Below, in pieces: positions 1 through 64,000 of a DNA stretch of 64,000 nucleotides; the first letter of the stretch is position 1; each line of letters begins with the position of its first letter. Source of the stretch: an uncultured Acidobacteriota bacterium. GTDB taxonomy: Bacteria; Acidobacteriota; Thermoanaerobaculia; Multivoradales; JAHEKO01. The notes beneath the pieces are model-generated. The model did not search any database. It had not been told where the DNA came from and saw only the letters and a list, made by a program, of their open reading frames with translations. Made by a program: the position numbers and the translations under genes. The stretch lies in assembly GCA_963713825.1 (NCBI GenBank), contig CAVQNG010000025.1, positions 832,001-896,000 of the forward strand, given 5' to 3'.

Positions 1-2
1 GT

Positions 3-284
3 TGGCCCCAATGGGCGTGGCTACATCTGCCGGCGGTGGCATGGGGCGTTTCGATCGAGCTCATGGGATGGCTCTGCCCCCTGACTCCGCTCGAGAACCG
101 ATTGCGCAATGAGGCTGGGCTTGCAGGCTACGAGGGTGGATTCGTCGAGCACTACCTGCTTCCAGTTCTCTATCCGGAGTCTCTCACCCGCTCGATGCAG
201 ATCGTGTTGGGTCTGTTGGTTCTGCTGATCAACGTCGGTCTCTACGGCTCGATGCTCAGAAAGAGAGGTCGCGACTCGAATTAG
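3..284 (+). CDS. DUF2784-family membrane protein (5'-truncated by window edge)
   Basis: Frame is open from position 3 (WPQWAWLHLPAV...). It carries the W-x-CPLTPLEN and GY-x-GGFVEHYL-x-P-x-LYP motifs typical of DUF2784. Confidence 0.8.
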   Translation, partial: WPQWAWLHLPAVAWGVSIELMGWLCPLTPLENRLRNEAGLAGYEGGFVEHYLLPVLYPESLTRSMQIVLGLLVLLINVGLYGSMLRKRGRDSN

Positions 285-334
285 ACGGCCCTGCCTCTCC
301 CATGACGCAGGCGCCTGTGCTAGATTTCCCGATC

Positions 335-832
335 ATGAAAACACTAGTCAGCGTCATCATGGGCTCGCGCTCCGATTGGGGTGTCATGGAGCACGCCATC
401 AAGACCCTCGAGAGCCTCGGCATCGAGCACGATGTCAGGATCCTCTCGGCTCATCGGACTCCCGATGCGCTTGTCACTTACATGGCCGAGGCGGAGGATG
501 GCGGCACGGAGGTCTTTATCGGTGCGGCTGGCGGTGCCGCACATCTGGCCGGCGTCATGGCGGCCCAAACTGTGCTGCCGGTTTTGGGAGTGCCAATGGA
601 ATCGAAGCTCCAGGGAATCGACTCCCTGCTCTCCATGGTGCAGATGCCTGCGGGCATCCCGGTGGCGACCTTCGCTGTGGGCAAGGCCGGTGCGATCAAT
701 GCGGCCCTGTTTGCGGCGGCGGTTCTGGCGGCGACGCACCCAGAGGTCGGAGAGGCTCTGCGGGTCTTCCGCAAGGCCCAGTCGGAGAAGATCCTGGCAG
801 ACCCCGATCCCCGGCTACCCGCACCGGACTGA
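335..832 (+). CDS. purE: N5-carboxyaminoimidazole ribonucleotide mutase PurE
   Basis: Motifs IMGSRSD, SAHRTP, AGGAAHLAG, PVLGVP, VQMPAGIPVAT. ATG 335 lies 8 nt after an extended -10 (TGCTAGATT). Confidence 0.97.
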   Translation: MKTLVSVIMGSRSDWGVMEHAIKTLESLGIEHDVRILSAHRTPDALVTYMAEAEDGGTEVFIGAAGGAAHLAGVMAAQTVLPVLGVPMESKLQGIDSLLSMVQMPAGIPVATFAVGKAGAINAALFAAAVLAATHPEVGEALRVFRKAQSEKILADPDPRLPAPD

Positions 833-890
833 GCGGTCCTCGAATCCGCAGACGCTGCTCATCCAGAAGACGTTCAGATACCAGGGCTCG

Positions 891-2519
891 CTAGTTCAGG
901 CCGGGCTGGGTGAGAACGAATCCTTCTTCCTCTTTGGTCTGTCGGACGATCTCCCGGACATCGGCCAGCAGCTGCTTGGCGTCGAATACGATGCCGTCCT
1001 TGATGGTGTAGCGCACGCCACCGACGCGGACGACCTCGTTGTTCTCGTTCAGCTTGATGGCGCCAGTGCCGTAGAGGACCTTGAGGTTCTCCAGCGGATT
1101 GGCGTCGACAATCACCAAGTCAGCGAGCTTTCCCGCCTCCACTGAACCGATCTCGTCGTCCCGGCCGAGGGCCTCAGCGCCATTCAGCGTCGCGGCGCGA
1201 ATCACCTCGAGTGGATGAAAGCCGGCCTCCTGCAGCAGCTCCAACTCGCGAATGTAGCCGAAGCCATAGATCTTGTAGATGTAGCCGGAATCCGAACCCG
1301 TGGTGACTCTTCCTCCCCGGTTCTTGAAATCGTTGACGAAGCTCATCCAAAGACGGAAGTTCTCCTTCCAGGCGATCTCGTCGGCGGTTGTCCAGTAGTA
1401 CCAGTAAGAGGCGTGATTCTCGCGGTTGGGTGCGAAAAACCTCCACAAGGAGGGCAAGGTGTACATCTCATGCCATTCATCGCCGCGGATCCGCATCAGG
1501 TCGCGGTTCGCTTCGTAGGGAGTGAATGTCGGGTTGATGGTGAAGTCGAGCTCGATGAGCTCGTCCATGACCTCGTACCAGAGCTCGCTCCCTCGGGGCG
1601 CTGCCTGCTTCCATAGCTGGCCGGCCTGGCCGAAGCGATCGAGCTCGTTGGCGTAGTTGTAGTCCAAGGGGTAGTCCTGGACGGTCTGGCCGGTGAACAG
1701 GGCTTCGGGCAGCCCGTACCAGTGCTCCATGCTGGTCAGTCCCCATCGCGCCGTGTCGAGAACGTTGACCCGGGTCACCGCCATCTGGGCATGGTGGCAG
1801 GCGCTGCGCAGTCCCTGAATTTCGGCTTCGTCCAGGGCGGCTTCCATGATCTTGGGAGGGGCGCCGAAGAACTTGATGCCTTCGGCCCCCCGAGCAGCAG
1901 CCTCCCGGACCCATTCACGGGCCTGATCCGGGGTCGTGAACGGTTCCTGTCTGCCCGCTCCGAAGAACAGATAGGGATGAATCCGTGGCGCAGTGATCTC
2001 GTTGCGGGCGCTCTTGGCCTGGTGCTCCAGGACCCAATCGAGACCGTTGCCACTGCCAGGCTCTCGTATCGTCGTGATGCCGTGGCCCATCCACAGCTTG
2101 AGGACGTATTCGGCCGGCGTGCCCTGCTCGACCCCGCCGATGTGACCGTGCATGTCGATGAGCCCTGGCAGGATGTACATGCCTTCGACGTCGATCTCCC
2201 GGTCGTCGGGTCCAGCTTGGGGCCTGCTCTCTGCGTCGACCGCAACGCCTGGAACTCCCACGTTCCGGATGTCGACGATCCGATTGCCCTCGACGATGAT
2301 GTCGACGGGCCCGATCGCCGGTGCGCCCGTACCGTCGATCAGCGTGCCACCTCGCAGGATCAATCGCTGGAACGGGCCCTCGCCTTCATTGCGTGGTGGG
2401 GCTTCGGGTATCGATCGGGGTGTGTCCTCGGCTGGCAGAACCGCTGCGGACAACAGCGAGAGTGCGACCACGGCAGATCGGATCGTCCAGCGGAACATCG
2501 AGCGTCGAGCCTGTCTCAT
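891..2519 (-). CDS. Secreted metal-dependent amidohydrolase
   Basis: Signal-peptide-like N-terminus, PGLIDMHGH metal motif, TGSDSG, and the G(S)VEAGKLADLVIVDANPL C-terminal amidohydrolase signature. Confidence 0.85.
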   Translation of the reverse strand: MRQARRSMFRWTIRSAVVALSLLSAAVLPAEDTPRSIPEAPPRNEGEGPFQRLILRGGTLIDGTGAPAIGPVDIIVEGNRIVDIRNVGVPGVAVDAESRPQAGPDDREIDVEGMYILPGLIDMHGHIGGVEQGTPAEYVLKLWMGHGITTIREPGSGNGLDWVLEHQAKSARNEITAPRIHPYLFFGAGRQEPFTTPDQAREWVREAAARGAEGIKFFGAPPKIMEAALDEAEIQGLRSACHHAQMAVTRVNVLDTARWGLTSMEHWYGLPEALFTGQTVQDYPLDYNYANELDRFGQAGQLWKQAAPRGSELWYEVMDELIELDFTINPTFTPYEANRDLMRIRGDEWHEMYTLPSLWRFFAPNRENHASYWYYWTTADEIAWKENFRLWMSFVNDFKNRGGRVTTGSDSGYIYKIYGFGYIRELELLQEAGFHPLEVIRAATLNGAEALGRDDEIGSVEAGKLADLVIVDANPLENLKVLYGTGAIKLNENNEVVRVGGVRYTIKDGIVFDAKQLLADVREIVRQTKEEEGFVLTQPGLN

Positions 2520-2722
2520 GAGTTGATCTTTCCCCCCTGGAGCGGGCAGCCTTGCCGAAATGACTTACCGACCGCACTGCATCGTAGGGTCTTTCTATCA
2601 GGGAGAACCCGACCAAGCAATCCGTCTGGTGAGGGTGTGGTGCTTCGGCGTTGGCCGTCCATGAGTCGGCTGCCTTCTCACTCTGGCTTCCACGAAATAG
2701 AGGGCTTCCGTACAATCGGCGG

Positions 2723-4114
2723 ATGGGGCCTGGTCAGGAGCTTTCGGTGAGGTGGAGAAGAGATCGATGGGTCGGCTGCTCGAGAGCGATCAGGCTCCTC
2801 GGGTCGATGCTCCTGCTGCTGGCCATGGCAGGCTGCTCCGATCGCACTGGCGGTTCTGGAGACAGCGTCGTCCTCGTCATGGTGGATACCCTACGGGCGG
2901 ATCACCTCGGCTGCTACGGCTACGAGCGCGATACCTCACCCCATCTGGACAGCCTGGCGTCGGCAGGAGTGCTGTTCGAGAACTTCTATTCGGTGGCTCC
3001 CTGGACGAATCCCTCGATCGCTTCGCTGTTCACCGGCAGATATCCGCGCGCTGTCTTCCCGCCCCTGCCGCACAAGAAGGCCATTGGCATCCCCCTGCCG
3101 AGTCAGCTCCCGACGCTGGCCGAGCGGCTGCAGCTGGAGGGCTATCGCACGGTCGCACTGGTAGACCACCCAGGCATCAATCCGGAGCTGCAGTTCGACC
3201 AGGGCTTCGAGCGCTGGAGCAACCTGTTTCGGGAAGGCGATTTCGACACCTGGGCCGTGACAGATTCGGACTTCGTTCTAGAACAGGTCGAGGCTGCTTT
3301 GGACGAGCTCGGAGGAGAGACGTTCTTCCTCTATCTCCACCTGGTCTATCCCCATCGTCCCTACGCGCCTCCACCGCCGTACGACACGATGTTCGGACCC
3401 TCGGGGCCGAAGACGGGGCGTGCCCACCGACAGACCATGATCAACGCCTACGACGGCGAAGTTCGGTACACCGATGACCTGATCGGCCGTGTCGCCGGTG
3501 TCCTGGAGGGGCGAGGCTTGACTGCATCGACCTGGCTGGTGGTGACCTCCGACCATGGGGAGGGCTTTTGGGAGCACAACCAGGCCGAGCACGGCAACTC
3601 CTTCTTCAACGAGCTGATCCGGGTACCCCTGGTCTTGGTTCCGCCGCGTCGGGAAGGTGTGGCTGGGCTCCGAGTCGAGTCTCCGGCCAGCCTGGTCGAT
3701 TTGAAGCCGACGATCCTGGGTCTGGCTGGCGTCGAGCCGGTGGCGGATCTGGAAGGTCGTGATCTGCGCACCAGTTGGTTGAACCCTGCCGAGTTCGAGG
3801 CTCCCCGGTGGTTGTTTCTCGCCAGCCCTCATTCGAAGGATGTAGAGGCTGCCGCTGTCGTTCGTGGAGATCTGAAGTACATCGACCGGCTGCCCTGGCG
3901 ACGGGCCAGACCGGCCCTCTACGATCTGTCTGAGGACCCGGATGAGAAGCACAACCTGGCCGAGTCTTCTCCCAGGGCGGCGGAAATGAGCCGCCGGTTG
4001 CAGGCTCACCTGAATCAGACCGAGCAGCAGCGCGCTGGCCTGCTGGGCGAAGACGAGGTGGAGCTCGACGAAGAGGTTCTCGATCGCCTCCGGGCTCTGG
4101 GGTATCTCCAATAG
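2723..4114 (+). CDS. Sulfatase-like / alkaline-phosphatase-superfamily hydrolase-transferase, probable lipoprotein
   Basis: Motifs VDTLRADH, PH-x-PY, YDGEV, VTSDHGE...EHG. Lipobox LAMAG-C and C-terminal LRALGY. Start chosen from TACAAT located 6 nt upstream. Confidence 0.85.
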   Translation: MGPGQELSVRWRRDRWVGCSRAIRLLGSMLLLLAMAGCSDRTGGSGDSVVLVMVDTLRADHLGCYGYERDTSPHLDSLASAGVLFENFYSVAPWTNPSIASLFTGRYPRAVFPPLPHKKAIGIPLPSQLPTLAERLQLEGYRTVALVDHPGINPELQFDQGFERWSNLFREGDFDTWAVTDSDFVLEQVEAALDELGGETFFLYLHLVYPHRPYAPPPPYDTMFGPSGPKTGRAHRQTMINAYDGEVRYTDDLIGRVAGVLEGRGLTASTWLVVTSDHGEGFWEHNQAEHGNSFFNELIRVPLVLVPPRREGVAGLRVESPASLVDLKPTILGLAGVEPVADLEGRDLRTSWLNPAEFEAPRWLFLASPHSKDVEAAAVVRGDLKYIDRLPWRRARPALYDLSEDPDEKHNLAESSPRAAEMSRRLQAHLNQTEQQRAGLLGEDEVELDEEVLDRLRALGYLQ

Positions 4115-4143
4115 GATAGGGCCTGGTTGAGGGGAGAGAAGAG

Positions 4144-5919
4144 ATGAGCGCACTCGTCACGGCATTGTGCTTCGTGGGCTACTTTTTCGGCTACGTCTTC
4201 TACTCCCGATTCCTGGCCAGACGGCTTTTTGAGCTCGACCCTGCTGCGGAAACGCCATCTCATCAACTGCGCGACGGCGTCGACTACGTGCCGACGAATC
4301 GCTTTGTCCTCTTTGGCCACCACTGGGCGTCGATCACCGGCCTTTCCCCAATGCTGGGGCCGGCTGTTGCGGTGATCTGGGGCTGGCTCCCTGCCATGCT
4401 CTGGGTGCTCTTGGGCGCTCTCTTCGTGGGCTGCGTGCACGATTTCGGCTCGCTCGTCGTCAGCATGCGGGCCAAGGGAATGTCCATCGGCAAGGTGACC
4501 GAAGGCATCATCGGCAAGCGGGCCAAGACGCTCTTCCATCTCATCATCTTCTTCGGAATCGCCCTGGCCATGGGGGTCTTCGTCTACGTCATCGCGGTGA
4601 TGTTCTCGATCAGCGACGCCTGGGATCCCGAGCAGCCGATGGCCGATCCGTCGTCCTTTCCGTCGGCGGTGTTCCCGTCCGGCGTTCTCATCGGTCTCGC
4701 CATGATCATGGGCTACCTGCTCTACAAGAAGAAGTTCCCCTTGCTGCCGACCACGGTCGTTGGCTTCGTGCTGATGTTGGCTGCGGTATGGGGAGGACTG
4801 CGCTTCCCGCTGCTGTGGATGGATCGTGCTGACTGGCCCGACTTGAATGTCTGGATCGTGATTCTTCTGCTCTACTCCTTCGTGGCCTCGGTGCTGCCTG
4901 TGTGGAGCCTTCTGCAGGCCAGGGACTTCCTCAACTCCCTCCTGCTCTACCTCGGCCTGGCCCTCTGCTATCTGGGTGTCTTCGTGTGGCGGCCGGAGTT
5001 CGCCGCACCCGCTTTTCGGGCCCATCCCGAAGGCGCTCCCAGCTTCTATCCCTTCGTATTCATCATCATCGCCTGTGGTGCGGCCAGCGGCTTTCACTCC
5101 CTGGTCGCCTCGGGCACCACGGCCAAGCAGATCGACAAAGAGACCGATGCCCGATTCATCGGCTATGGCGGCATGGTGGGCGAGTCCCTGTTGGGACTAT
5201 TGGCAGTCCTGGCTTGTACCGCTGGAATTCTGGGCACGGGTGGATATCAGCCCGCGGAGGTTTGGGCCAATACCTATCGGGATTGGGATTCGATGGCGTC
5301 GCTCGGCACCCAGGTCGGGGTCTTTATCACTGGGGCGGCGCAGTTCATCGAGAAGCTGGGGGTGGCGGATCACCGCCTGGCAACAGCCTTCATCGCCGTG
5401 GTCGTCGTCTCGTTTGCCCTGACAACACTCGACTCGGCCACCCGTCTCTTGCGATTCAACATCGCGGAGATCGGTGAAACGCTGCATCTGCGAGTTCTCG
5501 ACAACCGATTCCTGAGCTCTTTTCTGGCGGTGGGTGTCATTGCCTTCTTCGCGTTTTACAAGATCGGCGGCCGGCCGGCTGGCCTGGCCCTGTGGCGACT
5601 GTTCGGCACGACCAACCAACTGCTGGCAGGTCTGGCCTTGCTGGCGGTGACTCTCTATCTGGTCCAGAGGGGCAAGAGCCCCTGGTTCACGGGTGTGCCG
5701 ATGCTATTCATGGCGGTGACGACGATTCTCGCCATGGTCTCCAACCTGAAGGACTTTTGGGCCCAAAGGGGTGAAGGCGGTGGGCCGCTGTTCGCGATCG
5801 GACTGATCCTGCTGGTACTGGCGATCTGGCTCATGGCCGAGGGAGTCATGGCCCTGTTCCGCTTTCGCAAGCAGAAGCCGATCGACACCATGCAGGTGAT
5901 CTACTCCGATGACAGCTGA
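4144..5919 (+). CDS. cstA: Carbon starvation protein A (peptide/pyruvate transporter)
   Basis: Motifs DGVDYVPT, LFGHHWASI, GCVHDF, IACGAASGFHSL, IGYGGMVGES, FALTTLDSATRL, FGTTNQLLA; many transmembrane segments. Confidence 0.93.
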   Translation: MSALVTALCFVGYFFGYVFYSRFLARRLFELDPAAETPSHQLRDGVDYVPTNRFVLFGHHWASITGLSPMLGPAVAVIWGWLPAMLWVLLGALFVGCVHDFGSLVVSMRAKGMSIGKVTEGIIGKRAKTLFHLIIFFGIALAMGVFVYVIAVMFSISDAWDPEQPMADPSSFPSAVFPSGVLIGLAMIMGYLLYKKKFPLLPTTVVGFVLMLAAVWGGLRFPLLWMDRADWPDLNVWIVILLLYSFVASVLPVWSLLQARDFLNSLLLYLGLALCYLGVFVWRPEFAAPAFRAHPEGAPSFYPFVFIIIACGAASGFHSLVASGTTAKQIDKETDARFIGYGGMVGESLLGLLAVLACTAGILGTGGYQPAEVWANTYRDWDSMASLGTQVGVFITGAAQFIEKLGVADHRLATAFIAVVVVSFALTTLDSATRLLRFNIAEIGETLHLRVLDNRFLSSFLAVGVIAFFAFYKIGGRPAGLALWRLFGTTNQLLAGLALLAVTLYLVQRGKSPWFTGVPMLFMAVTTILAMVSNLKDFWAQRGEGGGPLFAIGLILLVLAIWLMAEGVMALFRFRKQKPIDTMQVIYSDDS

Positions 5920-6986
5920 GCGCTTCGCAGCTGTACTCCTCGCTCGACGCCCGGAATTTCGGTAATCAAGTCGGAACCGAAGGCTCCAGCTGGAGTCCAG
6001 GCGCCGGGCTCCAGGGCGCCAGCCAGTATTCTCGATACGAGCTCAACGGCCGCGGATGCCGTCAACGCGTAGCCCTCCGGGACTTCGAGGGTCGCCTCTC
6101 GACTGGCGCCCGCCTCGTTTCGGGCTTCGCCCCACAAGTGGACTCTGGCTCCGGTGCGGGTCTCGGCGTCGGGCCCCACGATGGTCCTCCCGATCCACCA
6201 CTGGAGAAGGCGTTTGACCGGTACCGTACCGATGACCGGCAGCAAGGGCCGCAGTCTCCGCAGCTGCCGAATGCGCGGTTCGGGTGTCCCTGTGTAGACA
6301 CGGATATTGGGGATCCCCGTAGTGTGAAACGCGGTGGAGACATCCCCCCAGGGAATCGTCATCGCCCAGCGCGATCCGCAGGCGAACTCGATTCGACGGG
6401 CGTCCTGCGCCAACGGAGTTGCGACAATCTTCCCGTCGCGTCGTTCGGCACCGGCATGCGGCATGGCTTCCACAGCGGTACGGAGTGTGCCCCGACTGGC
6501 ACTGCCGCGGTCCGAAGTGAACGCCAGATCCAGATGGGTGGCGTCGGGTAGAGCGTGCGCCAGGGTGGCTGCCAGACAATCGCTGGGCACCACGTCGAAG
6601 CCGACGCCAGGAAGCAACACCACGCCAGCCGCGCGGGCCGCCTCATCACGATGCAAGATCGATTCGAATACGCCGATCTCGCCAGTGATGTCGAGGTAGT
6701 GGGTTGCCGTGGCAAGGCATGCGTCCACCATCGGACGGCTTGTTTGAATGAAAGGGCCGGCAGCATGTAGAACGGCCGAGACCTTCTCGAGAGTAGCCCG
6801 GAGAGAACCAGGGTCGTTCAGCTCGAGGACCTTCGCCTCGAGTCCGAGTTCGTCAGCCAACTTTTGGAGGGGCTGCCGTCTTCTACCGGCCAGGACAGGT
6901 GCAAGTCCCCTTCGAGCGGCCTCTCTGGCGATCAGCTCTCCAGTGTAGCCATAGGCGCCGTACAGCAGCCAAGGGGTCGAAGGCAT
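5901..6986 (-). CDS. Saccharopine dehydrogenase-like NAD(P)-dependent oxidoreductase
   Basis: Rossmann motif YGAYGYTG, plus AGPF, HYLDITGE, GFDVVPSDC. Overlaps the cstA 3' end by 19 nt. Confidence 0.88.
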   Translation of the reverse strand: MPSTPWLLYGAYGYTGELIAREAARRGLAPVLAGRRRQPLQKLADELGLEAKVLELNDPGSLRATLEKVSAVLHAAGPFIQTSRPMVDACLATATHYLDITGEIGVFESILHRDEAARAAGVVLLPGVGFDVVPSDCLAATLAHALPDATHLDLAFTSDRGSASRGTLRTAVEAMPHAGAERRDGKIVATPLAQDARRIEFACGSRWAMTIPWGDVSTAFHTTGIPNIRVYTGTPEPRIRQLRRLRPLLPVIGTVPVKRLLQWWIGRTIVGPDAETRTGARVHLWGEARNEAGASREATLEVPEGYALTASAAVELVSRILAGALEPGAWTPAGAFGSDLITEIPGVERGVQLRSAQLSSE

Positions 6987-7054
6987 GGCTCGTAATTTCT
7001 ATTCTTGCTGGGAGCTCGGATAGCGATCCGAGGCCCCAATTGTCAGTCGTCGTC

Positions 7055-8104
7055 TCAAAGGACTTCGAGCCTCGAGTGGCCCTCCACGACTTCTCCTACC
7101 AGAGCAGCAGTGTGGCCGGCGTCGAGGAGTGCCTGGAGCAGGGGTTCCACTTGAATGGGTGGCGTGGCCAGAAGCAGGCCGCCGGAAGTCTGCGGGTCGA
7201 AGAGCAGTTCTCGCTGGGGCTTCTTGAGTCCGGCTTGGATCTCGATCTCGTCTTCCACGTTCGCTTCGTTGGCGACGGTCGACAGGGTCGAAACCCCTTT
7301 CTTCACCAGCCGATAAAAGCTCTCGTAGACGGGCAGGTCCGAAAATCTCAGCCGAACCCCGACTTTCGATGCCCTGGCGATTTCCATTGCGTGACCAGCG
7401 ATCCCGAAGCCGGTGATGTCCGTGGCGGCTTTGACACCGTGACGCAGAGCGAGTTGTGCTGCGGCATGGTTCAATCGTTCCATTTCGACCAGCGCCGGCT
7501 CGAGCTCGGCCGCATCCATTTTGCCGGCTTTGAAGGCGTTGATCAGCACGCCAGTGCCCAGGGGCTTGGTGAGGATGAGCTGCTCTCCAGGGCGAGCATT
7601 CGAGTTGGTCAGGATTTGCTCGGGGTCGGCCTCGCCGATGACCGACAGGCCGAACTTGAGCTCGTCGTCCTCGACCGAGTGACCGCCGAGGAGCACGGCT
7701 CCCGACTCGGCTATCGCCTCGGCAGCCCCCTGCAGAATCTCGCCGTAGACACCGTCCGGAATCCCCTTGGCAGGGAAGCAGCAGATGTTGAGCGCAAACA
7801 GGGCTTTGCCTCCCATGGCAAACACATCCGAGAGAGAGTTCGCAGCCGAGATCCTGCCATAGCGAAAGGGGTCGTCGCAGACGGGAGTGATGAAGTCCAG
7901 GGTCGCGACCAGGGCTCTGTCCCCCAGCAGATAGACGCCGGCGTCGTCGGCTGTTTCCGGGCCGACCAGGACCTTCGGATCTCCACCGGCCACTTGCATC
8001 AGTGGCGCGACCATTTCATGTAGGTCCCCCGGACCTACCTTGGCGGCTCACCCGCCGGTCGTGGCGCAGTCTGTGAGTCGGAACTTGCGTCGAAACAATG
8101 CCAT
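7055..8104 (-). CDS. selD: Selenophosphate synthetase SelD, selenocysteine-containing (UGA at codon 19)
   Basis: Reading from ATG 8104 gives MALFRRKFRLTDCATTGG-[TGA 8050-8048]-AAKVGPGDLHE, in frame with the 319-aa ORF. That ORF carries DDAGVY, DFITPVCDDP, NSLSDVFAMGG, GGHSVED, LTKPLGTG, TDITGFG and DPQTSGGLL. Confidence 0.95.
8020..8038 (-). promoter_or_regulatory. SECIS-like hairpin in selD mRNA
   Basis: Minus strand GTAGGTCC-GGG-GGACCTAC is a perfect 8-bp stem with a G loop, starting 10 nt 3' of the UGA. This is the position expected for a bacterial SECIS. Confidence 0.75.
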
Positions 8105-8195
8105 GGCAATGTCGATGTTAGCTCATTCGGGCTACCTGAGATGACAGCGCAACGGGCGATAGGTGGTCCGACACCACGAGAGTAGAATGGCTTCG

Positions 8196-9569
8196 ATGAG
8201 CACTGCAGCCGAGATCGACCTGTCCGTCAGCAGCTTGCCCTTGCTGGTTCGGGGTGGGACGGTTCTCACCCTCGATGACCAGGCGACCGTGCTCGACGGT
8301 GCAGACCTGTTGATTGTCGAAGGTCGCATCCAGGAGATGGGCAGTACGGTGGTGCCTCCCGCCGGCAGTCAGATCCTCGATGTCGATGGCTGCCTGGTGC
8401 TGCCCGGAATGATTCAGGGTCACATCCATCTCGGGCAGACCTTCTTCCGCGGGCTGGCCGAGGGCCGCACACTCCTTTCCTGGCTCCAGGAGCGCATCTG
8501 GCCCTTGGAAGCGGCACACGACGATGAGAGTGCCTATTGGTGCGGGATGCTCGGAGCGGCGGAGTGCCTGTTGTCGGGCACGACCACAGTCCAGGACATC
8601 GGACTTGGGCCCGGAGCCCGCGGTCTCCTCGCCGCAATTCGAAAGTCGGGACTGCGCGGCCTGGCAGGTATCTGCCTCATGGATGGTGGCGAGGGCATGC
8701 CGGCGACGTTGGCTGGTGACACCGACAACGTGCTGTCCGAGACAGCGTCGCTCGGGGATGAGGTCGATGGTTGGGAGGGAAGTCGGGTCGGCTACGTCCT
8801 CAACCCGAGGTTCATTCTGAGCTGCACTGACGAGCTCTGGAGCGGCATCCGGCACTTGGCGAGCGAAAAGGGCTGGCCCATCCATACCCATGCCCTGGAG
8901 CAAAAGGAAGAATCCCTGGCCGTCATGCAGTTGAAGGGTGGATTGGACGAGATCGACTACTTCGACGCCACCGGCATCCTGGCTTCAGATCTGAGAATCG
9001 CCCATGGGGTCCAGCTCGATGCGCGGCATTTGCAGCGGCTCTCCAGGGAGTCGTTCAGTGTCGTGCATTGCCCGAGCGCCAACCTGAAGCTGGGTTCGGG
9101 CATCGCCGACGTCGTCGGTATCCGCGCGGCTGGGATCCCCGTCGGGATCGGTGCAGATGGAGCACCCTGCAACAACGATCTCGATATTCTGGAGGAGGTG
9201 CGATTGGCGGCCCTGCTGCAGCAGGTCGGTCACGGTCCTGCCGCTTTCACCGGGCTCGACGCACTGCGGCTGGCGACGAGTGAAGGTGCAACAGCCATCG
9301 GACTCGGAGCGGATGCCGGTAGCCTCGAGGTCGGGAAGATGGCGGATCTGGTCGTCCTGAGCGCCGACCGACCGGAGCTGCTAGCCGCCTCGATGGTCGA
9401 TCTGCATGACCTCGTCGCATTTGGCGCTTCACGTGCCTCCGTGCGCCACGTTGTCGTCGGTGGCGAGATCCTCGTCGAGAACGGTCGACTCATTGGTCTG
9501 GATCTGGCGGAGATTCGACAGGAAGCGTCGCGCTGTCTGGAAGAGCTCCTTCAGAGAGTGCGTTTCTAG
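8196..9569 (+). CDS. MTA/SAH/5'-deoxyadenosine deaminase-like amidohydrolase
   Basis: Motifs PGMIQGHIHLGQTFFRG, IWPLEAAH, SGTTT, HTHALE, AHGV, HCPSANLKLGSG, GADGAPCNN. Start chosen from TAGAAT located 7 nt upstream. Confidence 0.85.
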   Translation: MSTAAEIDLSVSSLPLLVRGGTVLTLDDQATVLDGADLLIVEGRIQEMGSTVVPPAGSQILDVDGCLVLPGMIQGHIHLGQTFFRGLAEGRTLLSWLQERIWPLEAAHDDESAYWCGMLGAAECLLSGTTTVQDIGLGPGARGLLAAIRKSGLRGLAGICLMDGGEGMPATLAGDTDNVLSETASLGDEVDGWEGSRVGYVLNPRFILSCTDELWSGIRHLASEKGWPIHTHALEQKEESLAVMQLKGGLDEIDYFDATGILASDLRIAHGVQLDARHLQRLSRESFSVVHCPSANLKLGSGIADVVGIRAAGIPVGIGADGAPCNNDLDILEEVRLAALLQQVGHGPAAFTGLDALRLATSEGATAIGLGADAGSLEVGKMADLVVLSADRPELLAASMVDLHDLVAFGASRASVRHVVVGGEILVENGRLIGLDLAEIRQEASRCLEELLQRVRF

Positions 9570-10632
9570 TTCCGCGCTGCCTGCTCATCGTCGCTCCACA
9601 GTAGACGAGGGATGGCAGGCCTAGCGTCAAAACCAGCAGATAGTGGATTCCCCGGTAGAGGAGCACTCCGGCCGTGGCTTCGACGCCATCGAGTCCGAAG
9701 GAGACGTAGAGGCCGACCATGGCGGCTTCCGTTGTGGCAACGCCGCCGGGAGTACCGGTGACCAGTCCTGCCGCCAGGCCGAGGGCAATCGCTGCGCCGA
9801 CGGCCATCGGCCGCACCGGCGTTCCCAGGCTGTCGAAGATCAGCCACTGTGCTGCTACATTCAACGAGAAGATCAGGATTCCGGTTGCCGCCATGCGAGC
9901 CTGCAGGGCAACATCGGAGAAGCTCTGGAGAAGGCTGCGGAAGAGCTCTTGTCCGCCGGCAAACAGGGGGCCGAGCCTTTTGCCCCTCCTTTCCGCCTTG
10001 AGTCCAATCAGCGTCGCGATCGGTCGGGCGTTGTCAGCCCGGGCCTGCTGCCGCCAGAATGCCAGCGCCCCCACGATCAGGACCAGGCTCAGACCGAGCC
10101 CGATCGCCAAATCGGTGAATCCGGACCAAGCTGCGACCGCGATCAAGGCAAGCCAGGTAGCTGCACCGAGCACGATCTGGTGCGAGACCTGATCGACCAG
10201 GACGGTGGCGTAGATCTTCGAGAAGGGTTGGTCGAGCTGCCGGCTGACACAGCGAGCACGGAGTATGCCGCCAAAGAGGCGCGCCGTGGGCGTTAGATGA
10301 TTCACCAACACCGCGGCGAGCTGTGCAGCCTGGCCGAGGAGCCAGGGCGGACGAAAGCCAGCTGCCCCGAGGACCAGGGCCCAGCGAAGGTAGAGCAGAA
10401 GAAATCTCCCTGTCAGGGCTGCTGCGGCTGCGATCATCCCGGCATGGCTAACGCCTTTCATCTGCAGCTTCAGCTGACTCCAGCCGACCTGCTCGAGAAG
10501 GCGCCAGGCAAGGACGAGGACCGCAACCAGCACTATCAGTTGCGCCGCCCTGATCAGCCAGCGACTCACCGGCATCCGGCCTCGAATCAGGGCTGCCGGC
10601 TGGCTGGAGGTCTCCGAGGTCGAGTCAACCAT
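9490..10632 (-). CDS. Lysylphosphatidylglycerol-synthase TM / UPF0104 flippase-like membrane protein
   Basis: Multi-TM protein with RW, N-x-LTP-x-x-x-GG, TPGGVATTEAAM and LLYRGI motifs. Its 3' end overlaps the convergent amidohydrolase by 80 nt. Confidence 0.8.
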   Translation of the reverse strand: MVDSTSETSSQPAALIRGRMPVSRWLIRAAQLIVLVAVLVLAWRLLEQVGWSQLKLQMKGVSHAGMIAAAAALTGRFLLLYLRWALVLGAAGFRPPWLLGQAAQLAAVLVNHLTPTARLFGGILRARCVSRQLDQPFSKIYATVLVDQVSHQIVLGAATWLALIAVAAWSGFTDLAIGLGLSLVLIVGALAFWRQQARADNARPIATLIGLKAERRGKRLGPLFAGGQELFRSLLQSFSDVALQARMAATGILIFSLNVAAQWLIFDSLGTPVRPMAVGAAIALGLAAGLVTGTPGGVATTEAAMVGLYVSFGLDGVEATAGVLLYRGIHYLLVLTLGLPSLVYCGATMSRQRGTRNALSEGALPDSATLPVESPPDPDQ

Positions 10633-10682
10633 CGTCAGGTCACCCTATCGCGGTCGTCTAAATCTGGTAGATTGCCGCGGTT

Positions 10683-12044
10683 ATGAGGTGCCGAAAGATC
10701 TTTTCGCGGGTGCTACCCACCCTCGCGTTCCTGAGCCTTCTCCTGCCTGGGCCCTCCTTGGGTGCTGCCGAGCTGCGGCCCAACATTCTGGTGATATCGG
10801 TAGACACCTTGCGGGCCGATCGCATGGGGAGCTACGGTTACTCGCGCCGAACATCCCCTCATATCGACGGTCTTCTGGCCAAGGGAGTCCGGTTCGCAGA
10901 GGCCCGCACCGTGGAGCCGTTGACCGCTCCGGCCCTGGCCTCGATGCTGACCTCACTGACGCCGCACGAGCATGGCTCGACCCGCAACGGTCTTCGTGTT
11001 CGACCGGAACTGCCATCGCTGCCAAAGGTCCTCAGGCGCCACGGCTACCAGACCGGCGCTTTCGTGGGCAGTTGGACCTTGCGAGAAAAGCTCTGGGCGA
11101 TGTCAGGCCACTTCGATCACTTCGAAGAAGTGCTGACAAAGGCTCGATGGCTCGGCATGGTCAAGCGCGAAGCGACGGCTGAAGACCTCAATGAAGTGGC
11201 GCTCGAATGGCTTTCTGGGCAGGTCGAGGGTGGCTCATCGCGTCCGGTCTTCCTTTGGGTCCACTACGTCGAGCCGCATGCACCGTACGTGTTGCAACGG
11301 GACTTCATGGATCAGATCGGTAGCGCGCCGGACCACAACAACTATTCGGACAGCAACAAGTACGACTCGGAGATCGCCTATGTCGACTTCCAGATCGCGA
11401 AGCTCCTCGAAGCGGTCGAGGCGCTGGTGCCGAATGGCAACACCATGGTCCTGTTCGTGTCGGACCATGGCGAGAGTCTGGGTGAGCATGGCTATTGGGG
11501 CCACGGCAGGCATCTCTACGAACCGACGCTGCACATTCCCATGGGCATCACGTGGCCCGGACACGTCGAGCCGAGAGTCGTCGCGGCGCCGGCACTCATC
11601 ATCGACCTGGCACCGACGGTCGTCGGTCTTCTCGGGATCGAAGTGCCCGATTTCTTCCAGGGAATGGACTGGTCCAAGGTCTTCGCAGGCGCGGCGGAAG
11701 AGCCGACTGACCGCGTGACCTTTTATCAGGCCCACCGTGGTTCAGTGGGGGCGAAGGAAGATCAGACCAAGGTCCGCGAGAAGGGCTTGCTGGAAGTGGC
11801 GCAGTTGGAGAATGGCAAGAAGGAGATCCTTCGGGTCACCAACGGCCGTCGGCGAGTTTTCGATCTTGCGAGCGATCCGGGAGAGCTGGAAAGCCTCGTA
11901 CTGGAGCAGTCGGAGATTTCCGAAGGTCTACAGCGTTGGTTGGAGCGAGTCAAGGCCGGGCTTGTTCTGGCAGACGAGCTGCCGCCACCATCCATCAGCG
12001 ATGAAGACATGGATGCGCTCCGTGCCCTTGGGTACCTGGAGTAG
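10683..12044 (+). CDS. Sulfatase-like / alkaline-phosphatase-superfamily protein, secreted
   Basis: Signal peptide, RPNILVISVDTLRADR, WVHYVEPHAPY, YDSEIAYVD, SDHGESLGEHG..GHG and C-terminal LRALGY. Confidence 0.85.
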   Translation: MRCRKIFSRVLPTLAFLSLLLPGPSLGAAELRPNILVISVDTLRADRMGSYGYSRRTSPHIDGLLAKGVRFAEARTVEPLTAPALASMLTSLTPHEHGSTRNGLRVRPELPSLPKVLRRHGYQTGAFVGSWTLREKLWAMSGHFDHFEEVLTKARWLGMVKREATAEDLNEVALEWLSGQVEGGSSRPVFLWVHYVEPHAPYVLQRDFMDQIGSAPDHNNYSDSNKYDSEIAYVDFQIAKLLEAVEALVPNGNTMVLFVSDHGESLGEHGYWGHGRHLYEPTLHIPMGITWPGHVEPRVVAAPALIIDLAPTVVGLLGIEVPDFFQGMDWSKVFAGAAEEPTDRVTFYQAHRGSVGAKEDQTKVREKGLLEVAQLENGKKEILRVTNGRRRVFDLASDPGELESLVLEQSEISEGLQRWLERVKAGLVLADELPPPSISDEDMDALRALGYLE

Positions 12045-12049
12045 GGGGA

Positions 12050-13144
12050 CTATCGGCCTCGCCAGATTTTCCAGCGGTCGATCACCCGATCCCCGCGAAC
12101 CACCACATACTCGTCGAAACAGGCCACCGCCAAGCAGGAGTGCACCGGTGCGATTCGAACCCGCGCTCCGACAGCAAGAGAGCTGTCTACAATGCCGTGC
12201 TCCTGGGAGAGAGAGCTAACGCGGGTAGGTTTCGGCTGCGGGGTAGGCGGCAGGACTTCGAGAATCTTCCCAAAGTTGGCGTCGCCACCGGTTGTGGAGA
12301 GTGCGTCCTTCGATAGAGCGAGTGCTCCCGCGTCGATGACGCTATGGCTGGCCTCCGGTTGACAGGAGACCACGCTTGCGAGGACGGTCACCGCGCAATC
12401 GTCGATACTGCAAGAGCCTAGCTCTGCCTGCATCTGATCGTAGAAGACGTAGTTGCCGGGCCGCATTTCATCGACGCCCGTTAGGTCTGTCACCACCGAC
12501 ATCGTAGGTGTGGATCCCACCGAGACCGACGGGACTTCGATCCCCGATCCTCGAAGTCTCTCGGCAAGCCTGACAAGGGAGGAGCGCTCTTGCTCAGCCA
12601 CCGCCGACAGCTCGGCTCGGGTGCGGGTCTTGTATGCATGGCCGGCGTGGGTCAGAAGTCCATTGAAGCGGAGAGTCGAGGATGCGTCGAGCCTCTGGGC
12701 CAGCTCGTGGGCGAGGGGACCGTCAGGGTCGACTCCGGCCCTGTGGTAGCCGCAATCGACCTTCATCCAGACTCGAAGAGCATGGCCCGATGCCTCGAGA
12801 GCTTCCAAGGTTGCGATCGAGTCTGCAACGAGCCCCAGATCGATTTCGTGGGCAATGTGTATCGCCTCGTCGAGCCGGTTGAGGATGACAGGAAATGCCC
12901 AGGTCAAATCGTCGAAACCATGCTCGGCGAAGACTCTGGCCTCTTCGAGAGTGGAGACCGTCAGGCCGGAGCACCCCAGATCCCTCTGCAGTCGTGCAAT
13001 CTCCAGGCACTTGTGAGTCTTGATGTGTGGACGAAGCCCGACGCCGAGCGCGGCCGCCCGTTCACTCATTCGGCGGAGGTTTCCTTCCACACGGTCCAGG
13101 TCCAGGATCAGTGCAGGGGTGGGAATCTCTTCGAGGGTCTTCAC
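12050..13144 (-). CDS. D-threonine aldolase / D-serine dehydratase (DSD1)-family PLP enzyme
   Basis: Motifs TPALILD, RPHIKTHKC (PLP lysine), RAGV, HAGHAY, GSTPT, EMRPGNYVFYD, DAGALALSKD, LSQEHG. GTG 13144 overlaps the addA stop (GTGA). Confidence 0.87.
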   Translation of the reverse strand: MKTLEEIPTPALILDLDRVEGNLRRMSERAAALGVGLRPHIKTHKCLEIARLQRDLGCSGLTVSTLEEARVFAEHGFDDLTWAFPVILNRLDEAIHIAHEIDLGLVADSIATLEALEASGHALRVWMKVDCGYHRAGVDPDGPLAHELAQRLDASSTLRFNGLLTHAGHAYKTRTRAELSAVAEQERSSLVRLAERLRGSGIEVPSVSVGSTPTMSVVTDLTGVDEMRPGNYVFYDQMQAELGSCSIDDCAVTVLASVVSCQPEASHSVIDAGALALSKDALSTTGGDANFGKILEVLPPTPQPKPTRVSSLSQEHGIVDSSLAVGARVRIAPVHSCLAVACFDEYVVVRGDRVIDRWKIWRGR

Positions 13145-16100
13145 GATCGGGTGTACCTCCTGTCGGCCCAAAGGAACCAGAGCTCGGTATCGGGTCGGCT
13201 CTCGAGGTTCATCGCTCGCTGCACCGCCGCAGCGTACAGGTCCTCTTGCGGGGCATAGGCCTCGGCCCGCGCCGCCAGGTCCTCAGCGGCCTCAATACGG
13301 TCGGTTTTGAAGTCGACGATGATCAGCGCTTTGCTCTCAGGACACCGATAGAGCAGATCGATAGCGCCAGAGTAGAAGCCGGTGGGGCCAGTGTCGTCGT
13401 CCGGTGGTGCCAGAAGCACGGGAATCTCACGTCCCAGCACTGCCTCTTGCAGATCGGTAAATCGTTGCAGCAGCTCGCCGCTGCCGATTCGCTCCAGAAG
13501 CTCGGTTGCCCTTTCAGTGGTAGCGGACAGCTCGCCTTGCGGTGCCGATGTGCTCAGATCTGCAAGTAAGGCCTTGCGTTGCCGCTGCCACTCGGCCTCT
13601 GGTGGCTCCTGTAGATTCCAGGTCTCGAACAGGCGATGGATCAACTCTCCTACCACGCGTGCCCCAGATCGTCGGCCAGCCTCGACCCGAGCCTCCCTGC
13701 CTTCGTCCAGTAGGCGTTCTAGCCGAGCTCCGGCGTCGGACGACATCGAGGACTGGAAGGGTCGGGCCATCCGATGGCCAGCTGCCACCGCCTGATCCGC
13801 CAGCGTCCGCGAGTCGCTCAGGGCCCTCTGTAGCGAGATCGACTGGGAGACCGGTTCGGCTCCTTTGATCTCATCGCCGCTCGAGGCGCCGAGGGCCGGG
13901 AACTTCCACCGTGCAAGTCCGGAGTCCTGAAAGGCGACGCCGTTCTCGAGGCAGTCAGCCGCGAGACGGCCGGGTCGGGTCGGGATGTCGGCTCGATGGG
14001 ACAAGAGATCCAGGTAGGTCTTGGCTCTTTCCGGCGCCGTCTCGGCGAGCTCTTTGGGCCAATTCCCAGCCACGACGAGTCGATCCTCAGCTCGGGTCAT
14101 GGCCACGTAGAGCGTGCGCACGAGCTCGGCGGATTCCACCCGTTGCCGGTGTTCGTCAACCTGGCGAAAGCCGAGCGTCGGACTTCGGAAGAGCACGTAC
14201 TCTGCCGGCTTGCCGGGAATCCATCGCGGGTCCAGGTCGATGGACTGGCGCCGTTTCGGCGGTGGGGAAGCGTGCGCCTGAGCCAGATAGACGTGACGAA
14301 ACTGTAGACCCTTCGCGCCGTGAATGGTCATGACCTGTACTGCATCCAGGACCGCGTCCTCGGGCAGCGCCTCCTTTTCATCCTCGGCTTCCGACACACC
14401 TCGCCTGAGGGACCTCAAGATCGCCTGGATGTCGCCTCCCCGCTCCTCGAGAGAGGTCTCCAGGCGACGGAAGAACCGCTCGAGGTTGGCGAGCCGATAG
14501 TGGCCAAGGTAGCGGGCTGTTTCGGTTACGTCGAACAGGAGTCGTCGGCGCAGTAGCTCCACGAACCGGTCGGGCGGGTCCTGGCGGAAGGATCGACGGA
14601 GGAGAGCCAGGTTGGCGACAGCCTCCTGGACGCTGACCTGCCAATCCTCGATGCTGTCGATCCCCGGTATCGATTCGTCGAGCCCCTTGGCCGCCTCGTC
14701 GATCAGGACCAGGGCCTGATCGAGCCCAGAATCCGAGGGCCCTGCAAGGTCGGTGAGTAGCGCCGGGAAGTCGGTCGCCCAGAGGCGGAGCAATGCAGCG
14801 TCGGGAAGGCCGGCGGTTGCCGAGCGCAGAAATGCCACCACGGCAACGTGATCGACCGGGTGAATGATGGCACGCACCAGAGACGAGGCCTCGATGATCT
14901 CGCGCCGGCGGTAGTATTGCCTGCTACTGCCAACGAGGAAGGGTAGGCCATGATCCCGAAACGCGTCGAGATAGGTCTCCAGGTGGGTCGTGGCGCGCAG
15001 CAGGAGTCCGAAGTCACTCCACGACGCATCAGCCTCGTCATGCAGGCGACGGATGTCACCGGCGATGGCTAGCGCTTCGCACTCGGCCACTGCGTCTGCT
15101 TTGGCGTCGGGCAGCGGAGCCGCGGAGTCATCGCACCTGGGCCAGGAGATCCAGTACTCGACCGCTGCGGGGTCGTTCGCCGTGCTGGAAGAGAAGTCGA
15201 TCGGATCCCGATGCGGGAGGAGCGGCTCGAAAGTGGGCTGCAGGCCTTCGCGGTGGACCATGATGGGATGAAACGCGCGCTCGACCTCCTCCAATACCGC
15301 CGCAGTCGACCGGAAGTTGACAGCCAGTTGGCAGACCTCGGCCCCCTCCCCCTTGGCTCGCTCGACGAACGCATCGAAGGAGGCCAGGTCGGCGTTGCGC
15401 CACCCATAGATGGACTGCTTGGGATCCCCGACGACGAATAGGCCGGGTCGCTTCCCGACGTCCCCTTCCAGAGCCAGGCTTTGAACGATCTCACTCTGCA
15501 GCCGGTCGGTGTCCTGAAACTCGTCGACCAGGAGCTGGCGGAGCCGACCGCGCTCTCGCGCCAGCGCCAGTGAGCCCGGCTTCAAGAGGCGATGCGCTCC
15601 GGCGAGAAGGGACTGGAAGGTGGCTATACCCCTGGCTCGAAGCTCGACCTCCAACTGGGCCATCAGTGGTTGGAGACTGCGGCGCGCCAGATCGAAAAGC
15701 AGTGGGTCGATCTGCAGGAGATGCTTTAGCGTCGTATGGAGCTCGAGAGCCGCTCGGGCGAGGGGCTCTTCGAGGGGCCCGAGGGCCGCACTCTCCGACT
15801 GGTTGAAGCGTCCTGAGCTCCATTCCTGGAGCCGCTTGAGGAGGTTGTCGGTCCACTCGTCAGCGAGAGCGGCCAGAAGGCTCGCCAGAGTGGCTGCATC
15901 GGCATCCTCCGCGGCCGTGGCTGCGTCTCGGCTGTGATCCACGGCAGCGGCGACGGCCAGAGCCAACTTGGAGCGTTTCTGGGATCGAATGGCGGCCCCA
16001 CTAATGTCCTGGAATCGGGCGCAGGTAGTGATCAGGTCCTCGCGAACCCGACGCACCGCCGAGCGATCGAACGGGTCGCGCTCGAGCGCCTGAGCCGTCA

Positions 16101-16794
16101 AGCCCCGGCTGGCCAGCTCGTAGAGGGCGTCGGCCACTTCCTGTGGTCCTTGCCCCAGGGTTGCCAGTCGGGACAGGGGTTCGTCTGGTGAGGTTGAAAA
16201 GGAGCTCTTGGCGGCTGATTCCACGAGCCGATGACAGGTCTCCCTCAGCAGGCGCCCTTCTGCATCGACCTGGAGGTCTGTGGCCAGTCGGGCTTCCAGC
16301 GAGTAGGTCGTGAGCAGGGTTCTGCAGTAGGAGTGGATCGTCCGGATCGTCAGATGGTCCAGCCCACCGATCAGCGCCCGGGCTCGACGCTCGAGGAGGT
16401 CGGTGGAGGGCTCGAATGGAAGCCAGTCCGGACGGAACCAGACCAGCTCGGCAAGATCACCGCCGGCGATCTGCGCCAGGGTTGCGGCGACCCGGTTGGC
16501 CATTTCGGCGGCGGCGGCCTCGGTGAAGGTGATGGCGACCACCCCCTCCAGAACTCGGCGAGCTACGGTCGCCTCGCTGGCCTCGCCTCGCTTGGCAGCT
16601 TCGGGTTCGAGCTCCTCGAGGGTTTGGAGTGCCCCTTCCCAGCCCGGACTGAGGCACCAGGAGAGAATCCGCGAGACGAGGATCGTGGTCTTGCCGGTAC
16701 CGGCGCCTGCCATCACCACCAGGGGGCGATCGAATACCGAATGAGCCGCTCGGCGAGCTCTCTCGTCGCGAACCTGCAAATCACTCGACATCAT
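13141..16794 (-). CDS. addA: UvrD/AddA-type helicase with C-terminal PD-(D/E)XK nuclease
   Basis: Helicase motifs AGAGTGKT, ITFTEAAAAEM, TIHSYC, VDEFQDTD, VGDPKQSIYGWR, NFRS, MTIHGAKGLQF, LYVAMTRA. Nuclease motif GAIDLL...IVDFKTD. Confidence 0.88.
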   Translation of the reverse strand: MMSSDLQVRDERARRAAHSVFDRPLVVMAGAGTGKTTILVSRILSWCLSPGWEGALQTLEELEPEAAKRGEASEATVARRVLEGVVAITFTEAAAAEMANRVAATLAQIAGGDLAELVWFRPDWLPFEPSTDLLERRARALIGGLDHLTIRTIHSYCRTLLTTYSLEARLATDLQVDAEGRLLRETCHRLVESAAKSSFSTSPDEPLSRLATLGQGPQEVADALYELASRGLTAQALERDPFDRSAVRRVREDLITTCARFQDISGAAIRSQKRSKLALAVAAAVDHSRDAATAAEDADAATLASLLAALADEWTDNLLKRLQEWSSGRFNQSESAALGPLEEPLARAALELHTTLKHLLQIDPLLFDLARRSLQPLMAQLEVELRARGIATFQSLLAGAHRLLKPGSLALARERGRLRQLLVDEFQDTDRLQSEIVQSLALEGDVGKRPGLFVVGDPKQSIYGWRNADLASFDAFVERAKGEGAEVCQLAVNFRSTAAVLEEVERAFHPIMVHREGLQPTFEPLLPHRDPIDFSSSTANDPAAVEYWISWPRCDDSAAPLPDAKADAVAECEALAIAGDIRRLHDEADASWSDFGLLLRATTHLETYLDAFRDHGLPFLVGSSRQYYRRREIIEASSLVRAIIHPVDHVAVVAFLRSATAGLPDAALLRLWATDFPALLTDLAGPSDSGLDQALVLIDEAAKGLDESIPGIDSIEDWQVSVQEAVANLALLRRSFRQDPPDRFVELLRRRLLFDVTETARYLGHYRLANLERFFRRLETSLEERGGDIQAILRSLRRGVSEAEDEKEALPEDAVLDAVQVMTIHGAKGLQFRHVYLAQAHASPPPKRRQSIDLDPRWIPGKPAEYVLFRSPTLGFRQVDEHRQRVESAELVRTLYVAMTRAEDRLVVAGNWPKELAETAPERAKTYLDLLSHRADIPTRPGRLAADCLENGVAFQDSGLARWKFPALGASSGDEIKGAEPVSQSISLQRALSDSRTLADQAVAAGHRMARPFQSSMSSDAGARLERLLDEGREARVEAGRRSGARVVGELIHRLFETWNLQEPPEAEWQRQRKALLADLSTSAPQGELSATTERATELLERIGSGELLQRFTDLQEAVLGREIPVLLAPPDDDTGPTGFYSGAIDLLYRCPESKALIIVDFKTDRIEAAEDLAARAEAYAPQEDLYAAAVQRAMNLESRPDTELWFLWADRRYTRS

Positions 16795-19700
16795 CAGGAG
16801 TTTCCATCTCCTGCACGATCGGCCTCGTCGAGCTCGGCAAGTCGCTTCGAGTCCAGAACCCAGATTCCGATTCCACTGCGCTCGGCGCTGGCGGGCTCGT
16901 CGGGTCCGACGACGTAGGTCTCCAGGTGCTCCGCCATCCAGGTTCGCAGACGACCTCGCGCTCCTGAATCGTGCCGCAAGCAGGCTTCCGCCACCTCGCA
17001 GAAGTCACAACGCCGCGGCGCCTTGTCCCTGTCCGCTTCGATGAGGCGAGGCAGGAAGGAGCCCTGTCTCCAAGCATCGATCAGAGTCGAAGTGGCCCTG
17101 TGGAAGGCACGTTGCGCTTCCTCGTTGCCATTGTCGATGCCAATGTCACGAGCCGCTTCCGGGCCTTCGATGTCGGGCTTGAGAAAGAGATATCTGCCAC
17201 GCGATCGCGGTGTTCCTGCGGCCTGAGCATAGGCAATGGCCTGGAGCGACTTACCAGCCCGAATCCTCTTGATCAGGTTCTTTTGGCGCGTGGCGCCGGT
17301 TGCAGCGGTGCTGATGTCGTTCCTGCCGGTCTTGTAGTCGACCAGATTCTCATGGCCGCCATCGATATCCACCCGGTCTGCCCGGAAGTGGAGGTCTTGC
17401 TCTTCGCCGTCTTCGAGGCGCAACGTCAGCCGACCTTCGATCTCCACCGCCACGGTGGGCACTCCGACTCCGGAGGCCCACTCGAGGTGGCAGGCCTGGT
17501 CGAGGTATGGCCTGGCGACTCGTGCGAGCATCTTGGAGAAGCCCCGCATTCCGATGCCGTGCCGGCGGGCCACGAGTTCTGCCTGGCGGTCCAGGAGGTC
17601 GTCGAGTTCCCGGTCGGCGGGCCACTTCACGGTGTGCGGAGCCATGGAGCGAGCTGTCTCGAGGTCGGTGGCTGGAGTTGGTAGCTGAGACCTGACGATG
17701 CGCTCGAGGCAACGGTGGACCAGGTCGCCCACCAGCACGGGGCTGATTCCGGGCAGGATCTCCAGAGGATCGGGGAGGGCCTCGAGCCGCAGCAGTCGCT
17801 CGAGAAACGTCTGCCAGGGGCAGGCTGCAAGGGCCTCGAGGGCAGTGACGTAGAGACGACGCCCGGCCCGCAGGTCCTGGTCGTCGAGAATGGGTCCGAC
17901 GAAGCCGAAGAAGGGACCCAGCCTCCCGAACGTGAGCTCTCCTTCGCCTCCACCCCGGACGGGGTCCAGTTCGCCGAGAACTCGGAGTCGAGCTCTTGCG
18001 AGCCTGTCAGGGCTGGAAATTGCAGGCAGAAGCTCGGCCTGGTCGATGTACTTCCAGTCCACTGGAGTTCTGGTGCTCTCGGCCATCGCTGCGGAGAGGA
18101 AGCCTTCGAGATCCTCTCGAGGTCGCCAAATGGCGGCGTTGACAGCATGTTCGTAGGCCGGTCGGGAGATTCTCGATCCGTTGAATTCGGCTTTCGGCGT
18201 CAGAGTGAACAGGGGCTGGACGGTTGGCGGGTCACGCCATTCTTGGAGATTCTGTGCCGCCTCCGACCAGCGCATTCTCTCGACGAGTGGCGACACGCTG
18301 AGCGGGCTGCCATCGTCGTCGACGCCCTGCCAGGAGAGAGTCACGGCAGGACTGGAGGCGAGGAGCTGCGCGAAGAGGAAGCGCTCCTCTGAGAATCCCG
18401 CGAGCTTTCGGGCGAGGTCAGGCAGGACTCCGTAGCCCTCCCGACTCATCACCTGGCGCAGCGAGTCCGGAAGCAGCGGGTCTTCTCGCACCACCCGTGG
18501 AAAGACTCCCCGATTCAGTCCGGCGACGAAGAGATGCTCGAACGTGCGTCCACGAGCTTCGGTCACATCGAGAACTTGGACGCCGCCGCCGTCGCCGCCG
18601 AGAGAATCGCGGCCGAGCTCTGACCACCCCGAGTCCAGCCACGTCACCAGCTCATCGAAAGTCAGGGGCAGGGTAGCGCGGGTCTGCTCCAGGAGTCGGT
18701 CGGCCGTTCGGTTGAGCACCAGAGCCTCCTCTCCATCAGCCGGCCACTGCAGGTCGTCGAGGAGGAATCCTCTCAGCTCATTGGCGTGTTGCTCGAGTGT
18801 CTTCACCTTGTACCAGCGATCGAGGCGCTGGCAGATTCGGCGCGCTTCGTGCCTTGCTCGTACAACCTCGAGGCCCGGGATCGTGCGGCGCTCCAAGTTG
18901 CGATTCGGGATTCCTTCAGCGTCCTCGTGCTCGGAGAACGTGCCGTGAACGGGCAAGGGGAGGCTGTTGTCCGCCGTGTCCCTGGCAAGCTCGAGATCGG
19001 CCGTTTCCTCGAGCCTCGCGGCGCCGAAGCCATAGAGGGCTAGCTTCAAATCGAAGCTGTCTTTTTCACTCCATGCCAAACTAGCGTCGAGCCAGCGCTC
19101 GACCGGCGCCGAGCTGCCCTGTTTCAGGACGTCCAGGACGGCCCCAACTCGCCTCCCGAACTCGGTTCGCGGTCCGCCAGCACCAATGGCCGAGAACGGA
19201 ATTCCCATGCGCCAGAATTGGGTGCGAAGGATCGAAACATAGGGGTCGAGCTGTCGCGCCACGACACCGATGCTCTCTGGTCTGGCCCCGCCGTCGAGCA
19301 GGAGGCGAATCTGATCCGCTATGTGACGGATCTCGGCTTGACCACCCAGAGATCGAAAGAGTTGTATCGAACCCCGTGGATGACTGGTTGGTTCGATATC
19401 CGCATCTCCAGTAACCAGGAAGAGGCGCTCCTCGAATCGACGGCCGAAAGCGATCCCCTCATCGGTTTCCTCGGGCCACGCCGGGTCGGGAGGTCGGTCG
19501 AGATACAAAATGCCCGGCTTCGCTTCGAGTAGTGCCTGAATCAGGTCGGTCGCAACACCCGTCGCGTCGGCGAATCCGTAAACCAGGACCTTTCTGGCTG
19601 CAACGGCCTCCGGGTGGGCTCGAATCCACTCTGCGGCGTGCCGCATGAGAGAGGAGGGCCTCGTGTCGCCCTCTTCGAAAAGGTTCTCAGCACACCGGCT

Positions 19701-20228
19701 GGCGATCCTGATCAGAGCCCGGGACCGTTCCAGTTCTGCATTGGAGGCCCGCTCGAGGCCCTCCTCTTCCAGGACTTCGTCGATGGCTTCTGCCAGGGCC
19801 GGGTCGAACCCGGCATCCATGAGGTCTTCGATCGGACGCACCACCGAGGTGTAGCCATCATGTAGATGGTCGAGCGAGCGCCGCAGGGAGGGTTCCTGTG
19901 AGGCCAATCGCCGCACCAGAATGGGCAGCAGGTCGGCACCTCCCTGGTCGATCCCTGCGGTTCGAGAAGCGATGTCTCTGGCGATCCCGTAGAGAGTCAG
20001 ACACTGGATCCCAGCCGAGGCCCCTCGCTGATGGGCCACGATTCGGTCCAGGAGATGCAACCGGAGACTTTTCGAGGGGACTACGACCAGAAGGGGCTGC
20101 GCCAGAGCTTCATCGCCGGCACTCTCGAGCTCGTCGTCGAGGTCTGCAAGCAACAGCCGCTCGCAGGCCATGGGTCCACGACCTACCCGAAGTCTGGGCC
20201 TTTGGGCTGGGCGAATCCCTTCGTGCAC
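16794..20228 (-). CDS. addB: AddB-like inactive helicase with PD-(D/E)XK nuclease and Fe-S staple
   Basis: Degenerate helicase motifs, ARGRTFEHLFVAGLNRGVFP, ACPWQTFL, RADRVD...VDYKTG, and CDFC-x5-C (4 Cys in total). TGATG coupling to addA. Confidence 0.8.
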   Translation of the reverse strand: MHEGIRPAQRPRLRVGRGPMACERLLLADLDDELESAGDEALAQPLLVVVPSKSLRLHLLDRIVAHQRGASAGIQCLTLYGIARDIASRTAGIDQGGADLLPILVRRLASQEPSLRRSLDHLHDGYTSVVRPIEDLMDAGFDPALAEAIDEVLEEEGLERASNAELERSRALIRIASRCAENLFEEGDTRPSSLMRHAAEWIRAHPEAVAARKVLVYGFADATGVATDLIQALLEAKPGILYLDRPPDPAWPEETDEGIAFGRRFEERLFLVTGDADIEPTSHPRGSIQLFRSLGGQAEIRHIADQIRLLLDGGARPESIGVVARQLDPYVSILRTQFWRMGIPFSAIGAGGPRTEFGRRVGAVLDVLKQGSSAPVERWLDASLAWSEKDSFDLKLALYGFGAARLEETADLELARDTADNSLPLPVHGTFSEHEDAEGIPNRNLERRTIPGLEVVRARHEARRICQRLDRWYKVKTLEQHANELRGFLLDDLQWPADGEEALVLNRTADRLLEQTRATLPLTFDELVTWLDSGWSELGRDSLGGDGGGVQVLDVTEARGRTFEHLFVAGLNRGVFPRVVREDPLLPDSLRQVMSREGYGVLPDLARKLAGFSEERFLFAQLLASSPAVTLSWQGVDDDGSPLSVSPLVERMRWSEAAQNLQEWRDPPTVQPLFTLTPKAEFNGSRISRPAYEHAVNAAIWRPREDLEGFLSAAMAESTRTPVDWKYIDQAELLPAISSPDRLARARLRVLGELDPVRGGGEGELTFGRLGPFFGFVGPILDDQDLRAGRRLYVTALEALAACPWQTFLERLLRLEALPDPLEILPGISPVLVGDLVHRCLERIVRSQLPTPATDLETARSMAPHTVKWPADRELDDLLDRQAELVARRHGIGMRGFSKMLARVARPYLDQACHLEWASGVGVPTVAVEIEGRLTLRLEDGEEQDLHFRADRVDIDGGHENLVDYKTGRNDISTAATGATRQKNLIKRIRAGKSLQAIAYAQAAGTPRSRGRYLFLKPDIEGPEAARDIGIDNGNEEAQRAFHRATSTLIDAWRQGSFLPRLIEADRDKAPRRCDFCEVAEACLRHDSGARGRLRTWMAEHLETYVVGPDEPASAERSGIGIWVLDSKRLAELDEADRAGDGNS

Positions 20229-20237
20229 AATGTCGCT

Positions 20238-20266
20238 ATGCGAGCATGCCGACAGGGCACTGTCAA
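20238..20266 (-). promoter_or_regulatory. Putative sigma-70 promoter of addBA
   Basis: Minus strand TTGACA (20266-20261), 17 nt spacer ending in TGC, then TCGCAT (20243-20238), which ends 9 nt before the GTG at 20228. Confidence 0.55.
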
Positions 20267-20568
20267 TAGAGACTCTCTATCCGGAGCACCGTACGGACAA
20301 GATTGGTGGCAAACGGTCGATCGCCTCTCACCTGAGCGTCGAGACTAGATGGCAGAAGGACAGTGGCCATTGGGACCTCGTTGCATCTCGGATCCCACGT
20401 CTACGGTCCGGCTTCTGGGACAGCTGAACGCTGCCAGATACTAGCTCAGATCGAGCCAGGGAGAGGATCTGATGCCAGTCGAGAGATCCTGAATGAGGCC
20501 CTGACCGTGTAGGCTTGATGTAGGCTATGGCGAGGCTCTGAGGGTTGACCGGGCCGAGAGAGGAGACC

Positions 20569-21870
20569 ATGGGGGAGCTGATACTGATCGTAGACGACGA
20601 GCCGGGCATCCTGACCGCGCTGGCCGGCGTCTTGAACGATGAGGGATACGAGACGGCCTGCACCCAGAGTGGGGAAGAGGCTCTGACTTTGTACGAGGAA
20701 CAACACCCGGCGGTCGTCTTTCTCGATATCTGGCTGCCCGACCGGGATGGGCTGGAAACACTACAGGCTCTCCGGGAAGCGGACCCGGCGGCCGCCGTGG
20801 TCATGATGTCGGGACATGGCACGGCCTCGACGGCTGTCAAAGCGATCAAGATGGGTGCCTTCGACTACGTCGAAAAGCCCATCTCCTACAACCAGGTCGT
20901 GGATAGCGTAGTGGGCGCTCTGAAATATCGTCAGTCTCTTGCCTCCGATGCTTCACTTCTGAGCTCCCTGGAGCGGACGAAGACCCGGCTCGACCAGGAA
21001 CGAAATCTGACGCCGGCACCGGAGCTGCCCCTGCTCCAAGAGGGTACACAGCCTCAGCGCACCATCCATAAGAGCGTTGTCTTATACGGTCTCGGCTTGC
21101 ACTCGGGTCGTCGGACCGGAATGGCCATCCAACCGCTACCCCCGAACAGTGGCATCCACTTCGTTACGCTACCCGCCAATACCCACATCCCGGCGTTTGT
21201 CGGCGAGGTCGCCGAAACCGACTACGCCACGACGGTCTCCAGCAACGGCGACAGCATCCGGACGGTGGAGCATCTGCTGTCGGCGCTGCACGCCTATGGC
21301 GTTACCAATCTACTGATCAAGGTGCATGGGGAGATCCCGGTTCTGGACGGCTCGGCGCTGGAGTTCTGCAAGTCGCTGGAGGATGCCGGAGTCGAAGAGC
21401 AGAACGAGCCACGCAAGGAGCTCGTCATCGATCGCCGCTACGAGGTCGGGGACAACGAAGAGAAGGTCTTGTCGGTGGAACCTTCCGACGATTTCTCGAT
21501 TTCCTATCGGCTGAGCTATCCGCCTCCCGTTGGGGAGCAGTCCTTCGACTTTCGCCTCACGACCCCTCAGCAGTACAGACAGGAGATCGCACCGGCCCGA
21601 ACTTTCGGGTTCATGCGTGACATGAAGATGATGAACGAGCTCGGACTGGCTTCGGGTGGAAGGCTGGACAACTGCATTCTGGTCGGTGAGGACAACGTGA
21701 TCAACACAGAGCTTCGATTCGCGGACGAGTTCGTCAGGCACAAGATTCTGGACATCATTGGGGACCTCTACCTGTTGGGCTATCCGATCCGAGGACGGGT
21801 GACCGCTCAGCTGACCGGGCATCGCAATAACATCGCGCTGCTGCGTACGATTCAGGAGGCCAACGTCTGA
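20569..21870 (+). CDS. lpxC: Receiver domain-LpxC fusion (UDP-3-O-acyl-GlcNAc deacetylase)
   Basis: N-terminal REC domain (IVDDE, LDIWLP, MSGHG, YVEKP). It is followed by QRTI..GLGLHSG, TVEHLLSAL, EIPVLDGSA, IAPARTFGF, HKILDIIGDL and GH. RBS AGGAG. Confidence 0.92.
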   Translation: MGELILIVDDEPGILTALAGVLNDEGYETACTQSGEEALTLYEEQHPAVVFLDIWLPDRDGLETLQALREADPAAAVVMMSGHGTASTAVKAIKMGAFDYVEKPISYNQVVDSVVGALKYRQSLASDASLLSSLERTKTRLDQERNLTPAPELPLLQEGTQPQRTIHKSVVLYGLGLHSGRRTGMAIQPLPPNSGIHFVTLPANTHIPAFVGEVAETDYATTVSSNGDSIRTVEHLLSALHAYGVTNLLIKVHGEIPVLDGSALEFCKSLEDAGVEEQNEPRKELVIDRRYEVGDNEEKVLSVEPSDDFSISYRLSYPPPVGEQSFDFRLTTPQQYRQEIAPARTFGFMRDMKMMNELGLASGGRLDNCILVGEDNVINTELRFADEFVRHKILDIIGDLYLLGYPIRGRVTAQLTGHRNNIALLRTIQEANV

Positions 21871-23369
21871 CTCTGGAGCACTCGAAGGTTTGTATGGTGG
21901 CAGCGGAAGCCGTACCGTTTGCCAAAGTCGGAGGCCTGGGTGACTTCACGCCGGCGCTGGCCCAGAATCTGAGCCTGGTCGGGCACGAGGTGCGTCTGTT
22001 CTTCCCCTTCTACGGGAGCATCGACCGCCACTCCCTGGATTTCGGACCGGTAGAGTTCCTGCAAGACGTCGAAGTCGAGATGGGTGCACGGGTCATTCAG
22101 TTCTCGGTCATGTACACGTGGCTTGCGGGCAGCTCTCTGCAGGTCTATCTCGTCGATTGCCCCGAGCTCTACCATCGACCGGGTGTCTATACCGAGGATC
22201 CGGACGAGGTGGTTCGATTCGGTTTGCTGTGCCGGGCGGCTCTCGAGAGCTGTCAGCGGATGGGCTGGTCCCCCGACATCATCCACTGCAACGACTGGCA
22301 CACGGCCTTGATCCCCACCTATCTTCGTGCACTCTACGCATGGGACGAGCTGCTGGCAGGCGCCAAGACCGTGCTCACCATGCACAATGTTGGTTATCAG
22401 GGGATCTTCAGCGCCTCGGTGCTAGAGGATCTCGGGCTGGCAGACTACTCCTCCTACTTCGATGCCGAGGACTTGCAGTCGGGCACGGTAAATCTCCTGA
22501 AGACGGGGCTACTGCATGCCGACCAGCTGACCACGGTGAGTCCGACGCACGCCGAGGAGATCCAGACACCCGAGTTTGGTATGGGGCTGGAGAGCTTGCT
22601 GCGATCCCGCTCCGACCGGCTGGAAGGAATCTTGAATGGTGTCGACTATGGCGAGTGGAATCCGGCTACCGACTCGCTGATTCCGTTCAACTACTCGGCA
22701 GAAGATCTGAGTGGCAAAGAGCGCAACAAGCGGGCGCTGATGCAGGATCTGTCACTGCCCTACGATCCGCAGGCGCCGGTCCTGGGCGTCGTCTCTCGGC
22801 TCGTGCACCAGAAGGGGATCGACCTTCTCGAGGGCGCATTACCAGAGCTTCTGGACTCGTTGGACCTCCGTCTGGTGGTTCTGGGAACCGGGGAACCGCA
22901 GTTCGAATCGATGTTTCGGTCGCTGCACAACCAATTCCCGCGCAAGGTGTCGTTCTACAGGGGCTATAGCAACGAGTTGGCCCATCGAATCGAAGCCGGG
23001 AGTGACCTGTTCCTGATGCCCTCACTCTACGAGCCCTGCGGGCTGAATCAGATGTACAGCCTGCACTACGGCACCGTACCCGTCGTGCGGGCCACCGGTG
23101 GCCTGGCCGATTCCATCCAGCCTTGGGATCCCAGGGCCGGTACCGGTACCGGCTTTCTGTTCGAGGAGTACTCGAGCGAGGCCCTGTCCGAAGCCGTCCA
23201 TCGCGCACTCAATGCCTTTCGGGACCAACCCGCTTGGCGCAAGCTGATGCTCAACGGTATGGGCCAGGATTTCTCCTGGAGAAAGCAGGTCGGGAAGTAC
23301 GAAGCGCTTTACGAGCGCGTGCTGCAGAGGGCGGATGAGCGACCTTCTAGCTCCCAGCTCGAGATCTGA
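21867..23369 (+). CDS. glgA: Glycogen synthase
   Basis: Motifs EAVPFAKVGGLGD, HCNDWHT, TMHNVGYQG, TVSPT, GILNGVD, SRLVHQKG, MPSLYEPCGLNQ. The start is either CTG 21867 (AGGAGG 7 nt upstream) or ATG 21894. Confidence 0.95.
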   Translation: MTLEHSKVCMVAAEAVPFAKVGGLGDFTPALAQNLSLVGHEVRLFFPFYGSIDRHSLDFGPVEFLQDVEVEMGARVIQFSVMYTWLAGSSLQVYLVDCPELYHRPGVYTEDPDEVVRFGLLCRAALESCQRMGWSPDIIHCNDWHTALIPTYLRALYAWDELLAGAKTVLTMHNVGYQGIFSASVLEDLGLADYSSYFDAEDLQSGTVNLLKTGLLHADQLTTVSPTHAEEIQTPEFGMGLESLLRSRSDRLEGILNGVDYGEWNPATDSLIPFNYSAEDLSGKERNKRALMQDLSLPYDPQAPVLGVVSRLVHQKGIDLLEGALPELLDSLDLRLVVLGTGEPQFESMFRSLHNQFPRKVSFYRGYSNELAHRIEAGSDLFLMPSLYEPCGLNQMYSLHYGTVPVVRATGGLADSIQPWDPRAGTGTGFLFEEYSSEALSEAVHRALNAFRDQPAWRKLMLNGMGQDFSWRKQVGKYEALYERVLQRADERPSSSQLEI

Positions 23370-23387
23370 CGTCGCTCAGGACTACTA

Positions 23388-24494
23388 CTACTCCAACCCC
23401 TCTTTGGTCTCCGCGACCAGGTGGTCGACGACCGCCTCCAGATCTCCCGTCTCCTGATAGACGGCCAGCTGCCGATCGGCGCTCGTCCCCTCTTTGAGGA
23501 TCGTGTGCACGTACTCGACTTCCTTGCGAACGTTGAGCTCGTCGACGACGTCCTCGATGATCTCCAGAAGCTCGCAAATCAGGTCCCGGGCCGGTACTTC
23601 CCGGCCGCGTCCGAAGTCGATCAGGTTGCCCTGAATACCGTAGCGGACGGCCCGCCATTTGTTCTCTTCGATCAGATGATGACGGTAGCGGCGCCACGAG
23701 CGATTCGACTGTCGAAGGCGGATGAGTTTGCCGACGATGGCCAGCATGAGGGCCGCCAGACAGATGGCTTCGTCCACCTTGGTGCAGATGTCGCAGACTC
23801 GAAACTCGAGTGTCGGGAAGTTCGGGTGTGGGCGAATGTCCCACCAGATTGTGGTGGCATCTTGAATGCTGCCCGTCTTGACCAATAGGTCGACGAATCG
23901 TTGATGCTCGGCCCAGGACTGGAACGAAGGCGGTGGTCCGGATCGCGGTAGACCCTCGAAAACAATGGACCGATAGGACTTGAGGCCGGTGTTCCGACCA
24001 TGCCAGAAGGGTGAGCTGGTCGACAGCGCCAGCAGATGAGGCAGGAAGTATCGGGCCTGATCCATGACGTCGATCATCAGCTCGCGATCGTCGATCCCGA
24101 TGTGGACGTGCATCCCGAAGATGAGCATCCGTCGGGCTACTTCGGCCATCTGCTCGAGGTGGCGCGAGTAGCGCTCCATCTCGGTGACTTCTTGGTTCTT
24201 CCAACTCGAGAAGGGGTGCGTGCTGGCAGCCAACACCTGGAGCCCGTTGGACTCGGCGAGCTCGGCCACCGACTGGCGCAGTCGCACCAGCTCGGAGCGA
24301 GCCTCTTGCATGTCATGACAGATGCGACTGCCAACCTCGACCTGGGACTGCAGTAGCTCGGCCTTGATCTGATCTTTGAGTACCAACTGTCCCTGCTCGA
24401 GGATCTCCTGGATGTAGGAGGTCAGCTCGCAAGTGGCCGGGTCGATGACCTGGTACTCCTCTTCGATTCCGATGGTGAGCTTGGGTAGCGCCAT
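23388..24494 (-). CDS. YbdK-type carboxylate-amine ligase (GCS2 family)
   Basis: Motifs TIGIEEEYQ, ASTHPFS, FGMHVHIG, LALSTSSPFW, WWDIRP, LEFRVCD, ENKWRAVRYG. RBS GGAGGAG. Confidence 0.92.
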   Translation of the reverse strand: MALPKLTIGIEEEYQVIDPATCELTSYIQEILEQGQLVLKDQIKAELLQSQVEVGSRICHDMQEARSELVRLRQSVAELAESNGLQVLAASTHPFSSWKNQEVTEMERYSRHLEQMAEVARRMLIFGMHVHIGIDDRELMIDVMDQARYFLPHLLALSTSSPFWHGRNTGLKSYRSIVFEGLPRSGPPPSFQSWAEHQRFVDLLVKTGSIQDATTIWWDIRPHPNFPTLEFRVCDICTKVDEAICLAALMLAIVGKLIRLRQSNRSWRRYRHHLIEENKWRAVRYGIQGNLIDFGRGREVPARDLICELLEIIEDVVDELNVRKEVEYVHTILKEGTSADRQLAVYQETGDLEAVVDHLVAETKEGLE

Positions 24495-24636
24495 GGGGAT
24501 CTCCTCCGCAGTGCCGTCACGAATGCCGGCAGTGTAGCACCTGCGCGGCCTCGGCGATCGATGCCGGGCTCCCAGGCGCGTGCTACGATTATCGCTCGTC
24601 AGTCCTGCATGACTGCCTCAGCCTGCATCTCCGGCT

Positions 24637-27063
24637 ATGACGTCTGAGAACACCATGTCGCCTCAGGAGCGCGTCACGTTTCACTTCACTCGCGAGAGCA
24701 TCGTTCGCGACTACCGGATCGCCTACCAGAGTCGACAGGCCAGCCTCCTTGGCCGCAAGGAGGTGCTCACCGGCAAGGCCAAATTCGGCATTTTCGGTGA
24801 TGGCAAGGAAGTGGCTCAGGTCGCTCTGGCGCGGGCCTTCCGCAAAGGCGACTTTCGGTCGGGCTACTACAGGGATCAAACCCTGATGTTTGCGCTGGGG
24901 CTGCTGAGAATCGACGAGTTTTTCGCGCAGCTCTATGCCGATTCCGAGCCGGATCGAGATCCGTCGTCGGGCGGCCGACAAATGAACTCGCACTTCGCGA
25001 CTCGACTGCTGACCGAAGACGGCAACTGGAAGCCGCTGACGGACTCGTTCAATTCGACAGCCGATCTGTCACCGACGGGAGCGCAGATGCCGCGCCTCGT
25101 TGGTTTGGCGTTTGCTTCGAGACTCTACCGGCACCTGGAAGGGCTCGATCACTTGAGCGGATTCTCGAAGCATGGAGATGAGATCGCCTTCGGGACCATC
25201 GGTGACGCCAGCTGCGCAGAAGGGGTCTTCTGGGAATCCGTCAACGCTGCTGGCGCTCTGAAGGCTCCCATGTTGCTGTCGATTTGGGACGATGGCTACG
25301 GTATCTCGGTGCCGACCGAGTTTCACATCACGAAGGGCCATTTGTCGTCGATTCTGCGGGGCTTCCAGCGTGCCCCGGGCGACGACGAGGGGTTCGATCT
25401 CTACACCGTCAAGGGCTGGGACTATCCAGCCTTGTGCGAGACGTACCTCAATGCCGCCGAAGTCGTGCGGCGAGAGCATGTCCCTGCCATCGTCCATGTG
25501 GCAGAGCTGACGCAGCCGCAAGGTCATTCCACCTCTGGAAGCCATGAGCGGTACAAGTCGGAGGAGAGGTTGGGCTGGGAGCGAGACCATGATTGCCTGG
25601 TTCGCATGCGGGAGTGGATGATCGAAGAGAAAATCGCGCCGCACGAAGAGCTGAGCCGTTTTGAAGACGAGGACCGGCAACTCGTCGAAGAGCTCCAACG
25701 TCGCGCTTGGGAGAGTTGTCGCAGGCCGGTCGAAGATGAGAAGAGGGTCCTGATCCAGCTGACTTCGGAGCTAGCCGAGGCCTCGGCCCATGAGGCCCAG
25801 ATCGAAGGCGTTCTGAAGCGCCTGGGGCGATTGGCCAATCCGCACCGGCGGGATCTCCTCGGGGCAGCGCAGGAGTCACTGATCCACACCCGTACGGAGA
25901 AGAGCCAGATTCGGGACCAACTGGTCGAGTGGCGCGACGAGATGGAGGAGGCCGGTTACCAACGCTACGGTAGCTATCTACACAGCGAGTCGGAGGCTTC
26001 GGCTCTCACGGTGGAGGTCGTCGAGGCACAGTTCAGCGACAGCTCTCCGCTTGTCAACGGCTTCGAAGTTCTCAATCGGTGCTTCGACGAGGCACTCGGC
26101 CGCTATCCCAACCTGGTGGCGTTCGGTGAGGATGTCGGGCAACTCGGTGACGTCAATCAGGGATTCATGGGACTGCAGGAGAAGTACGGTGACCTGAGGG
26201 TTTCGGACACCGGAATCCGCGAGGCTACGATCCTCGGTCAGGCCATCGGCATGGCATTGCGAGGTCTGCGCCCTCTGGCGGAGATTCAGTATCTCGACTA
26301 TGTACTCTACGCTTTACAGATCATGTCGGATGACCTGGCAACTCTGCACTGGCGTACGCGAGGCGGTCAGAAAGCTCCTGTGATCGTCCGTACACGCGGC
26401 CACCGGCTCGAGGGAATCTGGCACTCGGGCTCGATGATCTCCGGCATTCTGAATCTGGTCCGTGGAATGCACGTTTGCGTGCCCCGCAACATGGTGCAGG
26501 CAGCCGGCATGTTCAACACCCTGCTGCGGTCGGACGATCCGGCTCTGCTCATCGAGGTGTTGAACGGCTACAGGTTGAAAGAGCGTCTGCCGGACAATAT
26601 CGGCGAGTTCACGGTCCCCCTCGGTCGACCCGAAGTCCTCCGAGAAGGCCGGGATGTGACGCTGGTGACGTATGGAGCTTGCTGCCGCCTGGCGATCGAA
26701 GCAGCTGAAATGCTGACCCAGGTGGGAATCGACCTGGAGGTCATCGACGTCCAGACGCTCGATCCCTTCGATCTGGAGGGGAGGGTGAGGGCCTCTCTCG
26801 AGAAGACGAACCGCATCGTGTTTCTCGACGAGGACGTCCCCGGCGGCACGACCGCCTACATGATGCAAAAGGTCCTGGAGGTTCAGGGAGGGTTCGATTG
26901 GCTGGACGCTCCGCCCCGCACGTTGTCAGCGCAGGCACATCGACCGGCCTACGGGTCCGATGGTGACTACTTCTCCAAGCCCAACCGCGAGCAGATCTTC
27001 TCGACGGTCTACGACCTGATGCATCACTCAGACCCAGCCCGCTTTCCTTCACTCGGTACCTGA
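24637..27063 (+). CDS. 2-oxoacid dehydrogenase E1, fused alpha/beta (probably branched-chain type)
   Basis: Motifs GKAKFGIFGDGKE, GYYRDQT, GGRQMNSHF, TPP motif GDASCAEG, GHSTSGSH, FGEDVG, DTGIREATILG, AEIQYLDY, EVIDVQTL. Confidence 0.9.
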   Translation: MTSENTMSPQERVTFHFTRESIVRDYRIAYQSRQASLLGRKEVLTGKAKFGIFGDGKEVAQVALARAFRKGDFRSGYYRDQTLMFALGLLRIDEFFAQLYADSEPDRDPSSGGRQMNSHFATRLLTEDGNWKPLTDSFNSTADLSPTGAQMPRLVGLAFASRLYRHLEGLDHLSGFSKHGDEIAFGTIGDASCAEGVFWESVNAAGALKAPMLLSIWDDGYGISVPTEFHITKGHLSSILRGFQRAPGDDEGFDLYTVKGWDYPALCETYLNAAEVVRREHVPAIVHVAELTQPQGHSTSGSHERYKSEERLGWERDHDCLVRMREWMIEEKIAPHEELSRFEDEDRQLVEELQRRAWESCRRPVEDEKRVLIQLTSELAEASAHEAQIEGVLKRLGRLANPHRRDLLGAAQESLIHTRTEKSQIRDQLVEWRDEMEEAGYQRYGSYLHSESEASALTVEVVEAQFSDSSPLVNGFEVLNRCFDEALGRYPNLVAFGEDVGQLGDVNQGFMGLQEKYGDLRVSDTGIREATILGQAIGMALRGLRPLAEIQYLDYVLYALQIMSDDLATLHWRTRGGQKAPVIVRTRGHRLEGIWHSGSMISGILNLVRGMHVCVPRNMVQAAGMFNTLLRSDDPALLIEVLNGYRLKERLPDNIGEFTVPLGRPEVLREGRDVTLVTYGACCRLAIEAAEMLTQVGIDLEVIDVQTLDPFDLEGRVRASLEKTNRIVFLDEDVPGGTTAYMMQKVLEVQGGFDWLDAPPRTLSAQAHRPAYGSDGDYFSKPNREQIFSTVYDLMHHSDPARFPSLGT

Positions 27064-27133
27064 CAGCTGTCGACTTGAGGTCCGTCCGGGTGGTTTGCAG
27101 GAGTGCTGGGCCCCAGGATATCTGGCGGTCTTC

Positions 27134-27216
27134 GAGGGGTTCGACGCGTGGCCCCCAGGGGGCTATCCTCCCTTCCACAGCAACCAACCCCCTGGAGGTC
27201 CCCACGCCGAACCCTC
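27134..27216. repeat. Imperfect inverted repeat / REP-like hairpin A
   Basis: GAGGG-TTCG-GCGTGG-CC-CCAGGGGG (27134-27162) pairs with CCCCCTGG-GG-CCACGC-CGAA-CCCTC (27188-27216). Confidence 0.7.
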
Positions 27217-27256
27217 ACCCGTTGGAGAGACCTCGCACCGAGCTGTGGACCCCCAG

Positions 27257-27509
27257 GCCCTTACGCCCCTAAGCCCTTAGTGCCGTTACCGGTGCCAGAG
27301 GTTCGTCCGGATGGCCCGCCGGGGGACGGCGTCGGCTACTCAGACTGCAACGGGGGGCCGCCGCCTCGTCTCGTCATCGCGCCTCATCTCCTGTGAACTC
27401 TGACGGCTCTTGCGCTGCGCTCGACTCGGCGCCCCCTGTCGAACCACCCGAACGAACCTCTGGCACCGATGAGGGCTTAGGGATGTAGGGGCCTAAGGGC
27501 GTAAGGGGC
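27257..27509. repeat. ~250-bp palindromic (MITE/REP-like) element B
   Basis: Perfect 17-bp inverted repeat at 27290-27306 / 27452-27468 that extends imperfectly inward. The ends are inverted 8-nt degenerate tandem units (GCCCTTAC GCCCCTAA GCCCTTAG on the left; TAGGGATG TAGGGGCC TAAGGGCG TAAGGGGC on the right). Confidence 0.7.
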
Positions 27510-27537
27510 GAGTCAGTAGACGGATTCTTGACATGCT

Positions 27538-27860
27538 TCGAGGGTGGTAGATCGGGCCATGGGTCTCCCTCGTCGGAGGGGCATGGTCGGGTGAGGCCGC
27601 AGACGGGGGAGATCCATGGTTCGATCGGCCGTCTCGACCCTCAAACCCCCAAAGGCCGGCTGGAGCAAGCGACAGCCGCCTCAACCCCAAGCCCTCAAAG
27701 AACACCCGGCGGTGAGCCGGGTGCCTCAACCTGGAACGAGGCACCGTTCATCCGAGCGAGCTCCCGTGAGAGCTCGCTCAAAAGGACGGTGCTGTAGAGA
27801 AAGGGCTCCAGCGCCCCTCGGCGGGTCAAGCCCACACCGAGGGACGGCTGAAGCTGAGGT
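27538..27860 (+). ncRNA. Highly structured non-coding segment resembling an IS110-family non-coding end (no transposase present)
   Basis: Stems at 27550-27574/27602-27626 (25 bp, 4 G.U), 27659-66/27805-12, 27703-10/27716-23, 27741-49/27784-92, 27754-63/27770-79 and 27815-21/27837-43. The IS110 resemblance is recalled pattern recognition and has not been searched. Confidence 0.45.
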
Positions 27861-27882
27861 GGACGGCGGAGTATCGGCCCGA

Positions 27883-29313
27883 CTAGTTGGCTCCGACCGT
27901 CTCCTCGAAGGCTCTGGCACCCCAGCCGAAGGCCTCCTCATTGAGCTCGATCATGGCGCAGTTGTGTCGCAGCGCCTGTCGAACGGACGTCAGGAAGGTC
28001 TCCTTGGGGAACAATTGGGTCGCAGCCTGCAGGGCTCCCAGTGCTACGACGTTTTTCACTTTGGCGGCGCCCAGATCCATGGCGATCTCGGTGCATGGGA
28101 CTCCAACCATCGTTACCGATGGATCGAGCTCTGGCGGCTCCGCAATGACGGAGCTGTCGTAGACGACCGTGCCGCCAGGCAGGACGGTGGGTCCGAACTT
28201 CTCCAAGCTGGGGGCGTTGAAGGCGACCAGCAGGTGGGGTCTCGGAGCTGCGGGAGACAGCACTTCTTCGTTGGCGACGTGCACGTCGGCATAGGAGGTG
28301 CCGCCCCGGGACTCCGGCCCATAGCTGGGGATGTGCGTGGAGTCGAATCCTTCGGTCACCGCTGCCTTGGCGATGAGCATCGCCGCGGTCTGAGCCCCGT
28401 CGCCGCCGGCGCCTGCCAGTTTGAGGCCAATGTCGTGCTCGTCGATGTGGACCGGAAACCCCTCGCAGTGGCGCTCGACCGCTGCCGATGTGGCACCGAC
28501 CACCTCGACGATCCGGTCCGGTTCGAAGCTCGGTTTGTCGAGGTGGAACCAGGGGTCGTTGTCCAGATCCTTCTTGACGCCGAGTGGGAAGATGGGTTCC
28601 ATGTTCTCCCTAACCCATTTCTCCGTTTCGACAGGAGTCAACTTGAGATGGGTCGGGCACTCCGCGAGGACCTCGACGAATCCCACACCCCGATTGTCGA
28701 TCTGACACTGCAGGGCCTTCTTGATGGCTTTCTTGGTCCGCATCCGGAGCTTGTTGTCGTACAGTGCGACGCGCTCGACGTAGACCGTGCCGTCGAGCAA
28801 GGCCATGGTCTCGGCAACCTTCATCGGTAGACCGGTGATGCGCTCGCGGCCCGCTGGCGTCGTGGCGCTCTTCTGACCCATCAGCGTGGTGGGGGCCATT
28901 TGACCGCCCGTCATCCCGTAGATGGCGTTGTTGACGAAGATGACGGTGAGGGGAATGCCCATTTGCGCCGCCTGGACGATTTCCGCGATGCCGATAGAAG
29001 CAAGGTCGCCATCTCCCTGGTAGCTGATCAGGACCGCGTCCGGATTGGCAACCTTGTGGCCAATGGCGACGGCCGGAGCCCGACCATGAGCGGCCTGGGT
29101 ATTGCCGACGTCCAGGTAGTAGTACATGAATACGCTACAGCCGACAGGAGAGACCGCGATCGTGCGATCCTGGATCTCCAGCTCGGCGATGCACTCGGCG
29201 AGGTACTTCTGGATCAACCCGTGACCACAGCCGGGGCAATAGTGGGTGCTCTGCCCTTTGAGTCCCTCGCCATGGGAGTGACGTTCGAACTTCTCATAGA
29301 AGACGTTGCTCAT
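27883..29313 (-). CDS. 2-oxoacid:ferredoxin oxidoreductase, fused beta-gamma subunit (VOR-like)
   Basis: Beta part: HYCPGCGHG, PVGCS, AHGRAPA, GDGDLAS..NNAIYGMTGGQ. Gamma part: GAGGDG, PSYGPESRGGTS, KNVVALGAL. Confidence 0.92.
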   Translation of the reverse strand: MSNVFYEKFERHSHGEGLKGQSTHYCPGCGHGLIQKYLAECIAELEIQDRTIAVSPVGCSVFMYYYLDVGNTQAAHGRAPAVAIGHKVANPDAVLISYQGDGDLASIGIAEIVQAAQMGIPLTVIFVNNAIYGMTGGQMAPTTLMGQKSATTPAGRERITGLPMKVAETMALLDGTVYVERVALYDNKLRMRTKKAIKKALQCQIDNRGVGFVEVLAECPTHLKLTPVETEKWVRENMEPIFPLGVKKDLDNDPWFHLDKPSFEPDRIVEVVGATSAAVERHCEGFPVHIDEHDIGLKLAGAGGDGAQTAAMLIAKAAVTEGFDSTHIPSYGPESRGGTSYADVHVANEEVLSPAAPRPHLLVAFNAPSLEKFGPTVLPGGTVVYDSSVIAEPPELDPSVTMVGVPCTEIAMDLGAAKVKNVVALGALQAATQLFPKETFLTSVRQALRHNCAMIELNEEAFGWGARAFEETVGAN

Positions 29314-30716
29314 GCTGCCACCTCCAGGAGTGAGGTGAGTTTGTCGACAATCTCCTCGAGTGACGGCAGGATGCCGCCGAAGTGTCGGACATTCTCGATC
29401 CGAGGGTCACCAATGCCGGCGTGGCTCAAGGCGAGCCGCAGTTCGTCTTCGAGCTGCCCATTGCTACCTTCCACGACAAGCAGGCCTTCGACGTTGTCGA
29501 TGATGCCGGTCAGGGCGTCGATGGGGAAGGGCCATAGAGTGATCGGACGGAAGAGGCCGGCCTTGATCCCTTCCTGCCGCAGCTTCTGGACCGCACCCTT
29601 GGCCATCCGGGCCGGTGTGTTGCAGGCCACGATCAGCCAGTCGGCGTCGTCGCATTGGTAGAGATCGGCCCGCTGTTCCGCCGCTGCCATCCGCTCGTAC
29701 TTCTCGTTGAGGTGGATGTTGTGAGCTTCGAGATCGGGCTCGGAGAGGAAGATCGAGCTGATGAGATTACCGCGATGCATCTCGTCTCCCCAGACCGCCC
29801 ACTCCGGAAGACCCGGCTTGACCATCGAGTCGGGGAGCGTCACCCGCCCGGTCATCTGCCCCAGGTAACCGTCACCGGCGATGACCACGGGATGGCGGTA
29901 CTTGAACGCCAGTTCGAAGGCCAGCATGGCCATCTCGAGCATTTCTTGTGGCGTCGATGGTGCAAGCACCGGTGCGTGCGTATTGCCATGCCCGAGGCCG
30001 CGACAGAGCAGCTTGATGTCGGCCTGTTCGGGTGCGATGTTCCCCAGGCCCGGGCCGCCTCGCATGACGTCCACGATGACGCCCGGGACTTCGGCTCCGA
30101 TCATGTAGGAGATGCCCTCCACCATGAGGCTGAAGCCAGGCGAGGAGGTGAAGGTCATGCAGCGCATCCCGGCGCCACCGCAGCCGTACATCATGTTGAT
30201 GGTCGCGACTTCGCTAACCGCCTGAATGAACACGCCATCGATTTCGGGCAGCAGCTTGGCCATCAGCTCCGCTCCCTCGGTCGAAGGCGTGATGGGGTAG
30301 CCGAAGAAGTGGCGACAGCCGGCGAGGATGGCGCCGATCGACGCAGCGTGATTGCCCTTCAGAACGAGAGGCTCCAGGGCGGGCAACGGAACTCGCTCGT
30401 CGGGAATGGCGACCGGCTCCTGGTGGGCCGTCGTCTCTTTCGGGCCGAAGAGCTTCGCCGGGTCGAACATCTCGGTCTCGAACTCGTTGGGCACGGGGGC
30501 CAGGCCGAAAGGCTCGGGACAGGCACTGAAGCAGAGACCGCAGCCAGAACAGGCTTCGAGATCGAGGACGATCGGTGTGAAGCCGGTTGAGGGTTCGATT
30601 TCGGTGCCCAGTGTGATGCAGCCCTTGGGACAGGCGTCGATGCACCGTCCACAGGCCTTGCAGAACTGCGGCATGACGTAGGGTTTGGGTCGGGTTTTGG
30701 GGTTTTCGGTAGGCAT
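29310..30716 (-). CDS. 2-oxoacid:ferredoxin oxidoreductase, fused ferredoxin(delta)-alpha subunit
   Basis: Two [4Fe-4S] motifs (CKACGRCIDACP, CSGCGLCFSACP), plus GYPITPSTE, TSSPGFSL and RGGPGLG. RBS GAGGAG before ATG 30716; ATGA overlap with the beta-gamma gene. Confidence 0.92.
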   Translation of the reverse strand: MPTENPKTRPKPYVMPQFCKACGRCIDACPKGCITLGTEIEPSTGFTPIVLDLEACSGCGLCFSACPEPFGLAPVPNEFETEMFDPAKLFGPKETTAHQEPVAIPDERVPLPALEPLVLKGNHAASIGAILAGCRHFFGYPITPSTEGAELMAKLLPEIDGVFIQAVSEVATINMMYGCGGAGMRCMTFTSSPGFSLMVEGISYMIGAEVPGVIVDVMRGGPGLGNIAPEQADIKLLCRGLGHGNTHAPVLAPSTPQEMLEMAMLAFELAFKYRHPVVIAGDGYLGQMTGRVTLPDSMVKPGLPEWAVWGDEMHRGNLISSIFLSEPDLEAHNIHLNEKYERMAAAEQRADLYQCDDADWLIVACNTPARMAKGAVQKLRQEGIKAGLFRPITLWPFPIDALTGIIDNVEGLLVVEGSNGQLEDELRLALSHAGIGDPRIENVRHFGGILPSLEEIVDKLTSLLEVAA

Positions 30717-30850
30717 AACACTCCTCTTCAGATCTTGCAGGAGTCCGCTAGAAACGGCGCGCTTGAATCGTCGGGCCGACGAGGTGGAGCGCCTTCGGAG
30801 CACTCGCGAAAAGCATGCACGACACGGCGGTTTTCGCCAATACCCGATGA

Positions 30851-30866
30851 GGTGGGACGTCCCACC
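30851..30866. promoter_or_regulatory. Perfect 16-bp palindrome, candidate operator upstream of the oxidoreductase operon
   Basis: GGTGGGACGTCCCACC lies in the 191-bp intergenic region, about 135 nt upstream of the ATG at 30716. Confidence 0.4.
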
Positions 30867-30907
30867 CACCTGTAGGGGTGGCCGCGGTTTTCAGTACGAG
30901 AAATGGT

Positions 30908-31453
30908 CTACATGAAGCCGAGCTGCAGCCGCGCAGCGTCGGTCATCATGTTGGGGTTCCAGGGCGGGTCGAAGACGATTTCGACCTCGGTCTCTTCGAT
31001 GCCGGAGATCGCTTCGAGGCGAGCGCGGACATCTTCGGCCAACACAGGTCCCATACCGCAACCAGGGGCTGTGAGAGTCATCTTGATCTCGACTCGGAAG
31101 CCGCCTTCCGACCGGTCTTCGACCTGGCAGTTGTAGATCAGCCCCAAGTCGACGATATTGACCGGTATCTCGGGATCGAAGCACTTCTTCATTTCCGACC
31201 AGATGAGCTGTTCGAGAGACTCCGCGTCAGCTGGAGCGGCCGCTGCGCTGGCGCTCTCCACCGGCTCTTTGCCGAGTGCATCGGCGTTGCGCTCGTCGAT
31301 GCGATACATGGCACCTCGATCGGTCATGACGGTAAAGCTACCGCCCAGGCTCTGGGTGATGAGAACCTTGGTCCCCTCCGGTATCGTTACCGGTGAACCG
31401 TCGGGAATCTGGATCGCCCCGACCTCCCGTTGGATGCTCACTTCTTCGTACAT
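30908..31453 (-). CDS. sufT: Fe-S cluster assembly protein SufT (DUF59)
   Basis: N-terminal extension ITQSLGGSFTV..RIDERNADALG, then FDPEIPVNIVDLGLIY, MTLTAPGCGMG and PPWNPNMM..AARLQLG. An extended -10 (TGCTATACT) lies upstream. Confidence 0.92.
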   Translation of the reverse strand: MYEEVSIQREVGAIQIPDGSPVTIPEGTKVLITQSLGGSFTVMTDRGAMYRIDERNADALGKEPVESASAAAAPADAESLEQLIWSEMKKCFDPEIPVNIVDLGLIYNCQVEDRSEGGFRVEIKMTLTAPGCGMGPVLAEDVRARLEAISGIEETEVEIVFDPPWNPNMMTDAARLQLGFM

Positions 31454-31553
31454 ACGGTCTGTCCTCGCCGCTGACCCCGGGTCCATCTAGACGCCTTATC
31501 GAGGCAGGATGCCGGAGTATAGCAACCGCAGCGTGCCGGAGCAGACGGCGCTC

Positions 31554-32804
31554 TCAACGGTCCAAGTGGGGGGCGGGCACGAGGGGAACTCCCAGCTCCT
31601 CGATCCGAGAGTAGCCGGCCTGGGCGAGGGCCTCGAGGAGCTGCTCGATGTGCTGTCGGTTCTTGACCTCCAGGGTGAGCTCGACGTCGACCTGCCAGAA
31701 GGCTGTTTCGGTAAAGACGCGATTGTGGAGAATGTGGAGGACGTTGGCTTCTCGTTCGGCGACGACGGCCAGCATCCGCGCCAACCCCCCTGGACGGTCC
31801 TTGACCGTGATTCCCAGCCTTACGAGTCGATGCTGCTTGAGCAACGAGCGCTCGATAATCCGCCCGAGGATGTTGAGATCGATATTGGCGCCGCAGAGAA
31901 TGACCACCACCTTCTTGCCGGCGAGCTGGGGAAATCTCCCATTGCGAATGGCGCAGTAGCCAGCCGCGCCTGCTCCCTCGGCCAGGCTCTTGCCGGTCTC
32001 CAGCAGCTCGTAGACGGCCCCCTCGATCTCGGCCTCCGAGACGAGCTCGATGCCATCGACCAGTCGACGGATGATGGGGAAGGTCAAATCGCCGGGCTTC
32101 TTGAGGGTGATGCCCTCGGCGATCGTCGGTGTGACCTCCGAGGAGCGCCACTCTCCGGCGTCGAAGCTCTGCTTCATGGCGGGCGCTGCCTCACTCTGCA
32201 CACCGTAGATCTCGACATCAGGTCGTTGTGCCTTGACGGCGGTAGCGATACCGGAGATCAGCCCGCCACCGCCGATGGGTGAGACGATGGCTTCCAAGTC
32301 GGGAACCTGCTCGAGAATCTCGAGGCCGACGGTACCTTGACCCGCGATCACGGCCGCATCGTCGAAGGGGTGCACGAACGTCATGCCCCTCTGCTCCTCG
32401 AGCTCGCGGGCTCGCCCCAGCGACTCATCCAGGTTCTGACCATGCAGTTCGACGCTGGCCCCGAGCTCCTGTGTACGAGTGATCTTGACCAGAGGTGTGC
32501 TTTCCGGCATCACGATCAGTGCATCGACTCCGACCACCCCGGCCGCATAGGCCAAGCCCTGGGCATGATTGCCAGCCGAAGCGGCAATGACACCTCTCGA
32601 TCGCTCCTCCTGGTTGAGCGTGAGAATGCGGTTCAAGGCTCCCCGGGGTTTGAAGGAACCAGTGCGCTGCAGTGTCTCGTACTTGAGAAACAGGTGGACG
32701 CCGCACCGTTCCGAGAGGGCCTCGGACTCGAGGCAGGGTGTCTCCTTGATGGCTCCCTCCGAGAGTCGGGAGCGAGCGTCGAGAATATGGCGGAGCTCGA
32801 TCAT
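31554..32804 (-). CDS. ilvA: Threonine ammonia-lyase with C-terminal ACT domain
   Basis: Motifs LQRTGSFKPRGA (PLP lysine), ASAGNHAQG, HPFDD..VIAGQGT, PIGGGGL, GANID and ACT motif DRPGGL. Confidence 0.9.
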   Translation of the reverse strand: MIELRHILDARSRLSEGAIKETPCLESEALSERCGVHLFLKYETLQRTGSFKPRGALNRILTLNQEERSRGVIAASAGNHAQGLAYAAGVVGVDALIVMPESTPLVKITRTQELGASVELHGQNLDESLGRARELEEQRGMTFVHPFDDAAVIAGQGTVGLEILEQVPDLEAIVSPIGGGGLISGIATAVKAQRPDVEIYGVQSEAAPAMKQSFDAGEWRSSEVTPTIAEGITLKKPGDLTFPIIRRLVDGIELVSEAEIEGAVYELLETGKSLAEGAGAAGYCAIRNGRFPQLAGKKVVVILCGANIDLNILGRIIERSLLKQHRLVRLGITVKDRPGGLARMLAVVAEREANVLHILHNRVFTETAFWQVDVELTLEVKNRQHIEQLLEALAQAGYSRIEELGVPLVPAPHLDR

Positions 32805-32892
32805 GGCAAATCTCACAGTTCTCAGTTTCCCCGGTGGGGCAGAATCAGCAATACTGGAAACGTATCAGACCGCCCCGGAAGGAACGCAATCG

Positions 32893-34749
32893 ATGCTCCG
32901 AGTCCAACCACGCCGACGATTCGACTGGCTGCTGGGTGGCTTCCTACTTTTGGCAGTGCCGTGTGTCTCCTGGGCGGGGGTTCATACGCCGCTGGGCACC
33001 CAGGGCCCACTGACCTTTCCGATTCAGGCTCCTGGCGAGTGCTTCAACTGCCACGCAGACTACGACCCGGATCACATAGAGCCTTGGGATACCTGGGCCG
33101 GATCCATGATGGCGAACGCAGCTCGGGATCCGATCTTCTGGGCTGCCGTAGACGTGGCCAATCATGATGGAGCCGAGTTGGGGTTCGAGGGTGTGGGCGA
33201 GTTCTGCTTACGGTGCCACACACCATCGGGTTGGCTCGCGGGCCGAGCGAATGCGGGCAGCGGAGCCGATCCTGTCGGTGACGCGGATGGTTGTGGCTTG
33301 TCTGGTGATCTCGATGGGACCGACAACGACTTCTCCGGTCTCACCTGCCACTTCTGCCACCGAATGCAGATCAACGCCGATCCACCGGCCGGGCAGGATT
33401 CGGTCTATCTGGAGAATGCAAGTTTCTGGATCGACGACGAAATCTGCCCCACGACGATGCCCCCGGCACAAGAGCCCTGCCGTGCAGGTCCCTACAACTA
33501 CGACGGGTTGCCGCACCACTCCCTGCCGATGCACGAGTGGGCGTACTCCCAGTACGAAGTGAGCAACGACCTCTGCGGCAACTGTCACAACGTCACCAGC
33601 CCGTTGCTCAACCTGAAGGACGAGAGTGGCCAGGACACGGGAGTGCCCTTTCCGATCGAGCGCACCTTCAAGGAGTGGCAACAGAGCGCCCTGGGTGACA
33701 CGGGATCGCCGCAGTTCGAGAACTGCTCGGCGTGCCACATGCCCGATGCGACCCAGGATCCGGCTTGTGCATCGAGTCAGTGTCGGAACAACCGGACCGG
33801 AGACATGCCAATTCATCAGCTGGCGGGGGGCAACGCCTGGATCCCGCAGGTTCTCAAAGGGGAATATGGAGTCGGTCTCGATCGCGATGCCAGCTTCGAC
33901 GCTACAACGGAATGGGCTCTGGACCTCCTGCAGAACCAGTCGGCCGGTGTCGATGTCTCCGTGCCGACCGTGGTCGGGGCTGGCGAGGAGCTCGATTTCG
34001 TAGTCCGAGTCACCAATCTCACCGGCCACAAGCTGCCGACCGGCTACGGCGAGGGGCGCCGGATGTGGTTGCATGTGGTCATCCGGGACGGGGAGGGCAG
34101 TGAGATCTGGGAAAGCGGTGCCTGGAGCCCGAGCACCGGGGAGCTGAGCCGGGACGATCAGTTGCAGATCTACGAGGTGCGGCAAGGCATCTGGAACTAC
34201 AACGGAACCGGCGGATGTGACGTGGAGTCCGCCGCCACGGGCCACCACCTGTTCCACTTCGTGAAGAACGACTGTGTGGCGCTGGACAATCGAATTCCTC
34301 CGCTGGGATTCACCGGCGCGACCGATCTCGAGACCCAGCCAGTCGGATACGCCTACCCTGAGACCGCTCCCGGCTCCGGAATCCTGGTCAACTACGATGA
34401 CGTGGGTTACAAGGTGACGGTGCCTGAGTCGACTCCGTCGCCTGTGAGTGTGGAAGCGACCTTGCGGTACCAGACTGCCAGCAAGGAGTACATCGAATTT
34501 CTCCGCGACGAGGCGATTGACAACGACTTTCCCGACGATTGCATCCCTGGCAGCGGGGCCCAGGCTCTGGGCCTGAGCCGGGGAGAGTACCTCTATACAC
34601 TCTGGAACGATCCCAGCTACGGTCGGTCGCCGCCGGTCGACATGGCTGCCGATAGCGCTGCGGTGGAAGTGGTCGATGAGATCTTCGCTGATGGTTTCGA
34701 GAGCGGAGACTCCAGCGCCTGGAGCTCGTCGGTGCCCTTCAGTCCGTGA
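32893..34749 (+). CDS. Secreted pentaheme c-type cytochrome
   Basis: Signal peptide and five CxxCH motifs (CFNCH, CLRCH, CHFCH, CGNCH, CSACH). Also WAGSMMANAARDP, TGHKLPTG, DNRIPP and C-terminal IFADGFESGDSSAWS. Confidence 0.88.
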   Translation: MLRVQPRRRFDWLLGGFLLLAVPCVSWAGVHTPLGTQGPLTFPIQAPGECFNCHADYDPDHIEPWDTWAGSMMANAARDPIFWAAVDVANHDGAELGFEGVGEFCLRCHTPSGWLAGRANAGSGADPVGDADGCGLSGDLDGTDNDFSGLTCHFCHRMQINADPPAGQDSVYLENASFWIDDEICPTTMPPAQEPCRAGPYNYDGLPHHSLPMHEWAYSQYEVSNDLCGNCHNVTSPLLNLKDESGQDTGVPFPIERTFKEWQQSALGDTGSPQFENCSACHMPDATQDPACASSQCRNNRTGDMPIHQLAGGNAWIPQVLKGEYGVGLDRDASFDATTEWALDLLQNQSAGVDVSVPTVVGAGEELDFVVRVTNLTGHKLPTGYGEGRRMWLHVVIRDGEGSEIWESGAWSPSTGELSRDDQLQIYEVRQGIWNYNGTGGCDVESAATGHHLFHFVKNDCVALDNRIPPLGFTGATDLETQPVGYAYPETAPGSGILVNYDDVGYKVTVPESTPSPVSVEATLRYQTASKEYIEFLRDEAIDNDFPDDCIPGSGAQALGLSRGEYLYTLWNDPSYGRSPPVDMAADSAAVEVVDEIFADGFESGDSSAWSSSVPFSP

Positions 34750-34752
34750 CCT

Positions 34753-36402
34753 TCAACCGCTCGAAGCGAACGCGGCTTCGACAATCGACCGGGCTTCGGA
34801 CTGGATGCGTTCCAGGTGGTCCTGCCCCAGAAAGCTCTCGGCGTAGATCTTGTAGACCTCCTCGGTTCCCGAGGGTCGGGCGGCGAACCAGCCGTTGTGT
34901 GCCACTACCTTGAGACCACCGATCGGAGCGTCGTTGCCGGGTGCGTGGGTCAGGATGGCCTCGATGGGCTCGCCGGCCAATTCGTTTGCCGCGATTTGAT
35001 TCGGTGAGAGGTTCTTCAGGGCTTCTTTCTGCTCTGGTGTGGCAGGTGCGTCGATGCGTTCGTAGATCGGCTCGCCGAACTGCTCGGTGAGCTTCCCGTA
35101 GTACTCGCCAGGGTCCCGACCGCTTCTGGCCATGATCTCGGCGGCGAGCAAGTCGAGAATGAAGCCGTCCTTGTCGGTGGTCCAGACCTTGCCGTCAAAC
35201 CTCAGGAACGAGGCACCCGCGCTCTCTTCGCCGCCGAAGCCATAGCTGCCGTCCAGCAGTCCGTTGACGAACCATTTGAAGCCGACGGGCACCTCCTTCA
35301 GGGTCCTACCCAGGTGGGCCGTCAGCCGATCGATGATGCTGCTGCTGACCAGGGTCTTTCCCACGGCTGCCGTCGAGGGCCAGTCGGGGCGGTTCTGGAA
35401 CAGGTAGTCAATGGCGACTGCCAGGTAGTGGTTGGGATTCATCAGGCCGGCGCCTGGCGTCACGATGCCGTGACGATCGAAGTCGGGGTCATTCCCGAAG
35501 GCGATATCGAATCGGTCTTTCAGATCGATGAGCCCCGCCATGGCCGAGGGTGACGAGCAGTCCATCCGGATCTTGCCGTCGCGGTCCACCCGCATGAAGC
35601 GAAAAGTGGGGTCCACGTCTGGATTGACCACTGCGAGGTCCAACCCATATCGCTCCGCGATGGGCTCCCAGTAAGCGACCCCTGAGCCACCCATCGGGTC
35701 GGTACCGATCTTCAGTCCGGACAATCGGATAGCCTCCATATCCACCACGGTTCCCAGGTCGCCGACATAGCTCTCGATGTAGTCGTGCTCCTGAATGTTG
35801 GCTCTGGCCCTGGCCGTCTCGAAGGCGACGCGCTGGACCCCTCGGTTGCCTCCCCGCATGAGCTCGTTTGCTCGATCGGCGATCCAGCTGGTGACCTGGG
35901 TATCGGCAGGACCGCCATGAGGCGGGTTGTACTTGAAGCCGCCGTCGTCCGGCGGATTGTGCGAGGGAGTGATCACGATGCCGTCGGCGAGACCGCTCTG
36001 ACGATCTCGATTGTGGGTCAAGATGGCGTGCGAGATGACCGGAGTCGGCGTGTAGCCCTCATCCCGTGCCACACGAACCTCCACGTCGTTGGCGGCCAGA
36101 ACCTCCAGTGCCGTCATCTGTGCGGGGGTCGACAGGGCATGGGTGTCGCGGCCCAGGAAGAGGGGCCCGTCGATGCCCTGGAGGCGCCGATACTCGGCAA
36201 TAGCCTGGCTGATGGCCAGGATGTGGGCCTCATTGAAGCTGTGTCGCAGCGAGGAGCCCCGGTGTCCTGACGTCCCGAAGGCCACGAGCTGCCCGGCCGA
36301 GGCTGGGTCGGGTCGGTAGGAGTAGTAGGCGGCGATCAGTGATGGAACATCCACCAGCAGCGAAGCTGGTGCCGGCTGGCCGGCAAGATCATGCAATGAC
36401 AC
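34753..36402 (-). CDS. pgm: Phosphoglucomutase
   Basis: Motifs [18 protein letters not shown] (phospho-Ser), [31 protein letters not shown]. Confidence 0.96.
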
Positions 36403-36531
36403 AGGGAATCCTCCCTAGAGCGTGCGCTCATGTCGATGAAGTAATAAACTAGTGGCAACCGCTCGTTGATTCAACTCAATGCCAACGGAACTCGTGACAA
36501 AAGGGAATCTGTCATCTTTGGAGGTGCTCGA

Positions 36532-37020
36532 ATGAAACCGAATCTGAAGCTCTATGTCGTGTTGGTCGTCTTTGCTCTTATGGCGATGCCCAGTCTGGCC
36601 CAGAAGACCCCACCCAGCATGGTCGCCGCCTACGACTCGCTGGCCACGATCATTCTGAGCGTACCGCAAGCCGAGGAGGACCTGGTCAGAGCGATTCTGG
36701 ACGGTCACTATCACGGTGCCAAGGCCTATATGAAGCAGGGCATGTACAACGAAGCCGCCGCGGAGATGGCGTTGTTCGCCAGCGAGGGTGACAACGCGGT
36801 GGCGGGAATCCGCAAAAGATTGGTCGAAGGTGGGCACCACCACAACGCGGCTGGTGAAGAGCAAGGCATCTATGAAGAAGGCTATGTGTTGGTGACCCGG
36901 GAGGCCAAGAAGGAAATGTTGGCTGCCTCGACGGCCTTGCGTCAAGCCAAGGATGATGTCGCACGGGAGGCAGCCTGGAAAGAGTTTGCCGCCTTTGCCG
37001 AGGAAACCCTGGCTGAGTAA
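36532..37020 (+). CDS. Hypothetical secreted helical protein with His clusters
   Basis: RBS GGAGGT, signal peptide (ending ..PSLA-Q), and GHYHG and GGHHHN motifs. Confidence 0.75.
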   Translation: MKPNLKLYVVLVVFALMAMPSLAQKTPPSMVAAYDSLATIILSVPQAEEDLVRAILDGHYHGAKAYMKQGMYNEAAAEMALFASEGDNAVAGIRKRLVEGGHHHNAAGEEQGIYEEGYVLVTREAKKEMLAASTALRQAKDDVAREAAWKEFAAFAEETLAE

Positions 37021-37044
37021 GGCCGGCATCCCAAGCAAGCAGTA

Positions 37045-38658
37045 GTGCAGAGACTCATCGTATTGGTGGCGGTGACGATCCCGACCATCGCGTCTGGATC
37101 GTCGCCGCCCTATTTCGTCGATATCGCCGCCGAGGCTGGTGTCGTTGCGCCGACCTGGTGCGGCCGCGACGACAAACCCCACATCATGGAGTCGAACGGC
37201 ACCGGGCTCGGTCTGGTCGACTACGACTCCGATGGTGATCTGGACCTCTACCTCGTGAACGGCTGGCGTCTGGAGGGCGAGGAGATTGCCGAGCGTGGTC
37301 GGGACGTCTTGTATCGCAATGAGGGCCATGGCCAATTCCTGGATGTCACCGCAGCCGCCGGGTTGGGCTCGGACGCCTGGGGTTCCGGAATGGCGACCGG
37401 AGACGCCAACGGCGACGGGTTGGTGGACCTTTTTGTGACCAACTTCGGAACAGACGTCCTGTATCTCAACCGCGGCGACGGCACCTTCGAAGAGCACTCG
37501 GAGTCACCGAACCTGGAGGGCTGGTCGGCCGGGGCGGTCTTCTTCGATGCGGACGGCGACGGGGACGAAGACCTCTATGTGGGTGGATACATCGACTGCA
37601 CGCTGCAGGAAGTCCTCGAAGAAAAGCCCAGCCTGGTCTGGGAGGGCATCAATGTGATGCTCGGGCCCTTCGGACTCGAGGGGCTCGGCAACAAGTTCTT
37701 CAGGAATCAGGGTGGCGGCAAGTTCGAGGAAGCGACCGAAGAGGTGGGCCTCGAGGACGTCGGGCTGTTCTACACCTTCGGCATCCTCGCTGCGGACCTC
37801 GACGGCGATCTGGACCTGGATATCTACGCGGCGAACGATTCCAATCCCAACTACCTCTACAGCAACGACGGTGGTGTGTTTCAGGAAGTCGGTTTGTGGA
37901 GCGGTGCGGCCCTGGACGAGGGCGGCGCCGCCCAGGCTGGCATGGGGCTCGCCGCCGGGGATATCGAGAGCGACGGTCTGGTCGATCTGTTGGTCACGAA
38001 CTTTCAGCAGGACATGTCGACGCTATACCGCAACCTGGGGGAGATGATTTTCGAGGATGTCACCCGCAGCGTGCAGCTCGGCGGACCGACGTTCTCGCTG
38101 CTTTCCTGGGGAACGACCCTGTCGGATCTCGACCAGGATGGCGACCTGGATATCTTCGTGGCCAACGGCCACATCTATCCTCAAGCGGATCTCGTTGCCG
38201 ACAAGGTCGGCGGTGGCTTTCGGCAGCCCAACCTTCTGCTCGTCGACCAGGACGGGACCCTGGTCGATGTCTCCTCCGAGGCGGGCCCTGGTCTCGCCGT
38301 CGAAGAAGTGAGCCATGGAGTGGCGGTCGGCGATATCGACTTCGATGGCGACTTGGACATAGCCATTTCCAATGTCGACGAACCCCCGACGCTGCTGAGA
38401 AACGACACCGAGGAGCCGGGCGCCTTCTTGCTCGTCGATGCACCCCTGGCCGTGCGAGTGGAGGCCGTACATGGGGAAGAAAAGTGGATCCGGCATCGGG
38501 TGATCGGCGGGTCCTTCCTGTCGGTTAGCGATCGACGTTTCCACTTCGGTTTCGGCGCGGCGCGACAACTGGACGATCTGACGCTCATCTGGCCAGACGG
38601 CTTCCAGCGCAGACTGCTCGACGTCCCTATGAACCACACCCTCAAGCTCGAACGGTGA
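37045..38658 (+). CDS. CRTAC1/ASPIC-UnbV family FG-GAP beta-propeller protein
   Basis: Repeated D-x-D-x-DG-x-x-D Ca-binding motifs, AGMG, SWG, ANGHIYPQ, and a C-terminal ASPIC/UnbV-like GGSFLS..HFGFG..WPDG. Confidence 0.88.
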   Translation: MQRLIVLVAVTIPTIASGSSPPYFVDIAAEAGVVAPTWCGRDDKPHIMESNGTGLGLVDYDSDGDLDLYLVNGWRLEGEEIAERGRDVLYRNEGHGQFLDVTAAAGLGSDAWGSGMATGDANGDGLVDLFVTNFGTDVLYLNRGDGTFEEHSESPNLEGWSAGAVFFDADGDGDEDLYVGGYIDCTLQEVLEEKPSLVWEGINVMLGPFGLEGLGNKFFRNQGGGKFEEATEEVGLEDVGLFYTFGILAADLDGDLDLDIYAANDSNPNYLYSNDGGVFQEVGLWSGAALDEGGAAQAGMGLAAGDIESDGLVDLLVTNFQQDMSTLYRNLGEMIFEDVTRSVQLGGPTFSLLSWGTTLSDLDQDGDLDIFVANGHIYPQADLVADKVGGGFRQPNLLLVDQDGTLVDVSSEAGPGLAVEEVSHGVAVGDIDFDGDLDIAISNVDEPPTLLRNDTEEPGAFLLVDAPLAVRVEAVHGEEKWIRHRVIGGSFLSVSDRRFHFGFGAARQLDDLTLIWPDGFQRRLLDVPMNHTLKLER

Positions 38659-38691
38659 GCCCAGGCGCGAGCCCGGCTGATTCGGCATTTC

Positions 38692-38707
38692 TGGTACGGC
38701 GATTGCT
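38692..38707 (+). promoter_or_regulatory. Sigma-54 (-24/-12) promoter of the ABC-Bat operon
   Basis: TGGTACGGCGATTGCT matches TGGCACG-N4-TTGCW with one mismatch and exact GG-N10-GC spacing. It is intergenic, about 135 nt before the first gene. Confidence 0.65.
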
Positions 38708-38842
38708 ATTAGAAGTCAGGTGAGGTGCCGCCGGGGCCTGAGAAGAGGCGCCAGCGCGCCTCAACAGGTCATTTTGGCGCGTCGCGGGAGCGACAGGGAT
38801 CCCTTGTGGCACTTGTGATCGCTGGCCATACGAGAGGTGAAC

Positions 38843-39796
38843 ATGGAGGGGAACTCGAAACAAAGTGCGGGCGAGCTGCTGATCGGGGTGCAGGGTCTGG
38901 TCAAGCACTACGGCCCGATTCGGGCCGTCGACGGCATCAGCTTCGAGGTCCGCAGAGGCGATGTGCTGGGCTTTCTGGGTCCGAATGGGGCGGGAAAGAC
39001 CACCGCCATGAAGATGATCACCGGTTTCGTGGAGCCCGATCGGGGCCGGGTGATCGTTGCCGGTCATGACCTTGCCCATGAATCGTTGGAAGCGCGTCGC
39101 AAGATGGGCTACCTACCCGAGACCGCGCCGGCCTACGGTGAAATGACGGTGGCTGGCTTTCTCGAGTTCATCGCTGAGGCTCGCGGGGTGGGCAACGTCG
39201 CTGCAGCCCTGGACAGAGTGATCGAGGCGGCTGCCTTGGGTCGTGTCGTTCATCAGACGATCGAAACGCTGTCGAAAGGATTTCAGCGGCGGGTGAGCTT
39301 GGCCCAGGCGCTGATCCACGACCCGGAAGTGCTGATTCTCGATGAGCCGACTGACGGCCTCGACCCCAATCAGAAGGCGGTTGTTCAGGAGCTCATCGCC
39401 GGTCTGTCAAAGGGTAGGGCGATCGTTTTGTCGACCCATATCCTCGATGAAGCGGAAAGAGTCTGCAATCGGGCCCTGGTCATTTCCGAGGGCAAGATCC
39501 TGGTGGACTCCACCCCCGAGGCGCTGATCTCCAGGGCTCCCAATCACAACGTCATGCGACTCGTGCTGGACTCGAGTGCGGTTCCTGATCTGCTCACTTC
39601 TCTGGAGGGGAAGCTCTGGTGCGACCGGGTGGAACGGCTCTCCGAGACGACCATCGATGTCTATCCGCAGCATGGCGAGAATCACCTCGGGGAGATGATG
39701 GAGCTGACCGCGAGCCTGGAAATTCACAGCATTCATCTGCAGGAGGGGCGCTTGAACGAGCTCTTTCGCGACATCACTCGAGGGGTGGAGGCATGA
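38843..39796 (+). CDS. ABC transporter ATP-binding protein (GldA-like)
   Basis: Walker A GPNGAGKTT, GYLPE, signature LSKGFQRR, ILDEPTDGLDPNQ, STHIL. Alternative start GTG 38837. Confidence 0.92.
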   Translation: MEGNSKQSAGELLIGVQGLVKHYGPIRAVDGISFEVRRGDVLGFLGPNGAGKTTAMKMITGFVEPDRGRVIVAGHDLAHESLEARRKMGYLPETAPAYGEMTVAGFLEFIAEARGVGNVAAALDRVIEAAALGRVVHQTIETLSKGFQRRVSLAQALIHDPEVLILDEPTDGLDPNQKAVVQELIAGLSKGRAIVLSTHILDEAERVCNRALVISEGKILVDSTPEALISRAPNHNVMRLVLDSSAVPDLLTSLEGKLWCDRVERLSETTIDVYPQHGENHLGEMMELTASLEIHSIHLQEGRLNELFRDITRGVEA

Positions 39797-40542
39797 GGCG
39801 CTTCACCGGCATGAAGCCGGTTTTTCGGCGAGAGTTCAAGGCTTATTTTTCTTCACCCCTGGGTTACGTCTACATCGTCATCTTTCTGGTGGCGAGCGGT
39901 TTTCTGACGCTGTCGAGGGATTTCGGGCGCCTGTTGGAGCTCCGTCAGACCGACCTGACGCCTTTCTTCAACTACCTGCCATGGCTCTTCGTGGTCCTGG
40001 TGCCGGCGGTAGCCATGCGTCTGTGGGCTGAGGAGCGCAAGTCTGGAACCGTGGAGCTGCTGTTGACCCTGCCGATCACACTGGAAGGCGCCTATCTCGG
40101 CAAGTTCCTCGCAGGTTGGAGCTTCCTGGGAGTTTCCCTGCTCCTTACTTGGCCCGTGGTCTTTCAGGCGGCACGTCTCGGAGACCCCGATTGGGGCGTC
40201 GTTCTGAGCGGTTACCTGGCCTCGTTTCTGACAGCTGGAGCCTTCCTCGCGGTCGGCATGTTGTTCTCGGCGCTGAGTCGCAATCAGGTGGTGGCCTTCA
40301 TCTTGGCCGTCGCCGCCTCGGTCGCTTTTCTCCTGCTCGGCCTGCCACAGACCCTCGAGACGATAGGCAACCTGCTGGGAGGCTACGTGGGGCAGCTGTT
40401 CGCCAGCATCAGTCTGGTCGACCATTTCGAAGCGATGAGCCGAGGGCTGATCGAACTGCGATCGCTGGTCTTCTTCCTTCTGTTCACCGTCGGTTGGCTG
40501 GCCAGCGGAATGCTGGTTCTGGACCGCACTCGGGCATCGTAG
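39793..40542 (+). CDS. ABC-2 permease (GldF-like)
   Basis: Motifs REFKAYFSSPLGY, PAVAMRLWAEERKSGTVELLLTLP, GKFLA, SALSRNQVVAF. ATGA overlap with the ATPase. Confidence 0.9.
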   Translation: MRRFTGMKPVFRREFKAYFSSPLGYVYIVIFLVASGFLTLSRDFGRLLELRQTDLTPFFNYLPWLFVVLVPAVAMRLWAEERKSGTVELLLTLPITLEGAYLGKFLAGWSFLGVSLLLTWPVVFQAARLGDPDWGVVLSGYLASFLTAGAFLAVGMLFSALSRNQVVAFILAVAASVAFLLLGLPQTLETIGNLLGGYVGQLFASISLVDHFEAMSRGLIELRSLVFFLLFTVGWLASGMLVLDRTRAS

Positions 40543-40557
40543 GTGGGGAGCGGCGAC

Positions 40558-42582
40558 ATGTGGAACAGCAGGTTATTGACCATCGTACTGATCGGGCTGA
40601 CGACCCTGTTCGCGAATCATCTGGCCTTCCGCGCTCTGGAGGGTAGCCGGTTCGACGTCACGGCGGACGGTCTGTACTCCCTGAGCGACGGTAGCAAGGA
40701 CATTCTGCAGAGGATGATCGAAGAAGGCGTCAAACCGATCGAGATCGACCTCTTCTTCTCGGAGACGACGGGAAAGACGCTGCCTCGCTTCATCAAGAAT
40801 TTCGTTACCTATGAGCGCTACCTGCGGAGCCTGCTGAAGGAATACGAGAGGGCTTCGGAGGGCCGGATTCAGGTGCGCTTCATCGATCCGGTGACGGACA
40901 GCGACGAGGCCGAGGACGCTCTGGACTTCGGGCTCGATGGCAAAGCGATCAACCAGGAGGGCGACCTCTTTTTCTTTGGCCTGGTCTTTCAGACCCAGAC
41001 CGGGAGTCGGGATGTGATCGACTTCCTGTGGCCCAATCAGCAGGAGACCATCGAGTACGAGATCTCCAAGAAGATCCACTCATTGCTGTGGCCCTCCGGC
41101 AAGACGATCGGCATCCTGTCGTCTCTGGAGGTCTTTGGCGGCGCCAACAATCCGTACATGGCGCAAATGCTGGCCGCCCAGGGCCGCACACCGCCCGAAA
41201 AGTGGATCGCCGTCCAGGTGTTGGAAGAGTCGTACCAGGTGCGACCGATCGATACCGGCACGGACCACATTTCACCAGACGAGTTCGACCTGGTTGTTGT
41301 CATCCACCCCAAAGGCCTGAGCACCAGGACTCTCTGGGCACTCGACGAGTGGGTCGTCCGGGGAGGCAACACGATGGTCTTTCTGGACCCCTATGCCCTG
41401 GACGACCGGCCGCCGGAGAACCCTCAACAGCCCTGGCAGAGCCTGCAGTACCGACCCGCCTCCGACTTGGCGGATCTCTTGGCAGCCTGGGGTCTTCGCA
41501 TGCCCGCAGATCAGTTTGCGGCCGACCTCGAGCTGGCTGTCAGGCGGGCGGTGGGCCCGCGAGGTCCTGCGGAGACCGTGGTGGTCGACCTCGCCATGGA
41601 GGAAGCCGATCGGCAAGCAACCATGGACACCTCTCACCCGATTCTCCAGGGAATCTCGAGTTTGCGGTTTCTCTTGGCCGGTGCTCTGGAACCGACAGGG
41701 CGGGAAGGAGTAGCGACGTCACGGTTGGTTGGGACGACCGAGAGCGGCGGCAAACTCGACATCGAGCCCGGCTTCGGGGATGGCGACGCTCTGGCCTACA
41801 CCGACTTGAACAGTCCATCCCGGTTGCGCGATGCGTTGGTGCCCGGCGATGGCGTGGTCGCTCTGGGCTATCAGGTCAGCGGCCGTATCGCCTCGGCCTT
41901 TCCACAGGGGGTCGAGTTTCCGGCGCAGGAGCCCGAGACCCCTCCGGGTCTGCCTCCGGGAGTGGAGATTCCGCCGCCTGCCGACGCCGAGATGATCCGC
42001 CGGGAACCGGTACCCGAGTCCGAGCGCGGGGAGGCTACAGTGCTGGTTTTCTCGGACGTCGACGTATTGTCGGACGCCATCGCTTTCGAACGCAATTTCC
42101 TGGGACTGGTGATGAGCGCCAACGACAACCACAAGTTGCTCCTGAACAGCGTCGATTTCCTTCTGGGCGCCAGGGAGCTGATGGCCGTCAGGGCGAAACA
42201 GTCGATCACCCGCCCCTTCGTTCTGTTCGACGAGATCGAGGCCACGGCCGAGAAAGAGACGCTCGATCGAGAACGGCAGCTGAGGGCGGATGTCGAGGCG
42301 GCAGAGGTGGAGCTGCGGGCGAAACAGCAGGAGCTCAGTGGCAACAACGCGGCACTCTTCCAGAAGCGCCTGCAGGACGAAGTGGACCGACTCAACGAGA
42401 CGGTTCAAGAGGGCAATCGCGAGTTGAGAGAAATCCGCCAAGCGAGGCGTGAAGCATTGCAGAAGGAGGAGGCCAAGGTTCGCAGGTCGGTGCTGGGCTG
42501 GATGCCGACTCTGGTACTGGTCGTTGGCCTGACACTGGCTGTGCGCCGACGCAGGAAGCACGTTCAGGCCCTGGGGAGGTAA
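40558..42582 (+). CDS. GldG-like ABC auxiliary membrane protein
   Basis: N-terminal TM, RFDVT..LYSLS, LLKEY, IEYEI, LD-x-WV-x-x-GG, N-x-VDFL, a long coiled coil and a C-terminal TM. Confidence 0.85.
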   Translation: MWNSRLLTIVLIGLTTLFANHLAFRALEGSRFDVTADGLYSLSDGSKDILQRMIEEGVKPIEIDLFFSETTGKTLPRFIKNFVTYERYLRSLLKEYERASEGRIQVRFIDPVTDSDEAEDALDFGLDGKAINQEGDLFFFGLVFQTQTGSRDVIDFLWPNQQETIEYEISKKIHSLLWPSGKTIGILSSLEVFGGANNPYMAQMLAAQGRTPPEKWIAVQVLEESYQVRPIDTGTDHISPDEFDLVVVIHPKGLSTRTLWALDEWVVRGGNTMVFLDPYALDDRPPENPQQPWQSLQYRPASDLADLLAAWGLRMPADQFAADLELAVRRAVGPRGPAETVVVDLAMEEADRQATMDTSHPILQGISSLRFLLAGALEPTGREGVATSRLVGTTESGGKLDIEPGFGDGDALAYTDLNSPSRLRDALVPGDGVVALGYQVSGRIASAFPQGVEFPAQEPETPPGLPPGVEIPPPADAEMIRREPVPESERGEATVLVFSDVDVLSDAIAFERNFLGLVMSANDNHKLLLNSVDFLLGARELMAVRAKQSITRPFVLFDEIEATAEKETLDRERQLRADVEAAEVELRAKQQELSGNNAALFQKRLQDEVDRLNETVQEGNRELREIRQARREALQKEEAKVRRSVLGWMPTLVLVVGLTLAVRRRRKHVQALGR

Positions 42583-42585
42583 AGG

Positions 42586-43641
42586 GTGAGTTCCGTGAGC
42601 AAGACGAATCGCAATCTGACGATCCTTACCTTGGTGTTGATGGCCCTGTCTCTGTGGGCCTACCGGGAGAGCGTCAGTCGAGCCGACCGGTTTCAGCGAG
42701 GGCAGGCGTTTTTGTCGAACCTCAATCCAGATGAGATCGCCCGAGTGGAGATTCGTCAGGCCGGCGCATCGGTGACCTTGGAAAGGCAGGGCGAGACATT
42801 TCGAGTCGTCGAGCAGCAGGGGTATCCGGCGAGCAATGCGGCGGTCAATCGACTGTTGGGAGATCTGCTGGAGATCAGCCTGGAGAAGGAGGTAGGACGC
42901 GGCACTGACCTGTCGTCGGAGCTGGGGCTGGAACCTGTCGAGGACTCCACGGTGGAGGTGTCTTTCCATGACGCCGCCCAGAAGGAGATGGTCCGTGTGC
43001 GGCTTGGTAGGGCGTTCGAAGGTGGCTCGGGGCGCTATGTGCAGAGGCTGGACCGGCCCGATGCCCCCATCTATCTCACGTCAGAGAGAATCGACGTCGC
43101 TGTCGATAGCAACGCTTTCCTCCGCCAGCAGATCCTCGACGTGGAGGGCTCGGAGGTCCTTCGCGTCGAAGGGCCGGACTTCACTCTGGCCAGGCCTGCC
43201 GAGGGCGGCGGGCTGAGCCTGATCGATGCCGCGGCCTCGGCTGAGATAGAGGTCGCCAAGGTCAACGGCCTCGAGTCGATCTTGAGAGGTCTGAGCTTCG
43301 AGAACGTCTTTGTCGCCGACGACGAGACAGTCCGGGATCTGGATTTTCGACCGGGCATGAGCATCGATCTGCAGGACGGCAGTGGCTATGACCTGTCGGT
43401 TGCCGAGCGAGAAGGCCGCTACTACCTGAGAATTGCGGGACGACATTTGGTATCCCAGGTGGCGATTTCCCTCGACGAGGCCGAAGAGGAGCTGCAGGAG
43501 AAAGCCGACATGCTGACCCGGGCTGACGAAATCGAGGACTTCAATCAGTTCCACGGCAGCTGGATCTACGAGGTCAGTCAGGCCGACGGCAAGAACCTTC
43601 TGCTGCGCAAGGCCGACCTTGTGAAGGTGGCAACGACTTGA
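42586..43641 (+). CDS. DUF4340-like membrane-anchored protein
   Basis: N-terminal TM, YPA..AVNRLL, LGL, GR..GRYV pattern. It occupies the usual position directly after GldG. Confidence 0.7.
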   Translation: MSSVSKTNRNLTILTLVLMALSLWAYRESVSRADRFQRGQAFLSNLNPDEIARVEIRQAGASVTLERQGETFRVVEQQGYPASNAAVNRLLGDLLEISLEKEVGRGTDLSSELGLEPVEDSTVEVSFHDAAQKEMVRVRLGRAFEGGSGRYVQRLDRPDAPIYLTSERIDVAVDSNAFLRQQILDVEGSEVLRVEGPDFTLARPAEGGGLSLIDAAASAEIEVAKVNGLESILRGLSFENVFVADDETVRDLDFRPGMSIDLQDGSGYDLSVAEREGRYYLRIAGRHLVSQVAISLDEAEEELQEKADMLTRADEIEDFNQFHGSWIYEVSQADGKNLLLRKADLVKVATT

Positions 43642-44999
43642 AATCTGGGGCGCGAAGAAGGGCTCTGGTGCTGGTGGCGGCGCTCGAGCTCGCAGCGGCG
43701 AGCTCGATGGCGGACGTCGGCGATCTGTTGCGACAGAACTCGATTGTGCCTGTCGAGCCGCCGACCGGAGCGGCCGACTTCACGTTGCCCATGCTCGCTG
43801 GTGGCAGCGGTTCACTGTCCGACTTTCAGGGCCAGTGGGTGGTCCTGACTTTCTGGGCCAGTTGGTGCGGGCCCTGCCGCATGGAGATGCCGACACTCGA
43901 GAAGCTCCACCAGCAACGTAGTGAGTCCGGCCTGGCGGTCATCGGTGTTTCGCTGGATTCGTCTCGGCATCTGGCCGATTCTTTTGCCAGTGAGCTGCAA
44001 GTGAGCTTTCCGCAGTTCTGGGACGAGGCGGGCCGCGTTGGAACCGACTATCGGGCTACCGCCATTCCTCTGACGTATCTCATCGACCCAGGCGGTCGAG
44101 TCGTGGGTACATCGCGCGGGGCGCGAGACTGGTCGGCCCTGGAGCCGATGCTGGACCGCCTTCTCGCGCAGGAGCCGGTGGAGATCGCATCGAGTGGATA
44201 CTCGCAAGACGGACCGCTGGAGCTGCCCGCGGTTCTCGATCCCCCGACCGCCGAGATCTCCCTGGTGCAGAGCTCGCAGCGCGTGGGTGAGGCGTTCCAT
44301 CTGGATATCCGAATGCACTGGGTCGGAACGCTCGAAGAGTATCTACCGCAGCCCCCGAAGGTGAGACTCCCCGAAGGCGTATCGATCGAAAGCACTGTGG
44401 CTTCGACCGATAGCAGAGACAGTGGAAGCGTCGTCTCGTATCGGATCACTCTGAAAGCAGATCGCCCCGGCAATTTCGCACTCGACCCCGTGGAGCTGAG
44501 GTACATCCCGAGCTCGACTGGGAGTCCAGTTGTCAGCCTGGTCGACGGGCCCACGGTCGAGGTCTTGGCTTCGGGTCTGAGCACTTTGAAGCCCCGCTCC
44601 GTAGCCCTTCTTGGAGGAGCGCTGATCCTGCTCGCCGTAGGAGCATTGCTGTACGCGCGACGACCCTCGACTCCTGAGACCGGCACCGATCGGGAGCTCG
44701 AGCGCTATCGGGCTCTGCGGGCCCGATTCGATGCCTGTCGTGCTCTGCGCCTGGAGGGCCGTGGCGGCGAGGTTGCTCTTGGCCTGGCCGAGTTGGAATT
44801 GGAGCTGGCGGGCGAGGACGAGGTCGAGCGAAGCAGGTTGCAGGAGCTCATCGAGAGCTTGCGCTTTGGTGGCCAGGTGCCCCCGAGCTCCGAGTTGGAC
44901 CGAGCCCAACGAAACATCGAACGACAGATCGAGGAATTGCGGCCGGATCCGGACCACCAGGTCCGCTCTCGCCTGCGAATGACGGATAGAACGAGCTGA
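43638..44999 (+). CDS. TlpA/ResA thioredoxin fused to a BatD-like Ig domain, TM and helical tail
   Basis: DFTL..FWASWCGPCRMEMP and IPLTYLID, then a beta-rich module (YRITLKADRPGNFALDPVELRY), a TM segment and a cytoplasmic tail. Confidence 0.8.
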   Translation: MKSGARRRALVLVAALELAAASSMADVGDLLRQNSIVPVEPPTGAADFTLPMLAGGSGSLSDFQGQWVVLTFWASWCGPCRMEMPTLEKLHQQRSESGLAVIGVSLDSSRHLADSFASELQVSFPQFWDEAGRVGTDYRATAIPLTYLIDPGGRVVGTSRGARDWSALEPMLDRLLAQEPVEIASSGYSQDGPLELPAVLDPPTAEISLVQSSQRVGEAFHLDIRMHWVGTLEEYLPQPPKVRLPEGVSIESTVASTDSRDSGSVVSYRITLKADRPGNFALDPVELRYIPSSTGSPVVSLVDGPTVEVLASGLSTLKPRSVALLGGALILLAVGALLYARRPSTPETGTDRELERYRALRARFDACRALRLEGRGGEVALGLAELELELAGEDEVERSRLQELIESLRFGGQVPPSSELDRAQRNIERQIEELRPDPDHQVRSRLRMTDRTS

Positions 45000-45026
45000 T
45001 TCGAAGGATCGGCTGGAGGAATTGCC

Positions 45027-46016
45027 ATGAGTGTTGCGCCCGAAGAGCTGGCACCCGAAATCGAAGCCCAGGCCCAGCAGCTCGACAAGCTGCGAGAGGA
45101 GATCGCCAAGGTCATCGTCGGTCAGGCCTACATGGTGGATCGACTGTTGATGGCGCTGATCGCCGACGGTCACATTCTGATCGAGGGCATTCCGGGCCTG
45201 GCCAAGACGACGGCCGTCAAGGCGGTTGCAGCTGCCCTGCATACGGGGTTCTCTCGCATCCAATTCACTCCAGATCTGTTGCCAGCCGATCTGATCGGGA
45301 CCGAAATCTACCGGCCTCAGCATCTGGACTTCCAAGTCAAGACCGGCCCCATCTTCAGCAACCTCGTGTTGGCGGACGAGATCAATCGTGCTCCGGCCAA
45401 GGTGCAGAGTGCCCTTCTCGAGGCCATGCAAGAGCGGCAGGTGACCATCGGTGACGAGACTCACGCCCTGCCCGACCCCTTCCTCGTGCTGGCCACCCAG
45501 AATCCGATCGAGCAGGAGGGCACCTACCCGCTGCCCGAAGCGCAAGTGGATCGCTTCATGCTCAAGCTGAAGGTCGGATATCCGAACAAGGAAGAGGAGA
45601 AGGAGATCCTGCGCCGAATGGCGAATCGGCAAAAGCCTACGATCGAACCGGTTCTCGGTCCGGAGGACATCCAGAAGATGCGCCAGGTGGCGGACCAGAT
45701 CTACCTGGATCCGAAGGTCGAGGACTACATCGTGGACGTCGTCTTCGCGACGCGCGAGCCGGCGGTCTACAAGCTCGAGAAGCTGGAGAACCTGATCGAC
45801 TACGGGGCTTCGCCGCGGGCCAGCATCTTTCTGGCGCAGACTGCCAAAGTCCAGGCCTTCATGTCGGGTCGTGCCTATGTGACTCCGCAGGATGTCAAGA
45901 ACGTGGGTCCGGATGTACTGCGGCACCGGATCCTGCTCTCGTACGAAGCCGAGGCCCAGGACCTGACCTCGGACGACGTCGTTCAGGAGGTCTTCAACAC
46001 GGTGGACGTTCCTTAG
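45027..46016 (+). CDS. moxR: MoxR-family AAA+ ATPase
   Basis: Motifs EGIPGLAKT, RIQFTPDLLPAD, LADEINRAPAKVQSALLEAMQE, ATQNPIEQEGTYPLPEAQVDRF, GASPRA. Confidence 0.95.
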   Translation: MSVAPEELAPEIEAQAQQLDKLREEIAKVIVGQAYMVDRLLMALIADGHILIEGIPGLAKTTAVKAVAAALHTGFSRIQFTPDLLPADLIGTEIYRPQHLDFQVKTGPIFSNLVLADEINRAPAKVQSALLEAMQERQVTIGDETHALPDPFLVLATQNPIEQEGTYPLPEAQVDRFMLKLKVGYPNKEEEKEILRRMANRQKPTIEPVLGPEDIQKMRQVADQIYLDPKVEDYIVDVVFATREPAVYKLEKLENLIDYGASPRASIFLAQTAKVQAFMSGRAYVTPQDVKNVGPDVLRHRILLSYEAEAQDLTSDDVVQEVFNTVDVP

Positions 46017-46098
46017 GGTCACCGCGTTTTGAAGCGGCCGGACCTGTGTGCCGGCCGATCTCTGAGGCAACAACGCGAACCAGGAAACGAAGAGATCG

Positions 46099-47028
46099 AT
46101 GAAGATCGGGACCCGACAGCGGCAGGAAGAGCAGCAGGACCTGGCGGAGGTACTGTCGCCCGAGCTCTTCCAGAAGATCAAGGCGATTCAGATCCGCACA
46201 CAGCGGCTGGTCAACGACGCCTTTGCTGGCGAGTATGAGAGTGCCTTTCGCGGCCGGGGTATGGAGTTCGAGGAGGTGCGTGCCTACCAGCCCGGTGACG
46301 ACATCCGACATATCAACTGGCCTGTCACGGCCCGAATGGGCACGCCATTCGTCAAATTGCACCGGGAAGAACGTGAGCTGACGGTCATGCTGGTCGTGGA
46401 CGTGAGCTCATCGGGAGCCTTCGGCAGCGGCGCCAAGCTCAAGAACGAGGTGGCCGCAGAGATCGCGGCGCTCCTCGCCTATACCGCCATCAAGAGCAAC
46501 GACCGGGTCGGCCTGATCATCTTCTCGGATCGGATCGAGCACTTCATCCCGCCGAAGAAGGGTCGCTCTCATGTCTGGCGGGTGATCCGCGACATCCTGA
46601 CGTTCCGTGCGCCCCGCCGCCGCACCGATCTGCAGGGCGCCCTGGATTACATGAGCAAGGTCCTGCGACGCCGGGTCGTGGCGTTCGTGATCTCGGACTT
46701 CATGGATGAGGGCTACGAGGACATCCTGAGGATCTCCGCCCGTCGGCACGATCTCACCGCCGTTGTGGTCAGAGATCGACGGGAAAAGGAGTTGCCGAGG
46801 ATCGGCATCCTGGAGCTGGAAGACGCCGAGACCGGCGAGACCCTGCTGGTCGATACCAGCGACTCGAACCTGGCCGACGGACTCCGATTGCTCGATCGAG
46901 AAGACGGCGATCAGCGGGCTCGTCTGTTGCGCTCGGCTGGCGCCGGCGAGGTCGGAATTGAAGCCGACGATCCCCACTATGTGGACTCGTTGGTGCGCTA
47001 CTTCCATGTCCGAGAGCGGCGGCGGTAG
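46099..47028 (+). CDS. DUF58 protein (MoxR partner)
   Basis: Motifs GRGMEFEEVRAYQPGDDIRHINW..TAR, EERE, DVSSS, NDRVGL, ISDF. Confidence 0.92.
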   Translation: MKIGTRQRQEEQQDLAEVLSPELFQKIKAIQIRTQRLVNDAFAGEYESAFRGRGMEFEEVRAYQPGDDIRHINWPVTARMGTPFVKLHREERELTVMLVVDVSSSGAFGSGAKLKNEVAAEIAALLAYTAIKSNDRVGLIIFSDRIEHFIPPKKGRSHVWRVIRDILTFRAPRRRTDLQGALDYMSKVLRRRVVAFVISDFMDEGYEDILRISARRHDLTAVVVRDRREKELPRIGILELEDAETGETLLVDTSDSNLADGLRLLDREDGDQRARLLRSAGAGEVGIEADDPHYVDSLVRYFHVRERRR

Positions 47029-47040
47029 TGATGGAGGAAT

Positions 47041-48039
47041 GTGATGGATCTGCGTGAGCCGCCCATATCGGCCCCTGTATCGAGGGTCGATCCTCTCAGC
47101 CGCGGGCTGTTGGTGCTTCTCTTGCTCGTCGTCCTGGTCTTCGGACTGCTCCTGTTGTCGAGATCACGACGCGTCGGTAGCCCGGAAGAGGCCGAGAGCA
47201 TTCGCGAAGTTGCCGCGAAGCTGCAAGCGGCAGGGGCCTTGGACGAAGCAGCTTTGCAGTACGGGCGCTACCTGGAGGCCGGCAACCCAGACCGGGAAGT
47301 TCGGGCCGGCATAGCGATGAGCCTGGGCAACAATTACCTGGGAACGGGTCAGTACGAGAGCGCCTTGAGGTGGTTCTACGAAGCCGAGACGCTGGGAGCC
47401 GGTGAGAGCAACGAGGAGCTGGCCGGCAAGATCGTCCAGACTCTCGAGCGCCTGGGGCGGTCCTTCGCCGCTCAGGCTGCGCTGGCCAGTCGAGCCGGAC
47501 TGGGGGAGAGCGCTGTCGAGCGTCCGACCGACGACCCGGTGGTGGCGCGCATAGGAGCCGACGAGATTCGTCAGTCCGAGGTCGAGCGTGCCCTCGACGA
47601 CCTGCCTGCAGAGTTGGCGAGCCAGATGGCCTCGGCCGAGGCGCGGGCCCGGTTTCTCGAGCAGTATGTGGCCGATGAGCTGCTGTGGCGCAAGGCACTG
47701 AAGCTCGAGTACGACAAGGATCCAGAGGTCCTGCGCCGGCACGATGCGCTTCTCAAGCAGCTGGTGGTGTCCCGGTTTGCCGAGACGGAGGTCCTGAGTC
47801 GGATCGAGGTCGACGAGGCGGATCTTCGCAACTACTTCGACGCCAACCGGGACCGATTCGCTGCGCCGGCCCAGGACGGGCAGGAAGCCCAAGAGCCCTC
47901 GTTCGAGGCAGTGCGATCGGTGGTGGAGCGTGACTATCGACGCATGAAGATGCAGTCGGCCTATCAGGCGCTGATCGATAGCGAGTTGGCGACTCAAGAT
48001 GTCGAGCTGATGCCGGAGAACATGATTCGTGTGCAATAG
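47041..48039 (+). CDS. Membrane-anchored TPR + PrsA/SurA-like chaperone lacking a parvulin domain
   Basis: TM, then TPR-like helices, then VVARIG..I..SEV, FLEQYVADELL..KA..L-x-Y-x-KDP, and DLRNYFDAN..F joined directly to PSFEAVR. Confidence 0.65.
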   Translation: MMDLREPPISAPVSRVDPLSRGLLVLLLLVVLVFGLLLLSRSRRVGSPEEAESIREVAAKLQAAGALDEAALQYGRYLEAGNPDREVRAGIAMSLGNNYLGTGQYESALRWFYEAETLGAGESNEELAGKIVQTLERLGRSFAAQAALASRAGLGESAVERPTDDPVVARIGADEIRQSEVERALDDLPAELASQMASAEARARFLEQYVADELLWRKALKLEYDKDPEVLRRHDALLKQLVVSRFAETEVLSRIEVDEADLRNYFDANRDRFAAPAQDGQEAQEPSFEAVRSVVERDYRRMKMQSAYQALIDSELATQDVELMPENMIRVQ

Positions 48040-49072
48040 GACCGACAGTAGGGCGAGCTGGTCGAAGGGTCGCGCTGGGCGCAGTGCGCTTCTGGCTGGC
48101 GCCCTTCTCCTGGTCGGGTGCGCGCGCACGCCCGAAGCCCACCCTGATGAGGTGTCGAGAGCGCCTGTCGAAGTCCATGCTGCCGTCGATCGGGCTGTGG
48201 CCACCACCGGTGATCTGATTACTTTTCGGGTGACGGTCGACTACGACCCTGCCTGGGAGGTCCTGATTCCCGAGGCCGGCTCCGAGATCGCTGGGTTCCG
48301 CATTGTGGACATCGGGCGAGACGAGCCGCTGCAGAGCCGGGGCCGAGTCGCCGATACCAGGACGTATCAGTTGAGAGCGGATCTGGTGGGCTCTTATGTT
48401 CTGCCGCCGATCTCCGTGTCCTACAGGCCACGTGCATCTGGCGCAACGCAGCCGAAGGAGGGGCGGGACGACGACGAGGAGGCGTGGAGCGAGGCCAGGA
48501 CCTCCGAAATCTTCGTCGAAGTCGAGTCGGTTCTGCCGACGGCAGGCCAGGCCGAGGACATTCGAGATCTCAAGCCGCTGCGAGACGTCCGAAGCCGACC
48601 TCCTTGGATGTGGATCGGTGTGGGAGCCCTGATTGTGATCGCCGTGGCGCTGGCGATCGCCTGGTGGGTACGTCGATGGCGACGTCGTCGGTCGGAGATA
48701 CCGCCAAGGCCGGCGCACGAGATCGCCTTCGCAACGCTGGCCGCCCTTCGGCAGACAGATTTCGACGATCCAGAAGCCGTCCGTTGGTTCTATTTCCAGA
48801 TCTCGGAGACGGTGCGCTCCTACGTTGAAAACCGGTTCGCCTTCAATGCCACCGATCTCACCACGGAAGAGATTCTCGACTGGTTGGACCAGGGAGAGGG
48901 GCCAGGGGAGAGCCAGGGTGGGCAGTTGAGGCAGTTTCTGAAAGAGACCGATCAGGTCAAGTTCGCGCACCAGGAACCCACCCAGGGCGATATCGAAGGC
49001 ACCTACGAACAGGCGTTGAGCTTCGTGGAGGCGACCCGTGAGCCCGATGAGCCGCTGGAGGAAGCGGCATGA
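48029..49072 (+). CDS. Bat-operon lipoprotein/membrane protein (BatD-like Ig domain + DUF4381-like TM region)
   Basis: Lipobox LLVG-C, VDR...GD-x-I-x-F, DIRDLKP, a TM segment, PAHEIA, RSYVENRF and TTEE. Confidence 0.7.
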   Translation: MCNRTDSRASWSKGRAGRSALLAGALLLVGCARTPEAHPDEVSRAPVEVHAAVDRAVATTGDLITFRVTVDYDPAWEVLIPEAGSEIAGFRIVDIGRDEPLQSRGRVADTRTYQLRADLVGSYVLPPISVSYRPRASGATQPKEGRDDDEEAWSEARTSEIFVEVESVLPTAGQAEDIRDLKPLRDVRSRPPWMWIGVGALIVIAVALAIAWWVRRWRRRRSEIPPRPAHEIAFATLAALRQTDFDDPEAVRWFYFQISETVRSYVENRFAFNATDLTTEEILDWLDQGEGPGESQGGQLRQFLKETDQVKFAHQEPTQGDIEGTYEQALSFVEATREPDEPLEEAA

Positions 49073-50103
49073 CCGGGCTGTACTTCGCCGATCAGTGGCT
49101 GCTGTGGGTGTTGGTGCCGTTGTTCATCGTCTGGGTCGTCGCCTGGTGGGTAATGCCCTGGCTGGCTCGCCGGTGGGGCAGGCAAGCCGCTGTGAGGTAC
49201 TCGAGCATCGACACGCTGAAGCGTCTGAAACCCTCGCGACGGATCCTCATCCGACGCTTCGTGGAAGGAATCAGGATTCTCGTCATCGCACTTCTGGTCC
49301 TGGCGATGGCCCGACCCCAGACTGGTCGCAAGCAGACCCAGGTCCGGACCGAGGGCATCGACATCGTCTTGGTGCTCGATACGTCGGGCAGCATGCAGGC
49401 GCTCGATCTCGATGCCGACCGGCCGATCAGCCGCCGGCGCAACCGCTTGGAAGTGGCGAAGGAGGTCGTCGAGGAGTTTGTCCAGGGGCGGACGAACGAC
49501 CAGGTCGGTCTGGTGGTGTTCGGAAACGAAGCCTTCACCCAGTGTCCTCTGACCCTGGACCACGGCATTGTGGCTACCTTTCTGGAAGGGATCGAGATCG
49601 GCATGGCCGGTGACGCAACGGCCATCGGGTCGGCTCTCGGCACCGCCGTGAAGCGATTGAGAGATTCCCAGGCCGACTCGAAAGTGATCATCCTGCTCAC
49701 GGACGGCCGTAGCAACGCGGGGGCCCTGAGTCCCCAGAAGGCGGCGGAAATCGCCGCGACCTTCGGCATCAAGGTGTACACGATCGGCGCCGGGACGCGC
49801 GGCAAAGCGCCATTCGTAGTGGATTCCCTGTTTGGCAAACAGGTCGTCTACGAGAGTGTCGAGATCGACGAAGAGACCTTGCGTGAGATCGCCGAACGCA
49901 CGGCAGGCCTGTACTTCCGCGCCGAGGACACCGACGCGCTGAAGTCGATCTACGAAGAGATCGACGAGATGGAGAAGACGGAGATCCAGACGAGCTCCTA
50001 CATGGAGTACAACGAGCAGTTTCGACGTTTCTTGATACCCGCTCTGGCTCTTCTACTTCTGGAAGTGGTGCTTCTGGGAACCCGCTATCGGAAGCTGCCC
50101 TGA
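49069..50103 (+). CDS. batA: BatA-like VWA protein
   Basis: N-terminal double TM, ARPQ, MIDAS DTSGSM, RLEVAK, QCPLTLDH, TAIGSALG, LLTDG, IKVYTIG and a C-terminal TM. Confidence 0.9.
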   Translation: MTGLYFADQWLLWVLVPLFIVWVVAWWVMPWLARRWGRQAAVRYSSIDTLKRLKPSRRILIRRFVEGIRILVIALLVLAMARPQTGRKQTQVRTEGIDIVLVLDTSGSMQALDLDADRPISRRRNRLEVAKEVVEEFVQGRTNDQVGLVVFGNEAFTQCPLTLDHGIVATFLEGIEIGMAGDATAIGSALGTAVKRLRDSQADSKVIILLTDGRSNAGALSPQKAAEIAATFGIKVYTIGAGTRGKAPFVVDSLFGKQVVYESVEIDEETLREIAERTAGLYFRAEDTDALKSIYEEIDEMEKTEIQTSSYMEYNEQFRRFLIPALALLLLEVVLLGTRYRKLP

Positions 50104-50107
50104 GACC

Positions 50108-51190
50108 ATGAGAGCTCGAATCCATCTGTTGCTCCTGCCGCTGGTCCTCGCCACCGCGGGCTGCCAGGATGTTCGAGTCGGCAGTCCAAGCTCCTTGTGG
50201 CTTCTGTGGCTCGCTCCACTCATGGTGGCCTTTTATGTCTTCACCTTTCGCTCGAGCACGCTGCTCCTCAGACGCTTCGCGTCGCCCGAGTTGCTGGCTC
50301 GCCTGATGGCTGGAGTCAGCCGCCCACGCCAAGTTCTCAAGGCAATTCTCGTCCTACTGGGTGTCATCGCAACCGTTCTGGCGCTCGCCGAGTTGAAGTA
50401 CGGTTTCACCTGGGAGGAAGTGACTCGGGAAGGCGTCGATATCGTCGTGGCCCTGGACGTCTCCGACAGCATGCTGGTCGAAGATGCAGAGAGTGGCGGT
50501 CAGCTCAGCCGCCTCGAGCGCGCCAAGCGTGAGATCGCCGATCTGCTCGACCTGCTGCAGGGCGACAGAATCGGTTTGGTGGCCTTCGCTGGAACCGCCT
50601 TCCTGGAATGCCCATTGACGCTGGATTACGGCGCCGCGTCGATCTTTCTGGACAGCCTCGATACCGATCTCATACCGGTGAAGGGGACCGACCTGGCAGA
50701 GGCGATTCGCGTCTCGCTGCGGGCTTTCGAGGGGGCCGGCAGCAACTCCCAGGCGATGATCCTGATCACCGACGGTGAAGACCATGGCGGCCAGGCACTG
50801 CAAGCGGCCGAAGAGGCCAAGGTGGCTGGAGTCCGAATCTTCACCATCGGAATCGGCCGCGACGAAGGGGCCCCGATCCCGGCCAGCGGTGGTGGATTTC
50901 GCCGGGACCGACGCGGCGACATCATCCTCAGCCGGCTGGACGAGCCGACCTTGCAGAAGGTCGCTCTGGAAACGGGTGGCCGGTACGTCCGATCGGTGAC
51001 AGGCGACGTTGATCTCGAACAAATCTACTCCCAGGGCATCAAAGCGGTTCTGGAGGACCAGGAGCTCGGATCCAAACGGCGACAGCGGTGGGAAGAGCGC
51101 TTCCAATGGCTGGTGGCGCTGGCGCTTTTCTTCCTGATGCTGGAGCCTCTGATCTCACCACGTCGGCGGCGAGGAGAAGGAAATGTCTAG
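50108..51190 (+). CDS. batB: BatB-like VWA protein
   Basis: MIDAS DVSDSM, SRLERAK, DRIGLVAFAG, CPLTLDY, ITDGEDH, SRLDE..L and ERFQW followed by a TM. Confidence 0.88.
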   Translation: MRARIHLLLLPLVLATAGCQDVRVGSPSSLWLLWLAPLMVAFYVFTFRSSTLLLRRFASPELLARLMAGVSRPRQVLKAILVLLGVIATVLALAELKYGFTWEEVTREGVDIVVALDVSDSMLVEDAESGGQLSRLERAKREIADLLDLLQGDRIGLVAFAGTAFLECPLTLDYGAASIFLDSLDTDLIPVKGTDLAEAIRVSLRAFEGAGSNSQAMILITDGEDHGGQALQAAEEAKVAGVRIFTIGIGRDEGAPIPASGGGFRRDRRGDIILSRLDEPTLQKVALETGGRYVRSVTGDVDLEQIYSQGIKAVLEDQELGSKRRQRWEERFQWLVALALFFLMLEPLISPRRRRGEGNV

Positions 51191-52217
51191 GCCTGACTGG
51201 TGGCTGTGGTTGGCAGCTGTCTCGGTTGGTTGGACCAGCCTCAATGCCCAGGTACCTCCACCCGAGGAGCTGGCCGCTCGAGAGGAGGTCGCCGAGGCGC
51301 AAAAATCACAGGAAGGGAAGCGTCGCCGTCCTGACAGCCCGTACGAGGCCTACGATGCGGGGCTCTTCGACGAGGCTCTCCAGGGCTTCGTCGACTTGCA
51401 GGTGGAACGCCCCGAGGACCCGGAGGTCGCTCTCAACGTCGGCAGCACCCAATACCAGATGCGGAACTTTCCGCAAGCCGATCGGACTTTTTCGAAGGCG
51501 GCGATGGCTCAGGATCCGAGCGTCCGAGGACAGGCGCTCTACAACCTTGGAAATTCGGCCTATCGACAGGGTCGGCTGCAGGAGGCCGTCGAGCTCTACA
51601 AGGCTGCGCTCGAGATCGACCCTGACGACGAAGACGCCAAGTTCAATCTCGAGTTCGTCCGTGACGAGATTCGTCGGCGACATGAAGAGGCCCAGAAGCG
51701 ACAGCAGGAACAGCAGGACCAAGAGCAGGATCAACAGCAGCAGAACGAGTCGCAGGACCAGAGTCAGGAGTCGGATCAGCAAGAGCAGGGTGGTCAGCCC
51801 GAAGGCGAAGATGAGCAACAAGGAGAGCAGGAAGGCCAGCAATCGCAGCCTGAGGGAACCCAGGATAGCGATCAGGATGGCCTCTCCGACGCACAGGAGC
51901 AGAGTGCCGAGAACCCGACGGATCCGAGCGATGCCGACAGTGACGACGATGGCCTGGCGGACGGGGCGGAAGATTTGAATCGCAACGGGCGAGTGGATCC
52001 AGAAGAGACCGATCCCAATCAAGCGGATACCGATGGCGACGGTGTTCCCGACAGCCAGGAAGCCCAAGCTGGCGGCGCTGCCTCCGTCGATCCAGAGTCC
52101 CTCGAAGGACTGACTCCCGAGGAAGCGGAACGCTACCTCCAGGCCCTCCAGGAAGGCCGTCCGGATCGACAGCATGCCGGGCGAGGCAGGCGGGTGAAAG
52201 GAGACAAGGACTGGTGA
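51183..52217 (+). CDS. batC: BatC-like TPR protein with Q/E-rich linker and Ca-binding DxDxDG repeats
   Basis: ALYNLGN..Y, YKAALEIDPDDEDAKFNLE, a Q/E tract, DSDQDGLSD/DSDDDGLAD/DTDGDGVPD repeats, EEAERYL and terminal KDW. Confidence 0.8.
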   Translation: MSRPDWWLWLAAVSVGWTSLNAQVPPPEELAAREEVAEAQKSQEGKRRRPDSPYEAYDAGLFDEALQGFVDLQVERPEDPEVALNVGSTQYQMRNFPQADRTFSKAAMAQDPSVRGQALYNLGNSAYRQGRLQEAVELYKAALEIDPDDEDAKFNLEFVRDEIRRRHEEAQKRQQEQQDQEQDQQQQNESQDQSQESDQQEQGGQPEGEDEQQGEQEGQQSQPEGTQDSDQDGLSDAQEQSAENPTDPSDADSDDDGLADGAEDLNRNGRVDPEETDPNQADTDGDGVPDSQEAQAGGAASVDPESLEGLTPEEAERYLQALQEGRPDRQHAGRGRRVKGDKDW

Positions 52218-53971
52218 GGAAGCGGGAATTCCGACTCCGGTCGTGTTTCGCGCTGGCTTGCGTCATCGGCTTCGGACTCTCGTCCGTGGCTTCGGCAGCG
52301 AGTGTAGTGGCGACGATCGACCGCCCCGAGGCGACGGTCGAAGATCAGCTACTGCTGACGGTCGTCATCGAGGGCTCCAGAGGGGCTCAACCAGAACTGC
52401 CAGAGATGCCGGAGTTCGATGTCCACTCGCGCGGTCAATCGACCCAAATGAGCTTCATCAACGGCCGCATGAGCTCGAGTGTCACCTTCACCTACCTGTT
52501 GGTCCCGAAGGCGACGGGCGTTTTTCAGATTGGCACAGTGACATCGGAGATCGATGGCGAGGTGGTGGCCAGCCAGCCCATCGAGGTGCGAATCCTCGCC
52601 GCCTCCGCGCAGCCACAGCAGCAGCGTGATCTCTTCATCACCTCTCGCGTATCGACCACCAACCCGTTTGTCGGCCAGGAAGTGATCTACATCTGGCGGT
52701 TCTACCGGCGCGTGCGGATCGGCGATGCTCGACTCGAGCCCCTGGAGTTCCATGGTTTCCTGGTAGAGGACCTGGGCGAGGTGCGCGAGTACCAGACCAC
52801 CGTCAACGGTGTGGAGTATCTGGTCAGTGAGATCCGCAAGGCACTGTTTCCTCAAGAGGTCGGCTCGTCAGTCATTCCTGCCTCGCGGCTGACATGTGAG
52901 GTCCTGGTCCGTGACTCGCGGCGCAGAAGAAGCCTGATGGACGATTTCTTCGGTGCGGCCTCGACGGAAACCAAGGTATTGCGCAGTGCCCAGATCGACA
53001 TCGAGGTGCGGCCCCTGCCGCCACCACCGGCTGGATTCTCGGGCCTGGTCGGGAGCTTCGCCATCGACGCTGCGATGAGCAAGCAGCAGCTCAAGGTCGG
53101 AGAATCGGCGACTCTGCGTCTGACGGTGAGCGGCAATGGCAACGTCCAGCTGATCAGCGAGCCCGAGCTTGCAGACCTTCCCACTTTCAAGATCTATGGG
53201 GACCAGCCTGAACGGTCGATCAACCGCAGCGGTCGCTCGCTCACGGGATCCCGCTCATTCAGCAAGGCCTTGGTTCCGCTGGAGTCCGGGAACTGGGTCA
53301 TTCCCCCTGTCGAGATTCTCTATTTCGATCCCGAGACGGCAGATTTTCAGACAGCTTCCACTGCGGAGATCGCCCTGAGCGTCTCCCCGGGGGAAGGTGC
53401 AGAAGACCTCCACCTGACGGAATCCATCGCTCCCAGCACGGGCAAGGTCGCGGTCCGTATCCTGGCAGATGACATCCTGCCCATCTACGGCGAACTGGAT
53501 GCCGTCTCGAGGCCTGCCAATTCTCGCCGCTCGACGGGTCTCTTTCTTCTCGGGATGGTCCTGCCGATCGGTCTCTACTTTTCGGCTCGATCCATTCAGC
53601 GGCACCGCTGGAGGTTGGAGCACGACGTGGCTTTTCAACGCCACCGGGTGGCCTTCAGACGAGCCCGGAAACAGCTCCAGAAGCTCTCTGCAATGGATGG
53701 CGATCAGGGGCAGCTGGGCCAGTCCACATCGCTGTGCTTGCGTCAGTACATCGGCGACAAGCTGGGGCTGGAGGGCGCCGCCCTGACGCCCGAAGAGCTG
53801 CACGATCTGCTGAGCGCAGAAGGTGTGAGTGAGGACTTGGCTGTCGAGACCCACGAGCTCCTGGAACGGCTGGAAGCAGCCCAGTTCGGAGCGGCCTCCC
53901 TCGAAGCCGGCAGCCTAAATCAACAGGCCACTCTCCTGCTCAAACGGCTGGAAGGAGAGCTCAAGAAATGA
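52214..53971 (+). CDS. batD: BatD family protein
   Basis: Signal peptide, SFING..S..FTY, PFVGQ, ALFPQ..G, V-x-PLP, FSGLVGSF, GNGN, YFDP and a C-terminal TM. Confidence 0.88.
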   Translation: MRKREFRLRSCFALACVIGFGLSSVASAASVVATIDRPEATVEDQLLLTVVIEGSRGAQPELPEMPEFDVHSRGQSTQMSFINGRMSSSVTFTYLLVPKATGVFQIGTVTSEIDGEVVASQPIEVRILAASAQPQQQRDLFITSRVSTTNPFVGQEVIYIWRFYRRVRIGDARLEPLEFHGFLVEDLGEVREYQTTVNGVEYLVSEIRKALFPQEVGSSVIPASRLTCEVLVRDSRRRRSLMDDFFGAASTETKVLRSAQIDIEVRPLPPPPAGFSGLVGSFAIDAAMSKQQLKVGESATLRLTVSGNGNVQLISEPELADLPTFKIYGDQPERSINRSGRSLTGSRSFSKALVPLESGNWVIPPVEILYFDPETADFQTASTAEIALSVSPGEGAEDLHLTESIAPSTGKVAVRILADDILPIYGELDAVSRPANSRRSTGLFLLGMVLPIGLYFSARSIQRHRWRLEHDVAFQRHRVAFRRARKQLQKLSAMDGDQGQLGQSTSLCLRQYIGDKLGLEGAALTPEELHDLLSAEGVSEDLAVETHELLERLEAAQFGAASLEAGSLNQQATLLLKRLEGELKK

Positions 53972-54843
53972 GCCGTTGGCAAATCTCGAGCTTGGTCGGA
54001 TGGGTGATGCTGGTCCTTCACCCTGCCGGTTCCTACGCAGCGCAAGTGGAGCCTGCGAAAGAGGCTCCCGTCGGGATTGCTGAAGTGAAGACCTCTCCGG
54101 ATAGAGTCTCGATGGAGCAGCCGCCGGTCGAGCTACACGGTGGGCTCTCTCGAGCACTGGCGGCAGAGATCTTCTTGAACGCGAATGCTGCCTACGAAGA
54201 GAGCGACTATGCGACAGCGGCAGCGGGTTACGAACGACTGGTGAGAGAGGGTTTCGACGATGGAAGGGTCCAGTTCAACCTGGGCAACGCGCTGCTGCGT
54301 AGGGGCGAGCTCGGTAGAGCCATTGCTTCCTATCGGAGAAGTCAGGCCGCAAGGCCTCGAGACGAGGATGTCCGGGCGAACTTGGACTTCGCTCGCCAGA
54401 GCACCAAGGATGCGATTGCTCCTCCAGAACCGTCGGAAGTCCTCTCGACCCTCTTCTTCTGGCACTTCCGCCTCAGTAATCGAGATCTCGTCTTCGTCTT
54501 GTTGGCTGTCAACCTGGTCTTCTGGGCCGTTCTCGGTCTCGGATTGATATGGCCGGGTCGGGAGCTGATCCGGTGGACCTCTTTCACTCTCCTGCTGGTT
54601 CTCCTGACCCTGGCGATCTCGCTATTCGTACACCTTTTCTTGGATCGACCTGTGGCGGTCATCGTGCCCCAGGAGGTTGCCGCTCACACGGCTCCGGATG
54701 AGACGTCGGTGATTCGCTTCAAGCTGCACGCGGGTACCGAGCTACGGGTTCAGGACGAGCGACAAGGCTGGGTCCGCGTCAGCCTGCCGGACGGGCAACA
54801 GGGATGGGTCGGCGAGGAGTGGGTCGAGCTGGTGTACCGCTGA
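53968..54843 (+). CDS. batE: BatE-like TPR + TM + SH3 protein
   Basis: AN-x-AY..Y..A..YE, FNLGNA..G..GRAI..Y, PRDEDVRANL, two TMs and SH3-like LHAGTE..W..V..DG..GWV. Confidence 0.85.
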   Translation: MSRWQISSLVGWVMLVLHPAGSYAAQVEPAKEAPVGIAEVKTSPDRVSMEQPPVELHGGLSRALAAEIFLNANAAYEESDYATAAAGYERLVREGFDDGRVQFNLGNALLRRGELGRAIASYRRSQAARPRDEDVRANLDFARQSTKDAIAPPEPSEVLSTLFFWHFRLSNRDLVFVLLAVNLVFWAVLGLGLIWPGRELIRWTSFTLLLVLLTLAISLFVHLFLDRPVAVIVPQEVAAHTAPDETSVIRFKLHAGTELRVQDERQGWVRVSLPDGQQGWVGEEWVELVYR

Positions 54844-54859
54844 CGGGGAGCCGCTGGGG

Positions 54860-56593
54860 TCAGCGGAGTTGCAGGCTTGCTTCGTACATCTTCCCGTCGC
54901 GTAGGTACTGCAGGTCCAAGGTTTCCCCTGGCGGGCTCCGCTTCAGGTACTCGAAGAAGTCCTTGTCGCTCAGTAGTCCGTAGTGGCCGAGCCAGAGGAT
55001 GAGATCTCCCTTTCTCAGGCCGGCCCGGGCAGCTGGGCTCTTCTTGTTCACATTGTCGACCAGAGCCCCGCGAAGGTTCAGCTTCTTGTAGTTCAACTCC
55101 ACGAAGCGCAGGCCGATCTTCTTCGGTGGTATCGGTTTGCTGCGCCCCCGGGGCGCGGCCTTCGAGCCAGAGGCAATGGCCCGCTCGTTCGCCAGGCGAC
55201 CTCTCACAGTCTGCAGATTTCTGCGTGCTGCTGCGGAATCGGGATCGAGACTGAGCGCTCGGGTGTAGGCTGCTTCGGCTGGTTGCAGTGCTTTGGTCGC
55301 CACCAGGACGTGGCCGAGGTCGAGGAAGAGGTCGGCTCGAGTCGGTTCGAGTGAAGTGGCTCGATCGAGGCTCGTTGCCGCCGTTTCGAGATCACCGGCC
55401 GCCTGTTGGGCGAGGCCCAGAATGTGCCATGCCTCGGCATCACTCGGGTCCCATTGCACAGCTCGACTAGCGGACTCGATGGCAGCGTCGTAGCTGCCCT
55501 GCTGGTAGAGGATCGAGGCGACCTGGACCGCGGCGGGCGCGGCTTCCTTCTGGCTGTTTTCAGGATCGGCTTCGATCGCCCTCCGAAAGGTCAGGTTCGC
55601 CTGCTCGAGAGATCCAAGTTGGAACTGGGCGTGACCCAGGCTCGCCCAGAGTGCGGCGTTCCTGGGATGAAGCTCGAGGCTCCTGGTCAGCAGGTCGACA
55701 GCCTCGGGACCGCGGGCGCTATCGGTCAGCGCGCCAGCCAGGTCCATGGCCAGTGCAGTGTCCTCCGGGTCGAGCTTGAAGGCTGTCTGCAGTGCTTTTG
55801 TGGCCGCGGGATGGTTGCCCTGCTCTTGGCGCACAAGTCCCAGGTTCTTCCAGGCCAGGACGTCGTCCGGCTGGACGCGGGTGGCCTCGAGAAAGGCCTC
55901 CTCGGCATCCTGCCATTCACCCTGGTTGAAAAAGAGGACGCCGATGCTGGTTTGGGCTTTGGCCCGCAGACCCGTGGCACCGGCAGAAGTGTCGTTGAAG
56001 GTGATCGAGGCGACCCGCTCGAAGCCGGTCATGGCCTGGTCTTCAGCACCCTGCCTGAGGTCCAGTAGAGCGAGGTTGTAGATCGCTATGGCATTGTCGG
56101 GAGTCAGATCCAAGGCCTCCTGAAGGCGCTGCCGAGCCAGGGAGTCCTGATTTGCCTCCATGGCGACGAGACCTTCCTGGATCTTCTGCGCGGCCTGTCG
56201 TTGGTGCCTCCTGTCTACCTCTTCCAGGGCCCTCTGATACAGCACTTCAAAGTCGCGGTTGTAGTGGCTGGCGTCGAAGGGATACTGCGGATCGATCACC
56301 AGCGCCTGGGTAAGAGAGTCGAGGGCGGGGAGATTCTGCTGTTGGAGATGCTGGAGCCAGGCGGCCGTGACGAAAGCTCGTGCCCTGGCCTCCTCCGACA
56401 GCTCGACCTGGGCGATCTCCAGGTAGAGACGGGTCGCGCCCTGCAGATCACCCTCGGCATAGCGCTCACCGGCCAACTGGTGCAGGTTGCCGACGTCGGC
56501 GCTGTCGGCAGTCTGGGCGGTACTCAGCGGCGGCAGAAGGAGCCAAAGGAAGGCGAGGAGAAGAGTCGCTGATTGGTGAGAATTGTGATCCAC
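54860..56593 (-). CDS. Secreted multi-TPR protein with C-terminal PDZ domain
   Basis: Signal peptide, about 10 TPR-like repeats (YNLA, WKNLG, WASLG, WHILG) and PDZ-like GALV..V..SPAARAGLRKGDLI. Confidence 0.8.
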   Translation of the reverse strand: MDHNSHQSATLLLAFLWLLLPPLSTAQTADSADVGNLHQLAGERYAEGDLQGATRLYLEIAQVELSEEARARAFVTAAWLQHLQQQNLPALDSLTQALVIDPQYPFDASHYNRDFEVLYQRALEEVDRRHQRQAAQKIQEGLVAMEANQDSLARQRLQEALDLTPDNAIAIYNLALLDLRQGAEDQAMTGFERVASITFNDTSAGATGLRAKAQTSIGVLFFNQGEWQDAEEAFLEATRVQPDDVLAWKNLGLVRQEQGNHPAATKALQTAFKLDPEDTALAMDLAGALTDSARGPEAVDLLTRSLELHPRNAALWASLGHAQFQLGSLEQANLTFRRAIEADPENSQKEAAPAAVQVASILYQQGSYDAAIESASRAVQWDPSDAEAWHILGLAQQAAGDLETAATSLDRATSLEPTRADLFLDLGHVLVATKALQPAEAAYTRALSLDPDSAAARRNLQTVRGRLANERAIASGSKAAPRGRSKPIPPKKIGLRFVELNYKKLNLRGALVDNVNKKSPAARAGLRKGDLILWLGHYGLLSDKDFFEYLKRSPPGETLDLQYLRDGKMYEASLQLR

Positions 56594-56613
56594 GGGTGTC
56601 TCCCGATTCCGAT

Positions 56614-58542
56614 CTACTGGTTGTTCCCAGGTCGATTCCGAACCGATAGCTCCTGCTGGCCGGTCAGGTCGAAGGTCACGACCGTTTCCTCGCTGGGTTG
56701 AATCTGAAGCTGGGTCGTTGCCAGGGGCGCCGTGGCTCCTTCGAGAGGGTAGAGCTCGAGTCGATGAGCCCCCGGCGACAGCTTCTTGTTCCGTAGTGGG
56801 CTGCTGCCCACGAGATTGCCGTCGACGGCGACAAGACCCTGCGGCGATCCGAGGCTCGCCTGCACTGTCAGCTGGCCAGGCCGCTGAATCGGACTCCGTA
56901 GCGTCCGCTGCTCTCCCGACTCCAACTTCAGTCGGACGGTCTGTCTGGAGGAGTACTCGGGTGTGGACAGCGAAAAGACTGCCCTGTGATCCCCCGGAGG
57001 AAGCTGGAGCGAACGACCCCTCGAGAGCGCCATGGGGCGGCCGCGGTCGATCGAGACCGTGGTTTCTGGATGCCAGCTGGCGGCGAGTGTGAGCGTGGCG
57101 TCCACGATGAGCGGTACTTCGGGTTCCGGGTCCGGCTCATCGTCATGACTCGAGGCCGCGGCGTCCGTCGCGGGTTCACTGGCTCCCGGATCCTCGACTT
57201 CGGTACCGGCGGTAGGCTGCACCTCCTGAGACCCTTCCTGTCCGGCCGTGGAGGCCGAAACTGGAATGCTCTGGCTACTTGGCTCCGGCTGCGACGACGA
57301 GGCTCGAGCTTTTACCGCCCCGGTCGGTTGGGTGCTGTCGCCCGACTCTGCTACGACCAGTGAAGAGCCGGCAGGTAGTGACGGTGGCAGCTCCTCAGGC
57401 CATGGTGCTACACCGCGCATTCCGAGCCAGGCGTAGCCCGCTCCGCAGGCCGCTATGGCGAGGATGGAGATCAAGATCCTCTTGAAATTGAGCCGCCGAT
57501 TCGGAATGGCGATTCCAGTCGGGGTCCACTCATGTTGAATGACGGGGTCGAAGGCATCTCGTTCCCTGGCAGCCTGGGCGGGTATTCGACCGGGGTCGAT
57601 GCCTGTGCTCTCAGGACTCTGCAAGGGGGGCGAGGATGATTTGCGTAGGGCCGCGGTCAGGTCCCTGGAACTGGTATCGGCCTTCAGGTCCTCGCGGATG
57701 GACTCGAGAGCCTCGATGATCTCACCACAATGCGGGTAGCGTCGCCCCGGCTCCTTCTCGAGGCAGCGGAAGACCAGCTGACGCAGACCCTCGGGACACA
57801 CCGAGGGCGGAAGAGTGATCGGCCTGGGATCGTCGTTCAGAATCTCGTACAGAATGGCTGAGATCGTCTCCTGCGAGAAGGGGCGCTCGCCCGTGACCAG
57901 TTCGTAGGCAAGGACTCCGAAGGAGAAGATGTCGGTCCTGCCATCGGCCGTCTCGCCACGGATCTGTTCGGGGGCGAGATAGGCGGCTGTTCCCATCGTC
58001 GTCCCAGCCGCTGTCAAACGCGTGTCGGAGTGCTGCAACGTGGCGACGCCGAAATCCATGATCTTCGCGGTGCCATCCTCGAGGATCCGGATGTTCGCAG
58101 GCTTGATGTCCCGATGAACCACACCCTTGGAGTGGGCATACTGGAGCCCGCGAGCGATATGAATCAAATAGAGAAGTCGTTCGGGTTGAGGCACGAAGGC
58201 CCGGTTGGTGATCTTCTTGTCGAGATCTTCTCCAGACAGGAATTCCTGCACCAGAAAGGGCGTCCCCGCCTCGGTACCGAAGTCGAAGATGCGAACGATG
58301 TTGGGGTGGTCGAGCTGGCCCGCGATCTGCGCTTCACGGGTGTAGCGTTGCTTCAGCTCGTCGTCGGGCGACGTACAGGTCTTGATTGCGACGAATCGCT
58401 GAATGAGCGGGTCGAAGCCCTTGTAGACGATGCCAAAACCGCCCTCGCCGATTCGATCCACCACCTCGTACTTGCCGAGATGGGGAGGCGCGGCCGCGTT
58501 TGCGGTCGCCAATGGTCGATCTGCTTGTGGTAGCCCCTGCAA
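56614..58542 (-). CDS. Hanks-type Ser/Thr protein kinase with TM and PEGA-like extracellular region
   Basis: Motifs IGEGGFGIVY, VAIK, HRDIKPANI, DFG, GTAAYLAPE, DIFSFG; TM segment; C-terminal VDG..G.SP..L.PG.H. RBS GGAGGTG before the TTG start. Confidence 0.92.
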   Translation of the reverse strand: MQGLPQADRPLATANAAAPPHLGKYEVVDRIGEGGFGIVYKGFDPLIQRFVAIKTCTSPDDELKQRYTREAQIAGQLDHPNIVRIFDFGTEAGTPFLVQEFLSGEDLDKKITNRAFVPQPERLLYLIHIARGLQYAHSKGVVHRDIKPANIRILEDGTAKIMDFGVATLQHSDTRLTAAGTTMGTAAYLAPEQIRGETADGRTDIFSFGVLAYELVTGERPFSQETISAILYEILNDDPRPITLPPSVCPEGLRQLVFRCLEKEPGRRYPHCGEIIEALESIREDLKADTSSRDLTAALRKSSSPPLQSPESTGIDPGRIPAQAARERDAFDPVIQHEWTPTGIAIPNRRLNFKRILISILAIAACGAGYAWLGMRGVAPWPEELPPSLPAGSSLVVAESGDSTQPTGAVKARASSSQPEPSSQSIPVSASTAGQEGSQEVQPTAGTEVEDPGASEPATDAAASSHDDEPDPEPEVPLIVDATLTLAASWHPETTVSIDRGRPMALSRGRSLQLPPGDHRAVFSLSTPEYSSRQTVRLKLESGEQRTLRSPIQRPGQLTVQASLGSPQGLVAVDGNLVGSSPLRNKKLSPGAHRLELYPLEGATAPLATTQLQIQPSEETVVTFDLTGQQELSVRNRPGNNQ

Positions 58543-58616
58543 ATCTCACCTCCCGGCCCGTCTCAGGTGAGTCGGCCGGAAGCGCCTCCGGCGAGCGATT
58601 CAGGGACGGGTCGGCG

Positions 58617-58644
58617 CCTGGGTTCCGCGGCTGCGGAACCCAGG
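58617..58644. terminator. Strong GC hairpin between the esterase-like gene and the kinase (terminator or stabiliser)
   Basis: CCTGGGTTCCGC-GGCT-GCGGAACCCAGG is a 12-bp perfect stem. It has no U-tract on the minus strand. Confidence 0.45.
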
Positions 58645-58702
58645 TTTCATGGTAGAGGTGGGTGGGCGTAAGTCCTATGAAATGGATCACTTCCGGCGTT
58701 TT

Positions 58703-60460
58703 TCAATAGCGCCAGCTGGTCAGGTCGGCCCCTTCTGGAGCCGATTCTTCGATGCGTTGCAGAATCCTGGGCAGGTAGAACGTGTTGTATCGCAGGCGAG
58801 ACAGGCTATTGGGGTTCTCGTGGTCGCCGTTCCAGCAGTGTTCGGCGCGGTCACCGTAGTCCACCAGGCCGCCGTAGTAGGGGTCTGTAGTGGATTCCAG
58901 GAACTCCTCCATCAGGTAGACGGCGTTGTTGAGATAGTAGTTGTCCATGTCGCCGCAATAGATGTGGATCTTGCCTTCGAGCTGCCGACCCAAGGATGCC
59001 CAGTTCTCCTCGAGCACCAGACGTAGGTCGTACTTCTTCCAGTGTTCTGCCACCTCGGGGTCGATCTCACCCGTTTGCTTGTCCCAGATGGGGGCAGGGT
59101 AGCCGTCGGCTCCAACGGGTGAATAGACTGCCTGCCAGATGTCGTATTGGTCGCCAGATCGGGAATTCGAGCCCAGGGCGAGCTCCATGAGGTTCGAGTC
59201 CTCGAGAGTCGCGTTCACCTGGCCGAGCCAGTTTCGATGCCCAGGACGGGCGACGCGGTTGAATTCGCCCTCGTCGTAGTAGGCATTCCGGTCCTCATAG
59301 ATATTGACTACCGTGTAGGCGCGAAAGTCGATCGGGTCAGGGCAGGCGGCGAAGCACCCGTTGTACTGGTCCGGATAGAACACCTGGGCGGCCAGAGCTT
59401 CCCAACCTCCGGTGGAGCCGCCGTACAGAAAGCGGGCCCAGGGCTCACCGAGTCCACGAAACTTCTCTTCGATGTAGGGGATCAACTCGTAGGTAATGGC
59501 ATCTCCGTACGGGCCTAGATTGGCGGAGTTCACAGCGTAGGAGTCGTCGTAGTAGGGATTGGCGTGCTGGATTTCGATGGCCAGAAATCTCGGAAAATCG
59601 TCTCCCTTCCATGTCTGGTAGAAGTCGAAGGCCTCCTGCTGAACGATCTTGTTGTAGCACTCGACCTGAAACCGCTCACTGTACTCGCATTCCAGATCGG
59701 GATCGGGTGGTGTCGTTCGAAAACCGCCGAAATCATCAGGAAAATGGCCGTGAAAGATCATCAGCGGATACCGCGCTTCCGCGTGCTCATCGAATCCCCT
59801 CGGCAGCAGGACATGGGCGCCGAGATACATCGGCCTGCCCCAGAACTCGGTCAACAGCTCGCTTTGAATCTTCACGTGCTTGATGTAGGCCGTGTCCTCG
59901 GGCTCCTCGATGGGAGGGATGATCTGGTCCAGAACGATCTCGATGCGACTTTCTTCGGCAGGGTCGAGGGGCATTTGAACAGGCGTGCTGTACAGGTTGC
60001 CCGGGGCACGATTCCAGTGCTGTCCCTCGCCTCGATCCATCGGTAGCTTGACGACGTGGCCGTCGGAGCGGCGAAAGGTCTCGTAGCGGTGGAGAACCGC
60101 CTGGACCCAGTAGTCACCAACCGGCAGATCTGCAAGACTCCGGATGGGGTAGCCGAAGGTTGTAGCGTCGATGATGGCCAGTGCTCCAGGGGCCAGGCCC
60201 TCGACATCGACGCCTGCGATCTGAATGGCTTCGACCCCCGCTGAGACCTGCATCCGGGGCTCGTCCGAGGCGTCTCTCGAGATCAGGAGCAAGACTCTTC
60301 CATCGAGATTCTGATCCTGCGTAGCGGCCTCGAAGCGGACCGCGAACTCCAGGGCGACGGTCGATGCAGACATGGCCAGCGAGGCGGCCATACAAGCCAG
60401 CAATATCCCCAGGGGTCGCGTTTGTAGTCGGACCTTCTTCGGGTGCAGTTGGGTAGACAT
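58703..60460 (-). CDS. Secreted alpha/beta-hydrolase (putative esterase)
   Basis: Signal peptide, SELLTEFWGRPM..VLLP, YAVNSANLGPYGDA, nucleophile motif GGSTGGW, PDPIDF and GDMDNYYL. Confidence 0.75.
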   Translation of the reverse strand: MSTQLHPKKVRLQTRPLGILLACMAASLAMSASTVALEFAVRFEAATQDQNLDGRVLLLISRDASDEPRMQVSAGVEAIQIAGVDVEGLAPGALAIIDATTFGYPIRSLADLPVGDYWVQAVLHRYETFRRSDGHVVKLPMDRGEGQHWNRAPGNLYSTPVQMPLDPAEESRIEIVLDQIIPPIEEPEDTAYIKHVKIQSELLTEFWGRPMYLGAHVLLPRGFDEHAEARYPLMIFHGHFPDDFGGFRTTPPDPDLECEYSERFQVECYNKIVQQEAFDFYQTWKGDDFPRFLAIEIQHANPYYDDSYAVNSANLGPYGDAITYELIPYIEEKFRGLGEPWARFLYGGSTGGWEALAAQVFYPDQYNGCFAACPDPIDFRAYTVVNIYEDRNAYYDEGEFNRVARPGHRNWLGQVNATLEDSNLMELALGSNSRSGDQYDIWQAVYSPVGADGYPAPIWDKQTGEIDPEVAEHWKKYDLRLVLEENWASLGRQLEGKIHIYCGDMDNYYLNNAVYLMEEFLESTTDPYYGGLVDYGDRAEHCWNGDHENPNSLSRLRYNTFYLPRILQRIEESAPEGADLTSWRY

Positions 60461-60560
60461 GGATTCCCTCCCTTTCTACTCGAAGCGCGGCAGAGGCAGT
60501 CTATCTCGTCGCTGAGCGGGGAGATGCCGGTTTGCAGCCTGCGGGTTAGAATTGTCGACC

Positions 60561-61541
60561 ATGATGATCGCACCGCTGCCTCGGAACTCCTTCGATTCGG
60601 CCCTCGAGGGTCATGGCCTGGAGCCCTTGCGCCGTGGGCCCGTGACAACCCTGCAGGTCAATGTGGGGCTGGTCTGCAATCAGGCTTGCCACCACTGCCA
60701 TGTCGAGGCAGGCCCGACTCGGACCGAGACCATGGAGTCCGCAACGGTGGAGAGGATCGTGGAGCTTCTATCCTCCGATCCGGTGGTCGAGAACCTCGAT
60801 CTCACCGGTGGCGCGCCGGAGCTGAATCGTCATTTCAGGCCACTGGTCCAGTGGGGGCGACAGAGAGGTCTGCGCGTCATCGATCGCTGCAACCTGACCG
60901 TGCTCGAAGAGCCGGGCCAAGAAGACACAGCAGAGTTCCTGGCCGCGAACCGGGTCGAGATCGTAGCCTCCCTGCCCTGCTACCTGCAGGAGAATGTCGA
61001 TCGGCAGAGGGGCAGGGGAGTTTACGAGAAGAGCATTGCGGCTCTCAGTCGCCTCAATGCCCTGGGCTATGGCGTGTCGGGAACGGGATTGTCCTTGCAC
61101 CTGGTCTACAACCCGGGGGGCGCGAGTTTACCGCCTTCACAAGCCGATCTCGAGCCCAGCTATCGACGCGAGCTCAGATCCCGGTTCGGACTCGAGTTCA
61201 CCAATCTGCTGACCCTGACCAATATGCCCATCCGCCGCTTCGCCGATTTTCTGCAGCGGACCCAACAGCACGCTGCCTATCACTCCTTACTGGTCAACCA
61301 CTTCAACCCGGCCACTGTGGCGGAGTTGATGTGTCGGTCGCTTCTCTCTGTCGGGTACGACGGTCGACTCTACGATTGCGACTTCAATCAGATGCTGGCC
61401 CTGCCAGTGGCGCAAGGCCGCGAGACGATCTGGCAGTTGGAAAGCCTGCAGGAGGTAGAGGGCTCGCCAATTGTCACCGGCTCGCACTGCCTCGGGTGCA
61501 CAGCGGGCGCTGGTTCCAGCTGCGGCGGAGCGCTAGCCTGA
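60561..61541 (+). CDS. arsS: ArsS/DUF3641-type radical SAM protein (Cys-rich C-terminus)
   Basis: Motifs LQVNVG-x-x-CNQACHHCHVEAGP, DLTGGAPELN, IDRCNL, ASLPCY, LMCR, YDCDFNQML and HCLGCTAGAGSSCGG. Start chosen from TAGAAT located 8 nt upstream. Confidence 0.88.
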   Translation: MMIAPLPRNSFDSALEGHGLEPLRRGPVTTLQVNVGLVCNQACHHCHVEAGPTRTETMESATVERIVELLSSDPVVENLDLTGGAPELNRHFRPLVQWGRQRGLRVIDRCNLTVLEEPGQEDTAEFLAANRVEIVASLPCYLQENVDRQRGRGVYEKSIAALSRLNALGYGVSGTGLSLHLVYNPGGASLPPSQADLEPSYRRELRSRFGLEFTNLLTLTNMPIRRFADFLQRTQQHAAYHSLLVNHFNPATVAELMCRSLLSVGYDGRLYDCDFNQMLALPVAQGRETIWQLESLQEVEGSPIVTGSHCLGCTAGAGSSCGGALA

Positions 61542-61562
61542 GTAGCACCCCTGCCTTCGATC

Positions 61563-61901
61563 TCAGTTGAATGACGCGATGGCTTCGTCTTCGTCTTCGA
61601 AGATCTCGAAGACGCGCGCGATCTGCGTGATGGTGAGGACATCCCGGATGTTCGAGGGCAGGCGGAGCAGCTTGATCTGTCCACCAGACTCTGTGACCTT
61701 CTTGTAGGCCGCCACCAACTCCGCCATTCCTGAGGAGTCCATCTTGCTGGCTTTCTGGAAATCCACCAGGAGACTCATCGAGCCCGCGGCGAGCGCTTCA
61801 TCGACTGCATCCCTGAAGGCAATATCTCCGATGCCGATCGTGATTTTGCCCGCCGGCTGGAGGATGGTGACGCCATCTCGGCTACGCACTGGAATCTTCA
61901 T
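61563..61901 (-). CDS. STAS anti-sigma-factor antagonist (RsbV/SpoIIAA-like)
   Basis: GKITIG, MDSSGM phospho-Ser motif and VFEIFEDEDEAIASF. Confidence 0.9.
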   Translation of the reverse strand: MKIPVRSRDGVTILQPAGKITIGIGDIAFRDAVDEALAAGSMSLLVDFQKASKMDSSGMAELVAAYKKVTESGGQIKLLRLPSNIRDVLTITQIARVFEIFEDEDEAIASFN

Positions 61902-62359
61902 GACTCGACCTCCTTGGAGCCTGAGTCTGAGGCAGACGACGGGAGACGTTTTTTGAGAGTCACCTGGGTCGCGCCTTGGCTGTCGAACTTGAAATCGACT
62001 TCGTCCATGAAGGCTCTCATCAGCAGAATCCCTCGGCCACTGGAATTGAACAGGTTGTCAGTGGCCAGAGGATCGGGAACCGCGTCGACGTCGAATCCAC
62101 TCCCCTCGTCTGTAATACGCAGCGCCATCACATCCTGTTTCAAATCGCAGCAGAGCTCGACCTTCTTGGTCGGGTCTTGCTTGTTGCCATGCCGCATTCC
62201 ATTGGCAACCGCCTCTCGAATGGCCAGCCCAAGTCGCTCCACCGTTTCCTCGTCGAATCCGAAATGCCGCATGGAGGCTTCCATGACAGCGTCGACGAGG
62301 TCGATGTTCTCGAAGCGACTCGCGATCGCTACCTTGATTTGAAGATCTTGTTCTGCCAT
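61898..62359 (-). CDS. RsbW-like anti-sigma factor / Ser kinase
   Basis: Motifs EAVANGMRHGN, DEGSGFD..VPDP, SGRGILLMRAFMDEV. ATGA overlap with the STAS gene. Confidence 0.9.
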   Translation of the reverse strand: MAEQDLQIKVAIASRFENIDLVDAVMEASMRHFGFDEETVERLGLAIREAVANGMRHGNKQDPTKKVELCCDLKQDVMALRITDEGSGFDVDAVPDPLATDNLFNSSGRGILLMRAFMDEVDFKFDSQGATQVTLKKRLPSSASDSGSKEVES

Positions 62360-62390
62360 ATCAGTCAAGGTCACGAAGTGTAGCAAACGC

Positions 62391-62422
62391 CCTTCCGGGA
62401 GGTCGACGACCACCCCGGAAGG
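62391..62422 (-). terminator. Hairpin downstream of the glycosyl-hydrolase-like gene
   Basis: CCTTCCGGG...CCCGGAAGG stem with an inner GGTC/GACC stem, about 15 nt after the stop codon; the U-tract is weak. Confidence 0.4.
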
Positions 62423-62437
62423 ACTTCTGCGGCATCT

Positions 62438-64000
62438 CTACTCCGGAATCAGTACCGCCGGAGCCGCTTTCTCTCTCACCAGTCGATTGAGCTCTGCAAT
62501 CTCTTCGCCAACGACGCCGTCCAGTTCCGCCAGATAGCCGTCCAGCTCGCCTCGCAGGTCGCGATAGAGCTCGATGGCCCCGTCGGTCGGTGCTGCGTCG
62601 GCACTTTGCACGCCGCTCATGACATCCAGGATCTTGTTGTCGAGACGAGGTGGGTAGTTGAGAGTGTCCTGAGAGGATTCGTTCTTGGTCTGATAGATCT
62701 TCTCTTCGATGCTGGTGAGCTGCTCGCCGATCGTTTCTGAGATCTCGGCGATGCCGTCTCCATAGCCAGCCTTCTCCAACCGCTCGGCCAGCACCTCGAC
62801 CTGGGAACGCATGTCGCGGATCTTGCCGAGCGCCTGATGGCTGGCGCTCAGAGTCTCCCAGATTTCGGTCGCCAGCTCGTACTGGGCAACCAGGTCCGCC
62901 TGGCTGACGTCGATCCGGGGATCCTTGACCAATTGGATGTCCACCGTCTGGCTCCAGTCGCCGAGAGTCAGACGAGCCTGGTAGCTACCTGGCGGGACGA
63001 TCGGGCCACTGGCCATCCCCCAGAGGACGGCGTCTTCGACGAGCTCCGCATCGTGCCGGCGCAGGTTCCACACATACCGGTTGAGACCCGTCTCGGCTGT
63101 CAGCTTGCGACTGCCGGCCGCCTCCGGAAAGAAGCGCCGCCATGGGCTCGGCGCCTGGGGCTCGTCCTTCTCACTGGAGAGGGTCCGCAAGACAGATCCT
63201 TTCGCGTCCAGAATCTCGAGCTGAAGCTCGTCCTCGATCTCCGCGCCCAGCAGGTAGTAGAGGATGACTCCAGTCGGGGGGTTCGAGCCCGAACCACCGC
63301 TGCCGAAGCCACCGCCACCGCCGAATCGATAGGTCGTCCGTGGTTGAAACAGGTGGGCCTCTGCATCAGCCATTTCCGGGGTCATGCTGTGCAGCGGGGT
63401 CAGGTCGTCGAGGATCCAGAAGGAGCGACCCTGTGTCGCTACGACCAGGTCCCGGCCTGTGATGGCCATGTCGGTAATCGGTGTGATGGGCAGATTCTGT
63501 TGGAAGGGTTCCCAAGTCTGGCCATCGTCGAACGAGGAATAGAGGCCGAACTCCGTGCCTGCGAACAGGAGTCCTTTTCTGTCCGGGTCCTCGCGAATCA
63601 CTCGAACGAAGTGATCGGCGGGGATCCCATTCGTGCCTGTGGTAATCAAAGACCAGCTGTCACCATAGTCGTTGGTGCGAAAGACATACGGCGTGAAGTC
63701 GTCTGTCCGGTAGCGCGTTACCGCAAGGAAGGCGCGTCCGGGGTCGTGAGAGGAGAGCTCGATCATGTTGACCTGGCCCCAGTCCGGCATCCCGGCTGGC
63801 GTGATCTCGTTCCAGGTCTCGCCATTGTCACGAGACAGGTGCACCCTGCCGTCGTCGGTTCCCGCCCAGAGGAGTCCCTGTGTTTGCTTCGACTCCTCGA
63901 AGGCGAAGATCGTGTCGTAGACCTCGACGCCCGTGTTGTCCCACGTCAGGTCACCACCCGCGTAGCCCTGTTTTTCTGCATCGTTGCGAGTCAGATCGGG
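62438..64000 (-). CDS. VPS10/BNR-repeat glycosyl-hydrolase-like protein (5'-truncated by window edge)
   Basis: Frame is open to position 64000. It has Asp-box repeats (SRDNGETW, TNDYGDSW, SFDDGQTW), REDP..LLFAGTEFG, ATQGRSFWILDD and a helical C-terminus. Confidence 0.85.
   Translation of the reverse strand, partial: PDLTRNDAEKQGYAGGDLTWDNTGVEVYDTIFAFEESKQTQGLLWAGTDDGRVHLSRDNGETWNEITPAGMPDWGQVNMIELSSHDPGRAFLAVTRYRTDDFTPYVFRTNDYGDSWSLITTGTNGIPADHFVRVIREDPDRKGLLFAGTEFGLYSSFDDGQTWEPFQQNLPITPITDMAITGRDLVVATQGRSFWILDDLTPLHSMTPEMADAEAHLFQPRTTYRFGGGGGFGSGGSGSNPPTGVILYYLLGAEIEDELQLEILDAKGSVLRTLSSEKDEPQAPSPWRRFFPEAAGSRKLTAETGLNRYVWNLRRHDAELVEDAVLWGMASGPIVPPGSYQARLTLGDWSQTVDIQLVKDPRIDVSQADLVAQYELATEIWETLSASHQALGKIRDMRSQVEVLAERLEKAGYGDGIAEISETIGEQLTSIEEKIYQTKNESSQDTLNYPPRLDNKILDVMSGVQSADAAPTDGAIELYRDLRGELDGYLAELDGVVGEEIAELNRLVREKAAPAVLIPE

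Follow-up and report, generated by a model that had tools for sequence, protein, structure and literature searches.

In this genome LpxC is encoded as a fusion, in which an intact phospho-receiver domain of the NtrX/NtrC type precedes a complete LpxC domain on one chain (REC-LpxC). We observed this architecture, its conservation, its descent, and its genomic association with an NtrY-like histidine kinase across the genomes compared. These observations support the proposal of an earlier sequence-only reading, in which REC-LpxC would act as a response regulator with the enzyme LpxC as its output and a histidine kinase would set LPS flux. Association and descent suggest the NtrY-like kinase as the phosphodonor, and how, and in which direction, phosphorylation would act on LpxC is our inference. 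On our best explanation, transcriptional two-component control of lpxC was probably replaced by direct phospho-control of LpxC itself, with the orphaned NtrY-like kinase as its partner.

Lipid A synthesis has its committed and rate-setting step at LpxC, an antibiotic target whose control is known mainly from E. coli and its relatives. If the explanation is right, control through the enzyme's own built-in receiver and its phosphorylation would be a new mode, and this would be the first known two-component system whose direct output is a core enzyme of envelope biosynthesis. Among the titles and abstracts listed in a search of openly accessible literature, there was no report of a receiver–LpxC fusion.

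A receiver domain joined to a complete LpxC

The window analysed is a stretch of 64,000 nt (C25:832001-896000). On its plus strand, where all window features given below lie, one unbroken ORF joins the receiver to a complete LpxC, just as had been read from the letters; it runs from 20545 (TTG) or 20569 (ATG) to 21870. The ATG is the likely start, because a purine-rich, Shine-Dalgarno-like AGAGGAGA, read from the sequence, lies just 5' of it (20559..20566) and homologues start at the aligned Met. From this codon the REC-lpxC gene (20569..21870) comprises 433 codons plus a stop. No operon partner conserved with the fused gene was found on comparing neighbours across the fused loci. A glgA gene lies downstream at L004-L007 and L104 only and an AddB-like gene upstream at L004 and L005 only; both neighbours are common to close relatives only.

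The receiver occupies residues 5-113 (20581..20907; Pfam PF00072, E 6.9e-30, 103.9 bits against a cut-off of 30.2) and the LpxC domain residues 163-429 (21055..21855; PF03331, E 2.9e-88, 296.3 bits against a cut-off of 27, model positions 1-267 of 268). The NCBIfam model for lpxC, TIGR00325, also scored above its cut-off (248.9 vs 187.25 bits), with the match ending at model position 272 of 297, and the LpxC part aligned to solved LpxC chains with an E-value of 2.9e-51. By these curated cut-offs REC-LpxC is a full member of the LpxC family, with a predicted role as UDP-3-O-acyl-GlcNAc deacetylase. The linker had been put at about 40 residues; it measures about 49 between the Pfam boundaries (residues 114-162; 20908..21054). 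An AlphaFold2 model (pTM 0.81) extends helix alpha5 of the receiver to about residue 136 and leaves residues 137-155 as a disordered tether, as judged by secondary structure and pLDDT. A prediction of REC 1-136 in complex with LpxC 156-433 gave a score of 0.00 (mark 0.32) and counts neither way on docking. REC-LpxC proteins are predicted to be soluble two-domain enzymes.

The receiver motifs quoted in the earlier reading (D9-D10-E11, L52-D53-I54-W55-L56-P57, S81-G82-H83-G84, and E102-K103-P104) are present, as are its LpxC motifs (E234-H235, H391-K392-x-x-D395, and G417-H418). Invariant in 121/121 fused proteins are the acidic pair D9-D10 (20593..20598); D53 in LDIWLP (20725..20727), whose place in the receiver fold predicts it to be the phospho-acceptor; S81 of the SGHG motif (20809..20811), the switch residue; and K103 in EKP (20875..20877). 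This quintet was also invariant in 30/30 diverse fused genes (46-100% identity). On the enzyme side the same 121/121 held for H178, T345, E234-H235 (21268..21273; general base and Zn ligand by homology), and each of H391, K392, D395, and D399 in the HKxxDxxxD motif (21739..21765; Zn ligands by homology). H418 in the GH motif (21820..21822), by homology the catalytic His, was kept in 120/121, with one Asn. Motifs of solved LpxC proteins aligned with all nine of these enzyme residues, including 'vEHLl' at E234-H235. We presume the Zn-binding His/His/Asp and the catalytic Glu/His/Thr/Lys roles from work on E. coli and A. aeolicus. Mean column identity among the fused proteins was 0.84 in REC, 0.83 in LpxC, and 0.54 in the linker. 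To judge by these residues, both active sites of REC-LpxC are intact and under constraint.

This pattern of constraint bears on whether the receiver is a vestige without a signalling role, left from the fusion as a structural add-on or for constitutive dimerisation. The AAA+ and HTH modules that came from the same ancestral regulator have decayed and vanished (see below), so parts of a fused regulator can become dispensable. The receiver, however, is conserved as well as the enzyme it precedes, and its quintet is invariant across several phyla; pseudo-receivers typically lose these residues. We regard a vestige as very improbable.

The possibility that two genes were wrongly joined, by assembly or by gene calling, can be set aside almost entirely. 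Both Pfam domains occur in 120/120 of the homologues listed (ENA, JGI, NCBI, and Logan), all of 428-462 aa, and a stop-free match crosses both domains in 34/41 relatives and 41/151 genomes of the class. The junction is also bridged by independent contigs, one of 1985 nt from a DNA run (X2; covering 20300-21425 with 3 differences) and one of 470 nt from an RNA library (X16; covering 20697-21166 with 7 differences). The RNA runs X16-X20 contain small fractions of the 64,000-nt window, with 11/30 bins covered in X16 and 8/30 in X18. A search for the Response_reg plus LpxC architecture, which the earlier reading had suggested, found the fusion to be widespread and conserved in several phyla. Beside REC-LpxC, no second LpxC-family match was found in the genome, which is 96.4% complete. 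LpxB and LpxD matches are present elsewhere in it, and lipid A synthesis must therefore pass through REC-LpxC.

Descent of the receiver and the ancestral lpxC cluster

The description of the receiver as NtrX-like stood in part. Its best-matching model is NtrX, and its nearest solved structures are entries for the Brucella NtrX receiver (4d6x and 5m7n). The match to the NtrX equivalog model (NF051870) covers the receiver alone and is far from the curated cut-off (106.3 bits vs 600). A Pfam search of the protein found no match to AAA+ (PF00158) or HTH_8. REC-LpxC thereby appears as a descendant of the NtrX/NtrC-type class of sigma54-dependent regulators, without being a member of it.

Longer fused proteins and deletion intermediates come from other phyla. 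P0126 has the layout REC-Sigma54_activat-AAA_lid-HTH_8-LpxC, and L114 is a single ORF of 734 aa of the long REC-AAA+-LpxC type. The AAA+ module is decayed in P0134, P0142, and P0146. HTH_8 is kept in P0126 and in P0137, where the layout is REC-HTH_8-LpxC, and P0139 and P0148 are of the form REC-spacer-LpxC. On alignment with the long forms, the linker of REC-LpxC sits where they carry the AAA+/HTH_8 module. From the whole REC-AAA+-HTH_8-LpxC proteins and the intermediates, we trace the receiver of REC-LpxC to an NtrX-like sigma54 regulator.

The trees are consistent with this descent. All REC-carrying LpxC domains (46/46) form one clade (SH-aLRT 100). Four Desulfomonile/Thermodesulfobacteriota genes considered as unfused members of that clade proved to be of the long REC-AAA+-LpxC form. 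The fused receivers cluster with the NtrX-like receivers encoded beside NtrY-like kinases, with moderate support (SH-aLRT 84) in a quick tree of 128 columns whose paralogue outgroups come almost all from this genome. Residues common to these two sets of receivers and differing in the paralogues are I14, I/V21, D24, W55, S81-G82-H83, E102, and L105-S106. At the S-G-H positions the NtrY-adjacent receivers have S in 32/32, G in 32/32, and H in 29/32, against mostly T-A-Y/F in the paralogues.

Relatives with an unfused lpxC carry the cluster lpxC-DUF4390-NtrY-like kinase-NtrX-like sigma54 regulator. The lpxC gene lies directly upstream of the kinase in 22/24 unfused-only genomes and in 7/7 genomes with both forms, with a DUF4390 gene detected between them in most such clusters. 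The regulator follows the kinase in 23/24 and 7/7, respectively. We scanned the 400 nt upstream of lpxC genes for TGGCAC-N5-TTGCA, at a threshold of our own (at least 9 of 11 positions matching, with GG and GC fixed). A sigma54 -24/-12-like element was found upstream of 22/29 unfused lpxC genes (the other 7/29 had no site), against a background of 0.0175 sites per 400 nt. The same scan found such an element upstream of 0/30 fused genes, and likewise none upstream of the REC-lpxC of the window, whose upstream intergenic region (20229..20568) holds no sigma54-type element. The free NtrX-like regulator keeps the GAFTGA loop and occurs together with the sigma54 promoters.

These arrangements suggest an order of events. 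An ancestral NtrY/NtrX-like system, made up of a HAMP-PAS kinase, a DUF4390 partner, and a sigma54-dependent activator, would have driven lpxC from a sigma54 promoter. Fusion of the regulator gene to an lpxC copy would have followed, and decay and deletion of the AAA+ and HTH modules in the fused regulator would have left REC-linker-LpxC. Afterwards the present lineage would have lost both its unfused lpxC and its free regulator. Seven genomes carry the fused gene together with the full ancestral cluster. In one genome, G057, the fused gene occurs with the kinase, the regulator, and an unfused LpxC that carries H178L, H235Q, T345W, K392G, D395Q, and D399C and is, by these substitutions, evidently dead. 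If pathway rewiring is the correct reading, its living intermediates would include the full regulator–LpxC fusion, forms with a decaying AAA+, forms left with the HTH alone, genomes that carry both systems, and an unfused lpxC that is dying. They would make an unusually complete natural series from transcriptional two-component control to post-translational control.

The NtrY-like kinase and its association with the fusion

The earlier reading had found no cognate kinase in the window, and this was borne out: for the query used, 0/21 histidine-kinase matches of the genome fall within it. The NtrY-like kinase of this genome lies outside, on the same contig (C25:431208-433415), about 420 kb from REC-lpxC. 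Its layout is HAMP-PAS-HisKA-HATPase, with a weak match to NtrY_N (21.7 against a cut-off of 23.2). None of the curated NtrX/NtrY models exceeded its cut-off on these proteins, NtrX reaching 106-478 bits against 600. An ortholog of the kinase is present in 141/151 genomes of the class.

A co-evolving NtrY-like kinase had been proposed as something to look for, and one was found. Among the evaluable fused-only genomes, 29/31 have no NtrX-like gene beside an intact and otherwise conserved kinase, and the usual kinase locus there is DUF4390-kinase-(YqeY)-SelB. The NtrX-like gene is kept in 30/31 genomes with an intact unfused lpxC. The exceptions are G057 and G129, two genomes of one genus that have the fusion yet retain the NtrX-like gene, and G058, which has an unfused lpxC but neither the regulator nor lpxC beside the kinase. 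In six independent contrasts, drawn on the kinase tree and not on a species tree, loss of NtrX accompanied the fusion in 5.2-5.7 on average, and no contrast ran the other way (p 0.06 and 0.03, medians of the sign test; six contrasts are the fewest that can give any significance). The kinases left without a regulator keep the H-box His in 28/28 aligned, and their AHEIKNPLTPIRL..AER helix is unchanged.

Linkage to the fused gene itself was seen outside the Acidobacteriota. A kinase match lies immediately upstream of REC-lpxC in L117, L119, and L120, whose titles give two Candidatus Binataceae and one 'uncultured delta proteobacterium'. The gaps between the two genes, taken from the ORFs of L117 and L120, are 40 and 85 nt, and Pfam gives the L117 kinase as HAMP-PAS-HisKA-HATPase. 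Among the Acidobacteriota fused loci examined, the fused gene was linked to the NtrY-like kinase in 0/30.

That separation would be compatible with a different donor, either another kinase or acetyl phosphate, in which case the NtrY-like kinase would serve some other protein. One such candidate, which could be the kinase's partner in place of REC-LpxC or in addition to it, is the sigma54 regulator at C1:316026-317426, the nearest in this genome to NtrX, which lies beside a gene for a DegP-like protease and has no adjacent kinase. It is the closest NtrX paralogue, and its receiver is about as similar to NtrX (48% identical to the NtrX-like regulator of G031) as is the fused receiver (47%). The genome has no NtrX ortholog, and we considered whether NtrX had merely been relocated to this site. 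The AAA+ part of the C1 regulator is 49% identical to NtrX, against 54-68% among true orthologues, and in 5/5 genomes tested it has orthologues of its own (52-68%) at separate loci, with NtrX only its second-best match. We ruled out relocation: the C1 type forms an orthologous group of its own, found beside NtrX in those genomes, and therefore presumably has its own partner there. Loss of NtrX, moreover, follows the fusion, and the fused receiver keeps the NtrX-like alpha1 and beta5-alpha5 signature, from which the C1 type departs at D24 and W55. Together with the adjoining genes of L117, L119, and L120, these points make a different donor quite improbable.

We therefore return to the NtrY-like kinase as the likely partner of REC-LpxC. 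Now without its regulator, it would phosphorylate D53, and this phosphorylation would switch the deacetylase activity, such that lipid A flux is set post-translationally. The candidate sensor kinase and its uncharacterised DUF4390 partner would then connect an envelope signal to LPS flux. A broader version of this proposal is that several phyla rewired the pathway from sigma54 transcription of lpxC to phospho-control of LpxC, with an envelope-facing NtrY-like kinase and DUF4390 setting lipid A flux within seconds. We put the chances of this version at about even.

Comparison with known control systems and fused enzymes

In E. coli, LpxC is regulated by FtsH/LapB/YejM proteolysis, which differs from the control proposed here in both mechanism and components. 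A profile search of this genome (96% complete) did not find the DUF3413 domain of YejM. The zinc ribbon of LapB (PF18073) has a single match in the genome, which is uninformative for LapB because the same model also matches 10/14 control genomes, Gram-positives included. A functional receiver might nevertheless govern the amount or location of LpxC, through a degradation signal that phosphorylation would unmask or mask, the oligomer state, or membrane association, as a counterpart to FtsH/LapB. The best-studied control of LpxC is indeed proteolytic. The TIGR00325 match stops at position 272 of 297, so that REC-LpxC lacks a tail comparable to the C-terminal degron of E. coli LpxC. In the model, the long alpha5 helix and disordered tether would suit a switch by dimerisation or by an adaptor. 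No adaptor or protease gene, however, is conserved beside the fused gene, and we consider control of amount or location unlikely beside control of activity.

A two-component system that acts on lpxC is known from Desulfovibrio vulgaris. According to Rajeev et al. 2011 (PMC3333781), who also state that LpxC is controlled by proteolysis, lpxC is the single mapped target of the NtrC-type regulator DVU2934 of the DVU2931/DVU2934 system. They also point to orthologues in Acidobacterium capsulatum and to S. fumaroxidans, where the regulator operon has lpxC immediately upstream. This gene layout agrees with the lpxC-DUF4390-kinase-regulator clusters found here, and the likeness is one of layout. DVU2934 binds DNA upstream of lpxC, whereas here the receiver lies inside the LpxC polypeptide, and the AAA+ and HTH modules and the sigma54 promoter are absent.

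The NtrY/NtrX systems of Alphaproteobacteria (Brucella, Rhodobacter, and Caulobacter) resemble the proteins described here in the receiver, which is like that of Brucella NtrX, and in the HAMP-PAS-HisKA-HATPase layout of the kinase. They differ in that the curated NtrX/NtrY cut-offs are unreached here and the free regulator has GAFTGA. To our knowledge, alphaproteobacterial NtrX is reported to be without GAFTGA.

As a fused protein, REC-LpxC recalls CheB, PleD/WspR, RpfG, and RssB, which likewise join a receiver at the N-terminus through a flexible linker to a catalytic domain at the C-terminus. The hydrolase active site of CheB is blocked by its receiver as long as the receiver is unphosphorylated. 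The CheB-type output is a signalling or adaptation enzyme, while LpxC is a metallo-amidase that serves biosynthesis in an essential envelope pathway, and homology is confined to the receiver. REC-LpxC has the receiver–hydrolase layout of CheB as a mechanistic analogy rather than by homology. Our guess is that phosphorylation would relieve inhibition and raise LpxC activity, because of the analogy to REC-hydrolases of the CheB type and the sign of the ancestral activator. In R. sphaeroides, PMC7240162 reports that loss of NtrYX raised lpxC mRNA 8.8-fold and changed the LPS, an effect that its authors term indirect; the sign of this rise is opposite to the activation guessed here.

The bifunctional LpxC-FabZ proteins (NF009667) are also natural fusions of LpxC. 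On that model the LpxC part here scores 215 bits against a cut-off of 465. In LpxC-FabZ a pathway enzyme is joined to the C-terminal side of LpxC, whereas in REC-LpxC a signalling domain is joined to its N-terminal side.

The REC-LpxC protein and its occurrence

The open reading frame at 20569–21870 (+ strand) encodes a protein of 433 residues (P0001), here called REC-LpxC. Its ATG at 20569 is preceded by a Shine-Dalgarno-like AGAGGAGA and lies at the same alignment position as the starts of its homologues. Pfam places a receiver domain at residues 5–113 (E = 6.9e-30) and a complete LpxC domain at residues 163–429 (E = 2.9e-88, model positions 1–267 of 268), and the protein passes the NCBIfam lpxC equivalog cut-off (248.9 against 187.25 bits). 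Its LpxC part can be aligned to the solved chains from P. aeruginosa, E. coli, and A. aeolicus, and in that alignment contains the GLHSG, vEHL, TFGF, HKxLDxxGD, and GH motifs, all of which we take to be catalytic or zinc-binding. For the receiver, the closest solved structures are entries 4d6x and 5m7n, both of the Brucella NtrX receiver. All motifs cited for the two domains in the sequence-only reading are present in the frame. An AlphaFold2 model (pLDDT 84.3, pTM 0.81) has a long alpha5 helix at residues 107–136, followed by a disordered tether at 137–155. Within the LpxC domain, residues 351–380 (window positions 21619–21708) reach a pLDDT of only 51–56, yet are well conserved in sequence; a mobile element of the substrate tunnel is one possible reason.

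None of the neighboring genes in the window is related to the envelope or to signaling. Downstream are a glycogen synthase, a GCS2 ligase, and an E1 dehydrogenase. Immediately upstream, on the opposite strand, is an AddAB-like helicase-nuclease pair (13141–20228, − strand), whose two large members, 1217 and 1144 aa long, sit side by side; one is a UvrD-type helicase carrying a PD-(D/E)XK nuclease domain, and the other is likewise a PD-(D/E)XK protein.

The sequence-only reading had raised the possibility of an assembly chimera, which is not borne out: an independent 1985-nt DNA contig from run X2 (spanning 20300–21425) and a 470-nt contig from RNA library X16 (20697–21166, from receiver through linker into LpxC) both bridge the junction. 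Nearly the same sequence is found in 15 or more DNA runs from at least 11 studies of sediment-type metagenomes. The architecture search suggested in the same reading found the combination of Response_reg and LpxC to be widespread. Both Pfam domains are present in 120/120 listed homologues (69–97% identical, 428–462 aa; ENA, JGI, NCBI, and Logan), which their source databases label as LpxC only, and the ESM Atlas has 17 clusters with this domain pair. Among 41 related genomes (including G000, the genome holding the window), 34 have a match across both domains, three (G005, G008, G010) have contig-end fragments, and two (G027, G031) have unfused LpxC alone; neither G002 (84% complete) nor G036 (94% complete) gave an LpxC-level match to the fused protein used as query. 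Across the class, the fused form was found in 41 of 151 sampled genomes, seven of which also carry an unfused lpxC. These tallies take in four unpublished genomes (G006, fused; G044, G135, and G164, unfused), and no claim hinges on them. Records of the short fused form are labeled Thermoanaerobaculia, Thermoanaerobaculales, Holophagales, Acidobacteria, ‘Terriglobia’, Candidatus Binataceae, and ‘Deltaproteobacteria’; taxon names come from records other than the G-numbered genomes.

As to whether other lpxC copies exist, REC-lpxC is the single LpxC match in G000 (5.42 Mb, 96.4% complete), with LpxB and LpxD encoded elsewhere in the genome. Judged by its sequence, REC-LpxC is the working LpxC of G000. 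The receiver quintet (D9, D10, D53, S81, K103) and LpxC residues H178, E234, H235, T345, H391, K392, D395, and D399 are invariant among 121 fused proteins, and H418 is kept in 120. Mean identity in this set is 0.84 for the receiver, 0.83 for LpxC, and 0.54 for the linker. The quintet is also invariant in 30/30 diverse fused genes with identity down to 46%.

The unfused lpxC cluster and the origin of the receiver

In G031 and G027 (same order, unfused lpxC), the fused receiver has its best homologue 3–4 kb from lpxC. The cluster, which we take as the ancestral arrangement, consists of lpxC, DUF4390, a HAMP-PAS-HisKA-HATPase kinase of 740–748 aa, and a REC-AAA+-HTH_8 sigma54 regulator, followed in G031 by SelB. 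We call this kinase NtrY-like and this regulator NtrX-like based on architecture, neighborhood, and best match; none of these proteins reached the cut-off of the curated NtrX/NtrY models. We then fetched the kinase neighborhoods of 60 further genomes and tabulated their gene content by tblastn. In genomes with only unfused lpxC, the regulator adjoins the kinase in 23/24 and lpxC is directly upstream in 22/24; G058 departs from both arrangements, and G179 has its lpxC ~5 kb upstream. In G058 (locus L067), the unfused lpxC is 145 kb from the kinase and no regulator adjoins the DUF4390-kinase pair; the regulator can thus be lost or relocated without fusion. In most of the class's genomes (L012, L013, L055–L083), DUF4390 separates lpxC from the kinase, and it stays with the kinase after loss of NtrX; its product may act with the kinase as a periplasmic partner. 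Outside the class, a histidine-kinase match lies within 1.5 kb downstream of unfused lpxC in 8/63 loci, so the linkage is not restricted to the class; L135, L137, L152, L154, and L165 come from Bacteriovoracaceae, Methylomirabilota, ‘Deltaproteobacteria’, and Ca. Acidoferrum records.

By our own criterion (background 0.0175 sites per 400 nt), a sigma54-type −24/−12 element lies upstream of 22/29 unfused lpxC genes, mostly by 30–60 nt, and of 0/30 fused genes in the same scan. These elements and the linkage to kinase and regulator agree with D. vulgaris, where, in one study, lpxC is the only mapped target of the NtrC-type regulator DVU2934; the authors also point to orthologues in Acidobacterium and, in S. 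fumaroxidans, to an operon next to lpxC (PMC3333781). The cluster likewise fits R. sphaeroides, in which NtrYX is linked to lpxC and LPS levels in another report (PMC7240162).

Besides short forms, a search over 1.84 billion representatives returned proteins of 650–736 and 483–505 aa with a C-terminal LpxC of the REC-LpxC type. Of 22 scanned with Pfam, seven are REC-AAA+(-lid)-LpxC, including P0126, which also has HTH_8 and is named ‘NtrX’ by JGI, and three with weak, decayed AAA+ matches (P0134, P0142, P0146). The others are REC-HTH_8-LpxC (P0137), REC-spacer-LpxC (P0139, P0148), short REC-LpxC (four), LpxC alone (one), an unrelated protein (one), and six receiver-less AAA+/lid-LpxC proteins (P0153, P0160, P0161, P0163, P0164, P0209), which may represent either another architecture or gene calls truncated at the N-terminus on short contigs. 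Source names for these proteins are Nitrospinota and Candidatus Entotheonellia, and locus L114, a Thermodesulfobacteriota record, has the long form as a single 734-aa frame. In an alignment with the free regulator (A2), the long forms are collinear with it across receiver, AAA+, lid, and HTH before continuing into LpxC. GAFTGA, the sigma54-contact loop, is kept in the free regulator and lost in the long forms; P0124, P0126, and L114:127–2331 keep the Walker A motif (GExGxGK), and their AAA+ module may be an oligomerization device or decaying.

Trees were quick IQ-TREE runs with SH-aLRT support only and paralogue outgroups mostly from one genome. In the LpxC-domain tree, 46/46 receiver-carrying sequences form one clade (support 100), sister to the class's own kinase-linked unfused group (92). 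In the receiver tree, 30 fused receivers form one group (89) joined to those of 32 kinase-adjacent regulators (84), apart from other G000 receivers. Fused and regulator receivers share I14, I/V21, D24, W55, S81-G82-H83, E102, and L105-S106, which paralogues lack and which map to the alpha1 and beta5-alpha5 surfaces and the switch. Given the collinearity, trees, and shared residues, the fused receiver descends from the kind of sigma54 regulator by which lpxC was controlled.

Kinase retention and loss of the regulator

In G000, DUF4390 and the kinase are at 431208–433929 of the window's contig (DUF4390 at 433471–433929), ~420 kb from the window; after them come YqeY and SelB in place of a regulator, and upstream there is no lpxC. 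A co-evolving NtrY-like kinase had been proposed as something to look for, and regulator loss indeed tracks fusion. The regulator is absent from the kinase locus in 29/31 evaluable fused-only genomes (32 less G175, at a contig end), the exceptions being G057 and G129 of one genus, versus 1/31 genomes with intact unfused lpxC, of which 30 keep it. Six independent contrasts on the kinase tree, which is not a species tree, give loss with fusion in a mean of 5.2–5.7 and against it in 0 (median sign-test P = 0.06 and 0.03, near the limit for six pairs). Regulator-less kinases retain the phospho-acceptor His in 28/28 aligned and the same H-box helix as other kinases (33/33). Furthermore, a kinase match lies immediately upstream of REC-lpxC in L117, L119, and L120 (the record titles read Candidatus Binataceae for two and ‘uncultured delta proteobacterium’ for one), with gaps of 40 nt in L117 and 85 nt in L120, the two with listed frames; Pfam confirmed HAMP-PAS-HisKA-HATPase for the L117 kinase.

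No regulator orthologue was found in G000. Its nearest sigma54 regulator, at 316026–317426 of contig C1, was rejected as a relocated NtrX-like regulator, since the two belong to separate orthologous groups, both present in 5/5 genomes tested. No kinase adjoins this closest paralogue (C1:314379–317426 region; L186:4380–7424), and the gene directly upstream of it encodes a DegP/HtrA-like protease (Trypsin_2-PDZ). It is kept at 52–68% identity in 5/5 relatives tested and is a possible envelope-stress regulator.

The fused gene and the full ancestral cluster occur together in seven genomes, namely G101 and six of one genus. G057 has the fused gene, kinase, and regulator, and upstream of DUF4390 and the kinase an LpxC-like open frame (L046:7725–8678, − strand). 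This frame is 31% identical to the neighboring genus's unfused LpxC, compared with 76% for the adjacent DUF4390, and its Pfam match is limited to model positions 1–182. With substitutions H178L, H235Q, T345W, K392G, D395Q, and D399C it is predicted to be catalytically dead, and looks like an ancestral lpxC decaying after takeover by the fused copy.

Possible control of LpxC by the receiver

In G000, an intact, conserved receiver is covalently joined to the only LpxC, descends from an lpxC regulator, and shows a genomic association with the kinase of that regulator. Response regulators with an enzyme as output are already known, and there is one report of two-component control of lpxC at the level of transcription. 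Literature searches covering titles, abstracts, and passages turned up no account of an LpxC with an integral receiver, of the descent of such a receiver from an lpxC regulator, or of the orphaned kinase, and the words ‘receiver’, ‘fused’, and ‘fusion’ are absent from a 2025 review of lipid A regulation (PMC12444477). The fusion matters to researchers of LPS regulation and of two-component signaling.

The NtrY-like kinase would phosphorylate D53 of REC-LpxC and thereby change LpxC output. We favor a mode in which phosphorylation raises catalytic activity, though the sign is a guess: the ancestral regulator was an activator, and with the sign kept, control could pass smoothly from one system to the other in genomes with both. 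The main rival is that the receiver controls the stability of LpxC rather than catalysis. Our second reason for favoring activation of catalysis is that REC-LpxC has the layout of CheB, namely receiver, flexible tether, and hydrolase. NtrC1 and DctD have dimer-switch receivers, and the modeled alpha5 helix and disordered tether would equally suit a switch of their kind. The CheB and NtrC1/DctD mechanisms serve as background to this reading, as do the functions assigned to GAFTGA and to individual residues of LpxC and of receivers.
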